The notes beneath the pieces were generated by a model. The model saw nothing but the letters and a program-made list of their open reading frames with translations, was not told the DNA's origin and did no database searches. A stretch of 64,000 nt of DNA from Elsinoe ampelina. Taxonomy: Eukaryota. This document shows, piece by piece, positions 1 through 64,000 of this stretch. The stretch is taken from positions 877,831 through 941,830 of the forward strand of contig ML992512.1 in NCBI GenBank assembly GCA_010093995.1, in the 5' to 3' direction. Both the position numbers and the translations under genes were made by a program. Positions within the stretch are counted from its first letter, which is position 1. Each line of letters starts with the position of its first letter.

Positions 1-1351
1 CCCGCGAGGTCTCGCCTTTGACCGTCACGGAAATCTTCTCGTGGTGGAGTCTGAGCGAGGACGCATCTCTGCTCACAGGCTGGAGACTGACAACAATGGC
101 TGTGTTTCTGTTGCCGACTCAAGGGATGTGACACCAGATGGACTTGATGTGAGTTCTGGGCTGAGTCGGTCTTTCTGTCAATTCTGACCATTTTAGCTCA
201 ATCATGGTATCGCGGTCAGCGAAGACGGTAACACGCTGTATGCCTCCAACGCCGATGAAGCCTATTCGTGGGAGTACAACACAGATGGCCGCACCGTCAA
301 CAACCGTCGGACCCTCGTCCAGAATATGACTGGCAGTGATCATAGCACGCGGACACTTGAGCTGTCTCGCGCGGCACCGGGCATACTGATCATCTCCTTT
401 GGCAGCCAGAGCAACTATGATGCCCTAGCGACTGATGTCACGTCCGGAAGTGCCTCGGTCAGCGCTTTCAATATCACCGCTCTGGGTTCGGAACCCTACA
501 CCTACCAGACTGATGGGACTCTCCTCGGCTGGGGTCTTCGAAACGAAGTCGGCATTGCTGAGCATCCTGTGACCGGCGGTATCTGGGGCGTCGAGAATAG
601 CGCCGATCAGATGATTCGCTACGGTGTCGACATTCATGCGAATAACCCCGCCGAGGAGCTCAACTTCCTGGGAAACATAAGCGAGATGGTCTCTAGTGAC
701 CCCAACGTCGGTTACCAAGGCCCTAATTACGGATACCCATGGTGCTTCTCTGCCTGGGACACCGCCGACCTTCCCCAGAATTCTGGCATTGAAGTTGGCA
801 ACCAATTTGCCATCTCTCCAGTCGATGCTCTCGGCAACAGAAACCAGACTGACGAGTTCTGTGCCAACCGCACCGCCGCCAGACTGGTCTTCCAATCGCA
901 CATGGCGCCGCTTGACATCAAGTTCAACAACTCTGCAACTGAGGCATGGATCGCTTTCCATGGTTCCTGGAACTCGCCAGACCCAGTGGGATACAAGATG
1001 TCCTATGTCCGCTTCAACGAGCAGGGAGAACCAGTTGAGCCCAGCACCAGCACGACCGCAGCCATTGACATCTTTGCCAACCAGGACAACAGCAGGTGTC
1101 CGAGAGATTGCTTCCGTCCTGCGACCATGGCTATTGACGGGCAAGGCAGGATCTTCATGAGCAGCGACTCGAGTGGAGAGATCTACATGGTCCGTCGTGC
1201 CGAGGGCAGCAGTGGCACCACGCCTAGCACGCCTAGCACGACTGGTGGAAGCGGTAGCACACCGAGTCCCACAGGTGGTGTGGCCAGAGTTGTGCCAGGT
1301 TGGTGTCTAGTGGCAGCCTTGTCATTGGCGGCTGTCATGGCTGGGATGTGA
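1..1351 (+). CDS. AA12-type PQQ-dependent sugar (glucose/sorbosone/pyranose) dehydrogenase, 5'-truncated, probable GPI-anchor tail
   Basis: Frame open from base 2 (PRGLAFDRHGNLLVVE), intron 149-196, then LNHGIAVS...GLRNEVGIAEHP...VENSAD...NPAEELN...HMAPLDIKF...FHGSWN...CFRP...SSDSSGEIY. Ends in a Ser/Thr/Gly linker and a hydrophobic C-terminus. Confidence 0.85.
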
Positions 1352-1500
1352 GATCAAGTACTGTAATTCAGTATCAGAATGAATGTACGAATATTTGTCA
1401 AGCGACCTAATCTGCACAAAGGTCGAATGCTTTTCAGACATTAAAAATATGAATCCAACCCATCAGCGCCATCATCCCCTCGCGCTTTTGATCCCCAAAT

Positions 1501-3435
1501 CTACGCCTCATCCGTGCTATTGAAATAATGATTCACAACCGGCACCTTGGTATTGCTCCCATACGCACTCCCTCCATAATCCAAATACCCACTCGTATAC
1601 GGCGTACTCGGGAACTTTGCCTTCAACTCCTTCGCCGACCCAAACACCCAAACGGTATTCATCCCTTGCTGCAACAACACGTCAGTCACATTTCCCTCCT
1701 CTCAATCTCATCATGTACTACTACTCACCACCGCATGCGCCGCAATATGACAATGCGCCATCCAAGCCCCGACATTCTGCTTGGTAACCCTCACCCTCCA
1801 CGCCCGCCACCCCATGGTCACATTCGCCCTGCTCGACAGCCCATCGTCCGTGTACCTGTACAAAACCGTCGTGTCCCTCCTCGCGGGCACGTACCCGGCA
1901 TTGACCAACTTCCTCTCGTTCCTGACGGCATTGTACGACCCGTTGCCGCTCCCGAGGTCGTAGACGTGTTCGCCGTGCATGTGCATCGGGTGCGAGTCAA
2001 AGTATTGCCCGACACCCGCGTTGCCTTGCCAGACGATGTCGAGGACTTCGCCGACGCGGGCGGGGTAGGATTTGCTCGACGGGTCGAAGCCGCCGTTTTT
2101 GAGCGCGAGCTTGTAGTTGGGCGCTTTGTCGTCTTTGAGCACCGAGATGAGGTAGGGTGCTCGGTTGGTGGCTGCGATGCGGTCTTCTTGCCAGGCGAAG
2201 TCGTTGGGGACCCAGTCTGCTGGGCCGTCCGGGTGGCCTGGTCCTGCCCAGATGCCGGCTGTGAGTTTGATGGTCATGTTGACGAAGATGGTGCGGGTGA
2301 CTTGGGAGAGAGGGGGGAAGGCGGCGCGGTATGCTGGGCTGAGGGATTGGAGGGTGTATTCGAGGTAGTTGTAAGTGATGTTGGGAACCTGCACGGGGGA
2401 AATGGTGGGGACGGATGATGGAGCTACAACGGGAGTGTCAGGGAGCTTGTATCGGAGGAGGGCGTAGCCAGAGGTAACAACGGGGCGGTCACGGCTTTCG
2501 TAGCGAATCCAGAAGGAGGTTTGGTTAAGTTTCTTGAGCTCGGCGGCAGTCTTGGTCTTCAGGAGGTAGCTGAACCGTTGACCTGGGGCAACCTGGATAT
2601 GGTTGACGCCGGCGAGTTGGGTGTATTCGCCGTCAGCCTCGATGACGCTCAAGTTCGAGTGTCCCTCGATGACGGCTTTGACGATCGGGAGTGCAGTTGC
2701 GCCGACTACACGGAGCCTGTATTGCTTGCCAGGTTCAACATCGATGATATGCGGTTTGCAGCTACCAGACGAGTTTGAGCCAGCTGCGGTGCCGCTCTTG
2801 CCATTGATCATGATAGCATCGGCTTCGCCAGGCCAGATGATAGGATTGCCGGTAAGCTCTTCCACAATGACATCGTCGGTCTTGCTGAAGTACGTTCCAA
2901 CAACTAAGAGTTTGTCTGCATCATACTTGTAGGGCGGCTGCTTGGGTTCCTTGACAATGATTGCACCATGCGCGGTAGCCTGCTGGAAGCCGACGTGCGA
3001 GTGGTAGAAGTAAGTTCCAGCATCGCCCTTGACCGGTCGTACTTCATAATCAAAGAAGTTTCCAGCGGGGATTGGCCATTGAGCAACAAGTGGCGTGCCG
3101 TCTGAGAAAGGAGCAGTACGCTGGCTCAATCCATGCCAATGCTGGAGATGATTAGTCACTGATAGAGACAGATCGTTTGCAACACCTACGACTGTGAGAT
3201 TCTGGTCTTCTAGCCTATTGTATACCCGAATCCAAGTCGTCTTGCCTTCGTTCAGGCGGAGCGTAGGACCTGGACTCGTCCCATTGAAGACTACAGACAC
3301 GCGCTTCTCACAAGCGATATCAAGATTCTTCTGGGTTGCTTCTAGAACGAGATCAGGCACAAATGCTGAATCGTGGCGAACAAGCTCAGCCAATGAAGCA
3401 CTGAGCAGTCCGAGGAAAGGTAGTAAGAGCTTCAT
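1501..3435 (-). CDS. Secreted multicopper oxidase, fungal L-ascorbate oxidase-like (AA1)
   Basis: Signal peptide MKLLLPFLGLLSASLA. Copper motifs HWHG, YFYHSH, HPMHMHG and HCHIAAHAVQGM (Met axial ligand after splicing). Introns at about 3142-3189 and 1669-1728. Confidence 0.9.
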
Positions 3436-4770
3436 GGTCTGTGTAAACGAGTGACGACCCTCGCGACAACCAGATGGAGAGGTTATTTGAGCATGTAAAA
3501 TCGACCAACCTGTATAGACATACCGTCCACAAGCATCTCTCGCTACCATCTCGACCCGGCTGGTTCATCCTACCCAGCGGTGTTGATCAATTTCCCGTGC
3601 TAACGCTGATAGTGCAAATTAGGAATCAATAGGCTGTGCGAGAGGATGAACGACTTTGACAACGTTCGAGACAAGACGAGATGGCATACTGTCAAGAGCC
3701 ACCTTGGTAGTCCTACAATAATGTACTTCGGACCTTTCGTATCCGTCCGGCGACGTTGAGCTGCCCATTGTAGCTGAGGAAGAATCGCCGAGAAAGGCAG
3801 CGATGCCTAGCTGTGTGTACCCACTGTGTGTGACTCTTTGCGCGGTTCGACGACCTCGATGGACGTCGTGCGCAGAGAAGCCCATGCTTGCCACCCGATA
3901 CTGACATGCATAGTGATTGTCGGTACACCGCGATGATGTGGCAAAATGTGTGTGTTGTGGAATGGTTAAACAGCTCCAGCCGAGGTCGGGAGACAAGGCC
4001 CCATAATTTCTTGTTTCGGGAACCCCGCTGAACGTGCCGTTGAAGCAACGCCCTTGAACTTCAGGGCCCGCCCTCAATCGTCTTTCCCATCCTTCATCAA
4101 CGTCGCCGTTCCTTTCACCGTTACGAAGAAGCATGTCGCCGACACAAAAGCGGCCGTTGAGACTCCACCACGACTCTGCAACGCTGAGAGGCTCTCGGCG
4201 ATACGCTCATCTCGCTTCCTGTTCCTTGGTCTGTGAACGCTTCTGAAGTGCGGCACATGCAAGCGATGGTCTCTGCCTGCATAATCATGAGAGCTCGCAT
4301 ATCCATTGGTAATGTGATAGGTGGTCGTCACTGGTTTGTCACTTTGATGTAGGTGGCTTTCATTGATGCGCGGCGCATCATTGTCCTGCTCCCTTATCGC
4401 CACAGTCCAGTCCAATCATGAGCACATTGCACTGTTGGAGAGAGACTTCTCCCAGCAGAGCCTCTTCAAAGGCTCTCCGCCGCTTTGCCCAGCCTAAAGT
4501 GTAGCCGCTGCTCTGAAACATTTATTGGCCGTCAGATAAGGTCCGTCAGCAATAGATACAGTAGCGCTCGCTTGCCACGAGTCGTTGGAGAAAGAGCTTG
4601 CGCACCTCAGACACCGTTGTGAGCGACCAAGCTCGGCCGCTCGAATCGTCCACAGCTGTGGCAATGCCAAACAAACACCATGTCTCTCGAGAAGTTTTCT
4701 TACCTAGAATCTCCTCCAGGGTCAGGTAGACAGCATTCAGGAGAACGACCAGGAACTTGACAGCATCAAG

Positions 4771-5934
4771 ATGGAGAAATCTACACCATTCAGCTCGGCC
4801 GTCGTGTCCGAGGTCAATGGAGACCTTCGACTGAGGAGAATGCCCCCCGTCGTGGAAGAGCAATTCGCCGGTCGCCTCGGTGCCAATCAAGAATTCATCC
4901 TCGACAGACACGACGAGGAAGACAAGGATCAGCTCAAGAAGCATCCCGATGCTGTCAGAATCTACCCAAAGCCACTCACACATTATCTCACTGACCATGA
5001 AAGGCCCCAATCCACACTTTCAAGGACTCCCTCCACCTCGAGGGCTTCCTGTCCCCAGGCCTCTGGCGCATGGCCATAGTCGAAGGATGGGGCACCTTCC
5101 TCCTCATCTGCGTCTTCGGCAGCACATCATCTGGCCTGACCACGCTGGGCATGTCACAAATGGCCACAGTAGCCTACGCCGCAATGGGCGGCTTCATCGG
5201 CCTGATGATGTTCACCTACGCCCTTGGTCCCGTCTCCGGCGCCCATCTCAGTACGACCAATTCCTTTACCCCCCCGTCCCAGATCTTGACTAAACGATTG
5301 CAGACCCAACCATCACAATGGCCACCTTCTTCGCCGGCCTCTCCACCTTCCCCCGTACGGTCCTGTACATCCTCGCCCAAACCATCGGCGGCATCGTCGC
5401 GGGCTACTGGCTCAAGCTCGGCATGGGGGACGCTTTCTACCCTAATGGTGTCATCCCGGGGTGCACGGTGGACAGTTCTCTGGTCAGTGCAGGCGAGATG
5501 TTGGCGCTGGAGTACATGTTCACTCAGGCGTCGATCTTTTTGGCTTTCCTCATCGGTTTGGACCCGAGGCAGGGCAAGACGATTGGGCCTACACTCGGTC
5601 CGGTGCTGGTCGGGTTGATTCTTGGGTTCGGCACCTGGGTGAGCGCGATTGCTAGGCCCGGGTATACTGGGATGTGTAAGTCCTTCGTCGCCATATCGTT
5701 CGCTACTAGTACTGATGGGGATCAGCTTTCAACCCCGCTAGATGCCTGGGCATGATGACTGCCAAAGGCGAGATGACGAACCACTGGGTGCACTGGGTTG
5801 GTCCGTTGGCTGCGACTTTCTTCCATGGGATTTTCTACCACTTCAATCCTCCTTGGGCTAGCGAGGAGCCTCTCTTCGGGAAGGCGTTGGTGTTCTTTGG
5901 GCTTTGGCATACGCCGAAGGATTCGGAGGTGTAA
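4771..5934 (+). CDS. Aquaporin (MIP), X-intrinsic protein (XIP)-like
   Basis: Spliced model (introns about 4954-5003, 5251-5303, 5676-5725) gives SGAHLNPTIT and FNPARCLG, N-terminal FAGRLGANQ, PGC loop and HWVHWVGP. Confidence 0.85.
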
Positions 5935-6209
5935 AGTCCTCGTTTCGCAAGGGTGGAGGTTGGATATGATAGAGGGATATATAATATTGGAGTTGTGGTG
6001 GGGGCGAAATGAATGCTCGTTATGAATACGAATTCTGATCATCCTGAATGTATTCAATCGTGACTCATCCGTTATTCCTCGACATATGATCAAACGCGAA
6101 GGCTGATTGCTCCCTGTGCAGCAACCTGGAATCTGCACATTCAAGTCATACAGGCAGAAGAAGAGAATAGTGTAGCAAAGTGCAATACCAAAACACATTC
6201 TATTCCCAC

Positions 6210-9200
6210 CTATCTCCCCACAGTAGCAAAGTGATCATCATCCTCATAAGGCACCGTAATCACAAAACTCTTCTGCTCCCCCTTACCCTGCGTCGGCACC
6301 TTGACCACCGTCGCCCTCGCCTTCCGATCAAAATACGGCTTCTCCACCGCCTCCGCCCCCTCGACAGTCGCGAGTTTGCTCTCATCCACCCTGGTCTTCG
6401 GATCATGCCAGAACACCACCGTGAACGTCTTGCCCACATCTCTCTCGACAAACGGGTACTTGTCCCACGTCGTCTTGATCTGCAGCCTGCGCTCGAACTT
6501 GTTGGACGTCGCGCCACGCTTGCCGACGCGGTGGATCGTCTGCGAGATCCGGACGTGGGTGAATTTGGAGCCGGCTTCTTGGTCGCCGAAAGCCCCTCGG
6601 AGGCGTTCCCGGCGGTGGGCGCTGGTGTGGCCGATTTCGTCGGAGCCGGCGAGGTAGGCGTCTTCGGGTGCGGAGTCGCGGGAGACGCCGTCGTCGAGGT
6701 ACATGTCGTAGCACTGGGGATGTTAGCTGGGAAGGGACATGCGGGGGACGGAGGAGATGACTTACGTAGGGGCGTTCGGATTCTTCGCGAGCGCATTGGC
6801 TGCGGCCGGGGTAGACGTGGAGGGTGATCGGGGTCTGGATGTTGGCTTGAGCTGGGTCGTTGCGGTCGGGTACGAAGCCGAGGACGGGGATCTGAGGGAT
6901 GATGGCACCTTCGCGGACGTACATGGGCGTGACGTAGGGAAGCTGCTCCTGGATGAGTCGGTTCTCCTCATTGTGCCAGCAAGCATGAACGGAAGCAGTG
7001 TAGTGCACGTGCTTCCCACCAGGAACCCTCCAGGTAAGAGCCTCACCCAAGCTATCGTCATTGTCGAAGGCGCGGAGGTTCAGCTGGTACCAGTCACTCG
7101 GGGCAGGCAAGTATACCTTTCTCCTGTCCCTACGGTCTCTCTCCTTCATGACTGGGGCATGGAGCAAATCGTTCCCAATGAGGTACTGAGATCTGGTAAA
7201 TTCTTCGTTCGAGGCGAAAAGACTGCCATCGTATGGATCGGTAACGATCATTGCACGAGCGATCGGCAGACCGTGAAGCAGATTCTCGAACATGGTATCG
7301 TACAAGAGCTGCATCAACGAGTATCGCAAGCGGATGTAGTATCTGACCACGGGAGAGACAGATCTGTAAAGACCGTACTCGCCGCCAGGGATTTTCATGT
7401 CAGAGAAGGCCGAGCTCTGGGCAAACTCGTCATACGCCCAAGGTTCTTGGAACAATTTCTTTCCTTTCTGAACATAATGGTTCCTGTACCATGGGAGCAG
7501 CGAGTAGGCTACGTTCCATCGGATGAAAAGTTCTGGGTCGCAGAATTGCTCGCCGGTCTCTGGAGGCTCGAAGCCGCCCACGTCAGCGCCTGCGACGGTG
7601 GTACCAGAAAGCCCAAGTGACAGAACTTGAGCGACCGAAATATTGAAGAATTGCCAGGTAGAGCTGTTATCACCAGTCCACAAACCGGCGAATCTGTGCG
7701 CACCGGTGAAGCTGCCTCGACCGATGATGAAGTTGCGCTTGCCCTTGCGGCTCTCCAGCTTGTTCAGACCGTGGTAGGTAGCCTTGTGAAGGTTGTAGCT
7801 GTAGAGTGACCAGAGCTCGATGGCCTTCTTCTTGACCCCTTGCAGGGTCGGATCGCCTGACCAGCCGTCTGCCTCGAGGAGCAGTCGGAAGGGGAAGGAC
7901 TTCATGTCACCATAGTTTTGTCCGATACATGGCCCAGTCATATCTTGCCATACGAACTCCAGGCCGGTTTCGAAGAGAGTCTTGTACTGTTGTCCCCACC
8001 AGGTACGTACGGCTTTGTTGTTGAGGTTGGGATAATGCCCTGGAGAACCCTTCCCTCCCCCGTAGTCGACGCCGCCATGGAAAGGCTCAAGCTTGTTGTT
8101 GAAGTTGTTGCGAAAGTTGTACGTGTCTTTGCCAAAGTTGAAGGTTGCTCTTGTGTCGACGTCGCTTGGATTTGTGGTGTATTTGTCACCCTTTCCGTAT
8201 TGCACGTAGCGAACGTGATCAGAATCAGTCACTGAAGGGTCGATCTCTCGCTGATCCATGACGAAGTAGCCTTTCTTGAGTCCTTCGTTCAGGGTGTTGT
8301 ACCAGTCACAAGGCACATTGGCAACGACCGGAGTGATGTTTGTGCTGCACTTGACACCTTGGGATCGAAGTCTCTTGAACATGGCTTTTGGGTCCGGGAA
8401 AGTTTCGAGATTGATGGTGAATGTGCGGTAGTTGTCCTGCATGTCGACATCGATGTGCATTCCGTCGATGGGATAGTCGTACTGCCTGTACTTGTCCACA
8501 GCACCTTGCACCTTTTCTTGCGTGTCGTATCCGTAGCATCCTTGGTGATATCCAAGGATGTATCGGGGCTTCAGGCGCGGACGGCCGACAATCGAGGTGA
8601 ACAGACTGATAATGTCTTGAACATTGTCTCCAGCAAAGAAGATACCCGCAAAGGCATTGAAACGGGTGGCCATACGGACACTGAGCCAATCAAGACGACC
8701 GATGTCCAAGCAGACTTGGGAGTAGTTGTCGACGAATGTAGCGACTTGGGACTGCAGAGACGGATTTGAGTTCACCTCGATAAAGTACGGATCGGAGTGG
8801 TAGAGTGGCTCTGCATCGCACTCTGGACCCTTGTCGTACACATTGTAGTATCGCATGTTGTCAAAGTTGAAGAAGTTCATGAATGTCTGGTCCTTGATGA
8901 ATTTGGACCCTCCCTGCTCGCCGAAACCCATGTAACGAGCTGTAGGCGTACGCTCGATGGAGAGGACTACAGCGCCGTTGCCGTATTGGAAGCCTCGCTC
9001 CTTGGTTTGCCAAATGACAGCCTCGACCTCTTCGGTTGGGGGAGTCCAGGCAGCAGTGGCAGCACTCGAGCTTGGTAGCGCAAAGAAGGATGGAGTAGCG
9101 CCGACAAATCGTGTAGCAGTGATTCGGAAGGGATCTTTTTGAATCCAGAGTTTGACGCATGGTGTTCTGACAAATCCTTGCGGGTTCTTGGGCGCCTTCG

Positions 9201-9633
9201 TCTTGATCATTGAGGTCAAGATCAGATGCTCGCTGTCATCGTCTGTACCTTCGAGCTCAATATCCCAGTCGATGTCTTCGGCGTGATCGAGCTCTTGAAT
9301 CATGTCTTTGCCTTGTTTTCGGATAATAGTGGCAGTGTTGAAATCGGTAAAGGACTCTCCGCCGTCGTGCTTCTCATTGAAGCGGATGCGCCAGACGCGA
9401 GGCCGCATGAATTGGATGAGCAATACAGCTCCAGTGTCGAACCGAAAGACACGTCCGCGATGGCACACATCGTGGAGCTTGTTCTTTACGTAGTTGTCTT
9501 GCTTGGAGTAGGTGATAGTGGTCGGTATCTTGACCCATGGTGCATATGGTAGATCAAAGTCTGCGAAGAAGTCTTCGGCCTTCTGAAAGGTGTAGGGATC
9601 GCGGTATCTCACCGCCTCCCACGAGTCTGTCAT
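6210..9633 (-). CDS. GH31 exo-alpha-1,4-glucan lyase (1,5-anhydro-D-fructose-forming), about 1123 aa, no signal peptide
   Basis: GH31 core HIDVDMQ, nucleophile context GLEFVWQDMTGP (lyase-type; glucosidases have WIDMNEP), acid WTGDNSS, WYRNHY, N-terminal DPYTFQKAEDFF. Intron 6714-6765 joins the last exon CYDMYLDDG. Confidence 0.85.
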
Positions 9634-10722
9634 GGCGCACGAATTGGAAAGATGGTATTAAAATTTTGTAAAGAAACAGGGGAAGGTGGAGGGAGTGATC
9701 TTGGAGCTAAAGGTAAGGAGAGGTCAAATATTACCACTCGAGTCTGAACAGACACGACCACGTTGACAGCTCTCCCCGTCGCCAATCGATGCTGCCACTG
9801 AAACAATCGTCACTAGCTCCTTCCGAGTGCATTGCATCCAGCCAAGCGGTGATCGACCAGACAACAGACCTGTGGGGATCCATAGCATGGTAGCGCACGA
9901 TGAGGGATTGAGCTATGCAGACGTTGGTCATCGAACGTGGCTGCCCTGAGACGGGAAGGACGGAAGCATGAACAACGACTGAAGCTGTGGCCTGAATACG
10001 CGAGATGCAGGAGATGAAGGAACTGGTTCACCGGCGCGTGGTGGAAGAAGGACAGGAAACAAGTCCAAGGGCAAAATTGGATGGCAACGGTCGAGATGAG
10101 CCGCGTGGGATTTCTCCAAAACCAGCCCGGACGCCCGAGCTTGAACCGGCTTGACCCGAGGTCTTGCCCCGCTTTTGGTGACTTCAGCTCCAATACTGTA
10201 ACTTGACGACCGTTGTTTCCTTTCTCCAACCTCTGTACCTATATCCTCAACTGCCCGGCTTTGTCCTTAAATTTGCTTTTCCTCAGAGAGACATTCACGG
10301 ATTCAATTCCGTGATAGCAACGCCTTCAGCCGCTAATAGCACTGTCTTGGACCACACGGGATGATATGCGAGAAAAACACCTTTCATCAGTTGCCAGAAG
10401 CGGCTGATCTGGTCTGCCCATCGCCGTTCGAACACGTTTGTGCTCTGCGTCCCTCGCAGGGCAAAGCATGGCCGTTGCGGACCTGCCTTGGATAGCTGCC
10501 CCGACAGGAGAGCTGGCGATCATCTCGGACCCCTGATTAGAGCTCTGAATGGGAGAGCTCCAGACGTTGCAGCACGCAGTATGACCCGGTAGGTGAGGAC
10601 CTCTCGAGCTCTCCGTCTGTCATAAGTCCCCTCATCGAGCTTGTCTTTCAGTCACATCTACAAACTATACCCCTTCTAATTTTTGCAATCCACTTCTCTT
10701 CACAAAGACCTTTGCCATAATC

Positions 10723-13260
10723 ATGGCTATGATCACTCCTTCCTTCGACAGCTCAATCATTCAAACAAACAGATCAGATGGGTATTGGGTTGAGTCCATC
10801 AAGGTTGACAGTCAAGATCGCGTTCCTGGTATCATCTCGTAAGTCCGACCCAAGGACCACTACCTTGATGGCCAACACTGACGTACATCAGCTCCGGTCT
10901 TGTCTCCGGCGTAGTCGAGCTTCTTGACAATCCTTTGGCTACTGGTGGAGGGGACGTCAAGGCTCTCAGTCAGCGTACGTACAGCAGGTTTCTCTTCCTA
11001 TCACGATTGTCTTACTGACTACTGCATAGCATGGCCAAAGTATGAGATTGGTCGCTTCAACTCCCCGGTAGCAATATGTACCGTCGACATTTCTGGCAAT
11101 GGCCTTTGTGATGTGGTCGTCTGCCATTCATACGGTCCGTTCATGCTGCAATGCGATCCTACTGGCGGTTGGATCACTTGGCTCGAGAATCCGGGCCGTG
11201 AGAACTTTGGTAAAGGCCCTTGGAAGCAGAGGACAATCGGAAGATGGCCTGCCATGCACCGCATCAAGCCCGGCTTCTTCACACAGAAGTGAGGTCTAGT
11301 CCGACGTTCAATGCGTCAAGTGCTAACAGTACAGGTCGTACCTCGAGATCGTCGCCGCCTCTGTCGTCAGAGCTCCTCACGACAAGGTCACACCAATCCC
11401 AATCATTCGATTTCAAAGACCAGAGAAGGTCTTGGAAGCGTAAGTACCGCACTCATGAATGAATACCAAATGCTGATAGGATCGATCAGCTTAGAATGGC
11501 ACCGAGACATCATCGACGACGAAAATTTCAGCGTCATTCACGAAGTCACCATTAAGAAGTTCGACGGTCCAGAAGGTCTCGACTCCATGCTCATATCCTC
11601 GCGCGAGGGTGTGAAGCGATTGTTCTACAAGAATCAAAGATGGAACACCGAGGTTATCGGCATTGGAGAACTCAAGGAAGACCGACAAGACCCCTTCGTG
11701 GAGACACCTGGTTCTGGCGATCATTGGGGATCTGGATGCGCAGATGCTGGCAAAGTCGGAAGCGACCCTTTCGCATACGTGGCTACTCTCGACCCATTCC
11801 ACGGCACCTCCGTCTGTGTCTACGTCAAAGACAACCACGGCATGTCTTCCTACCGCTGGAAGAGACATGTCCTCGACGTTTACGGCACGCCCAACCAACG
11901 TCTCAAGACAGGTGATGGCCCTCTACACTTCGTCGTCTGTGCCGACTTTGATGGAGATGGTGATGATGAATTTCTCGTCTCCATGTTCGGACCTCTCGAC
12001 CGCGATGAAGAAGGCAACTCCATTCCTCCTCCCCCTGGACCGCATGTGCTCAAGGGCATCATGTACTACAAGGCGGTTGATGTTCAGCGAGGTATCTTCT
12101 CGAAATGGAAGATCACTCCCGAGTCATCTGCTCGTATCGCAATCGGAGACTTCTCCGGCACTGGTCGTCTAGATCTGGTTAGCATGGGCTACAACGTCAA
12201 GCTTTACTACGAAGAGCCTTCGCCTGTTGTAACGCTTCACTTGAACAACACCATCCCTCCCGCCATCGAGAGACCGCAATCACAGATTGTCACCACTGCC
12301 TGGGATGGTGAGGGTATGACTTACCTCCCGTTACCTACTTCGGACCCAACGGACCCCAAGCGCATCAAGCGATTCCGTCATGCCGAGAAGCTAGACCTCA
12401 TTGATGTAGCAGGCTATCGTGTATCAGTCGAGATCCTCCCCTTCAACAGCACGACTCAGGTTGGCGAGGGACAGGGGATCAAAGTTCTCTACGGCAGCGT
12501 CAACGACGGTCAGAAAGAGCGATCGCCTTTCAGCGTAGCTCCTTTCGCTGCTTCCACCACCAAGGTACAAAGCGGCAGTGTACAAGCCGGACCGGTCGGT
12601 GCCATCCTCCTGCGGTTCGCTCCAGTGCGATCCTTCGATGTTGCTTTCGGCGAGGCTGATGATTATGTCACGGTCGCCAATGTTCCAGTCCGTACATTGA
12701 TCCAACCTGTCAAAGCCGCCTTCCCATCGTTGCAATTCAACAGGGTGGAGGACCTCCCCTGGGGATCAAAATTCAAGGGTGTTGACTTTTGCAATCTCTC
12801 CGGCTTCACATTTTCCTTCTTGGAGACTAAGGACTTCCTCGCTCATCTCCAATTCTGGACTGCCGGTGCCAACGTCAACTGCGGTGTGCACAACCATGCT
12901 GATGAGATGTTTCAAGAACTTCACATTTGCCTTTCTCCAGGCACTGGCGATGGTGGCATGTGGAAGCTCAAGAGTGACGAGATTGTCAAAGATGTCCCGA
13001 ACCTCGACACTCTCACCGACGAGCATTTCGACAAATTACCACTTGCCCGTCTCGACGAACATGGCGGTCTTTGGGAGAGGGATTCGTACGGAAAGGCTTT
13101 CAGAGCGCCAGACCGACGAATCATATACCCTTACCATAAATGGCAAAGTGGAAAGGGTCCTAATCTCGACGTCTGGGCTGCTTTGGAGTTCAACCCCGAC
13201 TTGGTGTATGAGACTGGTCATAGGCCAGGTGGTGGCAATGTCACCCACTTCTGCTGTTAA
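10723..13260 (+). CDS. Aldos-2-ulose dehydratase/isomerase (AUDH): beta-propeller plus cupin domains, about 780 aa
   Basis: Five exons (introns about 10840-10890, 10975-11029, 11289-11334, 11440-11489). Motifs DGYWVE, WLENPG, GRWPAMHR, IHEV, PFHG, HFVVCADFDGDGDDEF, ARIAIGDF, and cupin motifs HNHADEMFQELH, EHGGLW, YPYHKW. Confidence 0.85.
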
Positions 13261-14185
13261 GCGCTTGCTGTTGAGCACTCTCTGGCTGTTAGCCATCCGG
13301 TTTTGAGAATTCCATGTTTCCTCTCATCTATCTCATTGCTGCCAATGTTTTGTAGCTGTGCTTGGCTGCGACTCTCCCGATTTTGCTGAGCCATCTGCAC
13401 CTTCGAGCCTTACCGTCTGGATAGCCGACTGCAAATATCGCTCGTCCTACTAGGGTACGCTTGCGTGTTCGGTGTGGATAGTCGTGCTCGCATAACCTTA
13501 GCGTAACTGCTCTCGAAGCTTTACAACGTCCCGTTCGCACCATGTCACCACAAACTTCACAACGTTCGCTTGAGCTAATAAGCCCCATGGCTGTTAGCCT
13601 GGCCGTTGACAACAACCACGAAGCAGTCACTGGTTCCCAACTGCCAATCTCCACCCTTCGATGATCCGGTTCACCTGTGATTAGATATCATTAGTTTCAT
13701 CTTAATACTGGTATTGGCCGACCGAGGATTTGTTCGAAGACGAATGGCGACGATCACTAGGTGAATCTGAGGCCAATCAATTGCAATACAGCTTTCTCAT
13801 CCGGTGCTCAGGATTTAGGACTAGACTCTTGATCCTACGCGTAGATTTGAGCTGCGTCTGAAGGAGCATGACAAGCGTCGACACGTGTAGAACGAAGCTC
13901 AATGAGGCAAACACCACGATAAGCGACAGGATGCAAAATTTCGATAGCAGATATGGCATGCTTGGCTAGATGATTAGACATGAGACCTTCTCATCGGTTG
14001 CTATCAGGCGGTGTCACCTGGTAGCATGCCCTGTTTGCTCGTCAACGGGCAGTATCGTTAGACTACCTTGGCATGGTGGCCAACACCCAGAACCGACTGC
14101 CAGAGACGCCTTGGATTTTGCCATCGTAGTTAAGATCTTAAGCAGTCAGTGAATATACTGCCACCGACAACGAGTATCGACCATC

Positions 14186-16202
14186 ATGACTGGAACTATC
14201 CTGGGTGACGGTGTCATCGTACACCACGGCTCGTGGTACAATAATGCAGAGGGGCTATGGATCCTCACGCTTACCAATATGGAGGCGAATTACCTTCTCG
14301 CTGCCATTGCTCTGTACATCACCTTCTATTCTCAGGACTTCTGGTATGCAGTCAGATGGGTCCTTCACAGCTTCCGTTACTCGGATCCCAACCCTCAGCA
14401 TGTCATCCATCACCAGCTTCAGGTCGCTCTTCGCAACAGTGGCAATCCTGGATCTTACCTCTACAAATGTATCTTGATCTGGTGGGCTTGGAGGAAAGTA
14501 GTTGCCGCTAGAGCATTGAGGAGATGCGGCCTTGAGATCTTCTACTCTCTCGTCGTATTCGGCGGCTGGATCCTCGCCGGTGTCTTCATTGCTGTCGTCC
14601 TCGAGGAAGTTCCAAAGGATGTGCTCCTTGCGGCTGATCCCACCTGCGGTCTTGAGTACAAGAACTGGACGCTTCAACCTGACGAGCAGCTGTCATGGCT
14701 CAGATACCGCGAGCAGGTCGTGGAATCCCAGATGCCTCGGGTCGACGGATGCTGGTTTGGTAACTGGACCAAGGCTGCCTGCAGTTTCTATCCTGTACCA
14801 AAGTTTGAGCTCGAAAATGAGCCTGCCGAGTGTCCACTGTCGAACCATACGCTCTGCACATCGACACCCATCGAATTCCATGTCGGGCCTGTTCGTTCAG
14901 ACCACGACCTGGGCATCGATACCACACCCGAGGAAGCAGTGGTCTACAACAGAGTCACCACTTGCTCGACCATCAATCTGGAACCTTATGTGACCAATAT
15001 TGTAGTCAATCGTAGTGTGTCCGACAACGACGATATTCCGCTCGGTAGCATCTCCAAGCAATTCGACATTGGTAACCATATCCGCATGGATGGCGAAGAT
15101 CCCATTACCCTGTCTTTGGTCAACAAGTCGTCTCTCTACGGCTACTACATCGAGTGAGTACTATTCCTTGGGCTGACAAAAGCTCGCCGGCTGACCTTCC
15201 AGTTCGTGGCAAGATGGCGATCCAGAATCCAGCATCAACTGGGCACCTCGTGAGGACATCTTCCCGCACGAAGGCAATTGGAATCTCTTCTTCCTCCGTC
15301 AAGTCAGCCTCCGCTACACCAGCTCACTCGACGACGCATTCCTGCGATCCACCAACCCAACCCCTCAACGTGTCGAGGACCCACTGTATTACAAAACCGA
15401 CCTCTTCGCCCCCAACGACCCCTACACCTCCCTCGCCTGCCTCACCCGCCACCAATTCTGCAAAGTCGACAACTCGAGCTGCACCGACTGGATGAAATTC
15501 GAGCACCTGGGCCCGCTGGACCTCAGCCCCGCCACCTTCTCCCCCACCCAAGACATCATCATCCAACGCATCGTCAACCAAACCTCACAATTCGGCCTCG
15601 CCTCGGTCGTCCGCGACCTGGGCTCCCAAGCGCTCTTCGCCTCCCAATCCCTCATCGAAGACATCAACATCGGCTCCTTCTCCGACCGCCAATGGACCAC
15701 CGAAGTCGAGCGCTGGATCGCCTCCACCCTCGCGGTCCTCCAGTACCAGATCACCTTTTTCGTGCGCGGGTTCGAGACACAGGTCAACGGCACCGCGCCG
15801 ATGGTGCAGGGTAGGCCGGAGCTGAAGGCCCTCTGCGGGAGACAGAGAGTCACGCAGACGGGAGTGAACACGAGGAATTTCCACTTTATCGGGGTGTTGG
15901 CTTGTTTCCTCGTTGGTGTCGTGGTGAATGCGATGAGTTTGTTCGGCAGCAAGGTTAATGATTTGGTGCAGAGGTTTAGGACTAGTGAGAGGCCTGGGAA
16001 GGAGTGGAATCAGGATGGGCTGTTTCAGTTGCATAGACGTCATTTGGAGCTCGATGGGGTCGTGGGGTGGGAGGGGTTGGATGACGAGATTCCGGTCGTT
16101 GATGGGGTGGTGGAGAGGAGTACGTGTAAGGAGTTGGGTGGGGAGTCGAGTGGGGTGCAGAGTAAGGAGGGGGTTGTGATGAGGGTGCAGGAGACGGTGT
16201 AA
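14186..16202 (+). CDS. Uncharacterised fungal multi-pass membrane protein with Cys-containing, N-glycosylated luminal domain
   Basis: ORFs 14186-15157 and 15492-16202 joined by an intron at about 15154-15202. N-terminal TMs with HHQLQVALRN, several N-x-S/T sites, C-terminal TM followed by W..DGLFQLHR. Confidence 0.7.
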
Positions 16203-17042
16203 GTGCTGATCGTCGGGGGTGTTTGGTCTGGTGGAGTCTTTCGATTTGCCAGGATTGATGTATGAGTGTCTACATTTCATTTGTCTCCCATGTCATAGGT
16301 TCCAGCATCATGAGATGTCAGCTTTGTTATCACCAGCTCATGCAGTATTGTTGTAGTTGATCTGCAGGAGATGTACTCCTCAAAATACAGGTCGCTTTCT
16401 CCACCAATCAATCATATGTGGGTCTGTTAGCCACTCAGGCTATTGAACACATCCCGTGGGGTCTCCTTGATTGATCAGGTGAATGCATCTCCATATGAGG
16501 CTCATGCTAAAATCAGCTTATGCATGCAAGGCAATATATATGCCGTGTACTGTGTACCCTGTCTCGGGTGTTCATAGCTTGACAGACGCCGTGGCTGCTG
16601 ACTGTACTTGGTCCAATACCGACCTACGACATCTTGCATTGGTATGCATGACCGTATACCCAGATTGCATCTCTCCGTCTCGCCTGACCTCAGATCAGAG
16701 ACGCAATAGGAAAGTACAGTATTATATACGGCGGTCCACACTGACGCCATTCCGCACGGTAGTATGCTTCCCTCGCCTTTGCCTTCACTCTCTGTCCATA
16801 GCTCTTCTTGGATCCTGCTTGGACGCCGCATACCTGCATAGATGAGCATGAAGAGCCTGAGGTCGCTTCAGACTTGCCCATGGAGTAGTTGAGATGTCGA
16901 TCAACTCGATCAAATCTTCCTGCTAGGGGTGCCGCTGGAATGACGAGGTGACAAGACTGAATACATAGGCGTCCTCTTCTCTGTTGATGATTGTATTCTT
17001 TCTGCCAGACTCTCACTTTGCCGTGCTTCGCAGACAAAAACG

Positions 17043-17819
17043 ATGCTCTTCTTCACCCAGCTCTCGACCTTTGTCGCTCTCGCAGCTATTTGCAACGCTG
17101 CCGCGGTAAACACAGGCGTTACCCATTTTCAGAAGAGAGATGAGGCCACTGAAGCATTGGCCGTCGTACAAGGTCTCTTTGACCAGGTTCGCGTAGTTAC
17201 CGCCAATATCAGTGGGTCTTTCGATGTACTTCCGCGACTTTCTCGCTGAGATGTCCCTCCAGATGCCACCCGAGCAGGTCTCAATGCCGACTCGACCATA
17301 TTCGAGAATGCCACCGCCCTGGTCTCCTTTCAGAGCGACATCACGAGTATCACGACTCTTGTCACTGCCGCTACTGTCCAGGTCAACGCTATCAGTGTGC
17401 CAGTCGCCAAACGGTCCTTCACGGGACTATTCGTCCGCCAGGAGCCACCCTCGACAACAGTCATTGATCTGAGCAATCTCCTTGTCACCCTTCTGCTCGA
17501 GGTGGAGAACACCGTGAATCCACTGTTGACCAATTTGGGTCTTGGTATAATAATCTCAAATATAACAATGGAAACGATACTGACCATGTCTCTAGGACCA
17601 TTGGTGGATGCTGTGCTTGTACCATTGGAGCAAGCTATCAATGCACTTGTCGGAGCATTGGGCGAACTCGTAGACGGCTTGATTGCCCTCGTGGTGCAGC
17701 TCCTCGATGCCATTACCTCTGCAGTCGGAGCTATCATCGGGCTCATCTTGGGTGCGCTGCTGGGCTTCCTAGGCATTGGTACACCTCCCGCAGGGACATT
17801 GATCGCCTCGGTGGCTTGA
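17043..17819 (+). CDS. Secreted amphipathic, Leu/Val/Ala-rich helical protein
   Basis: Signal peptide, two KR (Kex2-like) sites, introns about 17212-17261 and 17545-17595, very aliphatic C-terminal half. Confidence 0.7.
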
Positions 17820-18155
17820 TGGCTTGATGGCTGATTACAAGAATGGTTCACGCAAGGCGTAAAGTCTGACAGCGTATTAGATTGGCTCATTGGAGCGTCC
17901 AGTCCTTGTTCCTCGGCATTGTGTAGCTGTAGAATTATGATCACAGAGCCAAATTTGCAATCGATCATAACGAAAGAGCACTTGTTTAACACCGTGCACA
18001 ATGTGTATGCCAAGGAGAAATTGTGATGCTAACGAAAGAAAGAGAAGGCGTCATGGACTTCACTTTGCCGATGCCTGACGTCCCGGTGAAGCTCTGACGA
18101 AAATCTTCAACTCCAACTGCTCTTGATCTTGTCCATCTTCAACACAACCACCACA

Positions 18156-19121
18156 ATGGCTTCGCTGCTTCCCTCGACGCGCTTCTCCGTCGCCAGACCT
18201 CTCCGACAAGTCTTTCAATTATCGTCTCGCCCATCCATACTCCCTCCGACCTTCCTTCTACCCTTTCAGCAGCACCACCGAGATGCTTCTACCAAGTCCA
18301 AAGGCTCGCGCAAAGCAGCAGCTGCCGCTCGCAAGAAGAAAGGCCGCAACACCTTCCTCGTCACCGATCTAAGCAGAGTGCCACAATTTCCATTACTAGA
18401 CGCCATGAGGTGGGCAATTCCGCAATCGCACTCCATCTAGACAAGCGATCCTAACCAATCCAGGTACCTCAAAGCAGCAGAAGTCGGCCGCTCCCCCACA
18501 TCATCCAAATACGAGCTCCACGTACGCCTGCGCACACTCAAGAACGGCCCTGTCGTCCGTAACCGCGTCCGCCTTCCCCACCCTGTCAAGACCGACGTGC
18601 GCATCGCTGTGGTTTGTCCACCCGATACAGCCGCTGCTCAAGGTGCACTCAAAGCCGGCGCAGTGATGGTCGGAGAAGAGACGATCTTTGAGAAAGTGAA
18701 AGCTGGGGAGATCGAGTTCGATCAGCTGATCTGCCACCCGGATTCGTTGCAGAAGTTGCAAAAGCAGGGATTGGGCAGGGTATTGGGTCCGAGAGGGATG
18801 ATGCCTAGTGCGAAGACGAATACTGTGGTCAAGGATGTGGCGGCTGCGGTGAGAGATGTGGCGGGGGCGAGCGAGTACAGGGAGCGGCTTGGGGTGGTGA
18901 GGATGGCGGTGGGTCAGCTGGGATACACACCGGAGGAGTTGCAGAGGAATATAAAGGCGTTTATCGATGCGCTGAAGAAGGACATGGCTGGGTTAGGCGA
19001 TAAGTTCAACAAGGAGATTCATGAGGTGGTATTGAGCAGCACGAATGGGCCTGGGTTGAGCTTGAACGGGGAGCTGAGAGGAGAGAACAGCCCCTCGTCC
19101 AAAGACCTCGCGGTGAACTAA
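18156..19121 (+). CDS. MRPL1: Mitochondrial ribosomal protein uL1m
   Basis: Arg/Ser-rich presequence, RLPHP, LGRVLGPRGMMPS, VLSSTNGPG. Intron about 18409-18463. Confidence 0.92.
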
Positions 19122-19215
19122 AGGCGCATCAGCAAAGACGGGATGCTGGACTCGTCTACTCGTCTATGCATTCTATATCTACAACTACTCTACATGGCAT
19201 CGATGACGGAATCGA

Positions 19216-20527
19216 TCACATCTTGGGCTCGGCGCTTATGAAGCCTTTCTGCACAACAGCAGTGATCAGCTGGTGGGCGATGGCAGTGGAAGGTGGTAGT
19301 CGCAGACCACCTTCTTTGTACTCTGGTCCGGCTTCTTCTCCGATACCACTGGTCCCGACTCTTAGCGCCTCTCTTACTTCGTCGAAGGTATACCACTTTG
19401 CGTCCTCGAGTTCAGGATCGTTTCCGAGATCAATGGTCTCTCCATTCGGCACGCTCTGACCAATGGCTCCGATCATCAGATTGGCTGGGTATGGCCATGG
19501 CTGCGTGGAATGGACGACCACTCTTCCAAGATGGATACCCGCCTCTTCCCAAACTTCGCGACGCACCGCCTCTTCTATACTTTCGGCCGGCTCACAGAAA
19601 CCTGCCAGCGTGCTGTACCAGTGCGGGGGGAAGCGTTTCGATCGACCAAGCAGAATATGTGTGCCAGCGCTGTTCACAACAGCCATGATGACTGTTGGAT
19701 CGGTCCGGGGAAAGGACAGGTTCGAGATGCCTTTCCGTGTGGCGCAGGGTGGACGCTCCGCGCTCGGGGCTTGTGCGTTGGTGGTAGTCGCTCCAACCAG
19801 GCGCTTCGCATCCGCAGGCGGGCAAGTTCGCTTGAACCCTCCGTTTACAGAGAGCGTGGGCTGGCCACATTGCGCGCAGAAAGGATTGCGCAAGTTCCAG
19901 TCCAGCAATTGTCTGGCCTCGGCAAAGATCGCAGCTGTAAATATAGTGTCAGAATATTCACACCCCTGTGTACCACTTCAGCAACATACCGTCTCCTGCC
20001 ACCAAATCCATAACCCTGCCCTTACCCCAGCTTAGACCCCTCCCCTCCACCTCCTTGATCAACTTCTCCGCGGCCTCCTTCACCCCCTCCCTCGGCGTGA
20101 CATCCACCGCAAAGTACGGCGCTCCCTTGTACGTCCCCTTCTTCGGCGTATACGTGACTCCATCCTTCCCCTCATCCAGCCCCAAGAATATCATCTGCGG
20201 CGTGCTCTTCCCGCTATCATACCTCTTGATCAACTCCTCCTCCTCCACAGTGTACACATCCTCACCAATCAACCCCTTGACATCATCAAACTTGACATAC
20301 GCCAGCCGAGTCTTGTCCGACACCAGCGGCGCGAGATCGTTGCAGAGAAGGAAAGACGCGCTGGGGTGGCGGAGAGCGAGGGAGAGGAACTGCGTGTCTC
20401 CTCGTAGGAAACCCACGCGGTTCAAGGGCGAGCCCGAGAAGTAGTTTGCTACTTCGCGGCCGAATTTGCGGGAGAGCATGGAGTCGATTTCCGGGTGGGC
20501 GGGGGCGGGGAGCTCCGGGGGTGGCAT
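19216..20527 (-). CDS. NPY1: NADH pyrophosphatase (Nudix, NudC family)
   Basis: NYFSGSPLNR, zinc ribbon FCAQCG...C...C, FPRTDP, Nudix box GFCEPAESIEEAVRREVWEEAG, QPWPYPANLMIG. One intron at about 19935-19989. Confidence 0.92.
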
Positions 20528-20976
20528 TGCGGTGGTGGTGAGGCGGGAGGGATTATTGGGCGGGATGCATTGGTCGTGTGAGAGGATGGGGAGTGAGGTG
20601 TAGGGAGGTATTGGTGGTGGTCGAGGTGGGTGACAAATCGCGTCGGGAACGATTGAGGGGTGCGGCGGTGATGACGTGCATTTGTGTCGGTATTTGGATT
20701 TGCGACTCTCCCTTCGTTTGTCGTTGATGTTATCATTTCTGCTCGAGTAAATTTCGATATCTTCATGGTTAGATTTATTCTCCCTGCTATCATCGACGGC
20801 ACTATACAGGTATGCCGCATTGATACGACTTGAACTCCGGGATGCCTAGATGACCAACTCCGCGCGGCTGATGGAGTAGTGCCAGATTACCCCAATCCTC
20901 AATGTACAAGTACAGTCATCTTCGCAGTCGCAGTAGGTTCATTCGCTCTTTCTTATACCTCTTCTCTTTCAATAAA

Positions 20977-21722
20977 ATGGCAAGCCCTCCGCCTTTTACC
21001 CTCTCCCGGGTGGACGAGCGTGATTTTGCAGAAATCATCGAGGTCCAGTACAGATCATTCCCCGACCCATGGGTACGCGACGTCTTCGTGGGACCTGACA
21101 CACCTGAGAACAAAGAGAGACTTCGTAAAGAGCATATCCAGAGGAGCAAAGACGAACCGCAAGATTACTGGATCAAGGTGACCGACAAAACGACAGGCAA
21201 GATCATTGCAGCGAGCAATTGGAAGATCAACCCTTCAATTGTCCCAGATCATGACAAGTACGAGCCAACTGAATTCTCTTGGTTACAGAATGATCCGAAA
21301 AAGCTCGAAAAGGCCAGCAATTATATTAGGACCATGATCGAAACGAGGAAGAAGTGTTTCACTGAGCCATACGTTCGTACGTGACCAGACTGCTTCATGT
21401 GAGGAGGATGCTGCTAAAGGCTAGCCAGAACTCTACATGTGCTGTACTGATCCTGCTTACGCCCGAAGAGGAGGTAAGATCCAAGAACATCTACGCGAGA
21501 TGTCGGACTGACCACTTCCTAGCGGGCTCAATGATGTTGAAATGGGGCGTCGACCTGGCAGACCAATTGTTCCTTCCAGCTTGGGTGGAGGCGTCGGAAG
21601 CCGGAAGTATGCTTTATCAAACTCATGGATTTGCTATACACGTCAAGAAGGAAGGTAGCGGGACACTGATGTACAGGCCGGCCAGGCCGAGCACAATTGA
21701 AGGGGGAAAGTCAGCACCGTGA
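20977..21722 (+). CDS. GNAT-family N-acetyltransferase
   Basis: KVTDKTTGKIIAASNW, TDPAYARRG(AG)SMMLKWGVDLAD...WVEASEAGSMLYQTHGF. Two introns between about 21376 and 21521. Confidence 0.8.
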
Positions 21723-22621
21723 GTGGCGGAATATTTGCCGCCCTGATATATCGATCCATTGGCGGTGCGGAGGAGACGATGGGTAGTGGTATCGCACCTT
21801 TGCTATGTCTACAATTTGCCACCCCAGGTCAAGTGCCTTGAGACTGTGAAAAGATGTGCTTGAGGTGGGATGGAATTCGACAGAAATTCTTACACTGAGC
21901 GACGTTAACATATAATATGAATCAATTCGATTAAAGTGGAAGCAAGAGCATTCGATCGGTCCTGCACATATCGTGTCTATGGTCTACACTACCATGGACG
22001 GGAAGAGCAACAGATTTCAGCTCGTCTCACATTTTCCAGCCCGTAGCAGCTGCGAATGAGATACGACTAGTCATGGAAAAGGATTCTCCGACGTTCATGA
22101 TTAGATCTTTAATGAAGAAATCAGTGAACAGCGTCTCGTAACCGCGCGCTTCGGCATCCAGACTCGACAAACCCTTACAGAGACACCCACCGATTCTGCA
22201 CGCACCATTCTTGCCTCAGCAAATGCATGATCAATCCATGGCATTGTTTCAGAATTATCTCGCCTATCAGAGTGCAAGCATAGCCGACCAAGGTCTATTT
22301 GGGGCTGAGCTGCTTTGACGGTGCAACTCTCGACAGTCTCGGTCAGTCACCTCTCATTGCGCCGCAGTAGACCTTGTCTCTCGTGTCTATCTTTGACATG
22401 CTACGCCACTTGCCAAATGAAACGTCCTCGTCGACTGGTACGCCAGGTGTCGACTGTCACTGTGGTCTGGGCAAATGGACATGGCCAAGTGTACGGCGCT
22501 TCTCAGCTCGTGGCACGGCACTGAGACCAGAATTACAAGAAGAATCAGGTAGGTCCACCATGCAGAGCCTTGATTCTTCATCGAACAGTATCCCCCTGGA
22601 CCTCCAAGCGCAACAGCAATC

Positions 22622-23146
22622 ATGAGCGGCTATCCTTTCGCAACTTTGCACCGGACTCGATTCTTCCTCTTCTTGGTAGCTCATCAAATAGTCTGCCTAA
22701 TCGCCTTTGCCGCACGGCTGATCATGGTATGCGCCGGACCCAACGCTTTTGCCAGATTCATGAAGTGGAAGTCACCTCTTGGACCGACCCTGATGAAATT
22801 CTCATGGCTGGACTACACGGTCACGGAGCAGCCGTTTGTGCTGGAGTACCTGCCTATGGTCGTCATGACTATCCTTGAAGCGGCACTATGCTGCTGGAGC
22901 GTGCTCATCCTGCATAGAGTCAATGTGTATACGGCTACCCTGCGCTCACTATTTCCGTTCTTCATCGCTTCGGCGATCTACTGGCCTGGCGTCTTTGCCA
23001 TGGGTTTCTTCTACCTTTTCATGGACATCTTCTGGGGAGGCCTTCTGACGATATCATCATATGGCTTCTTTCTGTACCTAGTTGGCCTGGCGATTCGCAG
23101 GAACAGGGGTAAGATATGGGCGACTTTCAATAATCATAAAGTCTGA
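22622..23146 (+). CDS. Small 4-TM membrane protein (single copy of a locally repeated domain)
   Basis: 174-aa ORF with four hydrophobic segments. Shares the TM1-RL, T-I-L-E, IYW..F..G pattern with 26996-27466 and 28059-29700. Confidence 0.65.
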   Translation: MSGYPFATLHRTRFFLFLVAHQIVCLIAFAARLIMVCAGPNAFARFMKWKSPLGPTLMKFSWLDYTVTEQPFVLEYLPMVVMTILEAALCCWSVLILHRVNVYTATLRSLFPFFIASAIYWPGVFAMGFFYLFMDIFWGGLLTISSYGFFLYLVGLAIRRNRGKIWATFNNHKV

Positions 23147-24494
23147 CCTGTGGACTGGCATCAGACGATACCATCGAAGGGAGACTGCCGACATATCACG
23201 ACCTCGAGCGCGACGAGCGTACGATACCAAGTCCTCGATTGTCGATGCCGTACCCTGAAAGTAGTCGGCTAAGAGACATGGAACGATTGATGGAATCAAG
23301 GGCGAGTGCTGCTCGACGACACCCGTGATACAAATTGTGCTGTTGACAGGGCTTGCAACACAGATGACTTGGAACGGACGGAGACGACAAAGCAGATCTC
23401 AAATACCAGGCAGCTGATCATGAGAAGACGACCACCACCACCGCCAAATGGCTGATATTCACACATCACCGGCAGCCCACCAGTGCGCACGAGACTGTGG
23501 CGACCCAACAGGGCGGGATGTCATGATGCTGTCGAGAGGACACAAGGGAGTTCTATGGACAAAGCTCTCAGTTCCGATCGGTCCTCCAATGTGATAATTG
23601 CAAGAGGACACCCTCTGAGAAGCTGTGAAATCGTGGAGTGCTATACCCAATGGCCCAGTCATCTTTGACCGCCTCGTACATGGATCGAGTCAAAAGCAGT
23701 CTGGACAATGACATGGCACATCGCTTGCAGGCTGTTTGCAACGATGTCATTGCTGTAGATGACCGAAATGCAGATAGAGCCAGACCTGATCACCCTTGCA
23801 GGACTTTGAGAGCTGAGAAAAGGCAAAGATCTAGTTTATTGTGGCTAAGACTGTGGCGCGGCAAGCTGCATGAAGCGGGACACTTTCTCCCCTCACTTTT
23901 CTTCATCCTTCGTTGCCCATCACCCGTCACGGTCCTCGTGGCACCAATCATGAGCAAGGCAATGCCAGAGCTAGCGGCCGGTCCGATCCAGGATGCACAA
24001 AGTCTGGTCTTCATCCTCTTTCGCCACACGCCATTATTGTCTGGAACGCTTTCCGTCGTGACAGCACCGCGCACCCGATTCGCTCGCCCGTTCTCGATGC
24101 AGTGACTCACGATGCATCTATTTGTCCTGAGGAACGATTCCGATGACCCCGAAGCAGGCGCCGCGCTGTCCTGCGGCTATCCCTGGCGAATCATGCTTGC
24201 TTGTTCTCCGCGGCCGGCATGTTTTGACTTTGCGTCGGTGTTGCCTGAATATGCACCGCATCAACACCTCAGGATGTGATCACGTTCGCAGGTACAGTCA
24301 TCACTTTCACATTGATATAAATTTGAGGATCTTCTATATTCTTCCTCCTTCATCTGCGTCAAGCGTCTGCTCGACTTCCACTCTTTTCAATACCGATTCG
24401 CCACCCACCTTGGTGTCGTACATAGTGTCCTCCCTATCCAGCTCCAGTGGCCTCAACAACAACACACTGGTATTTCATCGGGTCGCTTTTCAAC

Positions 24495-26570
24495 ATGGAC
24501 ATAGTCAAGATCGGCGCTCACTTGGTCAAGACCGTCACCAGCAACAACACCTCCACCAATGCCACACTCAATCAGCTTCCTACCACTCTGGTGGAAGCTG
24601 TTGTACCCGGGTACAGCGTCTTCTCTCAATTTGTCAAGGTCCACTTCGGATTCGACATTAGTATCGTGGTCACTGCCCTAGCAGTCCTGTTGGGTCTTTA
24701 CAAAGCACTGTCGTGGGCTTGGGGTCATGTCTATTCTTCATTCGAGATCTACTGCATGTCCAAGGTCTATATCGAGGAGACTGATGACCTGTTCGACATG
24801 GTCCTGAAATGGCTCGCTGCCCAAAGGATGACAAAGAAGACTCGCATGTTAAAGGCATGCACTCAGTATGGCAGCGCATGGGATGACGACAGCGATGATG
24901 AGGGTGCCTCGATGCCATCTGTCGGTGACGGGGGTCACTTTAACTTTGGCAAGTGGCAATCTCAGATCCCACCTCGATTCGAGCCATACTATGGTCATCA
25001 TCGCTTCTGGTTTCAGGGTCGCTACTTCAGTCTCCAGCGCACCCAGAAGCCAAACCAGACTGTGTCTAGGTGGGGTAGTGAAACCTATGATCTGCTTGAG
25101 ATCCGTTGCATTGGTTTCACCACTCAGCCTATCAAGGTGTTCCTCCAAGAACTCAAGATCTGGCATAGCGAACAGAAAGAGTCCCGCACCGTCATCAGGA
25201 ATGCTTCAACCAAGAACTCTCGATTTGGCATGGGCTGGAGCTCTTCTCACTCTCGACCTTCACGACCTATCAGCACACTCATCCTCGATGATCATCAGAA
25301 GGAGATGATTGTCGAGGACATGGACGAGTTCCTGCACCCGGAGAGCCCCAAGTGGTACGCCAGTCGTGGTATTCCTTATCGTCGTGGCTACCTTTTCCAC
25401 GGTCCACCAGGCACGGGCAAGACCAGTCTCAGCTTTGCTCTCGCCGGCATCTTTGGCCTCGACATCTACTGCTGCGCCCTGAATGATCCGGAACTCACTG
25501 AAGGCGATCTGCGTGATCTCTTCAATGCTCTACCTCGCCGCTGCATTGTCCTTCTCGAGGACATTGACGAAGCCGGCATCAAGCGCCCAGATGACAAGCC
25601 CGAAGTGGAGCGTCCTCCTCTCCCTGCCATTGAGGCCACTCCTCACGACAAACGCCGCGATTCGAAGATGGAGGATGACATTTCGCTCTCCCTCTCCCGC
25701 ACTACCTCCATTTCCTCAATTAGCACCACTTCTTCCTCCTCCACCACGGACTCGTCTATTTCCGTTCCTACCCCCACCGCAGATCCCACCACCCCCAAAC
25801 AGACAGCCACTGTCCCTGCTCTCCCAGCGCCTGCTCCAGCTGCCGAGCCTCTCACCGCAACTTCTCTTGCTGAAGCCCTCATCGCCGCCACTCGCGCCGC
25901 TGCCATCCCTCAGGTCAACGGCAGGAACTCTCGCCGCCGGCCCCGTCGCCGCCGTGACCCCTTTGCTCCTCCTCCGGCCGCAAATGCCGAAGAGGGAGGT
26001 GGCATTTCTCTTTCCGGTCTATTGAACGCTATCGATGGCGTTGCAACCCACGAAGGCAGAGTCCTGATCATGACTACCAACCATCCCGAGAGCTTGGACG
26101 AAGCTCTCGTCAGGACCGGGCGAGTGGACGTCAAAGTCGGATTTGACTATGCTTCTGGAGGTCAGATCAGGGAACTGTTTGAGAGGATGTACGGCGGCAC
26201 ATTCGAGGGTGAAGATGGCAATTCGAAGGGGAAGAAGGGACGAGGACAGGATGGCGGAGTCAAGGGTATGGGGAGAGACAGGAAGTGGTTTGATGGTCTG
26301 GACCTCTTTGATCATGCTGCCGTGGAATGGGAGGACATCAGCGGCAAGGCTAAAGGGAAGGGAGAGGTCAATGCGAAAGAGAAGAGGGAGAGATTGCAGG
26401 AGGCGGCGGAGATGTTCGCCGGTCGGGTACCCGAGAGGGTGTTCAGTCCGAGTGACATCCAGGGGTTCTTGCTGCTACACAAGAAGACGCCGTTGAGAGC
26501 CCTGAAGGAGGTTGAGACTTGGGTGGAGACTGAGTTGGAGAAGAAGAGGGAGAAGGAGACCAAGGCATGA
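24495..26570 (+). CDS. BCS1-like mitochondrial-type AAA ATPase (paralogue)
   Basis: Intronless. N-terminal TM, BCS1_N-like region, WYASRGIPYRRGYLFHGPPGTGKTS (Walker A), LLEDID (Walker B), SLSGLLNAIDG, MTTNHPESLDEALVRTGRVD, FSPSDIQGFLL. Confidence 0.88.
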   Translation: MDIVKIGAHLVKTVTSNNTSTNATLNQLPTTLVEAVVPGYSVFSQFVKVHFGFDISIVVTALAVLLGLYKALSWAWGHVYSSFEIYCMSKVYIEETDDLFDMVLKWLAAQRMTKKTRMLKACTQYGSAWDDDSDDEGASMPSVGDGGHFNFGKWQSQIPPRFEPYYGHHRFWFQGRYFSLQRTQKPNQTVSRWGSETYDLLEIRCIGFTTQPIKVFLQELKIWHSEQKESRTVIRNASTKNSRFGMGWSSSHSRPSRPISTLILDDHQKEMIVEDMDEFLHPESPKWYASRGIPYRRGYLFHGPPGTGKTSLSFALAGIFGLDIYCCALNDPELTEGDLRDLFNALPRRCIVLLEDIDEAGIKRPDDKPEVERPPLPAIEATPHDKRRDSKMEDDISLSLSRTTSISSISTTSSSSTTDSSISVPTPTADPTTPKQTATVPALPAPAPAAEPLTATSLAEALIAATRAAAIPQVNGRNSRRRPRRRRDPFAPPPAANAEEGGGISLSGLLNAIDGVATHEGRVLIMTTNHPESLDEALVRTGRVDVKVGFDYASGGQIRELFERMYGGTFEGEDGNSKGKKGRGQDGGVKGMGRDRKWFDGLDLFDHAAVEWEDISGKAKGKGEVNAKEKRERLQEAAEMFAGRVPERVFSPSDIQGFLLLHKKTPLRALKEVETWVETELEKKREKETKA

Positions 26571-26995
26571 CCGTCACGAGAGGCGTTTGGTGATTGTGGT
26601 CGTTTCTACGATGGCATCTACACTACGAGGTCTCTTGGGCACGTCACTTTGACAGCACAAAAGTGATTACACAGCATATTCAGCACGAGCAGCTACATGC
26701 ATTATGAATTATGATTAGACATTACCACCTCCTCCCTCTCATGATCTGGTCGTACCATCGTAACGAGTGTGTCAGCGTAGGCCCTGTCATTAGAGCTCGC
26801 TCTCCTCAAACATCCATACTCGTACTCTTCTTCCCCCTCACCTCCCCACTCATATCCTCAAGGTACACATCACAACTCCCCCTCGCCCCCTGCGCCCCTC
26901 CAGGAATCGTCTCCGCCCTCCTCCTCTCCTTCCTCGCCGCAAAAAACACCCCAACAGCCCAGAACATCTGACAGACATACAGTCCCCTGCACAAG

Positions 26996-27466
26996 TCAGC
27001 ACGGAAACCCCTCCCACACCATCTTGGAAACCCACATTATCGTCGCGACGACAATCATGTAATAGATCAAATAATACCCCAACGCCTCGGAAACGTCCAC
27101 CATCAACCCGACCGTCACCCCGAGACACGCACCCCAGTACACGGTCCAGCCGACCGCGTACGCCAGGAACGCGGCGTAGGTCAGCCTGCGCCGCCACAGC
27201 GTCCAGAGCTCGAACAGCACGACGGGCAGGAGGAGGGTCTCGATCACCAGCGTTGTGATCTGGTACGGTCGGCCCCGGGCGGTGTTGCGGTCGTAGCGGG
27301 ATGTGTACCCGTACGGGGTCCCGAGGGAGGACCAGGATTGGATGGTGAAGACGGTGCGAAAGGGGAGCATGGCTAGGTGGAGCAGGGCGCAGATGGGGAG
27401 GTAGAGGAGGAGGGCGAGGCGGTTGCCGTGGGACAGGAGGGGGGAGGAGCCGTGGGTGAAGGGCAT
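26996..27466 (-). CDS. Small 4-TM membrane protein (divergent copy of the local domain)
   Basis: 156-aa ORF with four TMs, TLVIE in TM2, WRRR cluster and VYWGACLG. Confidence 0.6.
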   Translation of the reverse strand: MPFTHGSSPLLSHGNRLALLLYLPICALLHLAMLPFRTVFTIQSWSSLGTPYGYTSRYDRNTARGRPYQITTLVIETLLLPVVLFELWTLWRRRLTYAAFLAYAVGWTVYWGACLGVTVGLMVDVSEALGYYLIYYMIVVATIMWVSKMVWEGFPC

Positions 27467-28058
27467 GGTTGGGGTTGCTGGTCGAGGGGGGGTTGGTGGG
27501 AAAGGAGGTGTTGTAAGTTATGTCTTGTAGAACGAAGCGAGAGATTCCGAGGTTGAGGATGAGAATACTTAGGCCCCCTCCACAGCCCACTGCTGATCCG
27601 ACCCGCTGGGTGAAGTTGTTCGGCGTGCCTGTCTGCACGTTTCATTCACCATAGGAATGACATCAGGCTGGCCGCCCTGGGGCGGGGGAGGAGTGAGGCT
27701 CGGTGCACATCGAGTTGCACAAGATGCACAAATGCTGGTCACGGTTCTATTTCCGATGGCTGGAAGCGAGCGCTAGTACAAATGAGAGCTTGAGCGAGCT
27801 TCGACTTGCTTCGTACGGGCAGAAAGGATGTTTTGCATGAGGTAAAAAGTGGTTCAAAGGAGCGGATCAGAGAGCGGGAATGAGGCGCGGTTGCTTGGCG
27901 GGGACGGGATCGCGAATGATCGACGACGGTGGGCGATCACGAGAATGACTCGTTGTTTCATAACACTCGAGTCAAGAAGTCACGTGAATGAGTGGCTGAC
28001 AGGAAGATGACTCCTCTCCAGTGCCCGAGCCCCCTCGTCCTATTGGAATCATCTCAGG

Positions 28059-29700
28059 CTACACGACCGCGCTCTCCGTTGAGCCTCTCCTTCCTCCACT
28101 CCTATCAAGAACATTGCTCCTCCCAAGCTCGATCTCCTCCTTGAGCACTATCGTAGAGTCAGCTTCATCCTACACACCACTGGCAAGTATGCTCACTCTT
28201 CCCCTGTCTCCTCCACATGACCAACAGATACGTATCCCACACCACACAAAGCCCCATAACCGCCCCTCCCAGCGTAACATTCACAATCCCCCCAACATGC
28301 AACCCAATGCCAAATGATATAGCCCAGTACACCGTCTCCGCGATCAACACCAAAAGCAGTGTCCCAGCCATGCACTTCTCCTTCTTGAACCGTACAATGA
28401 AGACGGCCAAGATGATCATGAACACAGGCTCGATACTCGTATTGACGACAAACAGGCGCCATTGACGATTCTCCAAGAAGCGGACGTGGCTTTCATAGCG
28501 GTAGCTGTAGCGAGGCGTGCTGCCTTGGTAAGGGTGTTGATAGCGGATGGGTTCGACGCCGAAGCGAGCAGCCCAACATGCCAGTGTGGTCGCGGCGAAG
28601 GCGACGAGGAGCCAAGCGACGACGAAGTGGGACTGGCGGGTGAAGGGGGAGACTGGGGAAATTGGTTTGTCGGTCGACGCTTGGCGTTCACTTTCCGGGA
28701 GGGAAGATTGTTTCTGCTGTTGGTGGTACATGACGCCCAGGTAGATGACCCAGATGATGGAGAGGCCCATGACTGCTCCTCCTAATGTGGCGTTTGGGCT
28801 GCTGCCCAGGCCCATGCCGAGCCCAAAGGCGGTGATCCAGTATAAGCTCTCGATGATGAAGAGTACTAATAGACTCCCGACGTCTCTTTTCTGTTTCTTG
28901 AATTGTACAATGAACGTCACCAAAGCGGCTGTGAGGATGGCTTCGACACCGGTGTTGACCATGGACAGGATGAAACGCTGATTCTCCCACTTGCGGCGTC
29001 GTTCTTGGTAAGTCGCCCATTCGCCTTGAGAGACCTGTGTGTCGAAACGGCGGGGTTCAAAGCCCAGACGGAGCCCCCAGCAGGCAAGGCAGAGAACAGT
29101 GTAAGCGATCATGAGCCAGAAGACAACTTTGCGCACTCTAGGTTTGAAGGCAGAAGCGTTCGTGGTAGTGGTGGTTGTTGTCGAGACATTAGCCTGGTCC
29201 GCGGCTGGGGTGGTGATTGGGTCGCTTTTCTTCTGCTTGTGATACATGAACCCCAAGTATGCGACCCATACCAATGAAAGACCCATGATAGCACCACCTA
29301 GAGTCGCATTGGGACTACTGTCGAGCGCGAGTCCAGTCGAGAAGGCTGCAATCCAATACACGCTCTCGACAATGAAGAAAATGAGCAGACTGCCGACTTC
29401 ACGGCGTTGCCTCTTGAATTGTACCACTAGAAAGACCAATGCGGCTCCGAGTAAAGCTTCGATGGCTGTATTGACCATGGACAGGACAAAGCGTCGATCG
29501 TCTACCTTGCGACGTCGCTCTTGATACTCCAGCCATGCAGGGTCGCCAGTGGTTGTCGTTGGTGTTTTGCTCCGGGGCTCATAACCGAGGCGAATGCCGA
29601 AGCAGACGAGGCAGAGAAAGAGATGGAAGATGAGGAAGCCGAAGACAACCTTGCGGGCCTTGGGCGTAAACGGAGAGGGTTTCGTAGTTGAGGTAGCCAT
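28059..29700 (-). CDS. 12-TM protein built from three tandem copies of a 4-TM domain
   Basis: Three repeats (..RLG(Y/F)EP..VNT.IE..FK...GSLL..ES.YW..NATLGGA.MGL). Terminal intron 28148-28196 gives the last exon MLKEEIELGRS...AVV*. Confidence 0.8.
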
Positions 29701-30945
29701 TGCGGCTGAACTGTAGCTGATGAAGTCGAAGGCCTGCAATGGAAAATTGTGGGTCGCTGGGATGATGGTGGTGCTTCTAGAAGGAATGAGGAGATGTACT
29801 TATGTGATGAGCTCTGCGCTGTCAGTCCAGGAGCTACGAGACCAGCAAATTTGAAGGCGCATCGCTACCGTGCAAGCAAGGCGTTCCCCTGCAAGCGGAC
29901 TGCAGGACGCCCTACCTTGGCAGTCCTCTTGGAGGTGGTGCTGTATAGTGACGGACGTCCGATCCTCAGGCAGCAAGATAAATACTAGCTCGACTTGCTG
30001 CTCGTGTGACCCTTGCAAGTATCATGCCCAGCCGCTTCGGCACAGGTGTTTGATGGCTGAAGAAAAGGCAAGGAGCTAACTATGCTGCAGCTCTTTAGCT
30101 AAGACTCGAATTTAGCGCCGGATAATGGGTGTTCAGTCTGCCGAGCAGCTGATTGCGTCGATCAGATCTCGAGCTAAGCCCTGTGAGCACTGGAAGAACC
30201 AGTCGATGGCCATTTCGGGATAAAGATGATTTACTGTATGTGGATGCACAAGGGAGGGTTTTGGTCAGAAGGAATTGCCGAGGTCAATGACGCAAAGCAC
30301 GACAGTTGCACATTGCATCTATGCCAATACTGAACTTCTTCTTTTCCCCGCACTGGACTGAATATAACAACAAGTGCGCGATTTCCCACCGAAAGCTTGT
30401 CATCACTGTTGCCTGGTGATTTTCAGAGAGGTTGCTTAGGCGCAGATGCTATATCGCGCATCTCAGCGTGTCCTGACTGGTCGCCGGCCCGAATGGTGGC
30501 CCAAGGTCACATGACACATGGACGGTCCCGTCTCGATCAAGGTCTTTCATTTGATTGCTTTCTCATTGCTTTGGTATCCCTCCGTCACCCATATCCCCTT
30601 GACCCACACCCACCCCTATCCAGCCGTAAACCTCATCAAATCATTGCTTTGTGTCCATGAACCATGCCGATGCCACCAGTCCGGATCCACCAGAACGCCA
30701 TCACAACCGAGTCCAGTCGTCCGTCCGCCAGTCCGTCCAGCGGAAGTCGAGGTCGTTGTAAAAGAGCAAGCAAAAAACAAGAAAGGAAGCACCGCACCTG
30801 GTGGGCAGCCAGGTGTGGGCTAAGGGGGGCTGGACAGGGGATACCTTTTTGTGTGCTTTTCGTTGCCTTCATCAATCCATCGTCTCTATGTCTTGGGGGT
30901 ATCGTAACATCTCCTAGAAGTTGGTTTGTTGCGTCTTGTCCTCCA

Positions 30946-32607
30946 CTATGCCTCGCCATGGTGGTGGACGTGTCTCTTGTGCGCACCGAGGTGCTTCCTC
31001 ATGAGCTTCTTCCTTTGTGGAACCGGAGTCTCTGCAGCTGGAGGTGTCTGGCCTTCGGTGATGGTGACATAAGCCTGCACGATCACAATCTCCAGAACCT
31101 CGTTATCCTTGGTAACGTATCTGGTACCGATGACGGGGAGATTGGGTGCAGTCTCCGGCTTGATTGGAATTTCGGGTGCAGGGGTGGTAGCCGAGGTAGG
31201 CACAGGTGGAGGAGGAGCGTAAGAGCTGGGAGTAGGGGATGAAGAAGGTGCCGGAACAGGTACTGGCGCTGGCGGAGTGTATGCAGACGGTGCTGGAGAC
31301 ACTGGGGCGGGAAGGGTGGTTGAGCTTGGCTTCGGTGTGTAAGGGAGCTCCGGCATCGATGATGGTGCCGGTATGCTGACACTGCCGGTAGAAGAGGTGG
31401 CTTCACCAGCTCCGACGAGAGCATACTTGGTTGCGTAGCCAGGACCAGGCTGGATGGGGACGTTGACGGGAAGGCCATCACGAGGTCCAGCGACGTCATC
31501 GTCGCTGAGGATCGAAGGCTCCTGGAACTTGCACTCGGCGGCAGAGTAGTCGGTCTGAATGTCGAAGATGGAGCAGTCTTGAATGTTGCCGGAAAGGTTG
31601 GTGCAAGTATCGACGGCTTGCTGAAGAAAGTCGACAGAGTCCCAGCCCATCATAAAGTCACCATGGTAACCATAGCCTGCACGTGTCAGTATGTGTCAAC
31701 GATATTGTGCGATGATCTTGTCTCACCAGTAGGATCGCCGTATGAGAACATGAATTGTCCGTCAATACCCTTGAATGCGTAGGTGTTCCAGATAGTCTCA
31801 TAGAGCAGACTGGGCAACTTGACATCGTAGCCAGGAGGACATTTGCCCGTCATGACGAAGCTTGGGTATGCGACGTGAGACTTGTGATCGGGCGCATCGA
31901 GGTCCTTGCCGTTCCAGCAGCTAGGGAACATGAGCTCGAGACGAATGCCGTCAGCGCAGTTGGCGTCGAGGTAGGACTTCTCGGGCATGAAATGACGGTA
32001 GAGAGTCGGTTCAGGGGCGCGATTGTAGTTCATGCAGTTGAAGCCGATAGCCTTCTGACGGAGCGCTGGCTGGGTCGACTCTTCGGGGGTCCACTGGTAG
32101 GTTGGCTTGTCAGGGACTGGGAGATTGGAGAAGTTGCGCAAGTTCATGTCGCCAGCCAACATCTGGAAGCCGTCGGGAAAGGCGGTGATCTTGCCGGAGC
32201 CGTCGTAATTGTTACCGTAAAGGAGGTAGTATGCCAGCATACCTCCGACCTGTGGGACAACGACAGTAGTGCCATTCGGATACATGAAGTGAAGGGAGGG
32301 GGTCCAGTATGCAGACTTATCTTGAGTCACCCCGCACGACGTGCATTCAGAAGCCTTGAGTTCCGTTGCCTTGACATCCTTGCCGAAATCTGGTCAAGTG
32401 GTCAGCCATGTGAGGGTTTGTTCTGGGTAACTGAAACTTACTGCCACCACCGTGAATGGCGTGAGTGTGGTCGGAGAGACTGCCGGGAGCGACCAGAGGG
32501 TCAAGACGAGCCAGACCGGTGCGAGAGCGACATGGCATGCGCCAAAAAGCATCAGCGCCGCCAATGACAGCTGTCGCGACCAGCGCGGTTGACTTTAGTG
32601 ACACCAT
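30946..32607 (-). CDS. Secreted DUF1996-domain protein with Pro/Ser/Thr linker and His-rich tail
   Basis: Signal peptide, FWRMPC..RLDPLVAPG..HTH, DKSAYWTP, FPDGFQMLAGD, FPSCWNGKDLD..DHKSHVAYP, GYHGDFMMGWD. Two introns. Confidence 0.88.
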
Positions 32608-33791
32608 GGTAGTCACCAGAGATCAGCGACGAGGGAGGTTGGAGATGTTCGTTGACGACAGTTGAGGGTGTGGAGATTGTGTGGTGAGCTTTTGGAGCTC
32701 GGTCAAAATTGATGTGTGAGGTCGAGTGGCGGCGGTGGAAAGTGGATATGGCAAGGATGGAGATAGGCTGCACGTCGTTGTCAGGTGAAGCAAGATAGGC
32801 CGGTGGCACGTGAACGTCGCGCTGCGAGTCTCGGGCAGTGATACGATGACGCGCTGCGTTTATCGCCGAGATATTTTTGAGCCGGGAGTCGTCAAGCGAG
32901 CGTTGGTCGGACTTGGTGATAGACGTTTGATAGTAACGAGTGTGGATATCGAGCCGGGCGATGTGGAAGAGAGTGACTGTTTTGCGTGTGTAAACGAATG
33001 TGTATGTTCGCAAGCGAACGAAATGAGCGACTGGAGGCAAGGAATGTGGTGGTAGGAAAAAAAAGGTCGACGGCGAGGGTGAGGCACAGCTGGGGAGGTT
33101 GGAGGCAAGGGGACACAGAGATGCTTTTACCTCGCCATCAGCATCCCAAGATCTCGGCGTGGCCACGGGGATAGCCTCAACGGTCCAATCACGCGACTAC
33201 ATCTACGGCTTCTGCTATCCATTGGCCCCTCTTTGGAGGTGCATCTTCATTTTAATAAAGCAGGATGCTTGGGTGACGCAGCGATATCCGAAACACGGGG
33301 TTTCGGGGCCCTGAGTGGTTGAAAAGTCGCTCGGCATGTGGCTCCGGGGACGTGGTTGTGCAGTGTTGTTGTCAACATTCCTGCGTCTGGCCCAATCTCC
33401 CGTTGTTGATATGGTCGGTCACGCGGTCACTTGCATGCATCCTGCTCGTCATCGAGTGTTTCTGTCAAGCAAAAAGGACAAGCTCAAGGTCCTCGGGGGC
33501 GGCGGCAATGCAAAGGGGGTGACAAAGAGTTGATATGCAGGTGCGTTTCGCGTTTCGGGATCGACCACTTTTAGCGCTAATGTAGCTTTTGTCTCGGCCA
33601 AGGAGGCTGTTCCTGCGGCCCGAGCTTTTAATTTAAAATGCGACGGGAGCTGCGGAGCCGCACGAAGATCCTGTCACGGTGCGCGGCAGTCGGCTTGTGC
33701 CCTGATTCATGGGTCATGGATATTTTTTATTTAGTATACCAGTGACCTGCAATTATCATGGATCGTACTTCCTCCACCGCTACTAGTCCTC

Positions 33792-35569
33792 CTAAGCGAC
33801 TTCCTTTTGCTGGATGGTCGCATCCTTCTTGTCCTCCAACTCGACTGCACCACCGTGTAATTGCTTGTCCGTGACACGAGCTTGTTCCTCAGCCAGATGA
33901 GAGTCCTCGAACAGGAACGCCAACTCCTCGAGCGTACGGCCGGACGTTTCCGGGAACAAAAAGTACACGACGACAATCTCAAAGGCAATCCAGCAGCAGT
34001 AAGTGATGAGGTATTTCCAGCCAATATCATCCAGCCCAATGGGGTTGACAAAGGTGTTGAAGAAGCCGGCGCCACGTCCAAAGAGCTGGAAGAAGGCAAT
34101 GCCGCGGGAGCGCTGGGCAAAGGGCCAAAGTTCGACAAGGAAAGTGTATGTCAGAGCATTATAGCCCATATTGTAGCATGGAGAGTAGGCGAACATCCAG
34201 AAGATGACCAGGTTGCCGGCAGCTGCACTGGCGGTGGCGAGGTATCGTTCTTGAGTGATGGTCCAGCCAACATATACCACAAGCAAAGAGCAGGTACAGA
34301 TCAGATACATGACCCTGCGGCGGAAGCGACCGACAAGCAGAGCAATGATTGTGCCGTTGATGAGATTCCAGCAGGTAAGTCCGACATTGAGCTTGCCCTT
34401 TGTCATTGGGTCTGTGAAGCCAACAGATGTAAGGATCTTGTCGAGGTAATACGAGATGAGCGTGTTGCCAGACCACTGAGTGAAGAGCCCAAGCAGACCG
34501 GAGATCAACATACGTCGTTGCATTCCCTTTGTTCGGAAAAGGTCGGCCCACGATTGTTTAGACTGCTCAAGCTCCAAGAATATCGTTGCCTCTATCTGCG
34601 CAATTTCTGCGTTGACGAGCTCGGAATTTGCATCTCCTTCGGCGTGATACTTGATCAAGATAGCTCGTGCTTCGTCCTTGCGATCCTTGCTAATGAGATG
34701 ACGAGGTGATTCGGGAATGAAGCTGTAACGGTCAGCTAGCAGATCTTGATTGGTACGCGCATGTGTTCTTACAAGATCAAGCAGACCTGGAGCAGAGATG
34801 GAGCCGCCTGCAAGAGCGACGGAACCCTCCAACCCCAATCGTTGGGAATGGTCATGGTGCCGAAAGTGATCCCTGCCGCAAGGATGGCTCCAATCTATGA
34901 CATGTCAACGGTTGGTACTACTAGATTGGCGCTCCAGACTTACAAAGTAGGATGAGTTGAACAAAGACGTGAGGATGGGTCGTTCCTTTGGATATCCTAG
35001 CTCTCCAAGAAGTGCAGAACCAGCGACGATGCACATTGGGATGCCAAAGCCGAGGAAGAAGCGTGCCGCCAGGTACATGCCCACACCATTGGACGCTGCT
35101 TGTAGAATGGCACCAAAGATCATGACAGGGCAATGTCAGTGTTATCGAAGACAAGTCTGAAGATTGCGAACTTACTGCAACTACCAATAAAGATGGCCCA
35201 TCTGCGTCCAAACCGATCGTTGATGATGCCGACAAATGGCAAACTGCAGATCGCGCCCAGCGAATACATGGCTCCAATGATACCCTGGAGTGCTCCTGTC
35301 GGACGGCCAAAGAAGATCTTCCATGAGTCGACGATTTGGACTGCATTGATCATTTGCGAGTCGAAGCCAGAGGTGATCTCGATGCCCCTGCCATCTCGTC
35401 AGCTCCGAGAGCGTTGGGTATATGGTATGGCTACTCACATGCATGTTGGGAAGAGCAGAAGGTATAGAGAGCGCAGGTTGGGCTTCTGATACCATGGCAC
35501 CTTGTCGGCCTCGATCGCCTTTGTAAGGATAGGGTCAGCAGCTCCTGGGGCATGTGTAGCTCCAGCCAT
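33792..35569 (-). CDS. MFS sugar porter, lactose permease / cellodextrin transporter-like
   Basis: GIEITSGFDSQMINA, DRFGRR, GELGYPKERP, PESPR, FTQWSGNTLISYY, FPETSGRTLEE. Four or more introns. Confidence 0.88.
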
Positions 35570-36317
35570 TGTGACGGTGGATGCAGAGACAGGAAACGCA
35601 GAAGGACCTTTCCTTCAACCCGGAGCGACATGGTGCCATTTATCATACCTCTGCAGTAGCACCGGTCATGTAGCATCAACTTGCGGGGTTCAGTCATGGC
35701 AATGTACCTCTGGCCCAGGCCAAGCAAATATTCAATGTCATTGATGGGGTAGGATAAGCTGGAGAAGGGCCTGACGGTCAGTTGTTTCGGCTAAATACCA
35801 GGCCAAGACGGATGATGGTCAAGTTTCCTCTTGCGGTGTGATGGGGTCGGGGGTACAGGTCACCATGTCTCACCTCGAGCTGGCTTTTGATCGACAGCCA
35901 CATGCAGCGGTGCCGTTCTGCCGGACCAGATGTTTGCATGTTTAAAAGTTTGGATGATGGGACTTCATGCAAGTTTCTGCACCTGCAACTCCAAGCACGA
36001 GCGACGCTTATCATGAGCCGACGGGGCTGACAGGCGAAGGCAGTCGTCACACAAATTATTGGGTAGCAAGAGCGGAGACGCCCAGCACGTGACATTGGCA
36101 CTCCGACCACAGCGTTCCAGTCATGATATAGTATGTGTACCACTTCAAAGACCACTCTACACTAAACGAGACCAATCCAAGGCAACGACTGTCGGGAGAA
36201 AGAGTATATATGTCTTGCGTCGATTGTCTAATCCCTAACCTAATATCGATGACGACCTAATCGATCCAACCGCGAAACGTGTGAACACCGTGAGTGCGGG
36301 CAGACTCGGTCTCGCAT

Positions 36318-36773
36318 CTAGTGCGGGACGACAAATTTGAGGATATATTGAACGTCGTCACCATCTTCCCAGGCGTGGAAGTTGTTCAGTGCGAGGGATC
36401 GGGACGCGCCGTTAACCCACGTGATTCTATAATCGTTCGATTGCCCTTGGCCTACATTGTTGATCGTAAGAGAGAGGCCGAAGTCATAGTCGTTTCGAAG
36501 AGTGATTCGCGGGTCTCCTCCGGGCAAGTTGTCTCCATACGCAATGTGTACGTAGCGCCGCTGGTTGGTGTGAGCTTGCGCTGGAATGAGCTCAATATCC
36601 ACTGCAGAGTCTGGCTCGTACAGGGCAACTTGCTGGCACGTAAGCTGTCCGCATCGTTGGACAGCTCGTTTTTGCAAATCGCTCCTCTTGACAGTGACGG
36701 TTTGGAGTCCTGTCGGCTGCGACCAGGCATGCAAGCCCAAGGACAGGAAAGCGGCAAGTTGGAAGATCTGCAT
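36318..36773 (-). CDS. Small secreted protein (151 aa), candidate effector
   Basis: Signal peptide, prodomain ending LQKR, 2 Cys, beta-rich mature region. A TATAAA lies upstream (minus strand about 36842-36847). Confidence 0.65.
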   Translation of the reverse strand: MQIFQLAAFLSLGLHAWSQPTGLQTVTVKRSDLQKRAVQRCGQLTCQQVALYEPDSAVDIELIPAQAHTNQRRYVHIAYGDNLPGGDPRITLRNDYDFGLSLTINNVGQGQSNDYRITWVNGASRSLALNNFHAWEDGDDVQYILKFVVPH

Positions 36774-37630
36774 AGTGAAACTGTGAAACTGCTGTCTCGA
36801 TGGTGATGTTTGGCCTGGTTTGATGGGGAGGTGTGTTGCGTTTTATACCTGTTCTTTCCCTTCATATCTGAAGGGGAATCACAATAAAGACACGTGCACG
36901 TAGAACCCTACCATGTCCCAATTTCCCCGTCGTGTTCGAACTATGTATAGAACGACTGCAGCCCCTTTCGAAGTGCGCAAGCTCAGGTGAATGGTCTACC
37001 TGTTGCACATTCCATGGAATGAAATCTGCATTAAATTTAGACCATTTGGAGGGAAGCAAAGAAGACGGCAACAGTCTAGATACGTTAGACATGTATGCTT
37101 GGTGGATGTGGAAGCGGCGATGCCGCAGCGCTTTAAAATGTCTTGTTCTTCCGACACAGTGACCGACCTTGATAGGTTCATCACGTCAGGTGTTGAGGGC
37201 ATGCAGTACCCTCAACGAACATCGGCAACGTGTGCATATTCTTCGGGTGGAATTCGGGTGGCGAGACGAGGTGAAAATCTTGTTGATGGCAAACTTTCCG
37301 TCAATCCTCGGAATCCAAGTCTAGTCTTGGAGATCTCAGATAGCTTCGACTGTGTACGGCGTGTGTGGGTCGCTGAACCCTTTCGTCATAGCCTACAGGG
37401 CATTTTCATGGAATTGAGTGGATTTGAGGCTATCCTTACAAGAGGGAGAAGGGAGGTGCAGATCGCTAGGCTCGTGGGAGGAAAGTGATTCTCTCCTGAC
37501 CATTGGGGGGTCGAAAAAGGAGGATATTAGCCATGTGGTGAAAGAAGACCTGGAGAATCACAGAGCATGAGCGAATCGTGAGCGCGATCATGCAACGTGT
37601 CATTACCGAAAGGACAACCTATCGGAAGGT

Positions 37631-39501
37631 CTAGATGCACAAGCCGGTCAATTGTCCGAGATTCTGCAAATTAGCCCGGGGCTCGCCCGAGGCTGTGTCT
37701 TCCTTGAGCAAGTCATCAATCTGCTTGACACTCTTGATCTTGAAGAAGCCGTTGAGTCCGTCTGCGACTCTCTTTGTGATTGGCTCAAGCTGTGGCTCGT
37801 CACATGCCGCAAAGCAGAGTCTGAAATACTGCCAGCCCTTCTTGTCTCTGATCTCAGCAGTAGGGGAGAACATGCTTCCCGGAGAGACAAGGACCAAGTA
37901 TGGCTTTGTGGTCCAGAAGACCCAAAGAGCCCTGCTCAACCTCGCGCCGTCGACCTTGCCTGCCAAAGGGTGATTTTCAAAGTGAACCTTCAACCAGAGG
38001 AACATGCCGCCGACCGGCCAGTCGAAAGAGTATAGCTGAGTCTTTTCAACGACTGCCCAATCGTCGTCATCCTTGTCCTGTAAGGAGGTTGCAGCCAGCG
38101 CTTCGGACAGTGAGTTACGTCGTCCAGTCTTGACAAGGTCCTTGTTCGCATCCATGATCTTCGCCATGGCGTTCATTCTTCGCTCGTAATTTCCACGAAG
38201 ACCTTCAATCCATCGAATCCAGCCGTCTGCCTTCCAGCCTTCGTAATTTGGTGGAATCTTGTCCCTGGTCTCTTGCGGGCCCATGAGGAGCTCGGCGATC
38301 ATGCTTTGGACGAAGCCCGATGGCTGTTGAGTACTAGTTTCGGTGACACGGAGGATTCGCTCGACCAAAGCAGGCTGTGCTGTGATCCAGCCGAGTCGAC
38401 ATCCTGGTGCGACGGTCTTTGAGAAAGTGTCCAGCCGAATCACTCTTCCGTCCGGATCGATATTGAGTGACGAGGGAACGAGGGAGTCGAGGAAGTCGAA
38501 GCCGGACGACTTCCAGTTCGGTGTAGGAGCTTCTTCGGGCTTCTTTGGTAGGCGTGCAGTCGCTGAAGGGTATTGAAGGTACCAATATGGATCGTCCTCA
38601 ACAATGATAATGTCGTATTTTGAGCAGAGCTCGTAGATGGCACGACGTCGCTTGAGTGACAAGACGCCAGAAGTTGGGTTTTGTCCCATGCTGGTTACTG
38701 TCAGCTTGTTTCCTACAAAAGACATGGCAAGACTTACGTGACAGTATACATGAGTTGTGGTATCCGACCTTTCTTGTAGTCCCAGTTCTCCAGTACGTCA
38801 CGAAGACCGCCCTTGCCCTCGGTCCGCATGCCTTCATCGTCAATTCCCACGGGAACGATGTTGAGACCGCGTGGCCGAGCAGACTGGACGGCATTCATGT
38901 ATGCAAACTCTTCAACCAGGAGTCCTTGTCTGTCTCTTGTCCAGTCCTTCTCTTCACTCCATTCATTGGTCAAGGTCTGGAGGACTTTGGAGAAGCCATC
39001 GGTATTTCCGCAGGTCAGAATGATCTCTGGGCCACCTCGGTAAGGGACGTTCGGGTGCAGGTGGTTGCGAGTGAGCTGGCGTAGGAAGTAGTAGAGCGGC
39101 GGGTAGCCCTGTGCTGTTCCGTACTGAAGGGCAGTCTCCAAGTCGATCTTCTTGAGCGGGTTCTGTTCGGGGGAGGCATGAGGAACGAGCAAGTTGTTCG
39201 ACAGGGTAAAAGGAGGCTTATCGCTGCTGCTACCGGCAGATGCGCTGCCAGTCTCTGGTGGCGGATCGATTGGTTTGTTTGGAGTGGGCTGCCATCGGTT
39301 CGGAGGAGCGACCTTTGCCTCGAGTGTGTCAAAAGGAAAATACCAACGATTCGGTAGGCCGCCAGCGAGTTGGCCAATACCTGGGATCTGGAAGTACTTG
39401 TAGAACTGCTTGACGGCGCTGGCCTCTCTGGATCTGGCGTTTCTAGATAAGTGGTGAGAGAGATCCTTGGGAGGATCGCGATCGTCGACAATGGGATCCA
39501 T
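37631..39501 (-). CDS. Aromatic amino acid / 2-aminoadipate aminotransferase (PLP class I, Aro8-like)
   Basis: LAGGLP, ALQYGTAQG, GQNPTS, IIVEDDPY, DTFSKTVAPGCRLGW, GGMFLW, FRLCFAA. Intron about 38690-38738. Confidence 0.9.
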
Positions 39502-40067
39502 GATGTACTGGGAGAGTGATCTGATGGAGAAGAGAAAGGTAGATGAGCTATCCTACCTGCATTGTGATCGAGTGAGGGAATAGATAGCGGCGTCAAGATG
39601 ATGGGATGATGGACTTAGTAATCGGACCTGTACCTTTGACTAGTCGGAGGGATCTTTCCCCCCGCGACCGCGACGATAGATGTGCGATGCACATCCGCTG
39701 TCATCCGTACGGCACGCCTTCCTTTCTGGGCGACTGCAGCAGAAGTAGTTTCTGACAGCCGAGTAAGTTACCTTTGCAACGGGTGGGATGAGGATACTAC
39801 GGAGTATAGAAGGTGTGCTGCAGGACAGAGTACTTAAGGCGTGCGACGGCTTATGGCTTCGCCCAAGTCTCTTCAGTCTTGTCAATTCTCTTTCTGACCT
39901 AGCAGATCTGAAGCACTGACTGGCCAAGATCAGGAGCTGTCGATGCTGCGGCACATGGCGGATCTTGGTTGGTTGGTTACGCGGCGTCATCATCGGCCTG
40001 TTCCTGCATGGACGAAATGATTTGTTGACTTCTGTTTCTGTTCTTTCTTCCGACACCGTCGGCAATC

Positions 40068-40076
40068 ATCAGATAA
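40068..40076 (+). promoter_or_regulatory. ATCAGATAA (SreA-type GATA box), single copy
   Basis: Exact ATCWGATAA match about 65 bp upstream of the LCCL gene ATG. Confidence 0.25.
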
Positions 40077-40139
40077 TTGCACCTCAGTATGATGGCTCCA
40101 TAACGAATTCCATTGTGACTCTGAGATACAGATCGCAGC

Positions 40140-42083
40140 ATGGACGGCCAACGCTATACCGATGAGGACCACGATGATCCAATCCCGAGCAGACCAAATG
40201 AACGATACAGGGATGACCCTCAATCAGGGCACGAAGAGACCTTATCACTGCCCTCGGACAACCTCCGCCAGGTCGGCTTAGTAGATCCAGGCACTCCCGA
40301 CCGTCCCAGCTTCTCAGAGCGAGTTCAGAACACGATACCACCGCCGCTTTTGCGATATTGGAACGCCACAGTCACTTGGGTCAAAGGTCCCCAGCCTCCG
40401 AGACCATTCAAGATCACACCCATCTTCCCTACCCTCCAGCATGCGCCTCTCAGACTAGTCGACCGCTTAGCACCAAAGCGAGCCCAACGCGCCTGGCTAC
40501 TCGTCTTTTTCTGGGCTGCATGGCTGCTATGCTTCTCGCTGATACAATGGAAGTCATCCTTCGCCAGCGAAATTGCTGGCTACGGCTCTCCTGCTCGCCT
40601 TTCATGCGGAGTCAGATACTGGAGGGATCGCAATGAATGCGAAATCAACGGACATGATTGCAGACCTTTTGCGAATGCCTCGCTCGCCTTCCGTTGTCCA
40701 GCCAATTGTGCCGGAGCCCAAGTCTTTACGCCGCATGCTGTTGGTACGCAGGAAGTCGTCTATCAAAATCTTGTCATAGGCGGACCGACGGACATCTCTA
40801 AACCACTCGAATCTTCGGCTTACCGTGGCGACTCGTTCATTTGTGGCGCTGCCATCCACGCCGGCTTCATCAATGACAAGGAGGGTGGATGCGGCGTCCT
40901 TGAGCTGGTCGGCGAGAGGAACGAGTATCCAAGTACAAAAGCTCATAGCATCAGCTCCATCGGATTTGACTCGTATTTCCCTCAATCATTCAAGTTCAAG
41001 GCCGGGACTCAACAGCAATGCAAAGATCTCAGATGGCCTGTCATGATCGTCTCCGTCGTCTTCACTGTGCTCATTTCCTTGTTCACAGATTCGCCACTGG
41101 TCTTCTTCTCTTCCGTGTTCATCATTCTGTTTGCTACCACGGCATTGGCAACAGATCCGCCGAACTTTGCCGATTATACTCATTTACTTTCCAGTGCTGC
41201 TGGTCGATTTCTTCCTGGCACATTCTGTATGGCCGTCATGCATCACTTCGCCGTGAAGCGGACATTGACCGATCTGACTGCTCAAATCGACAAGACGGTC
41301 TTGTGGGTCGGAGCCGCTTGGGTTGGTGCTTTGAACAACTACACATTCGACCATATACCAATTCAACGCCTCACGCCTCATGATCTCAAGGCACAGCCTG
41401 GTGCGATTCCTGCGCTGATCATCGTCGTGCTATCCATTTTTGCCATCGCTCTGGGCCAAGCCTGGTGTTTCCGCATCGAGGGGCGAATGCCACGCTATCT
41501 GCTGTTGTACGGCATCCTTGGAGGGTCTCTACTGCTTATGCTGGCCATTCCTGGCATGGCTATCAGGATACACCACTACATCTTGGCTCTTCTATTCCTG
41601 CCCGGTACCTCCTTCCAGGCCCGCCCTAGTCTGATCTATCAGGGCTTGCTTGTCGGTCTTTTTGTGAATGGCGTTGCTAGATGGGGGTTTGCACCTCTTT
41701 TAGAGGTACCGGGCGACTTGCTGAGGGACGTCAACCTCGACTCGCTTCTCCCGATCATTGTACCACCTGTCGTGGGAGCGCTTGGAAACAACATAACATT
41801 CACCTTGGGTCCGATACCAAAGGGTCTAGACCATGGAAGGAAGTATGACGGCATATCTGTGCTAGTCAACGATGTCGAGAGACTCCGAACGTACAGTGAC
41901 TTTTTCGAGGAAGGGTCGTGGACGAACGGCACAAAGCAATGGACCTGGGACCGTTACAAGGAAGGCTTGCCAGAATACTTCCGGTTTGCGTATATGATGG
42001 GCGGTTCGGCCGCTGACTACACCAAGGCTGGCACTTGGTTGGAAAATGGCACCTGGGTGCCACCCGCGAAAGGTCCCAGCTAG
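40140..42083 (+). CDS. LCCL-domain multi-pass membrane protein (conserved fungal)
   Basis: FRCPANC, YRGDSFICGAAIHAG (LCCL), several TMs, RIHHYILALLFLP, YFRFAY...DYTKAGTW. Confidence 0.85.
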   Translation: MDGQRYTDEDHDDPIPSRPNERYRDDPQSGHEETLSLPSDNLRQVGLVDPGTPDRPSFSERVQNTIPPPLLRYWNATVTWVKGPQPPRPFKITPIFPTLQHAPLRLVDRLAPKRAQRAWLLVFFWAAWLLCFSLIQWKSSFASEIAGYGSPARLSCGVRYWRDRNECEINGHDCRPFANASLAFRCPANCAGAQVFTPHAVGTQEVVYQNLVIGGPTDISKPLESSAYRGDSFICGAAIHAGFINDKEGGCGVLELVGERNEYPSTKAHSISSIGFDSYFPQSFKFKAGTQQQCKDLRWPVMIVSVVFTVLISLFTDSPLVFFSSVFIILFATTALATDPPNFADYTHLLSSAAGRFLPGTFCMAVMHHFAVKRTLTDLTAQIDKTVLWVGAAWVGALNNYTFDHIPIQRLTPHDLKAQPGAIPALIIVVLSIFAIALGQAWCFRIEGRMPRYLLLYGILGGSLLLMLAIPGMAIRIHHYILALLFLPGTSFQARPSLIYQGLLVGLFVNGVARWGFAPLLEVPGDLLRDVNLDSLLPIIVPPVVGALGNNITFTLGPIPKGLDHGRKYDGISVLVNDVERLRTYSDFFEEGSWTNGTKQWTWDRYKEGLPEYFRFAYMMGGSAADYTKAGTWLENGTWVPPAKGPS

Positions 42084-42346
42084 ACGAGATATAGAAGTAT
42101 GTGTTTGACACACCACGATATTCCCTGTTTCTTCTCCAGATGGCATCCCGTTAACGATCAATATGCAAAGATAAAGTACGCGTACAGGTGTGGCTGGTGT
42201 GCGGAGCTGGCCAAGTGTATCAGCGCCGGGCTGCGGATATGATGACAAAGAAATAATAAACACCCTACACCTCCATTGCGTCATCTCTTCTCCTTTTTTG
42301 CCTGTACTTGGGAGTGCACTCCTAACCAGAATCAGCAGTGTCACTC

Positions 42347-43651
42347 TCAAGCCAGGAACAAGCCTCTTACCCTCCTCATTTTGACCTCGTTGGTCGTCGT
42401 CGTGGCAGATTCCGAAGGCGCAGGCGGTGGCGTCGTCGTCGCATCCGTCGTGACAGTCGGGCCGGTACTCACGACCTGCTTCTGGCTCGTCGCGGCGGTG
42501 GAAGCAGTCTGACCTCCACTTCCTCCTGCCGACCCACCGACGATGATCGTCAGGCCACCACTAAGGTCTTGCGTGGTGACTACTCCAGCTGTCTCCTCGC
42601 CCTCGACATGTACGTCGTCGTAAGGGAAGCAGTACCCTCGGCCATCCGACTCGTTGTCCTTGACGGCCTTGCAGTACCAGTTCCCACCCTTGTCGTCGGT
42701 GTAGTGCATGCTCTGAGGGGCAGGTTGCTTCTCTCCACCATCGAGGAGGAGAGTGCCTCTGTGGAACCCAGCGCACAATATGGGGATGATGGCTTTGTGC
42801 ACATCTCCCCCGACTGCCGTGCTGAAGGTGCCGGAGTGGCAGCCCCATACGTCTGCCGTGGTGGGTTTACCAAAGGGGACATCGTCTTGGGTGCACGTCA
42901 TGCTTCCTCCGGAAACGCCGCATTCTACCAGCCCCCAGGTGCGAGTGTCGATGGTGAGTTTGGTAGACTCGTACTTTGCCCAGACAGACTCGATGTAGTC
43001 GTCCCAGAAATCACCGAGACCTCCGCCTTGAGATTGGGTGGGGGAGAGGACACGCTTGCCTGCGCCGTCACCGACGCAGAGGGCGGACCAGGCTTCGCCT
43101 TTGGTGGAGAGGAAGGAACAGGCGTCGTCTACGGCAGTCGAGGTGGCGCCTTGGGCTGTGCCACCACCCATGGAGACGCCGATGGGGAGACCCATAAAGT
43201 CGACATAAGAAGGATTGGCGAAGGAGACGCCGGTCTGGGTGGTGAATTCGGCGATGCCCCATCGTTGGTTGAAGGCGGCGCTTGATGGGTTCGAGGCTGA
43301 GGGTTCTTGAATAGCGCCGGATTTGGCGATGCCAAGAGTGTCACCGGTCGTGATGAAGACGCGGGCTCCAGCCAGGTAAGAGGGGATGGTGACTCCTTGT
43401 GAAGTGTCAATGGCGAGGGATGAGGGCAAATTTGCTCCGGGCTGATCGGTGTAGATTTGGCCAGAAGCTGTGACCATGACGGGACTACCAGAGGAGAGAC
43501 CTGTGATCCAAGCCTTGTAACTGTTGCCATCCTTGATGTCAAACTTGATGTTCAGCGACTGGCCGCCGGTCTGCCGTGGGAGGAGGGGAACTGGTTTGGC
43601 ATAGCTGGTAACAGCGAGCGAAGCGAAGAGAAGGGTACTAAGGAAAGACAT
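42347..43651 (-). CDS. Secreted GH64 beta-1,3-glucanase
   Basis: Signal peptide, GARVF, WGIAEFT, NPSYVDFMGLP, RVLSP, KPTTADVWGC..G, GYCFPYDDV. Thr-rich tail. Confidence 0.85.
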   Translation of the reverse strand: MSFLSTLLFASLAVTSYAKPVPLLPRQTGGQSLNIKFDIKDGNSYKAWITGLSSGSPVMVTASGQIYTDQPGANLPSSLAIDTSQGVTIPSYLAGARVFITTGDTLGIAKSGAIQEPSASNPSSAAFNQRWGIAEFTTQTGVSFANPSYVDFMGLPIGVSMGGGTAQGATSTAVDDACSFLSTKGEAWSALCVGDGAGKRVLSPTQSQGGGLGDFWDDYIESVWAKYESTKLTIDTRTWGLVECGVSGGSMTCTQDDVPFGKPTTADVWGCHSGTFSTAVGGDVHKAIIPILCAGFHRGTLLLDGGEKQPAPQSMHYTDDKGGNWYCKAVKDNESDGRGYCFPYDDVHVEGEETAGVVTTQDLSGGLTIIVGGSAGGSGGQTASTAATSQKQVVSTGPTVTTDATTTPPPAPSESATTTTNEVKMRRVRGLFLA

Positions 43652-44681
43652 TGTGCAAAGAAATGTGGCACGTGAATCTGAAACGAAGCAAGGATCTCAA
43701 AGGATGGACCGGTAAGGAAAGGACAGGATAGGAAGTAAACAAATGGTAAAAGAGTGGCACGGCAGTATGCCTGGGGATTGGAAATGAAAAGAGTGTCCTG
43801 TAGAGGCTGAGAAGCAAAAGGCAGAGCGCAAGAAGCCAGGGGGCATTTTATGGCTACACTTAGTGTGAGGCTGGTTTTGTGATAGGTCCTAGGACAGGGA
43901 CAGGTCAGTACCAAGATGTCGGGGCAGCCATGAGGCTAACGTGCATGAGAACCGCGCGGCCGCGAGAACGAAGAGGTGCAAAGATTACATGTACGTGCAA
44001 GTCTAGAGAATGAATAGAGGGGACCTAGATGGAATGGCAGGATCGGTGAGCGTCGAGTCTGATAAGGTGCAAGATGGCAGCTCCGGACTGCACGCTGATA
44101 GATGTGTCAGTTGTCAGATGGAGCTTCCGCCATGGTCGTTCATGATGTCTGTGCCGTGTTCCAGCCCAGGAAAAGTCCGAAGGGCATGATATTCCACAGT
44201 GTCAAAGGGTATCGATGGTCCCTTGTCGCGAGCTGGACGGCAGGCTGAAGACGCAGGGGGACAGCTGGCGACCTTGTACTCGCATATTGTGGCCGGGCAG
44301 CGAAGTAGTGTATCAGGCAGAGCGTACAAGAACGATTAGCTGAGACGAATTGAAAACTCGTCATCATTGGCAGCGTGAGTGTGCAGTCAAATTTGCCTCA
44401 GCCTGGCCACGTTTGTGTTTAGCGAGCCTCAGTCCTTGATCCAGAATCTTCATCCACCAGCCTCGTCTTATCATTGGATGATATGAATGTGTGATTCGGT
44501 CCAGTCCGCGCTTCAAAGGTCGCTACGAGTCGGATGAAATTTCTGATGACGAAGAGGAGGGAGAATTCATGGATGAATGTTGGATGTCAAAATCGCACTT
44601 GAAACTTGTCCGAGCTACACTGGAATTTTCTCATGCAACACGGCAGCCAATGCTTTCTCTACATATCATGGAGGGAGACTG

Positions 44682-46268
44682 CTAATCCCGTCTCGATTTG
44701 GATTCTGACGCTATTTCGTGCACTTTCATGTCTAGACCGACCCAGAAGCTCTTCCCTCGCCAAATGACTGTGACACCACCAAAGACGGCCCAGGCCCATA
44801 TGGGAAAAGCTAGAGCTTCTCGTCCAAGCCATGCAAAGAGCCATTGCTTGAACGACCGACGATGAGGTCCCTTTGGCGGCCTGCTGAAGCCCGGTGTGTG
44901 CTCGTCTACCTCAATCGAAGCGGACGAGTGCAGCATGCCATACAGAGTCCAATCGACCAAGCACCATAGTCCAACACTTGTCAACCAGAAGAGCACAAAC
45001 GCAGTCCGTGTGTGCGGTATCAAGCGCAACGAGGTCGCACCAAAGGCGCCATATAGCGAACAGAGAAAGCTCTCGGTACCGGGCTCAACCAGTGTGGCGA
45101 GAGCGACAGTGAATTTCCGTACTCTCAGCCACCGCACGCGGCGGGCGATATACTCGCTGACGCTCATGCCAGCCATTGGCTGAACTGCGAGGTCCCCAAA
45201 GACCATGCGGTGCTTCGCCCAAGCTTCACCGTTGGACTCTTCCGGTACCTGACGCTTCCATAGCAAGTCGCCAATCAAGTGGTCCTCGCAAATGTTCTCC
45301 GAGAAGAAGTCAATACCTTGACTGTCCGTGAGTGCGTCCAGGTGCGATTTTCTAAACATTGTGGACTTGCCCACTATGCATGGCGCGATCAGAACCGTAT
45401 TGATTGCCGTGTAGAACTTTGCGTGAGAAGACGACATGAAGAGCTCTTCCAGTCTGCCACCGCCGTAGTGCAGCGTGTCCGGATGGGAGTGCAATGTCCG
45501 TACTGCATGTGTGTCTGTACTCGTACTGGAGGCAACAGTCGTGCCATTGGCGGTGGACAAGAGCCTCTCGCCTTCGTGGTTGACTTGGGCAGAAGTGACG
45601 TCCACTACAAGCGGTAGGAGATGCACGAACTTGGCTGGCTTGCCAGTCGATCCTTGCAGCGTGTCGATCATCCTTCCCAAGGTGCCTCTTCCAACCCAGA
45701 CATTGCAATCGATTATCCATACCACATTTCCTTTGGCCTCCCGATATGCCCTGCTCATGTTCCGTATCTTTGGGTTCGGCCCCAGAGCAGATGCCTGCAG
45801 ATGTGTATCTTCCGCTTCTACCAATATTTTAACGTCATGGTTGGGAAAGTCTTTGAGGAGCTGCTCAAGGATCGGTAGAGATGGGTCATTGCGATCAGAG
45901 ACGCAGAAAGATATCTTGATCTTGGAGCGATTGTAGTCCTGGTAGAAGGGTGAGGCGAGGCATTCGTACAGATTGGGCTCGAGGCCCTTTACAGGTCGGA
46001 TGATGGTGACGAGAGGTGCGTTGGGATCATCACTTGACTTTGACTTGTGCCGTGGCGCGGAGTAGTATCTCCATCTTGTAGTAGTCAGAACCGGTACCTC
46101 TAGGCGCCCGCCTGAGACTCACAGTTGTGTATAGCCAGTGGCCGAGACCAATGAGACTGCGGTATACCAAATCAAGCAGATGATAGCGGCCAGCCAGATG
46201 ACAGCCGACGGGCCATCATCTGCACCAGCAGTCGACTTTGTGGCGACCAGACGCGCCTCCAATACCAT
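44682..46268 (-). CDS. Ceramide glucosyltransferase (GT21)
   Basis: N-terminal [65 protein letters not shown]. Intron about 46076-46121. Confidence 0.92.
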
Positions 46269-46769
46269 CTGCCCTTCAATTGATGTCACGGAGAAGGTTG
46301 CATGATTGTCAGAAGAAGGGATGGAAAAACAACGACCAAAAGCTTCGAAAAATCCGGAACCCCCAGACTCGCAAACGCTTGGCCAGAGCTTGATGCATCT
46401 TGTGTTTGTTGATTGCAGACGCTCTGCAGGAGATATCTTCTTCCGTCACCCAAGGTAAGTGATTGTGGAGTTCGTGAAGATGTCGTCACCTCCCAATCTT
46501 ACAGCAGCAGTAGTGTCGCAGGCAAGCAATAACAGGAAGAAACCGCAGATCCATTTGTCCCATTGACCCTCCAGTTCGGAGACATGTCACGATGTGAACA
46601 GTCGAGCAAAGATGCGGGGAACTTTTACGGTAATAAAGGCAAGTCGGCCGAGGACCCTTTGGAACAAGGGACCAAGGGACATGGTGCGTCATTCTTGTAG
46701 ATTCCACCTCAAGCACAACCTCGATTCTTTTGCCATTCAGCACCAATTCGACCCATAAAGAAGCTGGGA

Positions 46770-48516
46770 ATGCCTCTCAAGTCCCCCTTTCAGCTGGACA
46801 TACCCTTGACTGACGTCCTCTCCTTTGTCTTCCCACCCGAGCATACACCTCCAGATCAACCAGTATGGATTGATGCAGAAAATACGGACAACTGTCTGTC
46901 GCCAGCACAATTGCTACAATGGGTCCGACGCCTTGGTGCTGGACTCGACACACTCGACATTAAGCAGAACGAAGTCGTCATGATGTACTCATCCAACCAC
47001 ATCTTCGTCCCTGTCGTCTATCTGGGTACGGCTGGTAGTGGAAGGATATTCAGTGGCTGCAACCCCGCTTACGGGGTCAACGGTGAGCATTGCCATGCAT
47101 GTTGGATCACCAAATTGACCGGTGATAGAAACATCATTCCAGATTGAAAATACCCGAGCAAAGCTCATCTTAGTCGAACCACCATACCTCTCAACAGTAC
47201 TGGCCGCGGCGAGCAAGTCCAACTTCCCACGAGACCGCATCTTCTTGTTCTCCGACTCGTCTTGTAGCCCTTCAAATGGAGTGAAGGACTGGTCTACCTT
47301 CCTACCTTCTCCTGCATCACCCAAAGTCAAATCTTGGTCCTGGCACCGTATGGACGCCCACGAATCTCGAACTCGCACAGCTGTTCTCAACTACTCTTCT
47401 GGGACCACAGGCCTGCCAAAGGGTGTCATGATCTCGCATCAAAATATCATCGCCAACGTCTGTCAGTCACTGTACATGCGGTCTTTGACTTCGTCCAAGC
47501 CGGCTCCATCTCCGTCCTTTCTACCCACAAAGTCAGCGTCGTCCGAACGATGGCTGGGGTTCCTTCCTCTCTACCACGCATACGGTCAACTTTGGTCAAT
47601 CACAGCTGCAGCAATCACCTTGACGCCATGCTTTTACATGCGTTCGTTCTCGCTCGTTCCATTTCTCTCCAACATTCAACAGCACAAGATCACCCACATT
47701 CAAACAGCACCGCCTGTTCTGGTCATGCTCGCTAAGCGTCCAGAAACTGTCAATTTTGACCTCTCTTCCCTACAAAACATTCTCTGCGGAGCTGCACCTC
47801 TTAGTAAAGAGCTCCAGAACGAAGTATCGGACCGCTTCAAGCTCAAAGTGGTCCAGACATGGGGCATGACCGAAGTCACGTGCTCTTCTCTCCACGTTCC
47901 TGGTCTACTGGACGACCGTTCTGGTAGTGTTGGCCACATCGACCCGAATTGCGAGATGAAGCTCATCACCGACGACGGACACGAGGCAAAGACAGGAGAG
48001 AGAGGTGAAATTCATGTCAAGGGTCCGAACATATGTTTGGGCTACTGGCGGAACGACAAAGCCACGAAGGATACATTCGATGAACAAGGCTTTCTCCGAA
48101 CTGGCGATGTCGCCATAGCAGATGACAAGGGTTGGTTGTGGATAGTGGATAGAAAAAAGGAGCTGATCAAGGTGAAAGGTTTTCAAGTCGCGCCGGCAGA
48201 GCTTGAAGCTGTATTACTGGAGAATGAAGATATTGCGGATGCAGCAGTAGTGGGTATCCTCGACGAGGATGGTCACGAAGAAAGACCAAGGGCTTATATC
48301 GCACTCAAAGACTCGGCCAAGGGCAAGGTCAAGGAGGCCGAAATCGTAAAATGGATCGACAGCCGAGTGGCCAAGCACAAGCGATTAGAAGGCGGCGTAA
48401 AGTTCATTGACGAAGTACCCAAGAGTCCGAGTGGGAAGATCCAGCGAAAGGTCATGCGAGATTGGGCAGCCCGGGATCGAAAAGACATGTACAGCAGCCC
48501 CAAGGCCAAATTATGA
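46770..48516 (+). CDS. Peroxisomal 4-coumarate-CoA ligase-like acyl-CoA synthetase
   Basis: YSSGTTGLPKGV, LPLYHAYG, QTWGMTE, GEIHVKGP, RTGD, DRKKELIKVKGFQVAPAELE, PKSPSGKI, C-terminal AKL. Intron about 47083-47128. Confidence 0.88.
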
Positions 48517-48557
48517 GATAACACACAGTACATATTGTATACTCAATATCACGAAAG

Positions 48558-50111
48558 TTATGGCGTCAATCTCCCCATTTCCACCTCCCGACGTCCGTCC
48601 TCTTCATTCGCCTCACCCTTTTGTCTTCCTTTCTTCGTCTCCAACAACTCTCTCAACCTCCTCAGCTTTTCCTCCGTTTCTTTGATCTCCCCCTCCACCT
48701 CTCCTCTCGAAGCAATCACATGCCTCAACCTCAACACCAGCGCACTCACCAACACCAACCCAACACCCACGCTCGTCGCCCATTGCCCAACCTCCCTCGG
48801 ACTCTCCCCACTCCCGAACCCAAGATGGATATACCACTCTATAAACACCACGAAAACCACAATCACCGCCGGCGTCAAGACCATGGCGATCAACAAGACG
48901 GTCAAAGCCAGTACATCCAGCCCAAACCTGAGCAGATGCCACGCCTTTGTCCTCCGCGTCTTCTCCGGCCGAGAATTAAAGTCCCCCCAAGCCTTCCTCG
49001 GACTCAGCACCATGACCGTCATCCTGCGCGCACCCCGCTTGACATCCTCCCATATCGCCGGGAATGGCGTCGTGGACTTGTGGAAAATCTCCTCTGGACG
49101 GTGCAGGGGTACCCTGGACAGTCTGCTGGCTCCCGTGAGCAGGAATACTAACATGACTATCATCGTGAAGCCGGTGACTACGATTGCGGCGATCATGAGT
49201 TCCGTGAGGTGGTACTCCTTTATCAACCCCGGGGTTGGGTCGGAGATGCCGGCCAGGGCCAGAGCGGATTTCGTTCTCGGGGACCGATACGTCTGCGTGT
49301 TGGCCACTAGCATGTTTGGACGCCGAAGTACCTCTTCTGTCGTGAAGCAGGGGTAGAGACAGTTCGTGTTCAGGTCTGCAGCGTTGTTGTAGTTGCTGAA
49401 GGTGGACCAGATGGTGTGGTTCCAGTCATGGCTTGAGGAGCGGGAAGAAATGACATTGCCGTCGGATGTGACGGAGGTGGAGTCGAGGATGCTGGGGTAG
49501 CAGAAGCGGTATTGTAGGGGTGTGTCGAGGAGGGTGGGCCAGAGGATCAGGGCGCAGAGAGCTCCGGCCAGCATGAGGAGGTTCCAGAGGAGGACGAGGA
49601 GGCGGCGGGCGCGGTTGTGTTGGACGAAGGAGGACCAGCAGTGGACTGGGAGCATGGTTAGATACGCAGTGACAGTGATGGCGAGGACGGCGTCAATGTC
49701 AAAGTCGAGTGCGTCAGGGATGATGTCGATCGTGTCTCGATCTGTGATGAGGTTGGAGATGGTAGATAGGACAGAATCTGCTGCAGCAACTGTCGAGTTG
49801 ATGAAAGGAATGGTCACAGATTGAGATACGGCCTCTGCTCGATTGTAGGCGATCAGGATCATAGCTTCAATGGCAGCTGTGCCGGCGTATGTAGCTGCCA
49901 CACCGAGGAAGACATTTGCGAGCCAAGGATACCATTGTGTAAAGAAGACGGCCACCAAAAGTGCATAGTAAAGATATCGAGGAGAGCTGCCGTAAATGTC
50001 ACTAGCCGGGTACGCACATGTAACCCATTCGGCTGTGAATAGAGGAGTCTGCGTCGCTGGGTTGACGAATTGCACGAACCCACTATCACTGTCTGTCGTG
50101 TTGAGTGCCAT
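48558..50111 (-). CDS. Uncharacterised fungal multi-pass membrane protein
   Basis: 517-aa intronless ORF with about 7 hydrophobic segments, CAYPASDIYG..PRYLYY and VGQW motifs, C-terminal coiled coil. Confidence 0.7.
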   Translation of the reverse strand: MALNTTDSDSGFVQFVNPATQTPLFTAEWVTCAYPASDIYGSSPRYLYYALLVAVFFTQWYPWLANVFLGVAATYAGTAAIEAMILIAYNRAEAVSQSVTIPFINSTVAAADSVLSTISNLITDRDTIDIIPDALDFDIDAVLAITVTAYLTMLPVHCWSSFVQHNRARRLLVLLWNLLMLAGALCALILWPTLLDTPLQYRFCYPSILDSTSVTSDGNVISSRSSSHDWNHTIWSTFSNYNNAADLNTNCLYPCFTTEEVLRRPNMLVANTQTYRSPRTKSALALAGISDPTPGLIKEYHLTELMIAAIVVTGFTMIVMLVFLLTGASRLSRVPLHRPEEIFHKSTTPFPAIWEDVKRGARRMTVMVLSPRKAWGDFNSRPEKTRRTKAWHLLRFGLDVLALTVLLIAMVLTPAVIVVFVVFIEWYIHLGFGSGESPREVGQWATSVGVGLVLVSALVLRLRHVIASRGEVEGEIKETEEKLRRLRELLETKKGRQKGEANEEDGRREVEMGRLTP

Positions 50112-50797
50112 GACCTGTAGCCATCCGAGGAACGCGAGCTGAGCAACGAAGGAGAGACAGAAGAGTCATTCGTGCTTTCAAGGCACCTTTTTCTTTTCAC
50201 GACTGTTGAACTCAAAACTAGAATAGACTCACGAACCAGATGCTGACGGTTATATAGTACCGCAGTTGAATTGAAGCCTGTCATCACAACAGCGAAGTAA
50301 CAAGGCGTGAAACGGTGACAAGGTCAATAAGACCGACTGTCTGCGGATGTCAGTGTAGAGGACATTGACATGAAGGATGCAATGGCAAGAGTCCCTTGGA
50401 CATGATCGGCCACCTTCACCGCCTTTGTTCATGTTGTTACAAGTCGCCATTTGCTTTCTGGACTTCTGACCCTCCCTCACACTTGACGACATGAGCTTGT
50501 TCGAAAAGGCAGTCGAATTCGAATGCATTCTTCTCTGCCTGCGGGCAAAGCTTGAGGGCTCTCTATCCGGTGGTTTTGCAACGTTGGCGGTCACGTCAAG
50601 AGCGTGCGCGTGAAATTTTCATGCATCACACGCTATCAAGCTCCACCAGACGATGTCTTCAAGTAACTCTCAAAAGATGCGCCTCTTCCTGATCTATTCA
50701 TCCTTCCAACCCGCTAGTTCGGATCAAGTGTACAACGCTAGCAGCTCCGGAATCTAAATTGCAGGCTGACCGATAGCTATGACCGCTCTTCTGATAT

Positions 50798-53700
50798 CTA
50801 CACTGCTTGATTTGCTACGTTAAGCCTGTAGCTCTCACTCCTGACTAACAACTCCTCGTGCGTTCCAGAGTCCACACAAGCTCCTTTCTCGATGAGGAAG
50901 ATGACATCGGCCTCTTTGATAGTATGCAAGCGATGCGCTATCGCTATGACAGTAGTATGTACAGTTGCTTTCTTGAGACTCTCGCGCAGCAAGTGCTCGG
51001 ACTCGGCGTCCAAAGCGCTTGTAGACTCGTCCAGAAGCAGAAGCCGGGGCTTACGTACCAGGGCTCTGGCGAGAGCTAGACGCTGCTTTTGTCCGCCGGA
51101 CAACCTGTCACCATTGGGACCGACGGGACTGTCATAACCCTGTGGCAGCGCGACAATGACTTCGTGGATATTGGCGAGTTTACAAGCGTCTTCGAGATCC
51201 TGCTGCGTGGGAGTGTGATCCGGTCGAGCGCCAAGGAGAAGATTGAATCGAACGGTATCGTTGAAGAGGACACTCTGTTGAGGGACGTATGAGATGTCAT
51301 GTCGGAATGTGCCATCACTGTAAGCAATATCTTTGTTGTCGATAGAGATACTGCCTGACAAAGGTTGGTAGAGACGTTCGATGAGCGAGACGATGGTGGA
51401 TTTTCCGGCACCGCTGGGTCCAACTAACGCAACGAACTGGTTGGTCTGAATGTGGAGATTGAGGCCATGAAGTACACGGATGTACGGTCGTGCCGGGTAT
51501 GAGAATTTGACGTCCTTGAATGTAACATCTATGCCCCCGCGAGCAGTAAGACCTTTTTCGGAAGTGACAGCTGCAGCTTCAACGTCGGGTGGAGAATCCA
51601 GAGGTTTAGACAGATCGGTGGCGGATCCTAGCCGGAGGACTTTCATGAGCCGTTCAGTCGCCTTAAAGGCGCGCGAAATATCTGGAGCGAGAGCAAATGC
51701 TTGACCCCAGAGCTGTGAACTGACTAGTAAGGCGATGATGACGATGAAGAATTGTGTCTGGGTGTAGCGTCCAGCGATGATTTGCTTAGAACCCCAATAG
51801 TATGCTAAAGCGTAGAGAAAGTTGCTGAGTCCATAACCGATGGCTAACCACAAATTCGCCCAGGCAGCGTTTTTGACTGCTTGTTTTACTGGGCCTTGAA
51901 GTGACCTACGGTAAGTTTCAAGTACGTTGCGTTCCAGACCGAATGACATGACAGTCCTAATTGAATCAATCGCTTCAATGGTGATGGCGTTTGAATTTGC
52001 AAATGATTCGGAATGGGTTTCCTCAAAGTGAGCGAGAGTGGAGACCCTCATGTATCCAGCACCTAAGAGAAGGGGTACCACTGCGAGACACACAACAGCT
52101 ATCCTCCAAGCAATGATGTGAGTCATAGTGATAGTGGCAATGAGACTGACGATTACGCTCAGTATCGTACAGATGACTGATCCAGCAAGCCCATTTAGAG
52201 CCCCGCTATCCTTTGTGACAAGGGCGAGCAGCATGGCAGGATTACGATCCGAGGCCTCGTGCCAGGCAAGATCCTGTTCCAACACTGAACGAAGCGTCAG
52301 TACCCTCACCTTGTGAACAATTTGCTCCGCGATCCAACCAAAGATTGACCAGCTGAAGAAATTGGCAAGGAATTCAAGAATGGCCAGCATGAAGAAAAGT
52401 AAGCTGTAAAGATTCCCAGCATCCCGGATCTCAGCAGGAGTTTCGCATGGACTAAGCTTCCCGACAACCTTTCCGAAGATGACCGCCGAAAAGCAGTATG
52501 TCGCACCAATGACAGCGGCGCCAATACTTGCGATGACAAGTAAGAAAGCATACGGGCGAGTTAGAGCACCTAGTGGGCGTAGAACGGATGATTCCGATCG
52601 TGACTCCATAGGATCATGACTTGGGCATGAAGTCGAATCCCCTCCGGTCACGGCCTCGTCATTACTTGTGCTAGAATCTTGAAGTGCCGCAGACTTTTCC
52701 GCTGTGGTGATGGACTCGTTCGAAGGCGATTCCACAGTGGTCGATGGTTCTTCATTCGTAGTGGCTTCCGTTTCGGAATTCTGCAATCTCACAAGCTCGG
52801 CATAGTGGCCACTGAGCTGAATCAGTTCTTCGTGCTTGCCTTGTTCAATCACGGTCCCCTGACGCATGACTATGATATTGTCGGAATGCTTGATCGTAGA
52901 GAGTCGATGTGCAACTGAAATGATCGTACGGCCAGCTGCAATCCTTGTGATAGCGTCCTGAATGAGGAGCTCCGAAGCCGCATCCAAAGACGCTGTAGCT
53001 TCATCTAGAATCAGGACTCGAGGATTCTTGATCAAAGCCCGTGCGAGAGCAATGCGCTGTTTCTGACCCCCACTGATCAAGCTTCCTTGTGGACCCACGG
53101 TAGTACCATAGCCGTCATCCAAGAGATCGATGAATTCCGATGCATTAGCAGTTGCAGCAGAATCCTGTACAAGACGGAAGATCTCTCGTATCTGTGGACT
53201 CTCACTGTGAGAAGTTCGTTCAAAGTCAGTGCCTGCCCTTAGAGTCTCGGCTACTTTGGATAGGGAATCTCCCATAAGAGCTTCCTGCAGATGTGCATGA
53301 GCTGGGGAGTTGATCAGGCCAATGGCGATGTTCTCTAGTATAGATCGATGGAATAAGCGAGGTTCTTGTTCCACCAGACCGATTTGACTTCTCAAGAATC
53401 GGACATTGAGCCCTACAATATCGTGGTCGTCCAATAAGACCCGTCCAGCAGATGGATCATAGAACCTTGTAAGTAATTGAGTTATGGTAGATTTACCACT
53501 GCCCGAAAGGCCGACAAGAGCAGTCTGCTGCCCGGCGGGAAACTCGAGGGACAATTTCTGAAGTGCGTGCTTATCGGGAGCGGACGGATATGCAAACACA
53601 ACGTCTTGCAATTTCAGAGTTCCAGTTACGGCTGGAGGCGATGTTCCCTCGTCTTCCTTAGTCCCATCGATCTTGGAAACGTGATCCATATCAGATTCGA

Positions 53701-54848
53701 GCTTGCAAAAGGCAGCGGACGCAGCACTGAAATTTTGCAGAAAAACTGCAGCCTGACTAAGGACAAGGGAACCTGAACGTGTCAGAATATTAGACTGTCA
53801 CAGAGCTCAAGATGCATACCGTCTACCAGGACCAAGATGACAGTATAAGTCTGGCCAATCGTGATTCCTCCAATGTTGTTCTCGAGAGCGTCTGCAAGAC
53901 GCTGGGATCCTTGCCAGAAGGCTAAAGCGTTTGCTGAAAATGCGATAAAGTACAATAGCCCGGCTTGTGTGGCAATGCAGAGCGATTTCCAGAGTGCGTT
54001 TGTGAGACCCGGACTTAATGCAGTGACGAAGTTCTCCTCGAGGCGAACATTAGCTGAGAAGGCGTGAACAATTGTTAAGTTTTGAAAGGCCTCGAGAGCC
54101 ACGGCTGAGGCGTTTGTTAGACTCTCGATCGATTGAGCGAAATACTTTTGTGTAAAGTAACCTCCCCCGAAAGCCATGAGTAGATATGCCGGTGTAAGTG
54201 AAACCAGCATTGCGGCCAGTTTGGCATCCATGGTAAAGGCAACAATGTAGGCGGTAACGAAGAAAGAGGTTGAGCTGATGACGATGCCGACCTTCTCATT
54301 AGTACCTTGCTGTATGGTTGCGACATCCTCGTTGATCCTGGAAGATACCTGTCCTGCGGTCATGGTGTCAAAGTAGGTAGCATCTTGTCGGAGCATAGAG
54401 GCGAGGTATCTCTCTCGGAGTCGTTGAGCCAGTTTTTCGGCAGAGAGATTCCACGCAAAGATGGAGATATACATGAGTGAAAAATAGGCAATGCCTACGT
54501 ACACGACGAGTAGGACCTTTTCGTTGATGGAATTTCCATATGCTGGTGCCGAAGATGGCGTGACATCGCACGTTGCAGAGTTCAGATCGTTCACAAGCTG
54601 TCCATAGATGATGGCCAGTACCGGAAATGGAACCCCAGATGCTATGGCGGAGATGAATGCGACCAGTAGAATAGCAAGCTCTACTTTCGATGGCTTCGCG
54701 TAGACCAATAGTCGACTGAAGGTGGTAGCCGAATGCCACCGCTATGGAGGGTTAGCACGTCGATATGCTTGCTCAATACGAGACAGGAACTAACACTACG
54801 CCTGGGGGCTACCTTCGCCGAGTCTTGATTCCCCTTTGCGAAGCCCAT
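50798..54848 (-). CDS. Full-length ABCB/MDR transporter, AbcB-like (siderophore cluster)
   Basis: TMD-NBD-TMD-NBD. GLSGSGKS / ISGGQKQR / LILDEATA and GPSGAGKS / LSGGQKQR / LLLDESTS. Introns near 54745-54795 and 53775-53820. Confidence 0.9.
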
Positions 54849-55092
54849 TTCGCTGGTGAAAGATGAAAGTATGCAAAATGACAGTGGTTGCGAAAAAGAC
54901 ACAGGAGGTTTTCATTGTCTCGATGCATATTCTGCCAGTAACCCGGGCGATGTGAGGACATGGCGGACATCGAGCTCGGCACGCACTGTTTACCGAGAGA
55001 TGCAGGCCCCCTGTTCACTTGGCTGAGCACATGTGTGCAGCTGGGGTGGAATGTGGGCTGACCTGGAGAGTTGCGCTAAATGGAAAAATTTG

Positions 55093-55195
55093 ATCAGATA
55101 ACGGAAGGTGGGTCTAGAAACATTACATCTTCCGCGCTAGGTTTTGCCTGACAAAGCTAATGACGACTTGACGACTTGGCAAACGGATCAGATAA
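55093..55195 (+). promoter_or_regulatory. Two SreA/Sre1-type iron-repression boxes in the abcB/estB divergent promoter
   Basis: ATCAGATAA at 55093-55101 and 55187-55195, both within GATCAGATAAC. Confidence 0.75.
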
Positions 55196-55402
55196 CTTTA
55201 AGCATCCCGTGTGCCCCGCCGATCTTCGGACCATCCGAGCCTCCAGTTTTGTCTAGTCAGGCAAGATCGTACCACTTTTGTATCAGGAAAGGCTATTCGT
55301 ATCCATCCCATAGTCGACAAGTTGTTTCTGTACACGGTGCAGAAAGCTGAAGGGTTCTCTTCCATCGAATCATTCGCATAGATCTCTCCAAAGACATACG
55401 CC

Positions 55403-56360
55403 ATGGCTGGGGGAGATGATATTCAGATCAGCAGATCAGTGACAATCAACCTACCAAACTCCGAGGAATTTCTTCTAGAAGGCCCAGATGGAGATTACTT
55501 GATCCAGATGTCCTGGCCTCTGCATTGGCGAGAAAAGAGCCCGCCCGGTCAAAGGTCCTTGCCTGTCATGTACGAACATAATGTATCATAAGTCGCCCGT
55601 GTGCTAATCCGACGTGGCCAGATATATCGTCGACGGTAATGCACTATTCCTGACAGCCACAGAGTGTGCCTGGCGGCGATCAGCATCTTCGCACTTCTCC
55701 GGAGGTGGTATCGTGGTCGCGGTCGGATATCCTCTCCCTCATGGAAAACTATACGACGCAAAAAGACGTAGTAATGACTTGACCCCTCCTACAACACCAA
55801 GTCTCCCGGGCTATGGAGGAGCCGACGACTTCCTAGATTTTATTGAACATACGGTCCGAGCAGCAGTCAGGATGCGCTTCCCCGAAACGGCCATCTCGAG
55901 GGAAGCTCTCTACGGCCACTCGTACGGCGGTCTCTTTTCGTTGTTCGCCTTACTCTCGCGACCTCGATCTTTCGATTGTTTCATGGCTAGCAGCCCGTCT
56001 ATCTGGTGGAACCATGGTTGCATCTTTGATGAAGCGAGGCGTTTCCTACAGAGTGAGCAGCTCGTTGGAGACGAACGTCCTTCCCTCATGATGTTTTGGG
56101 GTTCATTGGAGCAAGACCCACCTCAGTGGGATGGAGAGCCTTTGGATCATTGGGAGGCGCGGAAACAAGTCGCCGCGGACCTCAAGATGGCAGACAACGC
56201 TCGCCATATGTGCCATATGCTGCGGGGCGGAGGGAAGCTGAGGACGTTGTCACACGCAGAGTATGACCATGAAGAGCACACGAGCACCATGACTTGTTCA
56301 ATCAGTCGAAGCTTGACCTCATTTTTTGAAGATTGGCCGTTCCTTGAGCAGCAGGCTTAA
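55403..56360 (+). CDS. estB: Siderophore esterase, IroE/EstB-like
   Basis: LPV(I)YIVDGNALF, IVVAVGYP, RSNDLTP, GGADDFLDFI, GHSYGG nucleophile elbow, ASSPSIWW. Intron about 55569-55621. Confidence 0.82.
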
Positions 56361-56704
56361 ATCGTAATACCATACATGAGATTGACAGCGGGTGAGCCGA
56401 TGTGACAGTTTCGAGACGAAGTATCCGGGACGCAGTCGTACGATGAATTTTTTATGCGCATAAAGTTTACCTATTCGGGCGATCAAGTGTGATTGACCGC
56501 CGGAGCTGTCCACAATACCGCCCTGAGGCACGTGTGGGGATCTTTGTAAAAATGCAAAGGCGACATATATAAACAGGGCTCGCTTGGGTGGGCGGACCAT
56601 TGTCACATTGCCCACAGACAGGCGCGAGAACCACTCGACAACAACTCAAACAAAAAAAAAACGCCACGACACGGATCTAGGCAGGAACTCTTACCGGCCG
56701 AAAC

Positions 56705-57274
56705 ATGACATCTAAGCAGCCGACCTTGCGGACGCCTCGGCTTGAACTCGTGCCTCTCACGGATGAGCATCGGGAGAACACGAAACTTCTTGATATGGAT
56801 CCTGAAGTGATGAAAATGGTGGCTTTCGGTCGCCCGTTTACGGAAGAAGAAACTCAGCAGATGCACTCCTGGCTGACTGGAATCGCAACTTCTCACCCTG
56901 GCTTGGGGACCTGGGCTGGCATGCAGGGTGGCCAGTTCGTTGGCTGGTGGGTATTGGCCCCGATACCAACAAAAGACGATGCGGAAAAGTTTGAGGAAGG
57001 TCGGAGCGAATTTGGGTTCAGGGTCTGTCCAAAGTTTTGGGGTCAGGGTTATGCCAAGGAAGGGGCCCGCGAGATGATCCGCTACGCCTTCGAAGATCTT
57101 GGACTTTCCGAGGTGGTCGGCGAAACGATGACTATCAATGCAGCTTCCCGCGCAGTCATGGCCGGTGTCGGATTGACCCACGTCGAGACATTTTTCAGGA
57201 AATACGACAACCCACCCTCAGGGATCGAAGAAGGTGAAGTTCGGTACACCATCCGAAACAGGAATAATTCTTAG
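56705..57274 (+). CDS. sidG: GNAT acetyltransferase, SidG-like (fusarinine C acetylation)
   Basis: RimJ/Acetyltransf_3-type fold (LRTPRLEL..., FWGQGYAKEG, N.ASRAVM), located between estB and mirB. Confidence 0.75.
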   Translation: MTSKQPTLRTPRLELVPLTDEHRENTKLLDMDPEVMKMVAFGRPFTEEETQQMHSWLTGIATSHPGLGTWAGMQGGQFVGWWVLAPIPTKDDAEKFEEGRSEFGFRVCPKFWGQGYAKEGAREMIRYAFEDLGLSEVVGETMTINAASRAVMAGVGLTHVETFFRKYDNPPSGIEEGEVRYTIRNRNNS

Positions 57275-57641
57275 CAATCAATCCATCTGATTAGATTTGA
57301 TCCGAAAGAAATTTAGACGACCCTACCTTCTTCCACCCACTGCGCATGTCCGTCCGCGCCCCATGTGCCATATGCAATATCCAGGGCTGACGACAGCTCG
57401 TCCGCTAGCGTCGATTAGAGAGCTGATCACCCGACTTCGCTAGCGACATGGGTTGTGTCCTTTCTGACCGTGCTTCAGCCATGGGTCACCCGTGCGGCAC
57501 AGAGCCCGGCGAAGACCGTACTGACCAGATGTCCCGGTGAATTTTTGGTTCACGACAAATCGTCAGGTTATAATACAACTACATCACTGCACTCTTTCAG
57601 ATTGTACCCACCCCTACCCCCCAATCTCATACTTCTTGGAC

Positions 57642-59606
57642 ATGTCTGCTACAGAGAAAGCGCACAACATGAACGAACCCCAGACAGAGGCCAAAACAGC
57701 CAATTTCGACGTCGATGCCTCATCTGAACGACCTGATCAGAGCCACAGAAGACCCTCCCTCGGCTCGGGCAATGCCTTCAAGGACGAACTCGACAGTACC
57801 ATCCCTGCCGACAATGCTCAGTCTGGTGTCCGAAAGATCGAAGCTGTCACGTTAGCATGGTCGAAGACTTCCATGTATGCAGTGCTCGTCTTGTACGTCT
57901 CCCCATGTGTTGCTAGATCTGCTTGACAAACGTTGACGGTCCCTGACAGCATTTGGTTTCTTACGCTCGTCAACAACATGAAGTCTAGCATGGTTTACAG
58001 CCTGGCACCCTACGCAACCAGTTCTTTCCTTGGACACTCACTGTTGACGGTCATCGCCGTAGTCTCCGGGGCTCTAGCAGGCGCTGTATATATCCCTATG
58101 GCTAAAGCTTTGGATCTCTGGGGTCGCGCCGAGGGCTTCCTCCTCATGCTAGCTTTCTGTCTTCTCGGTGTTGTTTTGCTGGCATCTTCCAAGAGTATTG
58201 AAGTCTACTGTGCGGGAGAGGTATGTTGGTTGTTGACAACGTCGAGATGTGTGCTGAACAGCCTTTTCACAGGTCTTCTACTACGTCGGTTTTGGAGGCC
58301 TGTCCTACAGCTGGGTTGTTCTGGCTACCGACGTGACCAATCTTAGGAACAGAGGTCTTGCTTTTGCATTCACCTCGTCTCCAGCTTTGATTTCTGCCTT
58401 TGCCGGATCCAAGGCAGCCGCAGGAGCGCTTGAGTTCTCAACCTGGCGGTGGGGTTATGGCATGTGGGCCATCATTATCCCCTTCTTCGCACTCCCGATC
58501 TATCTACTGATTGCTACCAATTTACGCAAGGCTGAGAAGAAGGGCATCCTGGAGCGCGAGAAGAAGCGAAAAATCACTTTCAATGTAGAGAACATCTGGT
58601 GGGCCGCCAAGGAATTCGACCGTACGTCTTCAATCTGGGTGTGAAGGGTGCCTCTGTATTGACTGTTTGATTAGTTCTCGGGGTCTTCCTCTTTGCCTCA
58701 GGCATGGTGGTTTTCCTTCTGCCTTTTACGCTTGTCAGCTACGCGGCATCTGGTTGGCGTACAGGCTACATCATCGCCATGATCATTGTGGGATTCATTC
58801 TGCTCGTCATGTTCGGACTTTACGAAGTCTTCCTGGCTCCGGTCCCTTTTCTTGACCATCGCCGCATGAACGACCGGTCTGTTCTCGGTGCCTGTCTCCT
58901 GAACATGACCTACCAGATCTCATATGGCTGCTATGCTACCTACTTCACCTCTTTTCTGCAGGTCGTGTACAATCTCGATGTCGCTTCAGCTGGTTACGTC
59001 GGTAACACATTCAGCGCTGTCGCTTTCGTGGCACTCTTTGTAGCGGGCTGGCTGATTCGCTGGACTGGTAGGCTCAAATGGATCCTCTGGTGCATGGTCC
59101 CGTTGTACATCTTCGGTCTCGGCTTGATGATTCACTTTCGTCAACCAGGATTCAGCATCGGCTACATTGTCATGTGCGAAGTATTCTTCTCTATCGCAGG
59201 CAGTGTTTTCGTCCTTTGCGTTCAACTCGCCGTCTTGGCGTCTGTCGAACACCAACATGTCGCCGCTGTTCTCGCGCTTCTCTTTGTTGTCGGAAGCATC
59301 GGCGGATCTATTGGCGCTGCCATCTGCGGAGCTATCTGGACCAATACATTCCGGCCTTACTTGGAGCAAAATCTTCCCGAGTCGGCACAGTCCAGCTTGC
59401 CCCTGATCTATGGCAGTCTGGTCCAACAGTTGAGCTACAGTGTCGGTAGTCCCGAGAGAGACGCCATTGTCGGCGCCTATGGTCATGCCCAAGCTGTCAT
59501 GCTGGCTGTAGGCACTTCTTTCATGGTACTTGGGTTCTTTTGGGTTGCTCTGATCAAGGATGTCGACGTACGGAAGATGTCGCAGACAAAGGGAAACGTG
59601 TTCTAG
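57642..59606 (+). CDS. mirB: Siderophore-iron MFS transporter (SIT/ARN), MirB-like
   Basis: QSGVRKIEAVTLAWS, LDLWGRAEG, LRNRGLAFAFTSSP, WRWGYG, GAIWTN, GSPERDAI. Three introns. Confidence 0.85.
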
Positions 59607-60057
59607 AGGGGAGGGCTGACAATTACGACCGGATGTAGCCGTCGAGGTGTCACCCATTGTATCAGACGTTGAATAACTTCGGGCTCTGGATGCAGATCTG
59701 AAATGTATCTATCGTCTCGAGCAGTACACAAGCTAGATTCGATAGCGCCAAGCTGTTTTGGCCTTCGTCAAGAATGAAAGAGCGTTGATACGGTTCCTTG
59801 TTGGATTATTTCGCATTGTTTTGGACGACTACGCGATACTCAACGTGTGGGAACTTGTATATCAGAAAGGGACGCTGGAATGCCTGTCCACATTAGTGCT
59901 CGAATGGGTCTGCCTTTTTGAACAAGCGCTGGAACAGTATTGTTTGAAAGCAAGTGGACTTGACGTCTTCCGTGAGATCGTCAGGAGCTGGTTGGAATTA
60001 AGGTTTTTCCAAGCGAGAGCGGTCAGCTAGCTCCGGGATCGGAGACGTCTTCCCACC

Positions 60058-60209
60058 TTATCAGATCGACAGACTCTGGTCGATGCACGTTTGAGTTTTG
60101 TCTAGCATTCCTGTGGAGCTCGCTTACTCGGATCAGATAACTGGGAGTCAGCCTTTGTTTTTTGGCAAACAGCACGGACATAAGTGGAGCTTGTCAAAGA
60201 ATCTGATTA
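60058..60209. promoter_or_regulatory. Cluster of SreA-type GATA boxes
   Basis: TTATCAGAT at 60058-60066 (ATCTGATAA on the minus strand), ATCAGATAA at 60132-60140, near-match ATCTGATTA at 60201-60209. Confidence 0.6.
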
Positions 60210-60246
60210 GATTGCTAAAGCTTCGGTCCCACTAGTGCGACGTCGA

Positions 60247-61101
60247 TCATAGCTTTGGGTTGCTCCACCTTGGCTTGCGCTTCTCAGCATACGCTTTGAT
60301 GCCCTCGTGAAAATTTTCGCCCTTGACGAGGAGTGGGTACCACTCATTCGCTAGCCTTGCTACGGAGCTTTCGACATGTCCATCTTCCCACGCCATACGA
60401 ACACCTCGGCGCGCGATAAATAGCGCATCTGGGCTATTCTGGCACATTGCTTTTGCAACTCTGACAGCCTCCTGGACCACGTCACCGTGTACTATGGTGT
60501 TGATCAGGCCCCACTGTGCGAGTTCAGTTGCATTGACTGATCGTCCAGTAAGTACCAGGTCCATAGTCCGTTGCATGCCGATTGTGCGAGCGAGTCGAGG
60601 CAAGCATCCAGCCACGGGAACGATGCCTCGTTTCACCTCCGGCAGAGCAAATTGCGCATCATGAGAGGCCAAGATCATATCACAATTCGCGATCATCTCA
60701 AACCCGCCGCCCATTGTGATCCCGTTGACTGCTGCGATGATCGGTTTCTTGCCCTCGCGTCTGCACAGACCCGCGAGACCTGGTGCATCCATGCTGTTTA
60801 CAATTCCCGCTTTGTTCATGTCGTGCCATTCTGTAGATATGCAGTGAGCAAAGGTTTTAGAGTATGTCGAGAAGCAGAACTGACCGTGGAGATCTGCTCC
60901 AGTACAGAAAGCTCTGCCTTTACCTGTGATAATGCCTACCCAAAGATCCTCATCTTGGTCAAAGTCATTCCAGATAGATTCTACTGCTCGACTGGTGGCT
61001 TTGTCAATGCAATTGAGCTTATCTGGCCTGTCCAGAGTGACCAATAGTATATGTTGCTCTGGAATGGTGACCTGGTAGTTCTTGAACGTGCCTGTCTTCA
61101 T
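60247..61101 (-). CDS. sidH: Enoyl-CoA hydratase-family mevalonyl-CoA dehydratase, SidH-like
   Basis: AFCTGADL, KPIIAAVNG..MGGGFE, FALPEVKRG, PTS1-like PKL. Intron about 60831-60884. Divergent from sidF. Confidence 0.82.
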   Translation of the reverse strand: MKTGTFKNYQVTIPEQHILLVTLDRPDKLNCIDKATSRAVESIWNDFDQDEDLWVGIITGKGRAFCTGADLHGQFCFSTYSKTFAHCISTEWHDMNKAGIVNSMDAPGLAGLCRREGKKPIIAAVNGITMGGGFEMIANCDMILASHDAQFALPEVKRGIVPVAGCLPRLARTIGMQRTMDLVLTGRSVNATELAQWGLINTIVHGDVVQEAVRVAKAMCQNSPDALFIARRGVRMAWEDGHVESSVARLANEWYPLLVKGENFHEGIKAYAEKRKPRWSNPKL

Positions 61102-61357
61102 GATAATTTTGAACTGAAGTCGATCTTGAGACAGAACGACTCTTGGTATTTCAATCATGAATTTATAAGAACAACTACTGTGCACGGATCAGAACGGGAA
61201 GGCTCGAAGATTAGCCAACCAGAACTTCGCTAGTACCAATTCGTCTCTAGCTGGACCAGATTTCAAAGTCGAGGTTGCTCATGTTCATATTCCTCTTGCT
61301 TGAACCCCATACACATCCACGAGTGGCCTTTGCAAACAAGCCTTCGAAACCAGAACT

Positions 61358-62686
61358 ATGACGCCCAGTCCTCTAACCTATTCTAAAGGTTATCAGTCTG
61401 TCAGACTCCCACATCCATGGCTTACGCGATATCGTGTTGCAGCAGATGCCGAGAGCCCAACGACCTTGAGGCTCAAATTCGAGCAGCAACCAGATGATGG
61501 TCTGTCAGTTCCTCAAAATTTGCACAATGATGCTTTGTCTTGGACGGACCTCGCCACTGGACCTTCAACGGAACTTCCTCCTCTGAACGACAATAGCGAT
61601 TGGGCGAGAGCTCGACGCAGCCCGGGAACTTCTTTCCGCTGGGAAGGCGATGAAATACCGACTCTTGGGCAATTCTGGAACGTTGTACACGCCATTTATC
61701 TTGCTTATCCGGCGCTCGAATACTTTCGCGCCGACTTACGAGGCACAGGGAAAGACATAGTCACGGAGGAGTTACTCAACACCGGTCTTGCAGCAAAACA
61801 TCCAGTAGCTGATCTTGCTGCCAAGGGGAGCTCTGAAGAGCTTCTGATCCTGCGAGGAGCGTTCTGGCAGGGCGCTGCATCTCCCATGGGACCCAGACCA
61901 ATCTGGACAGTCGGTCACGGCACTCGTGGTAATCTGAGAGAGGCACTGTCCGGATTCCCGTTGTTTCCTGAAACTCAGCACTTCACCAACAAGTTCCCAA
62001 GGGAGCCTGTATACACACAGCACCCTAGACGTCCACCAAAACCGTTCCCTGGATCCATTGCTTATAGCAGATACATCCCCGAGATCGGCCAACACTTTTC
62101 TCTTGAGGTCATTGACTGGCAAAATCAGGAGCATTTGAGACTGTTCAATGCATGGCAGAACGACCCTCGAGTAGCCAAGGGCTGGAATGAGACGGGCAGC
62201 CTGGACCATCATCGGGACTATCTGAGAAGGCTGCACTTCGACCCTCATGTTTTGTGCCTATTTGGAAGATTCGATCAAACTCGCTTCTCCTACTTCGAGC
62301 TATACTGGTCTCGCGAAGATCATTACGGCGCCCACTATCGAGCAGGTGATTTCGATCGAGGTCGACACTCTTTAGTTGGCGACGCCTCCTTCCGGGGATC
62401 TCACCGTGTCAACGCTTGGTACTCCAGTTGCATACACTTTTGCTTCCTCGACGAACCTCGCACTGCGAACGTGGTAGGAGAGCCGAGAGCGACCGGTGGA
62501 ACAATCTTGTCGTACGAGAATGCCCAGGGTCTCACGATTGGACATTACGTTGACCTTGGTCACAAGCGATCTGTGCACTCGATCTGCAGCCGCCAGAAAT
62601 GGTTTCAGCTATGTCCTTTATTTTGGGATGGCCGCGTCAAACCGCAGGAATCCGCCGATCGTATGGCGTGGGATGCAAAGTTGTAG
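61358..62686 (+). CDS. sidF: N5-hydroxyornithine:anhydromevalonyl transferase, SidF-like
   Basis: [66 protein letters not shown]-terminal AKL (PTS1). Confidence 0.9.
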
Positions 62687-63124
62687 ACTTACCAAGAACC
62701 AAGGTTCTCAATGCATGAATGTCAGGCGGCGTAGATTTGTGTCCCGCCGCCCCACAGCTCGGGTTTTCCCTAGCGAAGCATTAAGCTTTTACCCTACCTT
62801 CTGCCTCCTGCCTTTTCTACAACAGTTTCGGAAACGATGCACAAACGACGCCGGAAGATGTGTTCGCCGATGTCGCTTGTGGAGCCTCACATGTCATCCT
62901 CGATTTGCTACCGAACAGCAAACGAACAAGGATGGTACGGAGTACCAAGTCTTCAGCATGCGGGTGTGCTGCGCGAGGCTCTTGGGACTCATCCGCTGTT
63001 TCACTGAACTCCACGGTCTGGGATCAAAAGTCCATTGTTCTCGAGTGCCAGTCCATCGTACTCATTCTACTTCCACCAAAATCAGTACTCCCCAGCCTGA
63101 TCTGACTCTGGATTGGGCGACCTG

Positions 63125-64000
63125 ATGCGGATGTCGACAGGCAGCACCATGAATCTGGACGCTGACGGCAGTACGGTGACAAAACATCATGTCTCAGGCT
63201 TCTCTCAAATTGATATACCGGGATCACAATCTCCGCGAGTGCAATTACTGCTTCTTGCATGGCTTTCAACAGTGTTGAGATCGAAGAATACCGACGATGT
63301 TGAAGTTTATTGGACCATTCGGACCACCACATACTCACACCATTACGAGACTACGGAACAAGTCTTGCATGCTGCTACCATCCTTGACTCTCTTGAATCA
63401 CGAGTGGAAGAGGCAGCGAAGTTGATATCTGGTGTAGGTCTGGAGCCAATTCATCCTAGTGAACGACTTGTACGATTGAAGACCTTCCTAAATCCGGGGA
63501 CAGATTCGGATTCCGAAAGGCAGGTAAGTAATCTTCTGCCCAATGCCAGAGGATCCTACTGATTTGAGCCAGCCTGATCTGGAGGTGACGGTTCTGTTCG
63601 AACAGGATGACCTTGACATCGATTGTTGTATAAACAGTCATGACGCACGCAGATGGATATCCACACACTATGTCCACTGCTTCTTGGAAACCCTGGAAAG
63701 CTTCATCAAAGACTCAAGGGTCACATTGGCAGAATGTCTCCGCTGCACAGATCATGACATGACTGCGATTTGGAGCTGGAACAAAGTCTTACCAGATCTT
63801 CGAAAACTCTGCATGCAAGACATCATCGCAGATCAAGCAGCTGACTATCCAAACAAGCCGGCAATAGACTCCTGGGACGGTCGGCTCACTTACGCAGAAG
63901 TCGACCTGTACTCCTCTTATACGGCGACAATGTTAGTAGCGCGAGGCGTGCAACCTCACAGCTTTGTCCCAATCTGCTTCGAGAAGTCCAAATGGGCAAC
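63125..64000 (+). CDS. Extracellular-siderophore NRPS (SidD/NPS6-type), 5' part only
   Basis: Exon to about 63523, intron to about 63572, then IWSWN...PNKPAIDSWDGRLTYAEVD...VPICFEKSKW (start of an adenylation domain). Exact ATG uncertain (63125, 63131 or 63149). Runs off the window. Confidence 0.82.

What the first reader, a model, noticed from the sequence alone, without database searches (positions are those of the whole stretch)
6210..13260. Head-to-head glucan lyase + aldos-2-ulose dehydratase: a two-gene anhydrofructose/microthecin pathway module
Seen: a cytosolic GH31 with the lyase-type nucleophile context FVWQDMTGP, and a propeller-cupin protein carrying the AUDH His/Asp metal motifs. 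They are transcribed divergently from about 1.09 kb of shared DNA. Established: alpha-1,4-glucan lyase (EC 4.2.2.13; Morchella, Peziza, red algae) releases 1,5-anhydro-D-fructose from glycogen/starch. AUDH (EC 4.2.1.110; Phanerochaete) converts it to ascopyrone M and the antimicrobial microthecin. Inference: this is a co-regulated two-gene cluster turning stored glycogen into a defence/antioxidant metabolite. It has no PKS/NRPS core, so standard BGC finders would miss it, and the lyase would probably be auto-annotated as an alpha-glucosidase. I do not know of this physical linkage being described.
Basis: partly seen in the sequence, partly recalled or inferred. Interest (0 to 1): 0.85.

Follow-up and report, generated by a model that had tools for sequence, protein, structure and literature searches.

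The report
Glucan lyase and AUDH gene pair
In the grapevine fungus Elsinoe ampelina, two neighbouring genes read in opposite directions encode the enzymes expected to turn stored glycogen into anhydrofructose and then into antimicrobial pyrones, and the same gene pairing recurs in many other ascomycete fungi.

Summary
On the minus strand, 6210-9633 encodes a 1123-aa GH31 protein with one intron. On the plus strand, 10723-13260 encodes a 777-aa propeller-plus-cupin protein with four introns. Their ATGs are 1089 bp apart, head to head. Contigs from four public runs carry all five introns spliced out.

The GH31 falls in a fully supported fungal clade with the characterised Morchella vulgaris alpha-1,4-glucan lyase (44% identity). 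It carries the lyase-type residues (WQDMTGP, Asn432) rather than the hydrolase type (WxDMNE, Ile). The second protein matches both AUDH Pfam domains and the Phanerochaete AUDH structure (E 3.6e-74). It keeps the His155 equivalent and the cupin His/Glu cluster, but lacks the C-terminal lectin domain.

The two genes have consecutive accessions or locus tags in 16 species from four Pezizomycotina classes. They lie head to head in four further metagenomic lineages. They are unlinked in Morchella snyderi and Peziza echinospora.

Best reading: a conserved glycogen -> 1,5-anhydrofructose -> ascopyrone M/microthecin module. It parallels the known pyranose-oxidase/AUDH pair of basidiomycetes. Enzyme activities, end product and co-regulation are inferred. 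My five full-text searches found no paper describing the linkage.

The parts
6210..9633 (-). GH31 alpha-1,4-glucan lyase-type gene, 1123 aa. Exon 1 is 6766-9633, the intron is 6714-6765, and exon 2 is 6210-6713 including the stop.
   Evidence: ORFs and splice sites. A contig joint 6713>6766 appears in 4 of 4 runs. Pfam PF13802, PF01055 and PF21365. 44% identity over 98% coverage to the M. vulgaris lyase Q9UVZ1. The E. australis orthologue is the same length, 1123 aa.
7930..7950 (-). Nucleophile motif WQDMTGP (residues 562-568). Asp564 is the predicted nucleophile and base. Gly567 sits where hydrolases have Glu.
   Evidence: Aligned to WQDMTVP of the red-algal lyase 2x2h, and to WIDMNE / WNDMNEP / WNDVNEP of PDB hydrolases. 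119 of 120 family members have WQDM[TA]xP. Glu at +3 occurs in 0 of 40 lyase-type rows and 15 of 17 hydrolase-type rows.
8338..8340 (-). Asn432, the equivalent of Asn459 of the Gracilariopsis lyase (Ile in GH31 hydrolases).
   Evidence: alignment (TNIT against TNIT). Column count: Asn in 37 of 40 lyase-type rows; Ile in 13 of 17 hydrolase-type rows. The residue's role is taken from passages of PMC12441222.
7582..7584 (-). Asp684 in GADVGGF, the predicted general acid (equivalent to Asp665 of 2x2h).
   Evidence: aligned to GSDIGGF of 2x2h. Asp in 57 of 57 rows.
9634..10722 (.). 1089-bp divergent intergenic region between the two ATGs, presumed to hold a shared or bidirectional promoter.
   Evidence: In run X1, contigs cover 9679-10053 and begin the AUDH transcript by 10240. 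No enrichment of STRE, CreA, CGG-CCG, HSE or CCAAT motifs compared with window tiles.
10723..13260 (+). AUDH-like gene (seven-bladed propeller plus bicupin, no lectin domain), 777 aa. Exons are 10723-10838, 10892-10974, 11030-11288, 11335-11439 and 11490-13260.
   Evidence: All four introns are skipped in contigs from 4 of 4 runs. 777 of 777 residues identical to P0248. PF22301 and PF18637. 4a7k at E 3.6e-74, chain residues 203-733, and chain residues 83-163.
11257..11259 (+). His143 in WPAMHR, the equivalent of AUDH His155 (proposed catalytic base of the propeller dehydration site).
   Evidence: alignment (pgmHRlk against pamHRik, numbered by chain index). The motif was read in 49 of 54 loci: His in 48, Tyr in L048. 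Tyr also in T. brumale P0182. The role of His155 is recalled from the abstract of Claesson et al. 2012, which is not held.
12889..12924 (+). Cupin motif HNHADEMFQELH (His655, His657, Glu664, His666). With His737 (13135-13137) this forms the presumed cupin metal site.
   Evidence: Identical His/Glu pattern to 4a7k. In alignment A1, H478 (= His666) is invariant, and H467, H469, E476 and H549 are at least 90% conserved across 25 sequences.

Best explanation
This is a two-gene metabolic module of the anhydrofructose pathway. The GH31 protein is a cytosolic alpha-1,4-glucan lyase (EC 4.2.2.13). It forms a glucosyl-Asp564 intermediate on the non-reducing ends of glycogen or malto-oligosaccharides and resolves it by elimination rather than hydrolysis, releasing 1,5-anhydro-D-fructose (AF). 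The neighbouring propeller-plus-cupin protein is an AUDH-type enzyme (EC 4.2.1.110-like). Its propeller site (His143) dehydrates AF to ascopyrone M, and its cupin metal site probably isomerises that to microthecin. The two genes are transcribed divergently from 1089 bp of shared DNA. They have been kept next to each other across Pezizomycotina, as expected if making AF is only useful, or only tolerated, when it is processed at once.

Shown: gene structures and splicing; family and clade membership; diagnostic residues; conserved adjacency.

Inferred: both catalytic activities; the end product; co-regulation; the biological role (antibacterial pyrone, stress metabolite or carbon sequestration).
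For: GH31:
- 44% identity, 98% coverage and 828 bits to the characterised M. vulgaris lyase Q9UVZ1. No PDB hydrolase scores above 152 bits.
- A tree of 57 rows and 736 columns splits 40 WQDM-type rows from 17 WxDMNE-type rows with support 1.0. It places the window protein in a 22-row fungal clade with the Morchella lyase, support 1.0.
- The two sides are anchored. P0400 matches only the red-algal lyase 2x2h. P0374 and P0316 match PDB alpha-glucosidases.
- Diagnostic residues are of the lyase type.

AUDH-like protein:
- PF18637 at 6.3e-90 and PF22301.
- The only PDB match is AUDH 4a7k at 3.6e-74.
- The His155 equivalent and the cupin His/Glu cluster are conserved.

Linkage:
- Consecutive accessions or tags in 16 species: E. 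australis, Sphaceloma murrayae, Lepidopterella, C. truncatum, C. musicola, C. plurivorum, T. brumale, T. indicum, Halenospora, Cercophora, Monosporascus, Ascobolus, Escovopsis weberi, Dactylonectria, F. austroafricanum and F. sarcochroum.
- One number lies between the pair in 4 more species.
- Of 6 metagenome loci with a full-length AUDH gene and at least 5 kb upstream, 5 have a GH31 head to head.

Expression: spliced contigs of both genes in 4 of 4 runs.

Chemistry:
- Escovopsioides nivea, described in PMC13765081 as closely related to Escovopsis, yielded microthecin (passages of PMC13765081). E. weberi has the adjacent pair.
- The analogous pair of pyranose 2-oxidase and pyranosone dehydratase is documented in wood-decay basidiomycetes (passage of PMC4256170).
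- An AUDH gene lies beside a GMC oxidoreductase in locus L044.
Against: - No activity data exist for either protein or for any orthologue outside Morchella and Phanerochaete.
- The AUDH-like protein lacks the lectin domain and is only distantly related to the characterised enzyme (254 bits). It could be a dehydratase only, as with the AF dehydratase purified from Anthracobia; ascopyrone P would then be made by an unlinked tautomerase.
- In Morchella snyderi, a genus where the pathway was first described, the AUDH-like gene and both GH31 paralogues lie on three different contigs.
- In Peziza echinospora the two genes are also on different contigs, and the cupin HNH motif is lost.
- The pair decays in some lineages. 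The GH31 is a pseudogene in L002/L006, and L007 shows no GH31 match. The AUDH gene is a remnant in L052-54. Tuber has Tyr at the His155 position.
- Aspergillus and Penicillium have AUDH-like proteins, but no GH31 from those genera is among the 120 listed. AUDH-like enzymes may therefore have other substrate suppliers.
- Co-regulation is not shown.
- Microthecin gave no inhibition zone against the one fungus tested in PMC13765081 (N = 1).
Confidence: 0.72

Rival explanations
1. The same two enzymes act, but the module stops at ascopyrone M. The AUDH-like protein would act only as a 1,5-anhydrofructose dehydratase (EC 4.2.1.111-like). The product would then be tautomerised to ascopyrone P by an unlinked enzyme, or fed back into catabolism, so microthecin would not be the product.
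For: All 24 aligned ascomycete homologues lack AUDH's lectin domain. Reference titles seen name a separate AF dehydratase and ascopyrone tautomerase purified from the ascomycete Anthracobia melaloma. No gene for that dehydratase is known to me (recalled).
Against: The cupin His/Glu cluster, which in AUDH marks the second (isomerase) site, is at least 90% conserved across the family. This argues that the second site is functional. A close relative of Escovopsis, a genus that carries the pair, makes microthecin.
Confidence: 0.17
2. The adjacency reflects general carbohydrate metabolism rather than a pathway. The GH31 would be an alpha-glucosidase or transglucosylase. The AUDH-like protein would work on glucosone from a pyranose oxidase, as in the cortalcerone route, or on another 2-keto sugar.
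For: GH31 hydrolases are the majority of the family. The best PDB hydrolase score (MGAM, 151.8 bits) nearly equals that of the red-algal lyase (153.1 bits). AUDH is known to accept glucosone (recalled). AUDH lies beside a GMC oxidoreductase in L044. A TrAA12-like gene lies at 197-1348.
Against: Clade membership with the characterised fungal lyase has support 1.0. The protein has Asn432 rather than Ile and no Glu at +3. No GMC oxidoreductase domain was found in the 28 ORFs scanned, out of 63 ORFs of at least 130 aa in window 1-30000. The GH31 partner next to AUDH is always of the lyase type.
Confidence: 0.07
3. The neighbourhood is a chance one with no functional coupling.
For: Only the unlinked state in Morchella snyderi and Peziza echinospora.
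Against: The two genes share a contig in 28 species, including contigs of 17-190 kb. They have consecutive numbering in 16 species across four classes. They lie head to head in four metagenomic lineages.
Confidence: 0.02

Closest known systems
Morchella vulgaris / M. costata alpha-1,4-glucan lyases (Q9UVZ1, Q9UVZ2; EC 4.2.2.13)
   Same: Same GH31 subfamily and domain order, and similar length (1070 and 1066 aa against 1123 aa). 44% identity over 98% coverage. Same clade with support 1.0. Same WQDMT-x-P nucleophile context and STNIT Asn.
   Different: Gly rather than Thr at position +3. About 50 extra residues. The Elsinoe enzyme is uncharacterised. In Morchella snyderi the lyase gene is not linked to the AUDH-like gene.
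Gracilariopsis lemaneiformis alpha-1,4-glucan lyase (PDB 2X2H)
   Same: Best PDB match (8.3e-44). Nucleophile, acid and Asn459 equivalents are conserved.
   Different: Only distant similarity (153 bits). Val at +3. It belongs to a separate branch of the WQDM-type clade, represented by P0400.
Phanerochaete chrysosporium aldos-2-ulose dehydratase/isomerase AUDH (PDB 4A7K; EC 4.2.1.110)
   Same: Propeller plus bicupin, collinear with chain residues 83-733. His155 equivalent and cupin His/Glu cluster are conserved.
   Different: No C-terminal lectin domain (777 aa against 900 aa). Ascomycete rather than basidiomycete. The gene neighbour is a glucan lyase, not a pyranose oxidase.
Pyranose 2-oxidase / pyranosone dehydratase gene pair of wood-decay basidiomycetes (glucose -> glucosone -> cortalcerone)
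   Same: The same logic: an enzyme that makes a 2-keto sugar sits immediately next to AUDH, giving a pyrone antibiotic without a PKS or NRPS core (passage of PMC4256170).
   Different: Here the supplier is a glycogen-cleaving lyase giving 1,5-AF, not an oxidase giving glucosone. The expected product is microthecin or an ascopyrone, not cortalcerone.
Anthracobia melaloma AF dehydratase plus ascopyrone tautomerase (enzymes purified by Yu et al. 2004; only the reference title was seen)
   Same: An ascomycete route from AF to ascopyrones. The AUDH-like gene here is a candidate for the gene behind that dehydratase activity (inference).
   Different: No sequence of those enzymes was available to compare, and no tautomerase candidate was identified in the window.

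Membership tests
GH31 alpha-1,4-glucan lyase (EC 4.2.2.13) | GH31 architecture (N-terminal mutarotase-like domain, TIM barrel, C-terminal domain) | tested here: met
   PF13802 at 2e-08, PF01055 at 3.5e-70, PF21365 at 9.4e-12
GH31 alpha-1,4-glucan lyase (EC 4.2.2.13) | Catalytic nucleophile Asp (D553 of 2x2h) and general acid Asp (D665) | tested here: met
   Asp564 and Asp684 align to them. Asp at the acid column in 57 of 57 rows.
GH31 alpha-1,4-glucan lyase (EC 4.2.2.13) | Asn at the position of N459, which assists the base role of the nucleophile (Ile in hydrolases) | tested here: met
   Asn432. Asn in 37 of 40 lyase-type rows, against Ile in 13, Met in 3 and Asn in 1 of 17 hydrolase-type rows. 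The criterion comes from passages of PMC12441222.
GH31 alpha-1,4-glucan lyase (EC 4.2.2.13) | No Glu three residues after the nucleophile (hydrolases have D-M-N-E). A Glu-to-Val change is reported to shift a hydrolase toward lyase activity; this is recalled from the abstract of Rozeboom et al. 2013, which is not held. | tested here: met
   D-M-T-G here. Glu in 0 of 40 lyase-type rows and 15 of 17 hydrolase-type rows. 119 of 120 family members have WQDM[TA]xP.
GH31 alpha-1,4-glucan lyase (EC 4.2.2.13) | Groups with characterised lyases rather than hydrolases | tested here: met
   FastTree, 57 rows: lyase-type/hydrolase-type split 1.0; fungal clade with Q9UVZ1 1.0. Anchors.
GH31 alpha-1,4-glucan lyase (EC 4.2.2.13) | Releases 1,5-anhydro-D-fructose from alpha-1,4-glucans | not testable with these tools
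   Needs an enzyme assay.
Aldos-2-ulose dehydratase/isomerase AUDH (EC 4.2.1.110) | AUDH-type seven-bladed propeller | tested here: met
   PF22301 at 3.2e-36 (exon 5) and 3.1e-14 (exon 3). 4a7k chain residues 83-163 and 203 onward.
Aldos-2-ulose dehydratase/isomerase AUDH (EC 4.2.1.110) | AUDH bicupin domain with its His/Glu metal cluster | tested here: met
   PF18637 at 6.3e-90, covering profile positions 2-308 of 308. H-N-H...E-x-H and the YPxH His are identical to 4a7k and at least 90% conserved. Which of these residues are zinc ligands was not verified, because the paper is not held.
Aldos-2-ulose dehydratase/isomerase AUDH (EC 4.2.1.110) | His155, proposed base of the dehydration site (recalled) | tested here: met
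   His143 aligns to chain residue 155.
Aldos-2-ulose dehydratase/isomerase AUDH (EC 4.2.1.110) | C-terminal lectin domain (about residues 740-900 of the 900-aa enzyme) | tested here: not met
   The match ends at chain residue 733, and the protein ends about 20 residues later. The domain is absent from all 24 aligned ascomycete homologues; P0181 has an unrelated extension. It is not a catalytic domain as far as I recall.
Aldos-2-ulose dehydratase/isomerase AUDH (EC 4.2.1.110) | Converts 1,5-AF to ascopyrone M and microthecin (and glucosone to cortalcerone) | not testable with these tools
   Needs an enzyme assay.
Fungal metabolic gene cluster | Physical linkage of pathway genes conserved beyond close relatives | tested here: met
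   Consecutive numbering in 16 species and same contig in 28 species. Three species show mismatched contig lengths and one, Morchella snyderi, is unlinked. Metagenome loci.
Fungal metabolic gene cluster | Co-regulated expression | tested here: inconclusive
   Spliced contigs of both genes are present in 4 of 4 runs, but contigs cannot rank or correlate expression.
P2O-AUDH (cortalcerone) pair | A pyranose 2-oxidase (GMC oxidoreductase) next to AUDH | tested here: not met
   No GMC domain in the 28 ORFs scanned, out of 63 ORFs of at least 130 aa in window 1-30000.

The most novel reading that the evidence does not exclude
The head-to-head lyase/AUDH pair is an ancient, Pezizomycotina-wide cryptic biosynthetic module with no PKS or NRPS core. 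It would identify the long-missing gene for the ascomycete anhydrofructose dehydratase. It would also predict that many crop pathogens (Elsinoe, Colletotrichum, Fusarium, Macrophomina/Botryosphaeriaceae) and mycoparasites (Escovopsis) can convert their own glycogen into antibacterial pyrones (microthecin/ascopyrones). AUDH would then be a modular 'finisher' that evolution has paired repeatedly with different 2-keto-sugar suppliers: a glucan lyase in ascomycetes, a pyranose oxidase in basidiomycetes, and both kinds in an unidentified low-GC intronless lineage (L042, L044).
Probability: 0.5. Interest if true: 0.7.

Novelty: new variant of a known kind. Interest (0 to 1): 0.6.

Why it matters
The anhydrofructose pathway has been known biochemically for decades. 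However, no genetic organisation for it in ascomycetes turned up in the open literature I could search. A conserved, divergently transcribed lyase/AUDH pair would do four things:
- It gives a genetic handle for knock-outs and co-expression studies of a route that standard cluster finders, which rely on core enzymes, would overlook.
- It corrects the annotation of hundreds of 'alpha-glucosidase' and 'hypothetical protein' entries.
- It predicts which fungi, including many plant pathogens, can make 1,5-AF-derived pyrones.
- It shows that AUDH is paired with alternative suppliers of 2-keto sugars, here a lyase and in basidiomycetes an oxidase, which is an example of modular pathway assembly.

1,5-AF and microthecin also have applied interest as an antioxidant and an antibacterial.

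Tried and rejected
- No whole genome is held for the window. Paralogue and pyranose-oxidase surveys in E. ampelina were therefore impossible.
- The key papers are not held under their PMC ids or DOIs: Rozeboom 2013, Arumapperuma 2023, Okuyama 2016 and Claesson 2012. The roles of the +3 Glu and of His155 are therefore recalled.
- The first metagenome scan, with the single protein, confirmed none of its 38 pattern matches. The second scan, with alignment A1, gave 54 loci.
- The look-up of sequencing runs: no RNA holder listed. The four best holders were laid anyway. The stretches without contig cover in the intergenic region are not used as evidence.
- The treekit build of 81 rows timed out. It was replaced by MAFFT plus FastTree on 57 rows. 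Fragments, four multi-domain giants (P0285, P0307, P0310, P0349) and most near-duplicate fungal rows were left out.
- Promoter motif counts in 9634-10722 (STRE, CreA, CGG-N-CCG, HSE, CCAAT, TATAAA) do not exceed those of window tiles.
- An extended cluster including the aquaporin and the multicopper oxidase was considered. Both genes recur next to the pair in L003/L005. However, the aquaporin's closest homologues are ordinary Dothideomycete aquaporins, and in E. batatas its locus tag (KVT40_004254) is about 600 tags from the AUDH gene (KVT40_003648). This is judged weak.
- The search of earlier findings returned nothing.
- No structure prediction or complex prediction was run. The sequence matches to solved structures made them unnecessary, and no binding claim is made.

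Full report
**Observation**

Window 6210-13260 holds two divergently oriented genes.

The minus-strand gene starts at the ATG at 9633. Its first exon runs to 6766 (956 codons). A 52-nt intron (6765-6714, GT..AG) follows, and a second exon ends with the stop at 6210. The product is 1123 aa.

The plus-strand gene starts at 10723. It has five exons: 10723-10838, 10892-10974, 11030-11288, 11335-11439 and 11490-13260. The product is 777 aa.

The two ATGs are 1089 bp apart.

These models are independently confirmed:
- Contigs from 4 of 4 public runs laid on 5800-13700 skip exactly these five introns with GT..AG ends. The runs come from 2 studies; their kind is guessed as RNA and is not on record.
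- The 777-aa model is identical in 777 of 777 residues to the deposited protein P0248.
- The deposited GH31 model P0001 equals residues 76-1123 of my model. The E. australis orthologue has the full 1123 aa, and a contig covers the upstream ATG. The public model therefore looks truncated at the N-terminus.

The organism is Elsinoe ampelina, a Dothideomycete of the order Myriangiales, judged by 100% identity of both proteins.

**The GH31 protein**

Pfam finds the three GH31 domains.

Against solved structures the best match is the red-algal alpha-1,4-glucan lyase 2x2h (8.3e-44, 153 bits). Maltase-glucoamylase scores almost the same (152 bits), so the PDB comparison alone does not decide between lyase and hydrolase.

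Against the large protein collection, 583 proteins scored E <= 1e-10 and the best 120 were listed. The characterised Morchella vulgaris lyase Q9UVZ1 matches at 3.9e-243 (828 bits, 44% identity, 98% coverage). The M. costata lyase Q9UVZ2 sits in the same 90% cluster as a Morchella sextelata hit.

A full HMMER pass over 1.84 billion representatives gave 598 proteins at E <= 1e-30 and listed the best 150. Their nucleophile motifs fall into two kinds:
- High scorers carry W-Q-D-M-[T/M/V/A]-x-P.
- From about 250 bits downward the rows increasingly carry W-x-D-M-N-E-P, with fragments of both kinds interleaved.

I built a tree from 57 rows:
- the window protein;
- 21 named fungal proteins, chosen from the 120;
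- 34 of the 150 representatives;
- the GH31 of locus L042.

MAFFT gave 2702 columns, of which 736 were kept, and the tree was made with FastTree LG+gamma. I left out fragments, four multi-domain giants and most near-duplicate rows.

The tree separates 40 WQDM-type rows from 17 hydrolase-type rows with local support 1.0. All 22 named fungal rows, including the window protein and the Morchella lyase, form one clade with support 1.0.

The two sides are anchored:
- P0400 (WQDMTVP) matches only the red-algal lyase in the PDB (6e-100).
- P0374 and P0316 match PDB alpha-glucosidases at 300-517 bits.

Two residues diagnostic for lyases are present:
- Asn459 of the algal enzyme helps the nucleophile act as a base and is Ile in hydrolases (passages of PMC12441222). 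The window protein has Asn432 there. Asn occurs in 37 of 40 lyase-type rows. The 17 hydrolase-type rows have Ile (13), Met (3) or Asn (1).
- Three residues after the nucleophile, hydrolases have Glu (15 of 17 rows) and lyase-type rows never do (0 of 40). The window protein has Gly. That this Glu matters for hydrolysis is recalled from the abstract of Rozeboom et al. 2013, which I could not read.

Of the 120 family members, 119 have WQDM[TA]xP and none has DMNE. My pattern missed one, P0120.

**The second protein**

Exon 5 alone matches PF18637 (AUDH_Cupin, 6.3e-90, full profile) and PF22301 (AUDH_beta_propeller). Exon 3 carries the start of the propeller profile.

The only solved structure matched at E <= 0.001 is Phanerochaete chrysosporium AUDH, 4a7k (3.6e-74). 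The match covers chain residues 203-733. Exon 3 matches chain residues 83-163. The protein ends about 20 residues after the cupin region, so the C-terminal lectin domain of the 900-aa enzyme is absent. It is also absent in all 24 ascomycete homologues I aligned.

His143, in the motif WPAMHR, aligns with chain residue 155. I recall this residue, from the abstract of Claesson et al. 2012, as the proposed base of the dehydration site (the paper is not held). The motif could be read in 49 of the 54 loci. His is present in 48 of them and Tyr in one, L048, a Tuber-like locus. T. brumale P0182 also has Tyr.

The cupin H-N-H...E-x-H pattern and the later YPxH His are identical to 4a7k and at least 90% conserved.

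**Linkage**

I used contig lengths, locus tags and accession numbers from the protein searches as a proxy for synteny.

The GH31 and the AUDH-like protein have consecutive accessions or locus tags in 16 species:
- E. australis (two assemblies), Sphaceloma murrayae, Lepidopterella palustris, Colletotrichum truncatum, Tuber brumale, T. indicum and Halenospora varia;
- Cercophora sp. and Monosporascus sp. GIB2;
- Ascobolus immersus and Escovopsis weberi;
- Dactylonectria macrodidyma, Fusarium austroafricanum, F. sarcochroum, C. musicola and C. plurivorum.

One number lies between the pair in Tricladium varicosporioides, Diplodia intermedia, C. sojae and Choiromyces venosus. Six numbers separate them in Kalaharituber.

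In all, 28 species show both proteins on a contig of the same length, including contigs of only 17-190 kb.

Against this:
- Morchella snyderi has the AUDH-like gene and both GH31 paralogues on three different contigs.
- Peziza echinospora, C. tofieldiae and Neofusicoccum parvum show different contig lengths. The last two may reflect different assemblies.

The species span Dothideomycetes, Sordariomycetes, Leotiomycetes and Pezizomycetes. I checked the taxonomy for four of them; the rest rest on my own knowledge.

Direct DNA came from a metagenome scan that returned 54 loci. Six loci hold a full-length propeller-plus-cupin gene with at least 5 kb upstream. Five of these have a lyase-type GH31 upstream on the opposite strand, the same head-to-head layout as in the window (L002, L003, L005, L006, L014). 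The sixth, L007, is 94-96% identical to L002 from about position 6770 onward, but tblastn finds no GH31 in it.

These loci represent about three lineages, because L003 and L005, and L002 and L006, are near-identical. L052-54 add a fourth lineage, with an intact GH31 and a decayed AUDH remnant that contains a stop.

In L002/L006 the GH31 itself is decayed, reading WRAMT with a stop.

A fifth, low-GC (28%) intronless locus, L042, has both genes intact but tail to tail. Its relative L044 has the AUDH gene next to a GSDH/TrAA12-like gene and a GMC oxidoreductase.

**What it most likely does**

- Established knowledge: alpha-1,4-glucan lyase releases 1,5-anhydro-D-fructose from glycogen or starch, and fungi convert this to ascopyrones and microthecin, which are antibacterial (passages of PMC12441222).
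- Recalled: AUDH converts AF via ascopyrone M to microthecin.
- Documented analogue: in wood-decay basidiomycetes the pyranose 2-oxidase gene lies immediately next to a pyranosone dehydratase gene, read as a route from glucose to cortalcerone (passage of PMC4256170).
- Inference: the window holds the ascomycete counterpart, in which the 2-keto sugar comes from a lyase acting on cytosolic glycogen. Neither protein has a signal-like N-terminus (read directly from the sequence).

One chemical pointer supports this. Escovopsioides nivea, described as closely related to Escovopsis, yielded 17.8 mg of microthecin (passages of PMC13765081), and Escovopsis weberi has the adjacent pair.

The end product in Elsinoe, whether microthecin or ascopyrone P, is open. 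So are the physiological role and co-regulation.

**Neighbourhood**

- Upstream of the GH31 3' end lie an aquaporin (about 4700-5800, plus strand), a multicopper oxidase (1714-3564, minus strand) and a TrAA12-like gene (197-1348, plus strand).
- Downstream of the AUDH-like gene lies a gene with no Pfam match (14153-16199), followed by housekeeping genes.
- An aquaporin and a multicopper oxidase also follow the AUDH gene in L003/L005. However, the aquaporin's closest homologues are ordinary Dothideomycete aquaporins, and in E. batatas its tag is about 600 away from the AUDH gene.
- I therefore keep the module at two genes.

**Novelty**

No paper in the searchable library holds both 'glucan lyase' and 'aldos-2-ulose dehydratase' (0 papers).

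Four broader full-text searches returned the following:
- 18 papers, all listed;
- 25 papers, 24 listed;
- 229 papers, 20 listed;
- 33 papers, 15 listed.

From those listings I read passages of eight papers. None describes the linkage.

The subscription literature, notably Yu 2005 and Claesson 2012, could not be read, so an earlier remark on the linkage cannot be excluded.

Both enzymes and the pathway are known, as is the P2O-AUDH pairing. The conserved lyase-AUDH pairing is therefore a new variant of a known kind.

**Verdict**

Confidence in the module reading is 0.72, and interest is 0.6.

Noticed in passing
window 9409-9633 (-): The deposited E. ampelina GH31 model (P0001, 1048 aa) equals residues 76-1123 of my model, so it starts 75 codons downstream. 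The E. australis orthologue has 1123 aa, and a contig from run X2 covers 9170-9673, across the upstream ATG. The public model therefore looks truncated at the N-terminus.
   Followed up: partly
window 13243-13257 (+); alignment A1 C-termini: The AUDH-like protein ends in ...THFCC. Nine of the 25 aligned homologues end in Cys or Cys-Cys after a variable tail (window, P0121, P0122, P0123, P0130, P0144, P0146, P0158, P0172). This could be a lipidation or metal-binding tail. It is unexplained.
   Followed up: no
window 197-5800; L003 12814-16907: A TrAA12-like gene (197-1348), a multicopper oxidase (1714-3564, minus strand) and an aquaporin (about 4700-5800) flank the GH31 gene. An aquaporin and a multicopper oxidase also follow the AUDH gene in the distant lineage L003/L005. 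The aquaporin linkage is not kept in E. batatas, judging by locus tags.
   Followed up: partly
L042 40-5367; L044 1105-6907: Low-GC (28% and 33%) intronless contigs of unknown organisms carry full propeller-plus-cupin AUDH genes. In L042 the gene is tail to tail with an intact lyase-type GH31 (WQDMTTP). In L044 it lies beside a GSDH/TrAA12-like gene and a GMC oxidoreductase. Both kinds of 2-keto-sugar supplier are therefore paired with AUDH outside the Dikarya-like contigs.
   Followed up: partly
L002/L006 2494-6518; L007; L052-L054 8911-10216; L048; P0182: The pair decays in some lineages. The GH31 has a lost nucleophile (WRAMT) and a stop in L002/L006. L007, from a near-identical taxon, shows no GH31 match. 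The AUDH gene is reduced to remnants with a stop in L052-54. Tyr replaces the His155 equivalent in Tuber brumale P0182 and in L048. The Peziza echinospora protein P0190 has lost the cupin HNH motif.
   Followed up: partly
proteins P0205-P0240; loci L013-L040, L046, L047: Bacteria (the named hits are Streptomyces, Actinosynnema, Saccharothrix, Actinophytocola and Paenibacillus) encode AUDH-type propeller-only proteins of about 410 aa with no cupin domain. They are 42-46% identical to the fungal propeller and keep the H-R of the His155 motif. Their function is unknown.
   Followed up: no
window 9679-10240: In run X1 a 375-nt contig lies inside the intergenic region (9679-10053), and the contig carrying the AUDH transcript already begins at 10240, 483 nt before the ATG. 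The promoter-free gap may therefore be short. Contigs cannot show transcript ends.
   Followed up: no
proteins P0185, P0413, P0419 (Morchella snyderi): In Morchella snyderi, from the genus where microthecin formation from anhydrofructose was first described, the AUDH-like gene and the two GH31 paralogues lie on three different contigs (1.71, 1.55 and 1.92 Mb). The genus has both genes, unlinked.
   Followed up: partly
window 14153-16199 (+): Two long open frames lie directly downstream of the AUDH-like gene (334 and 335 aa, stop to stop). They have no Pfam match, and tblastn finds no counterpart in the 54 loci.
   Followed up: no
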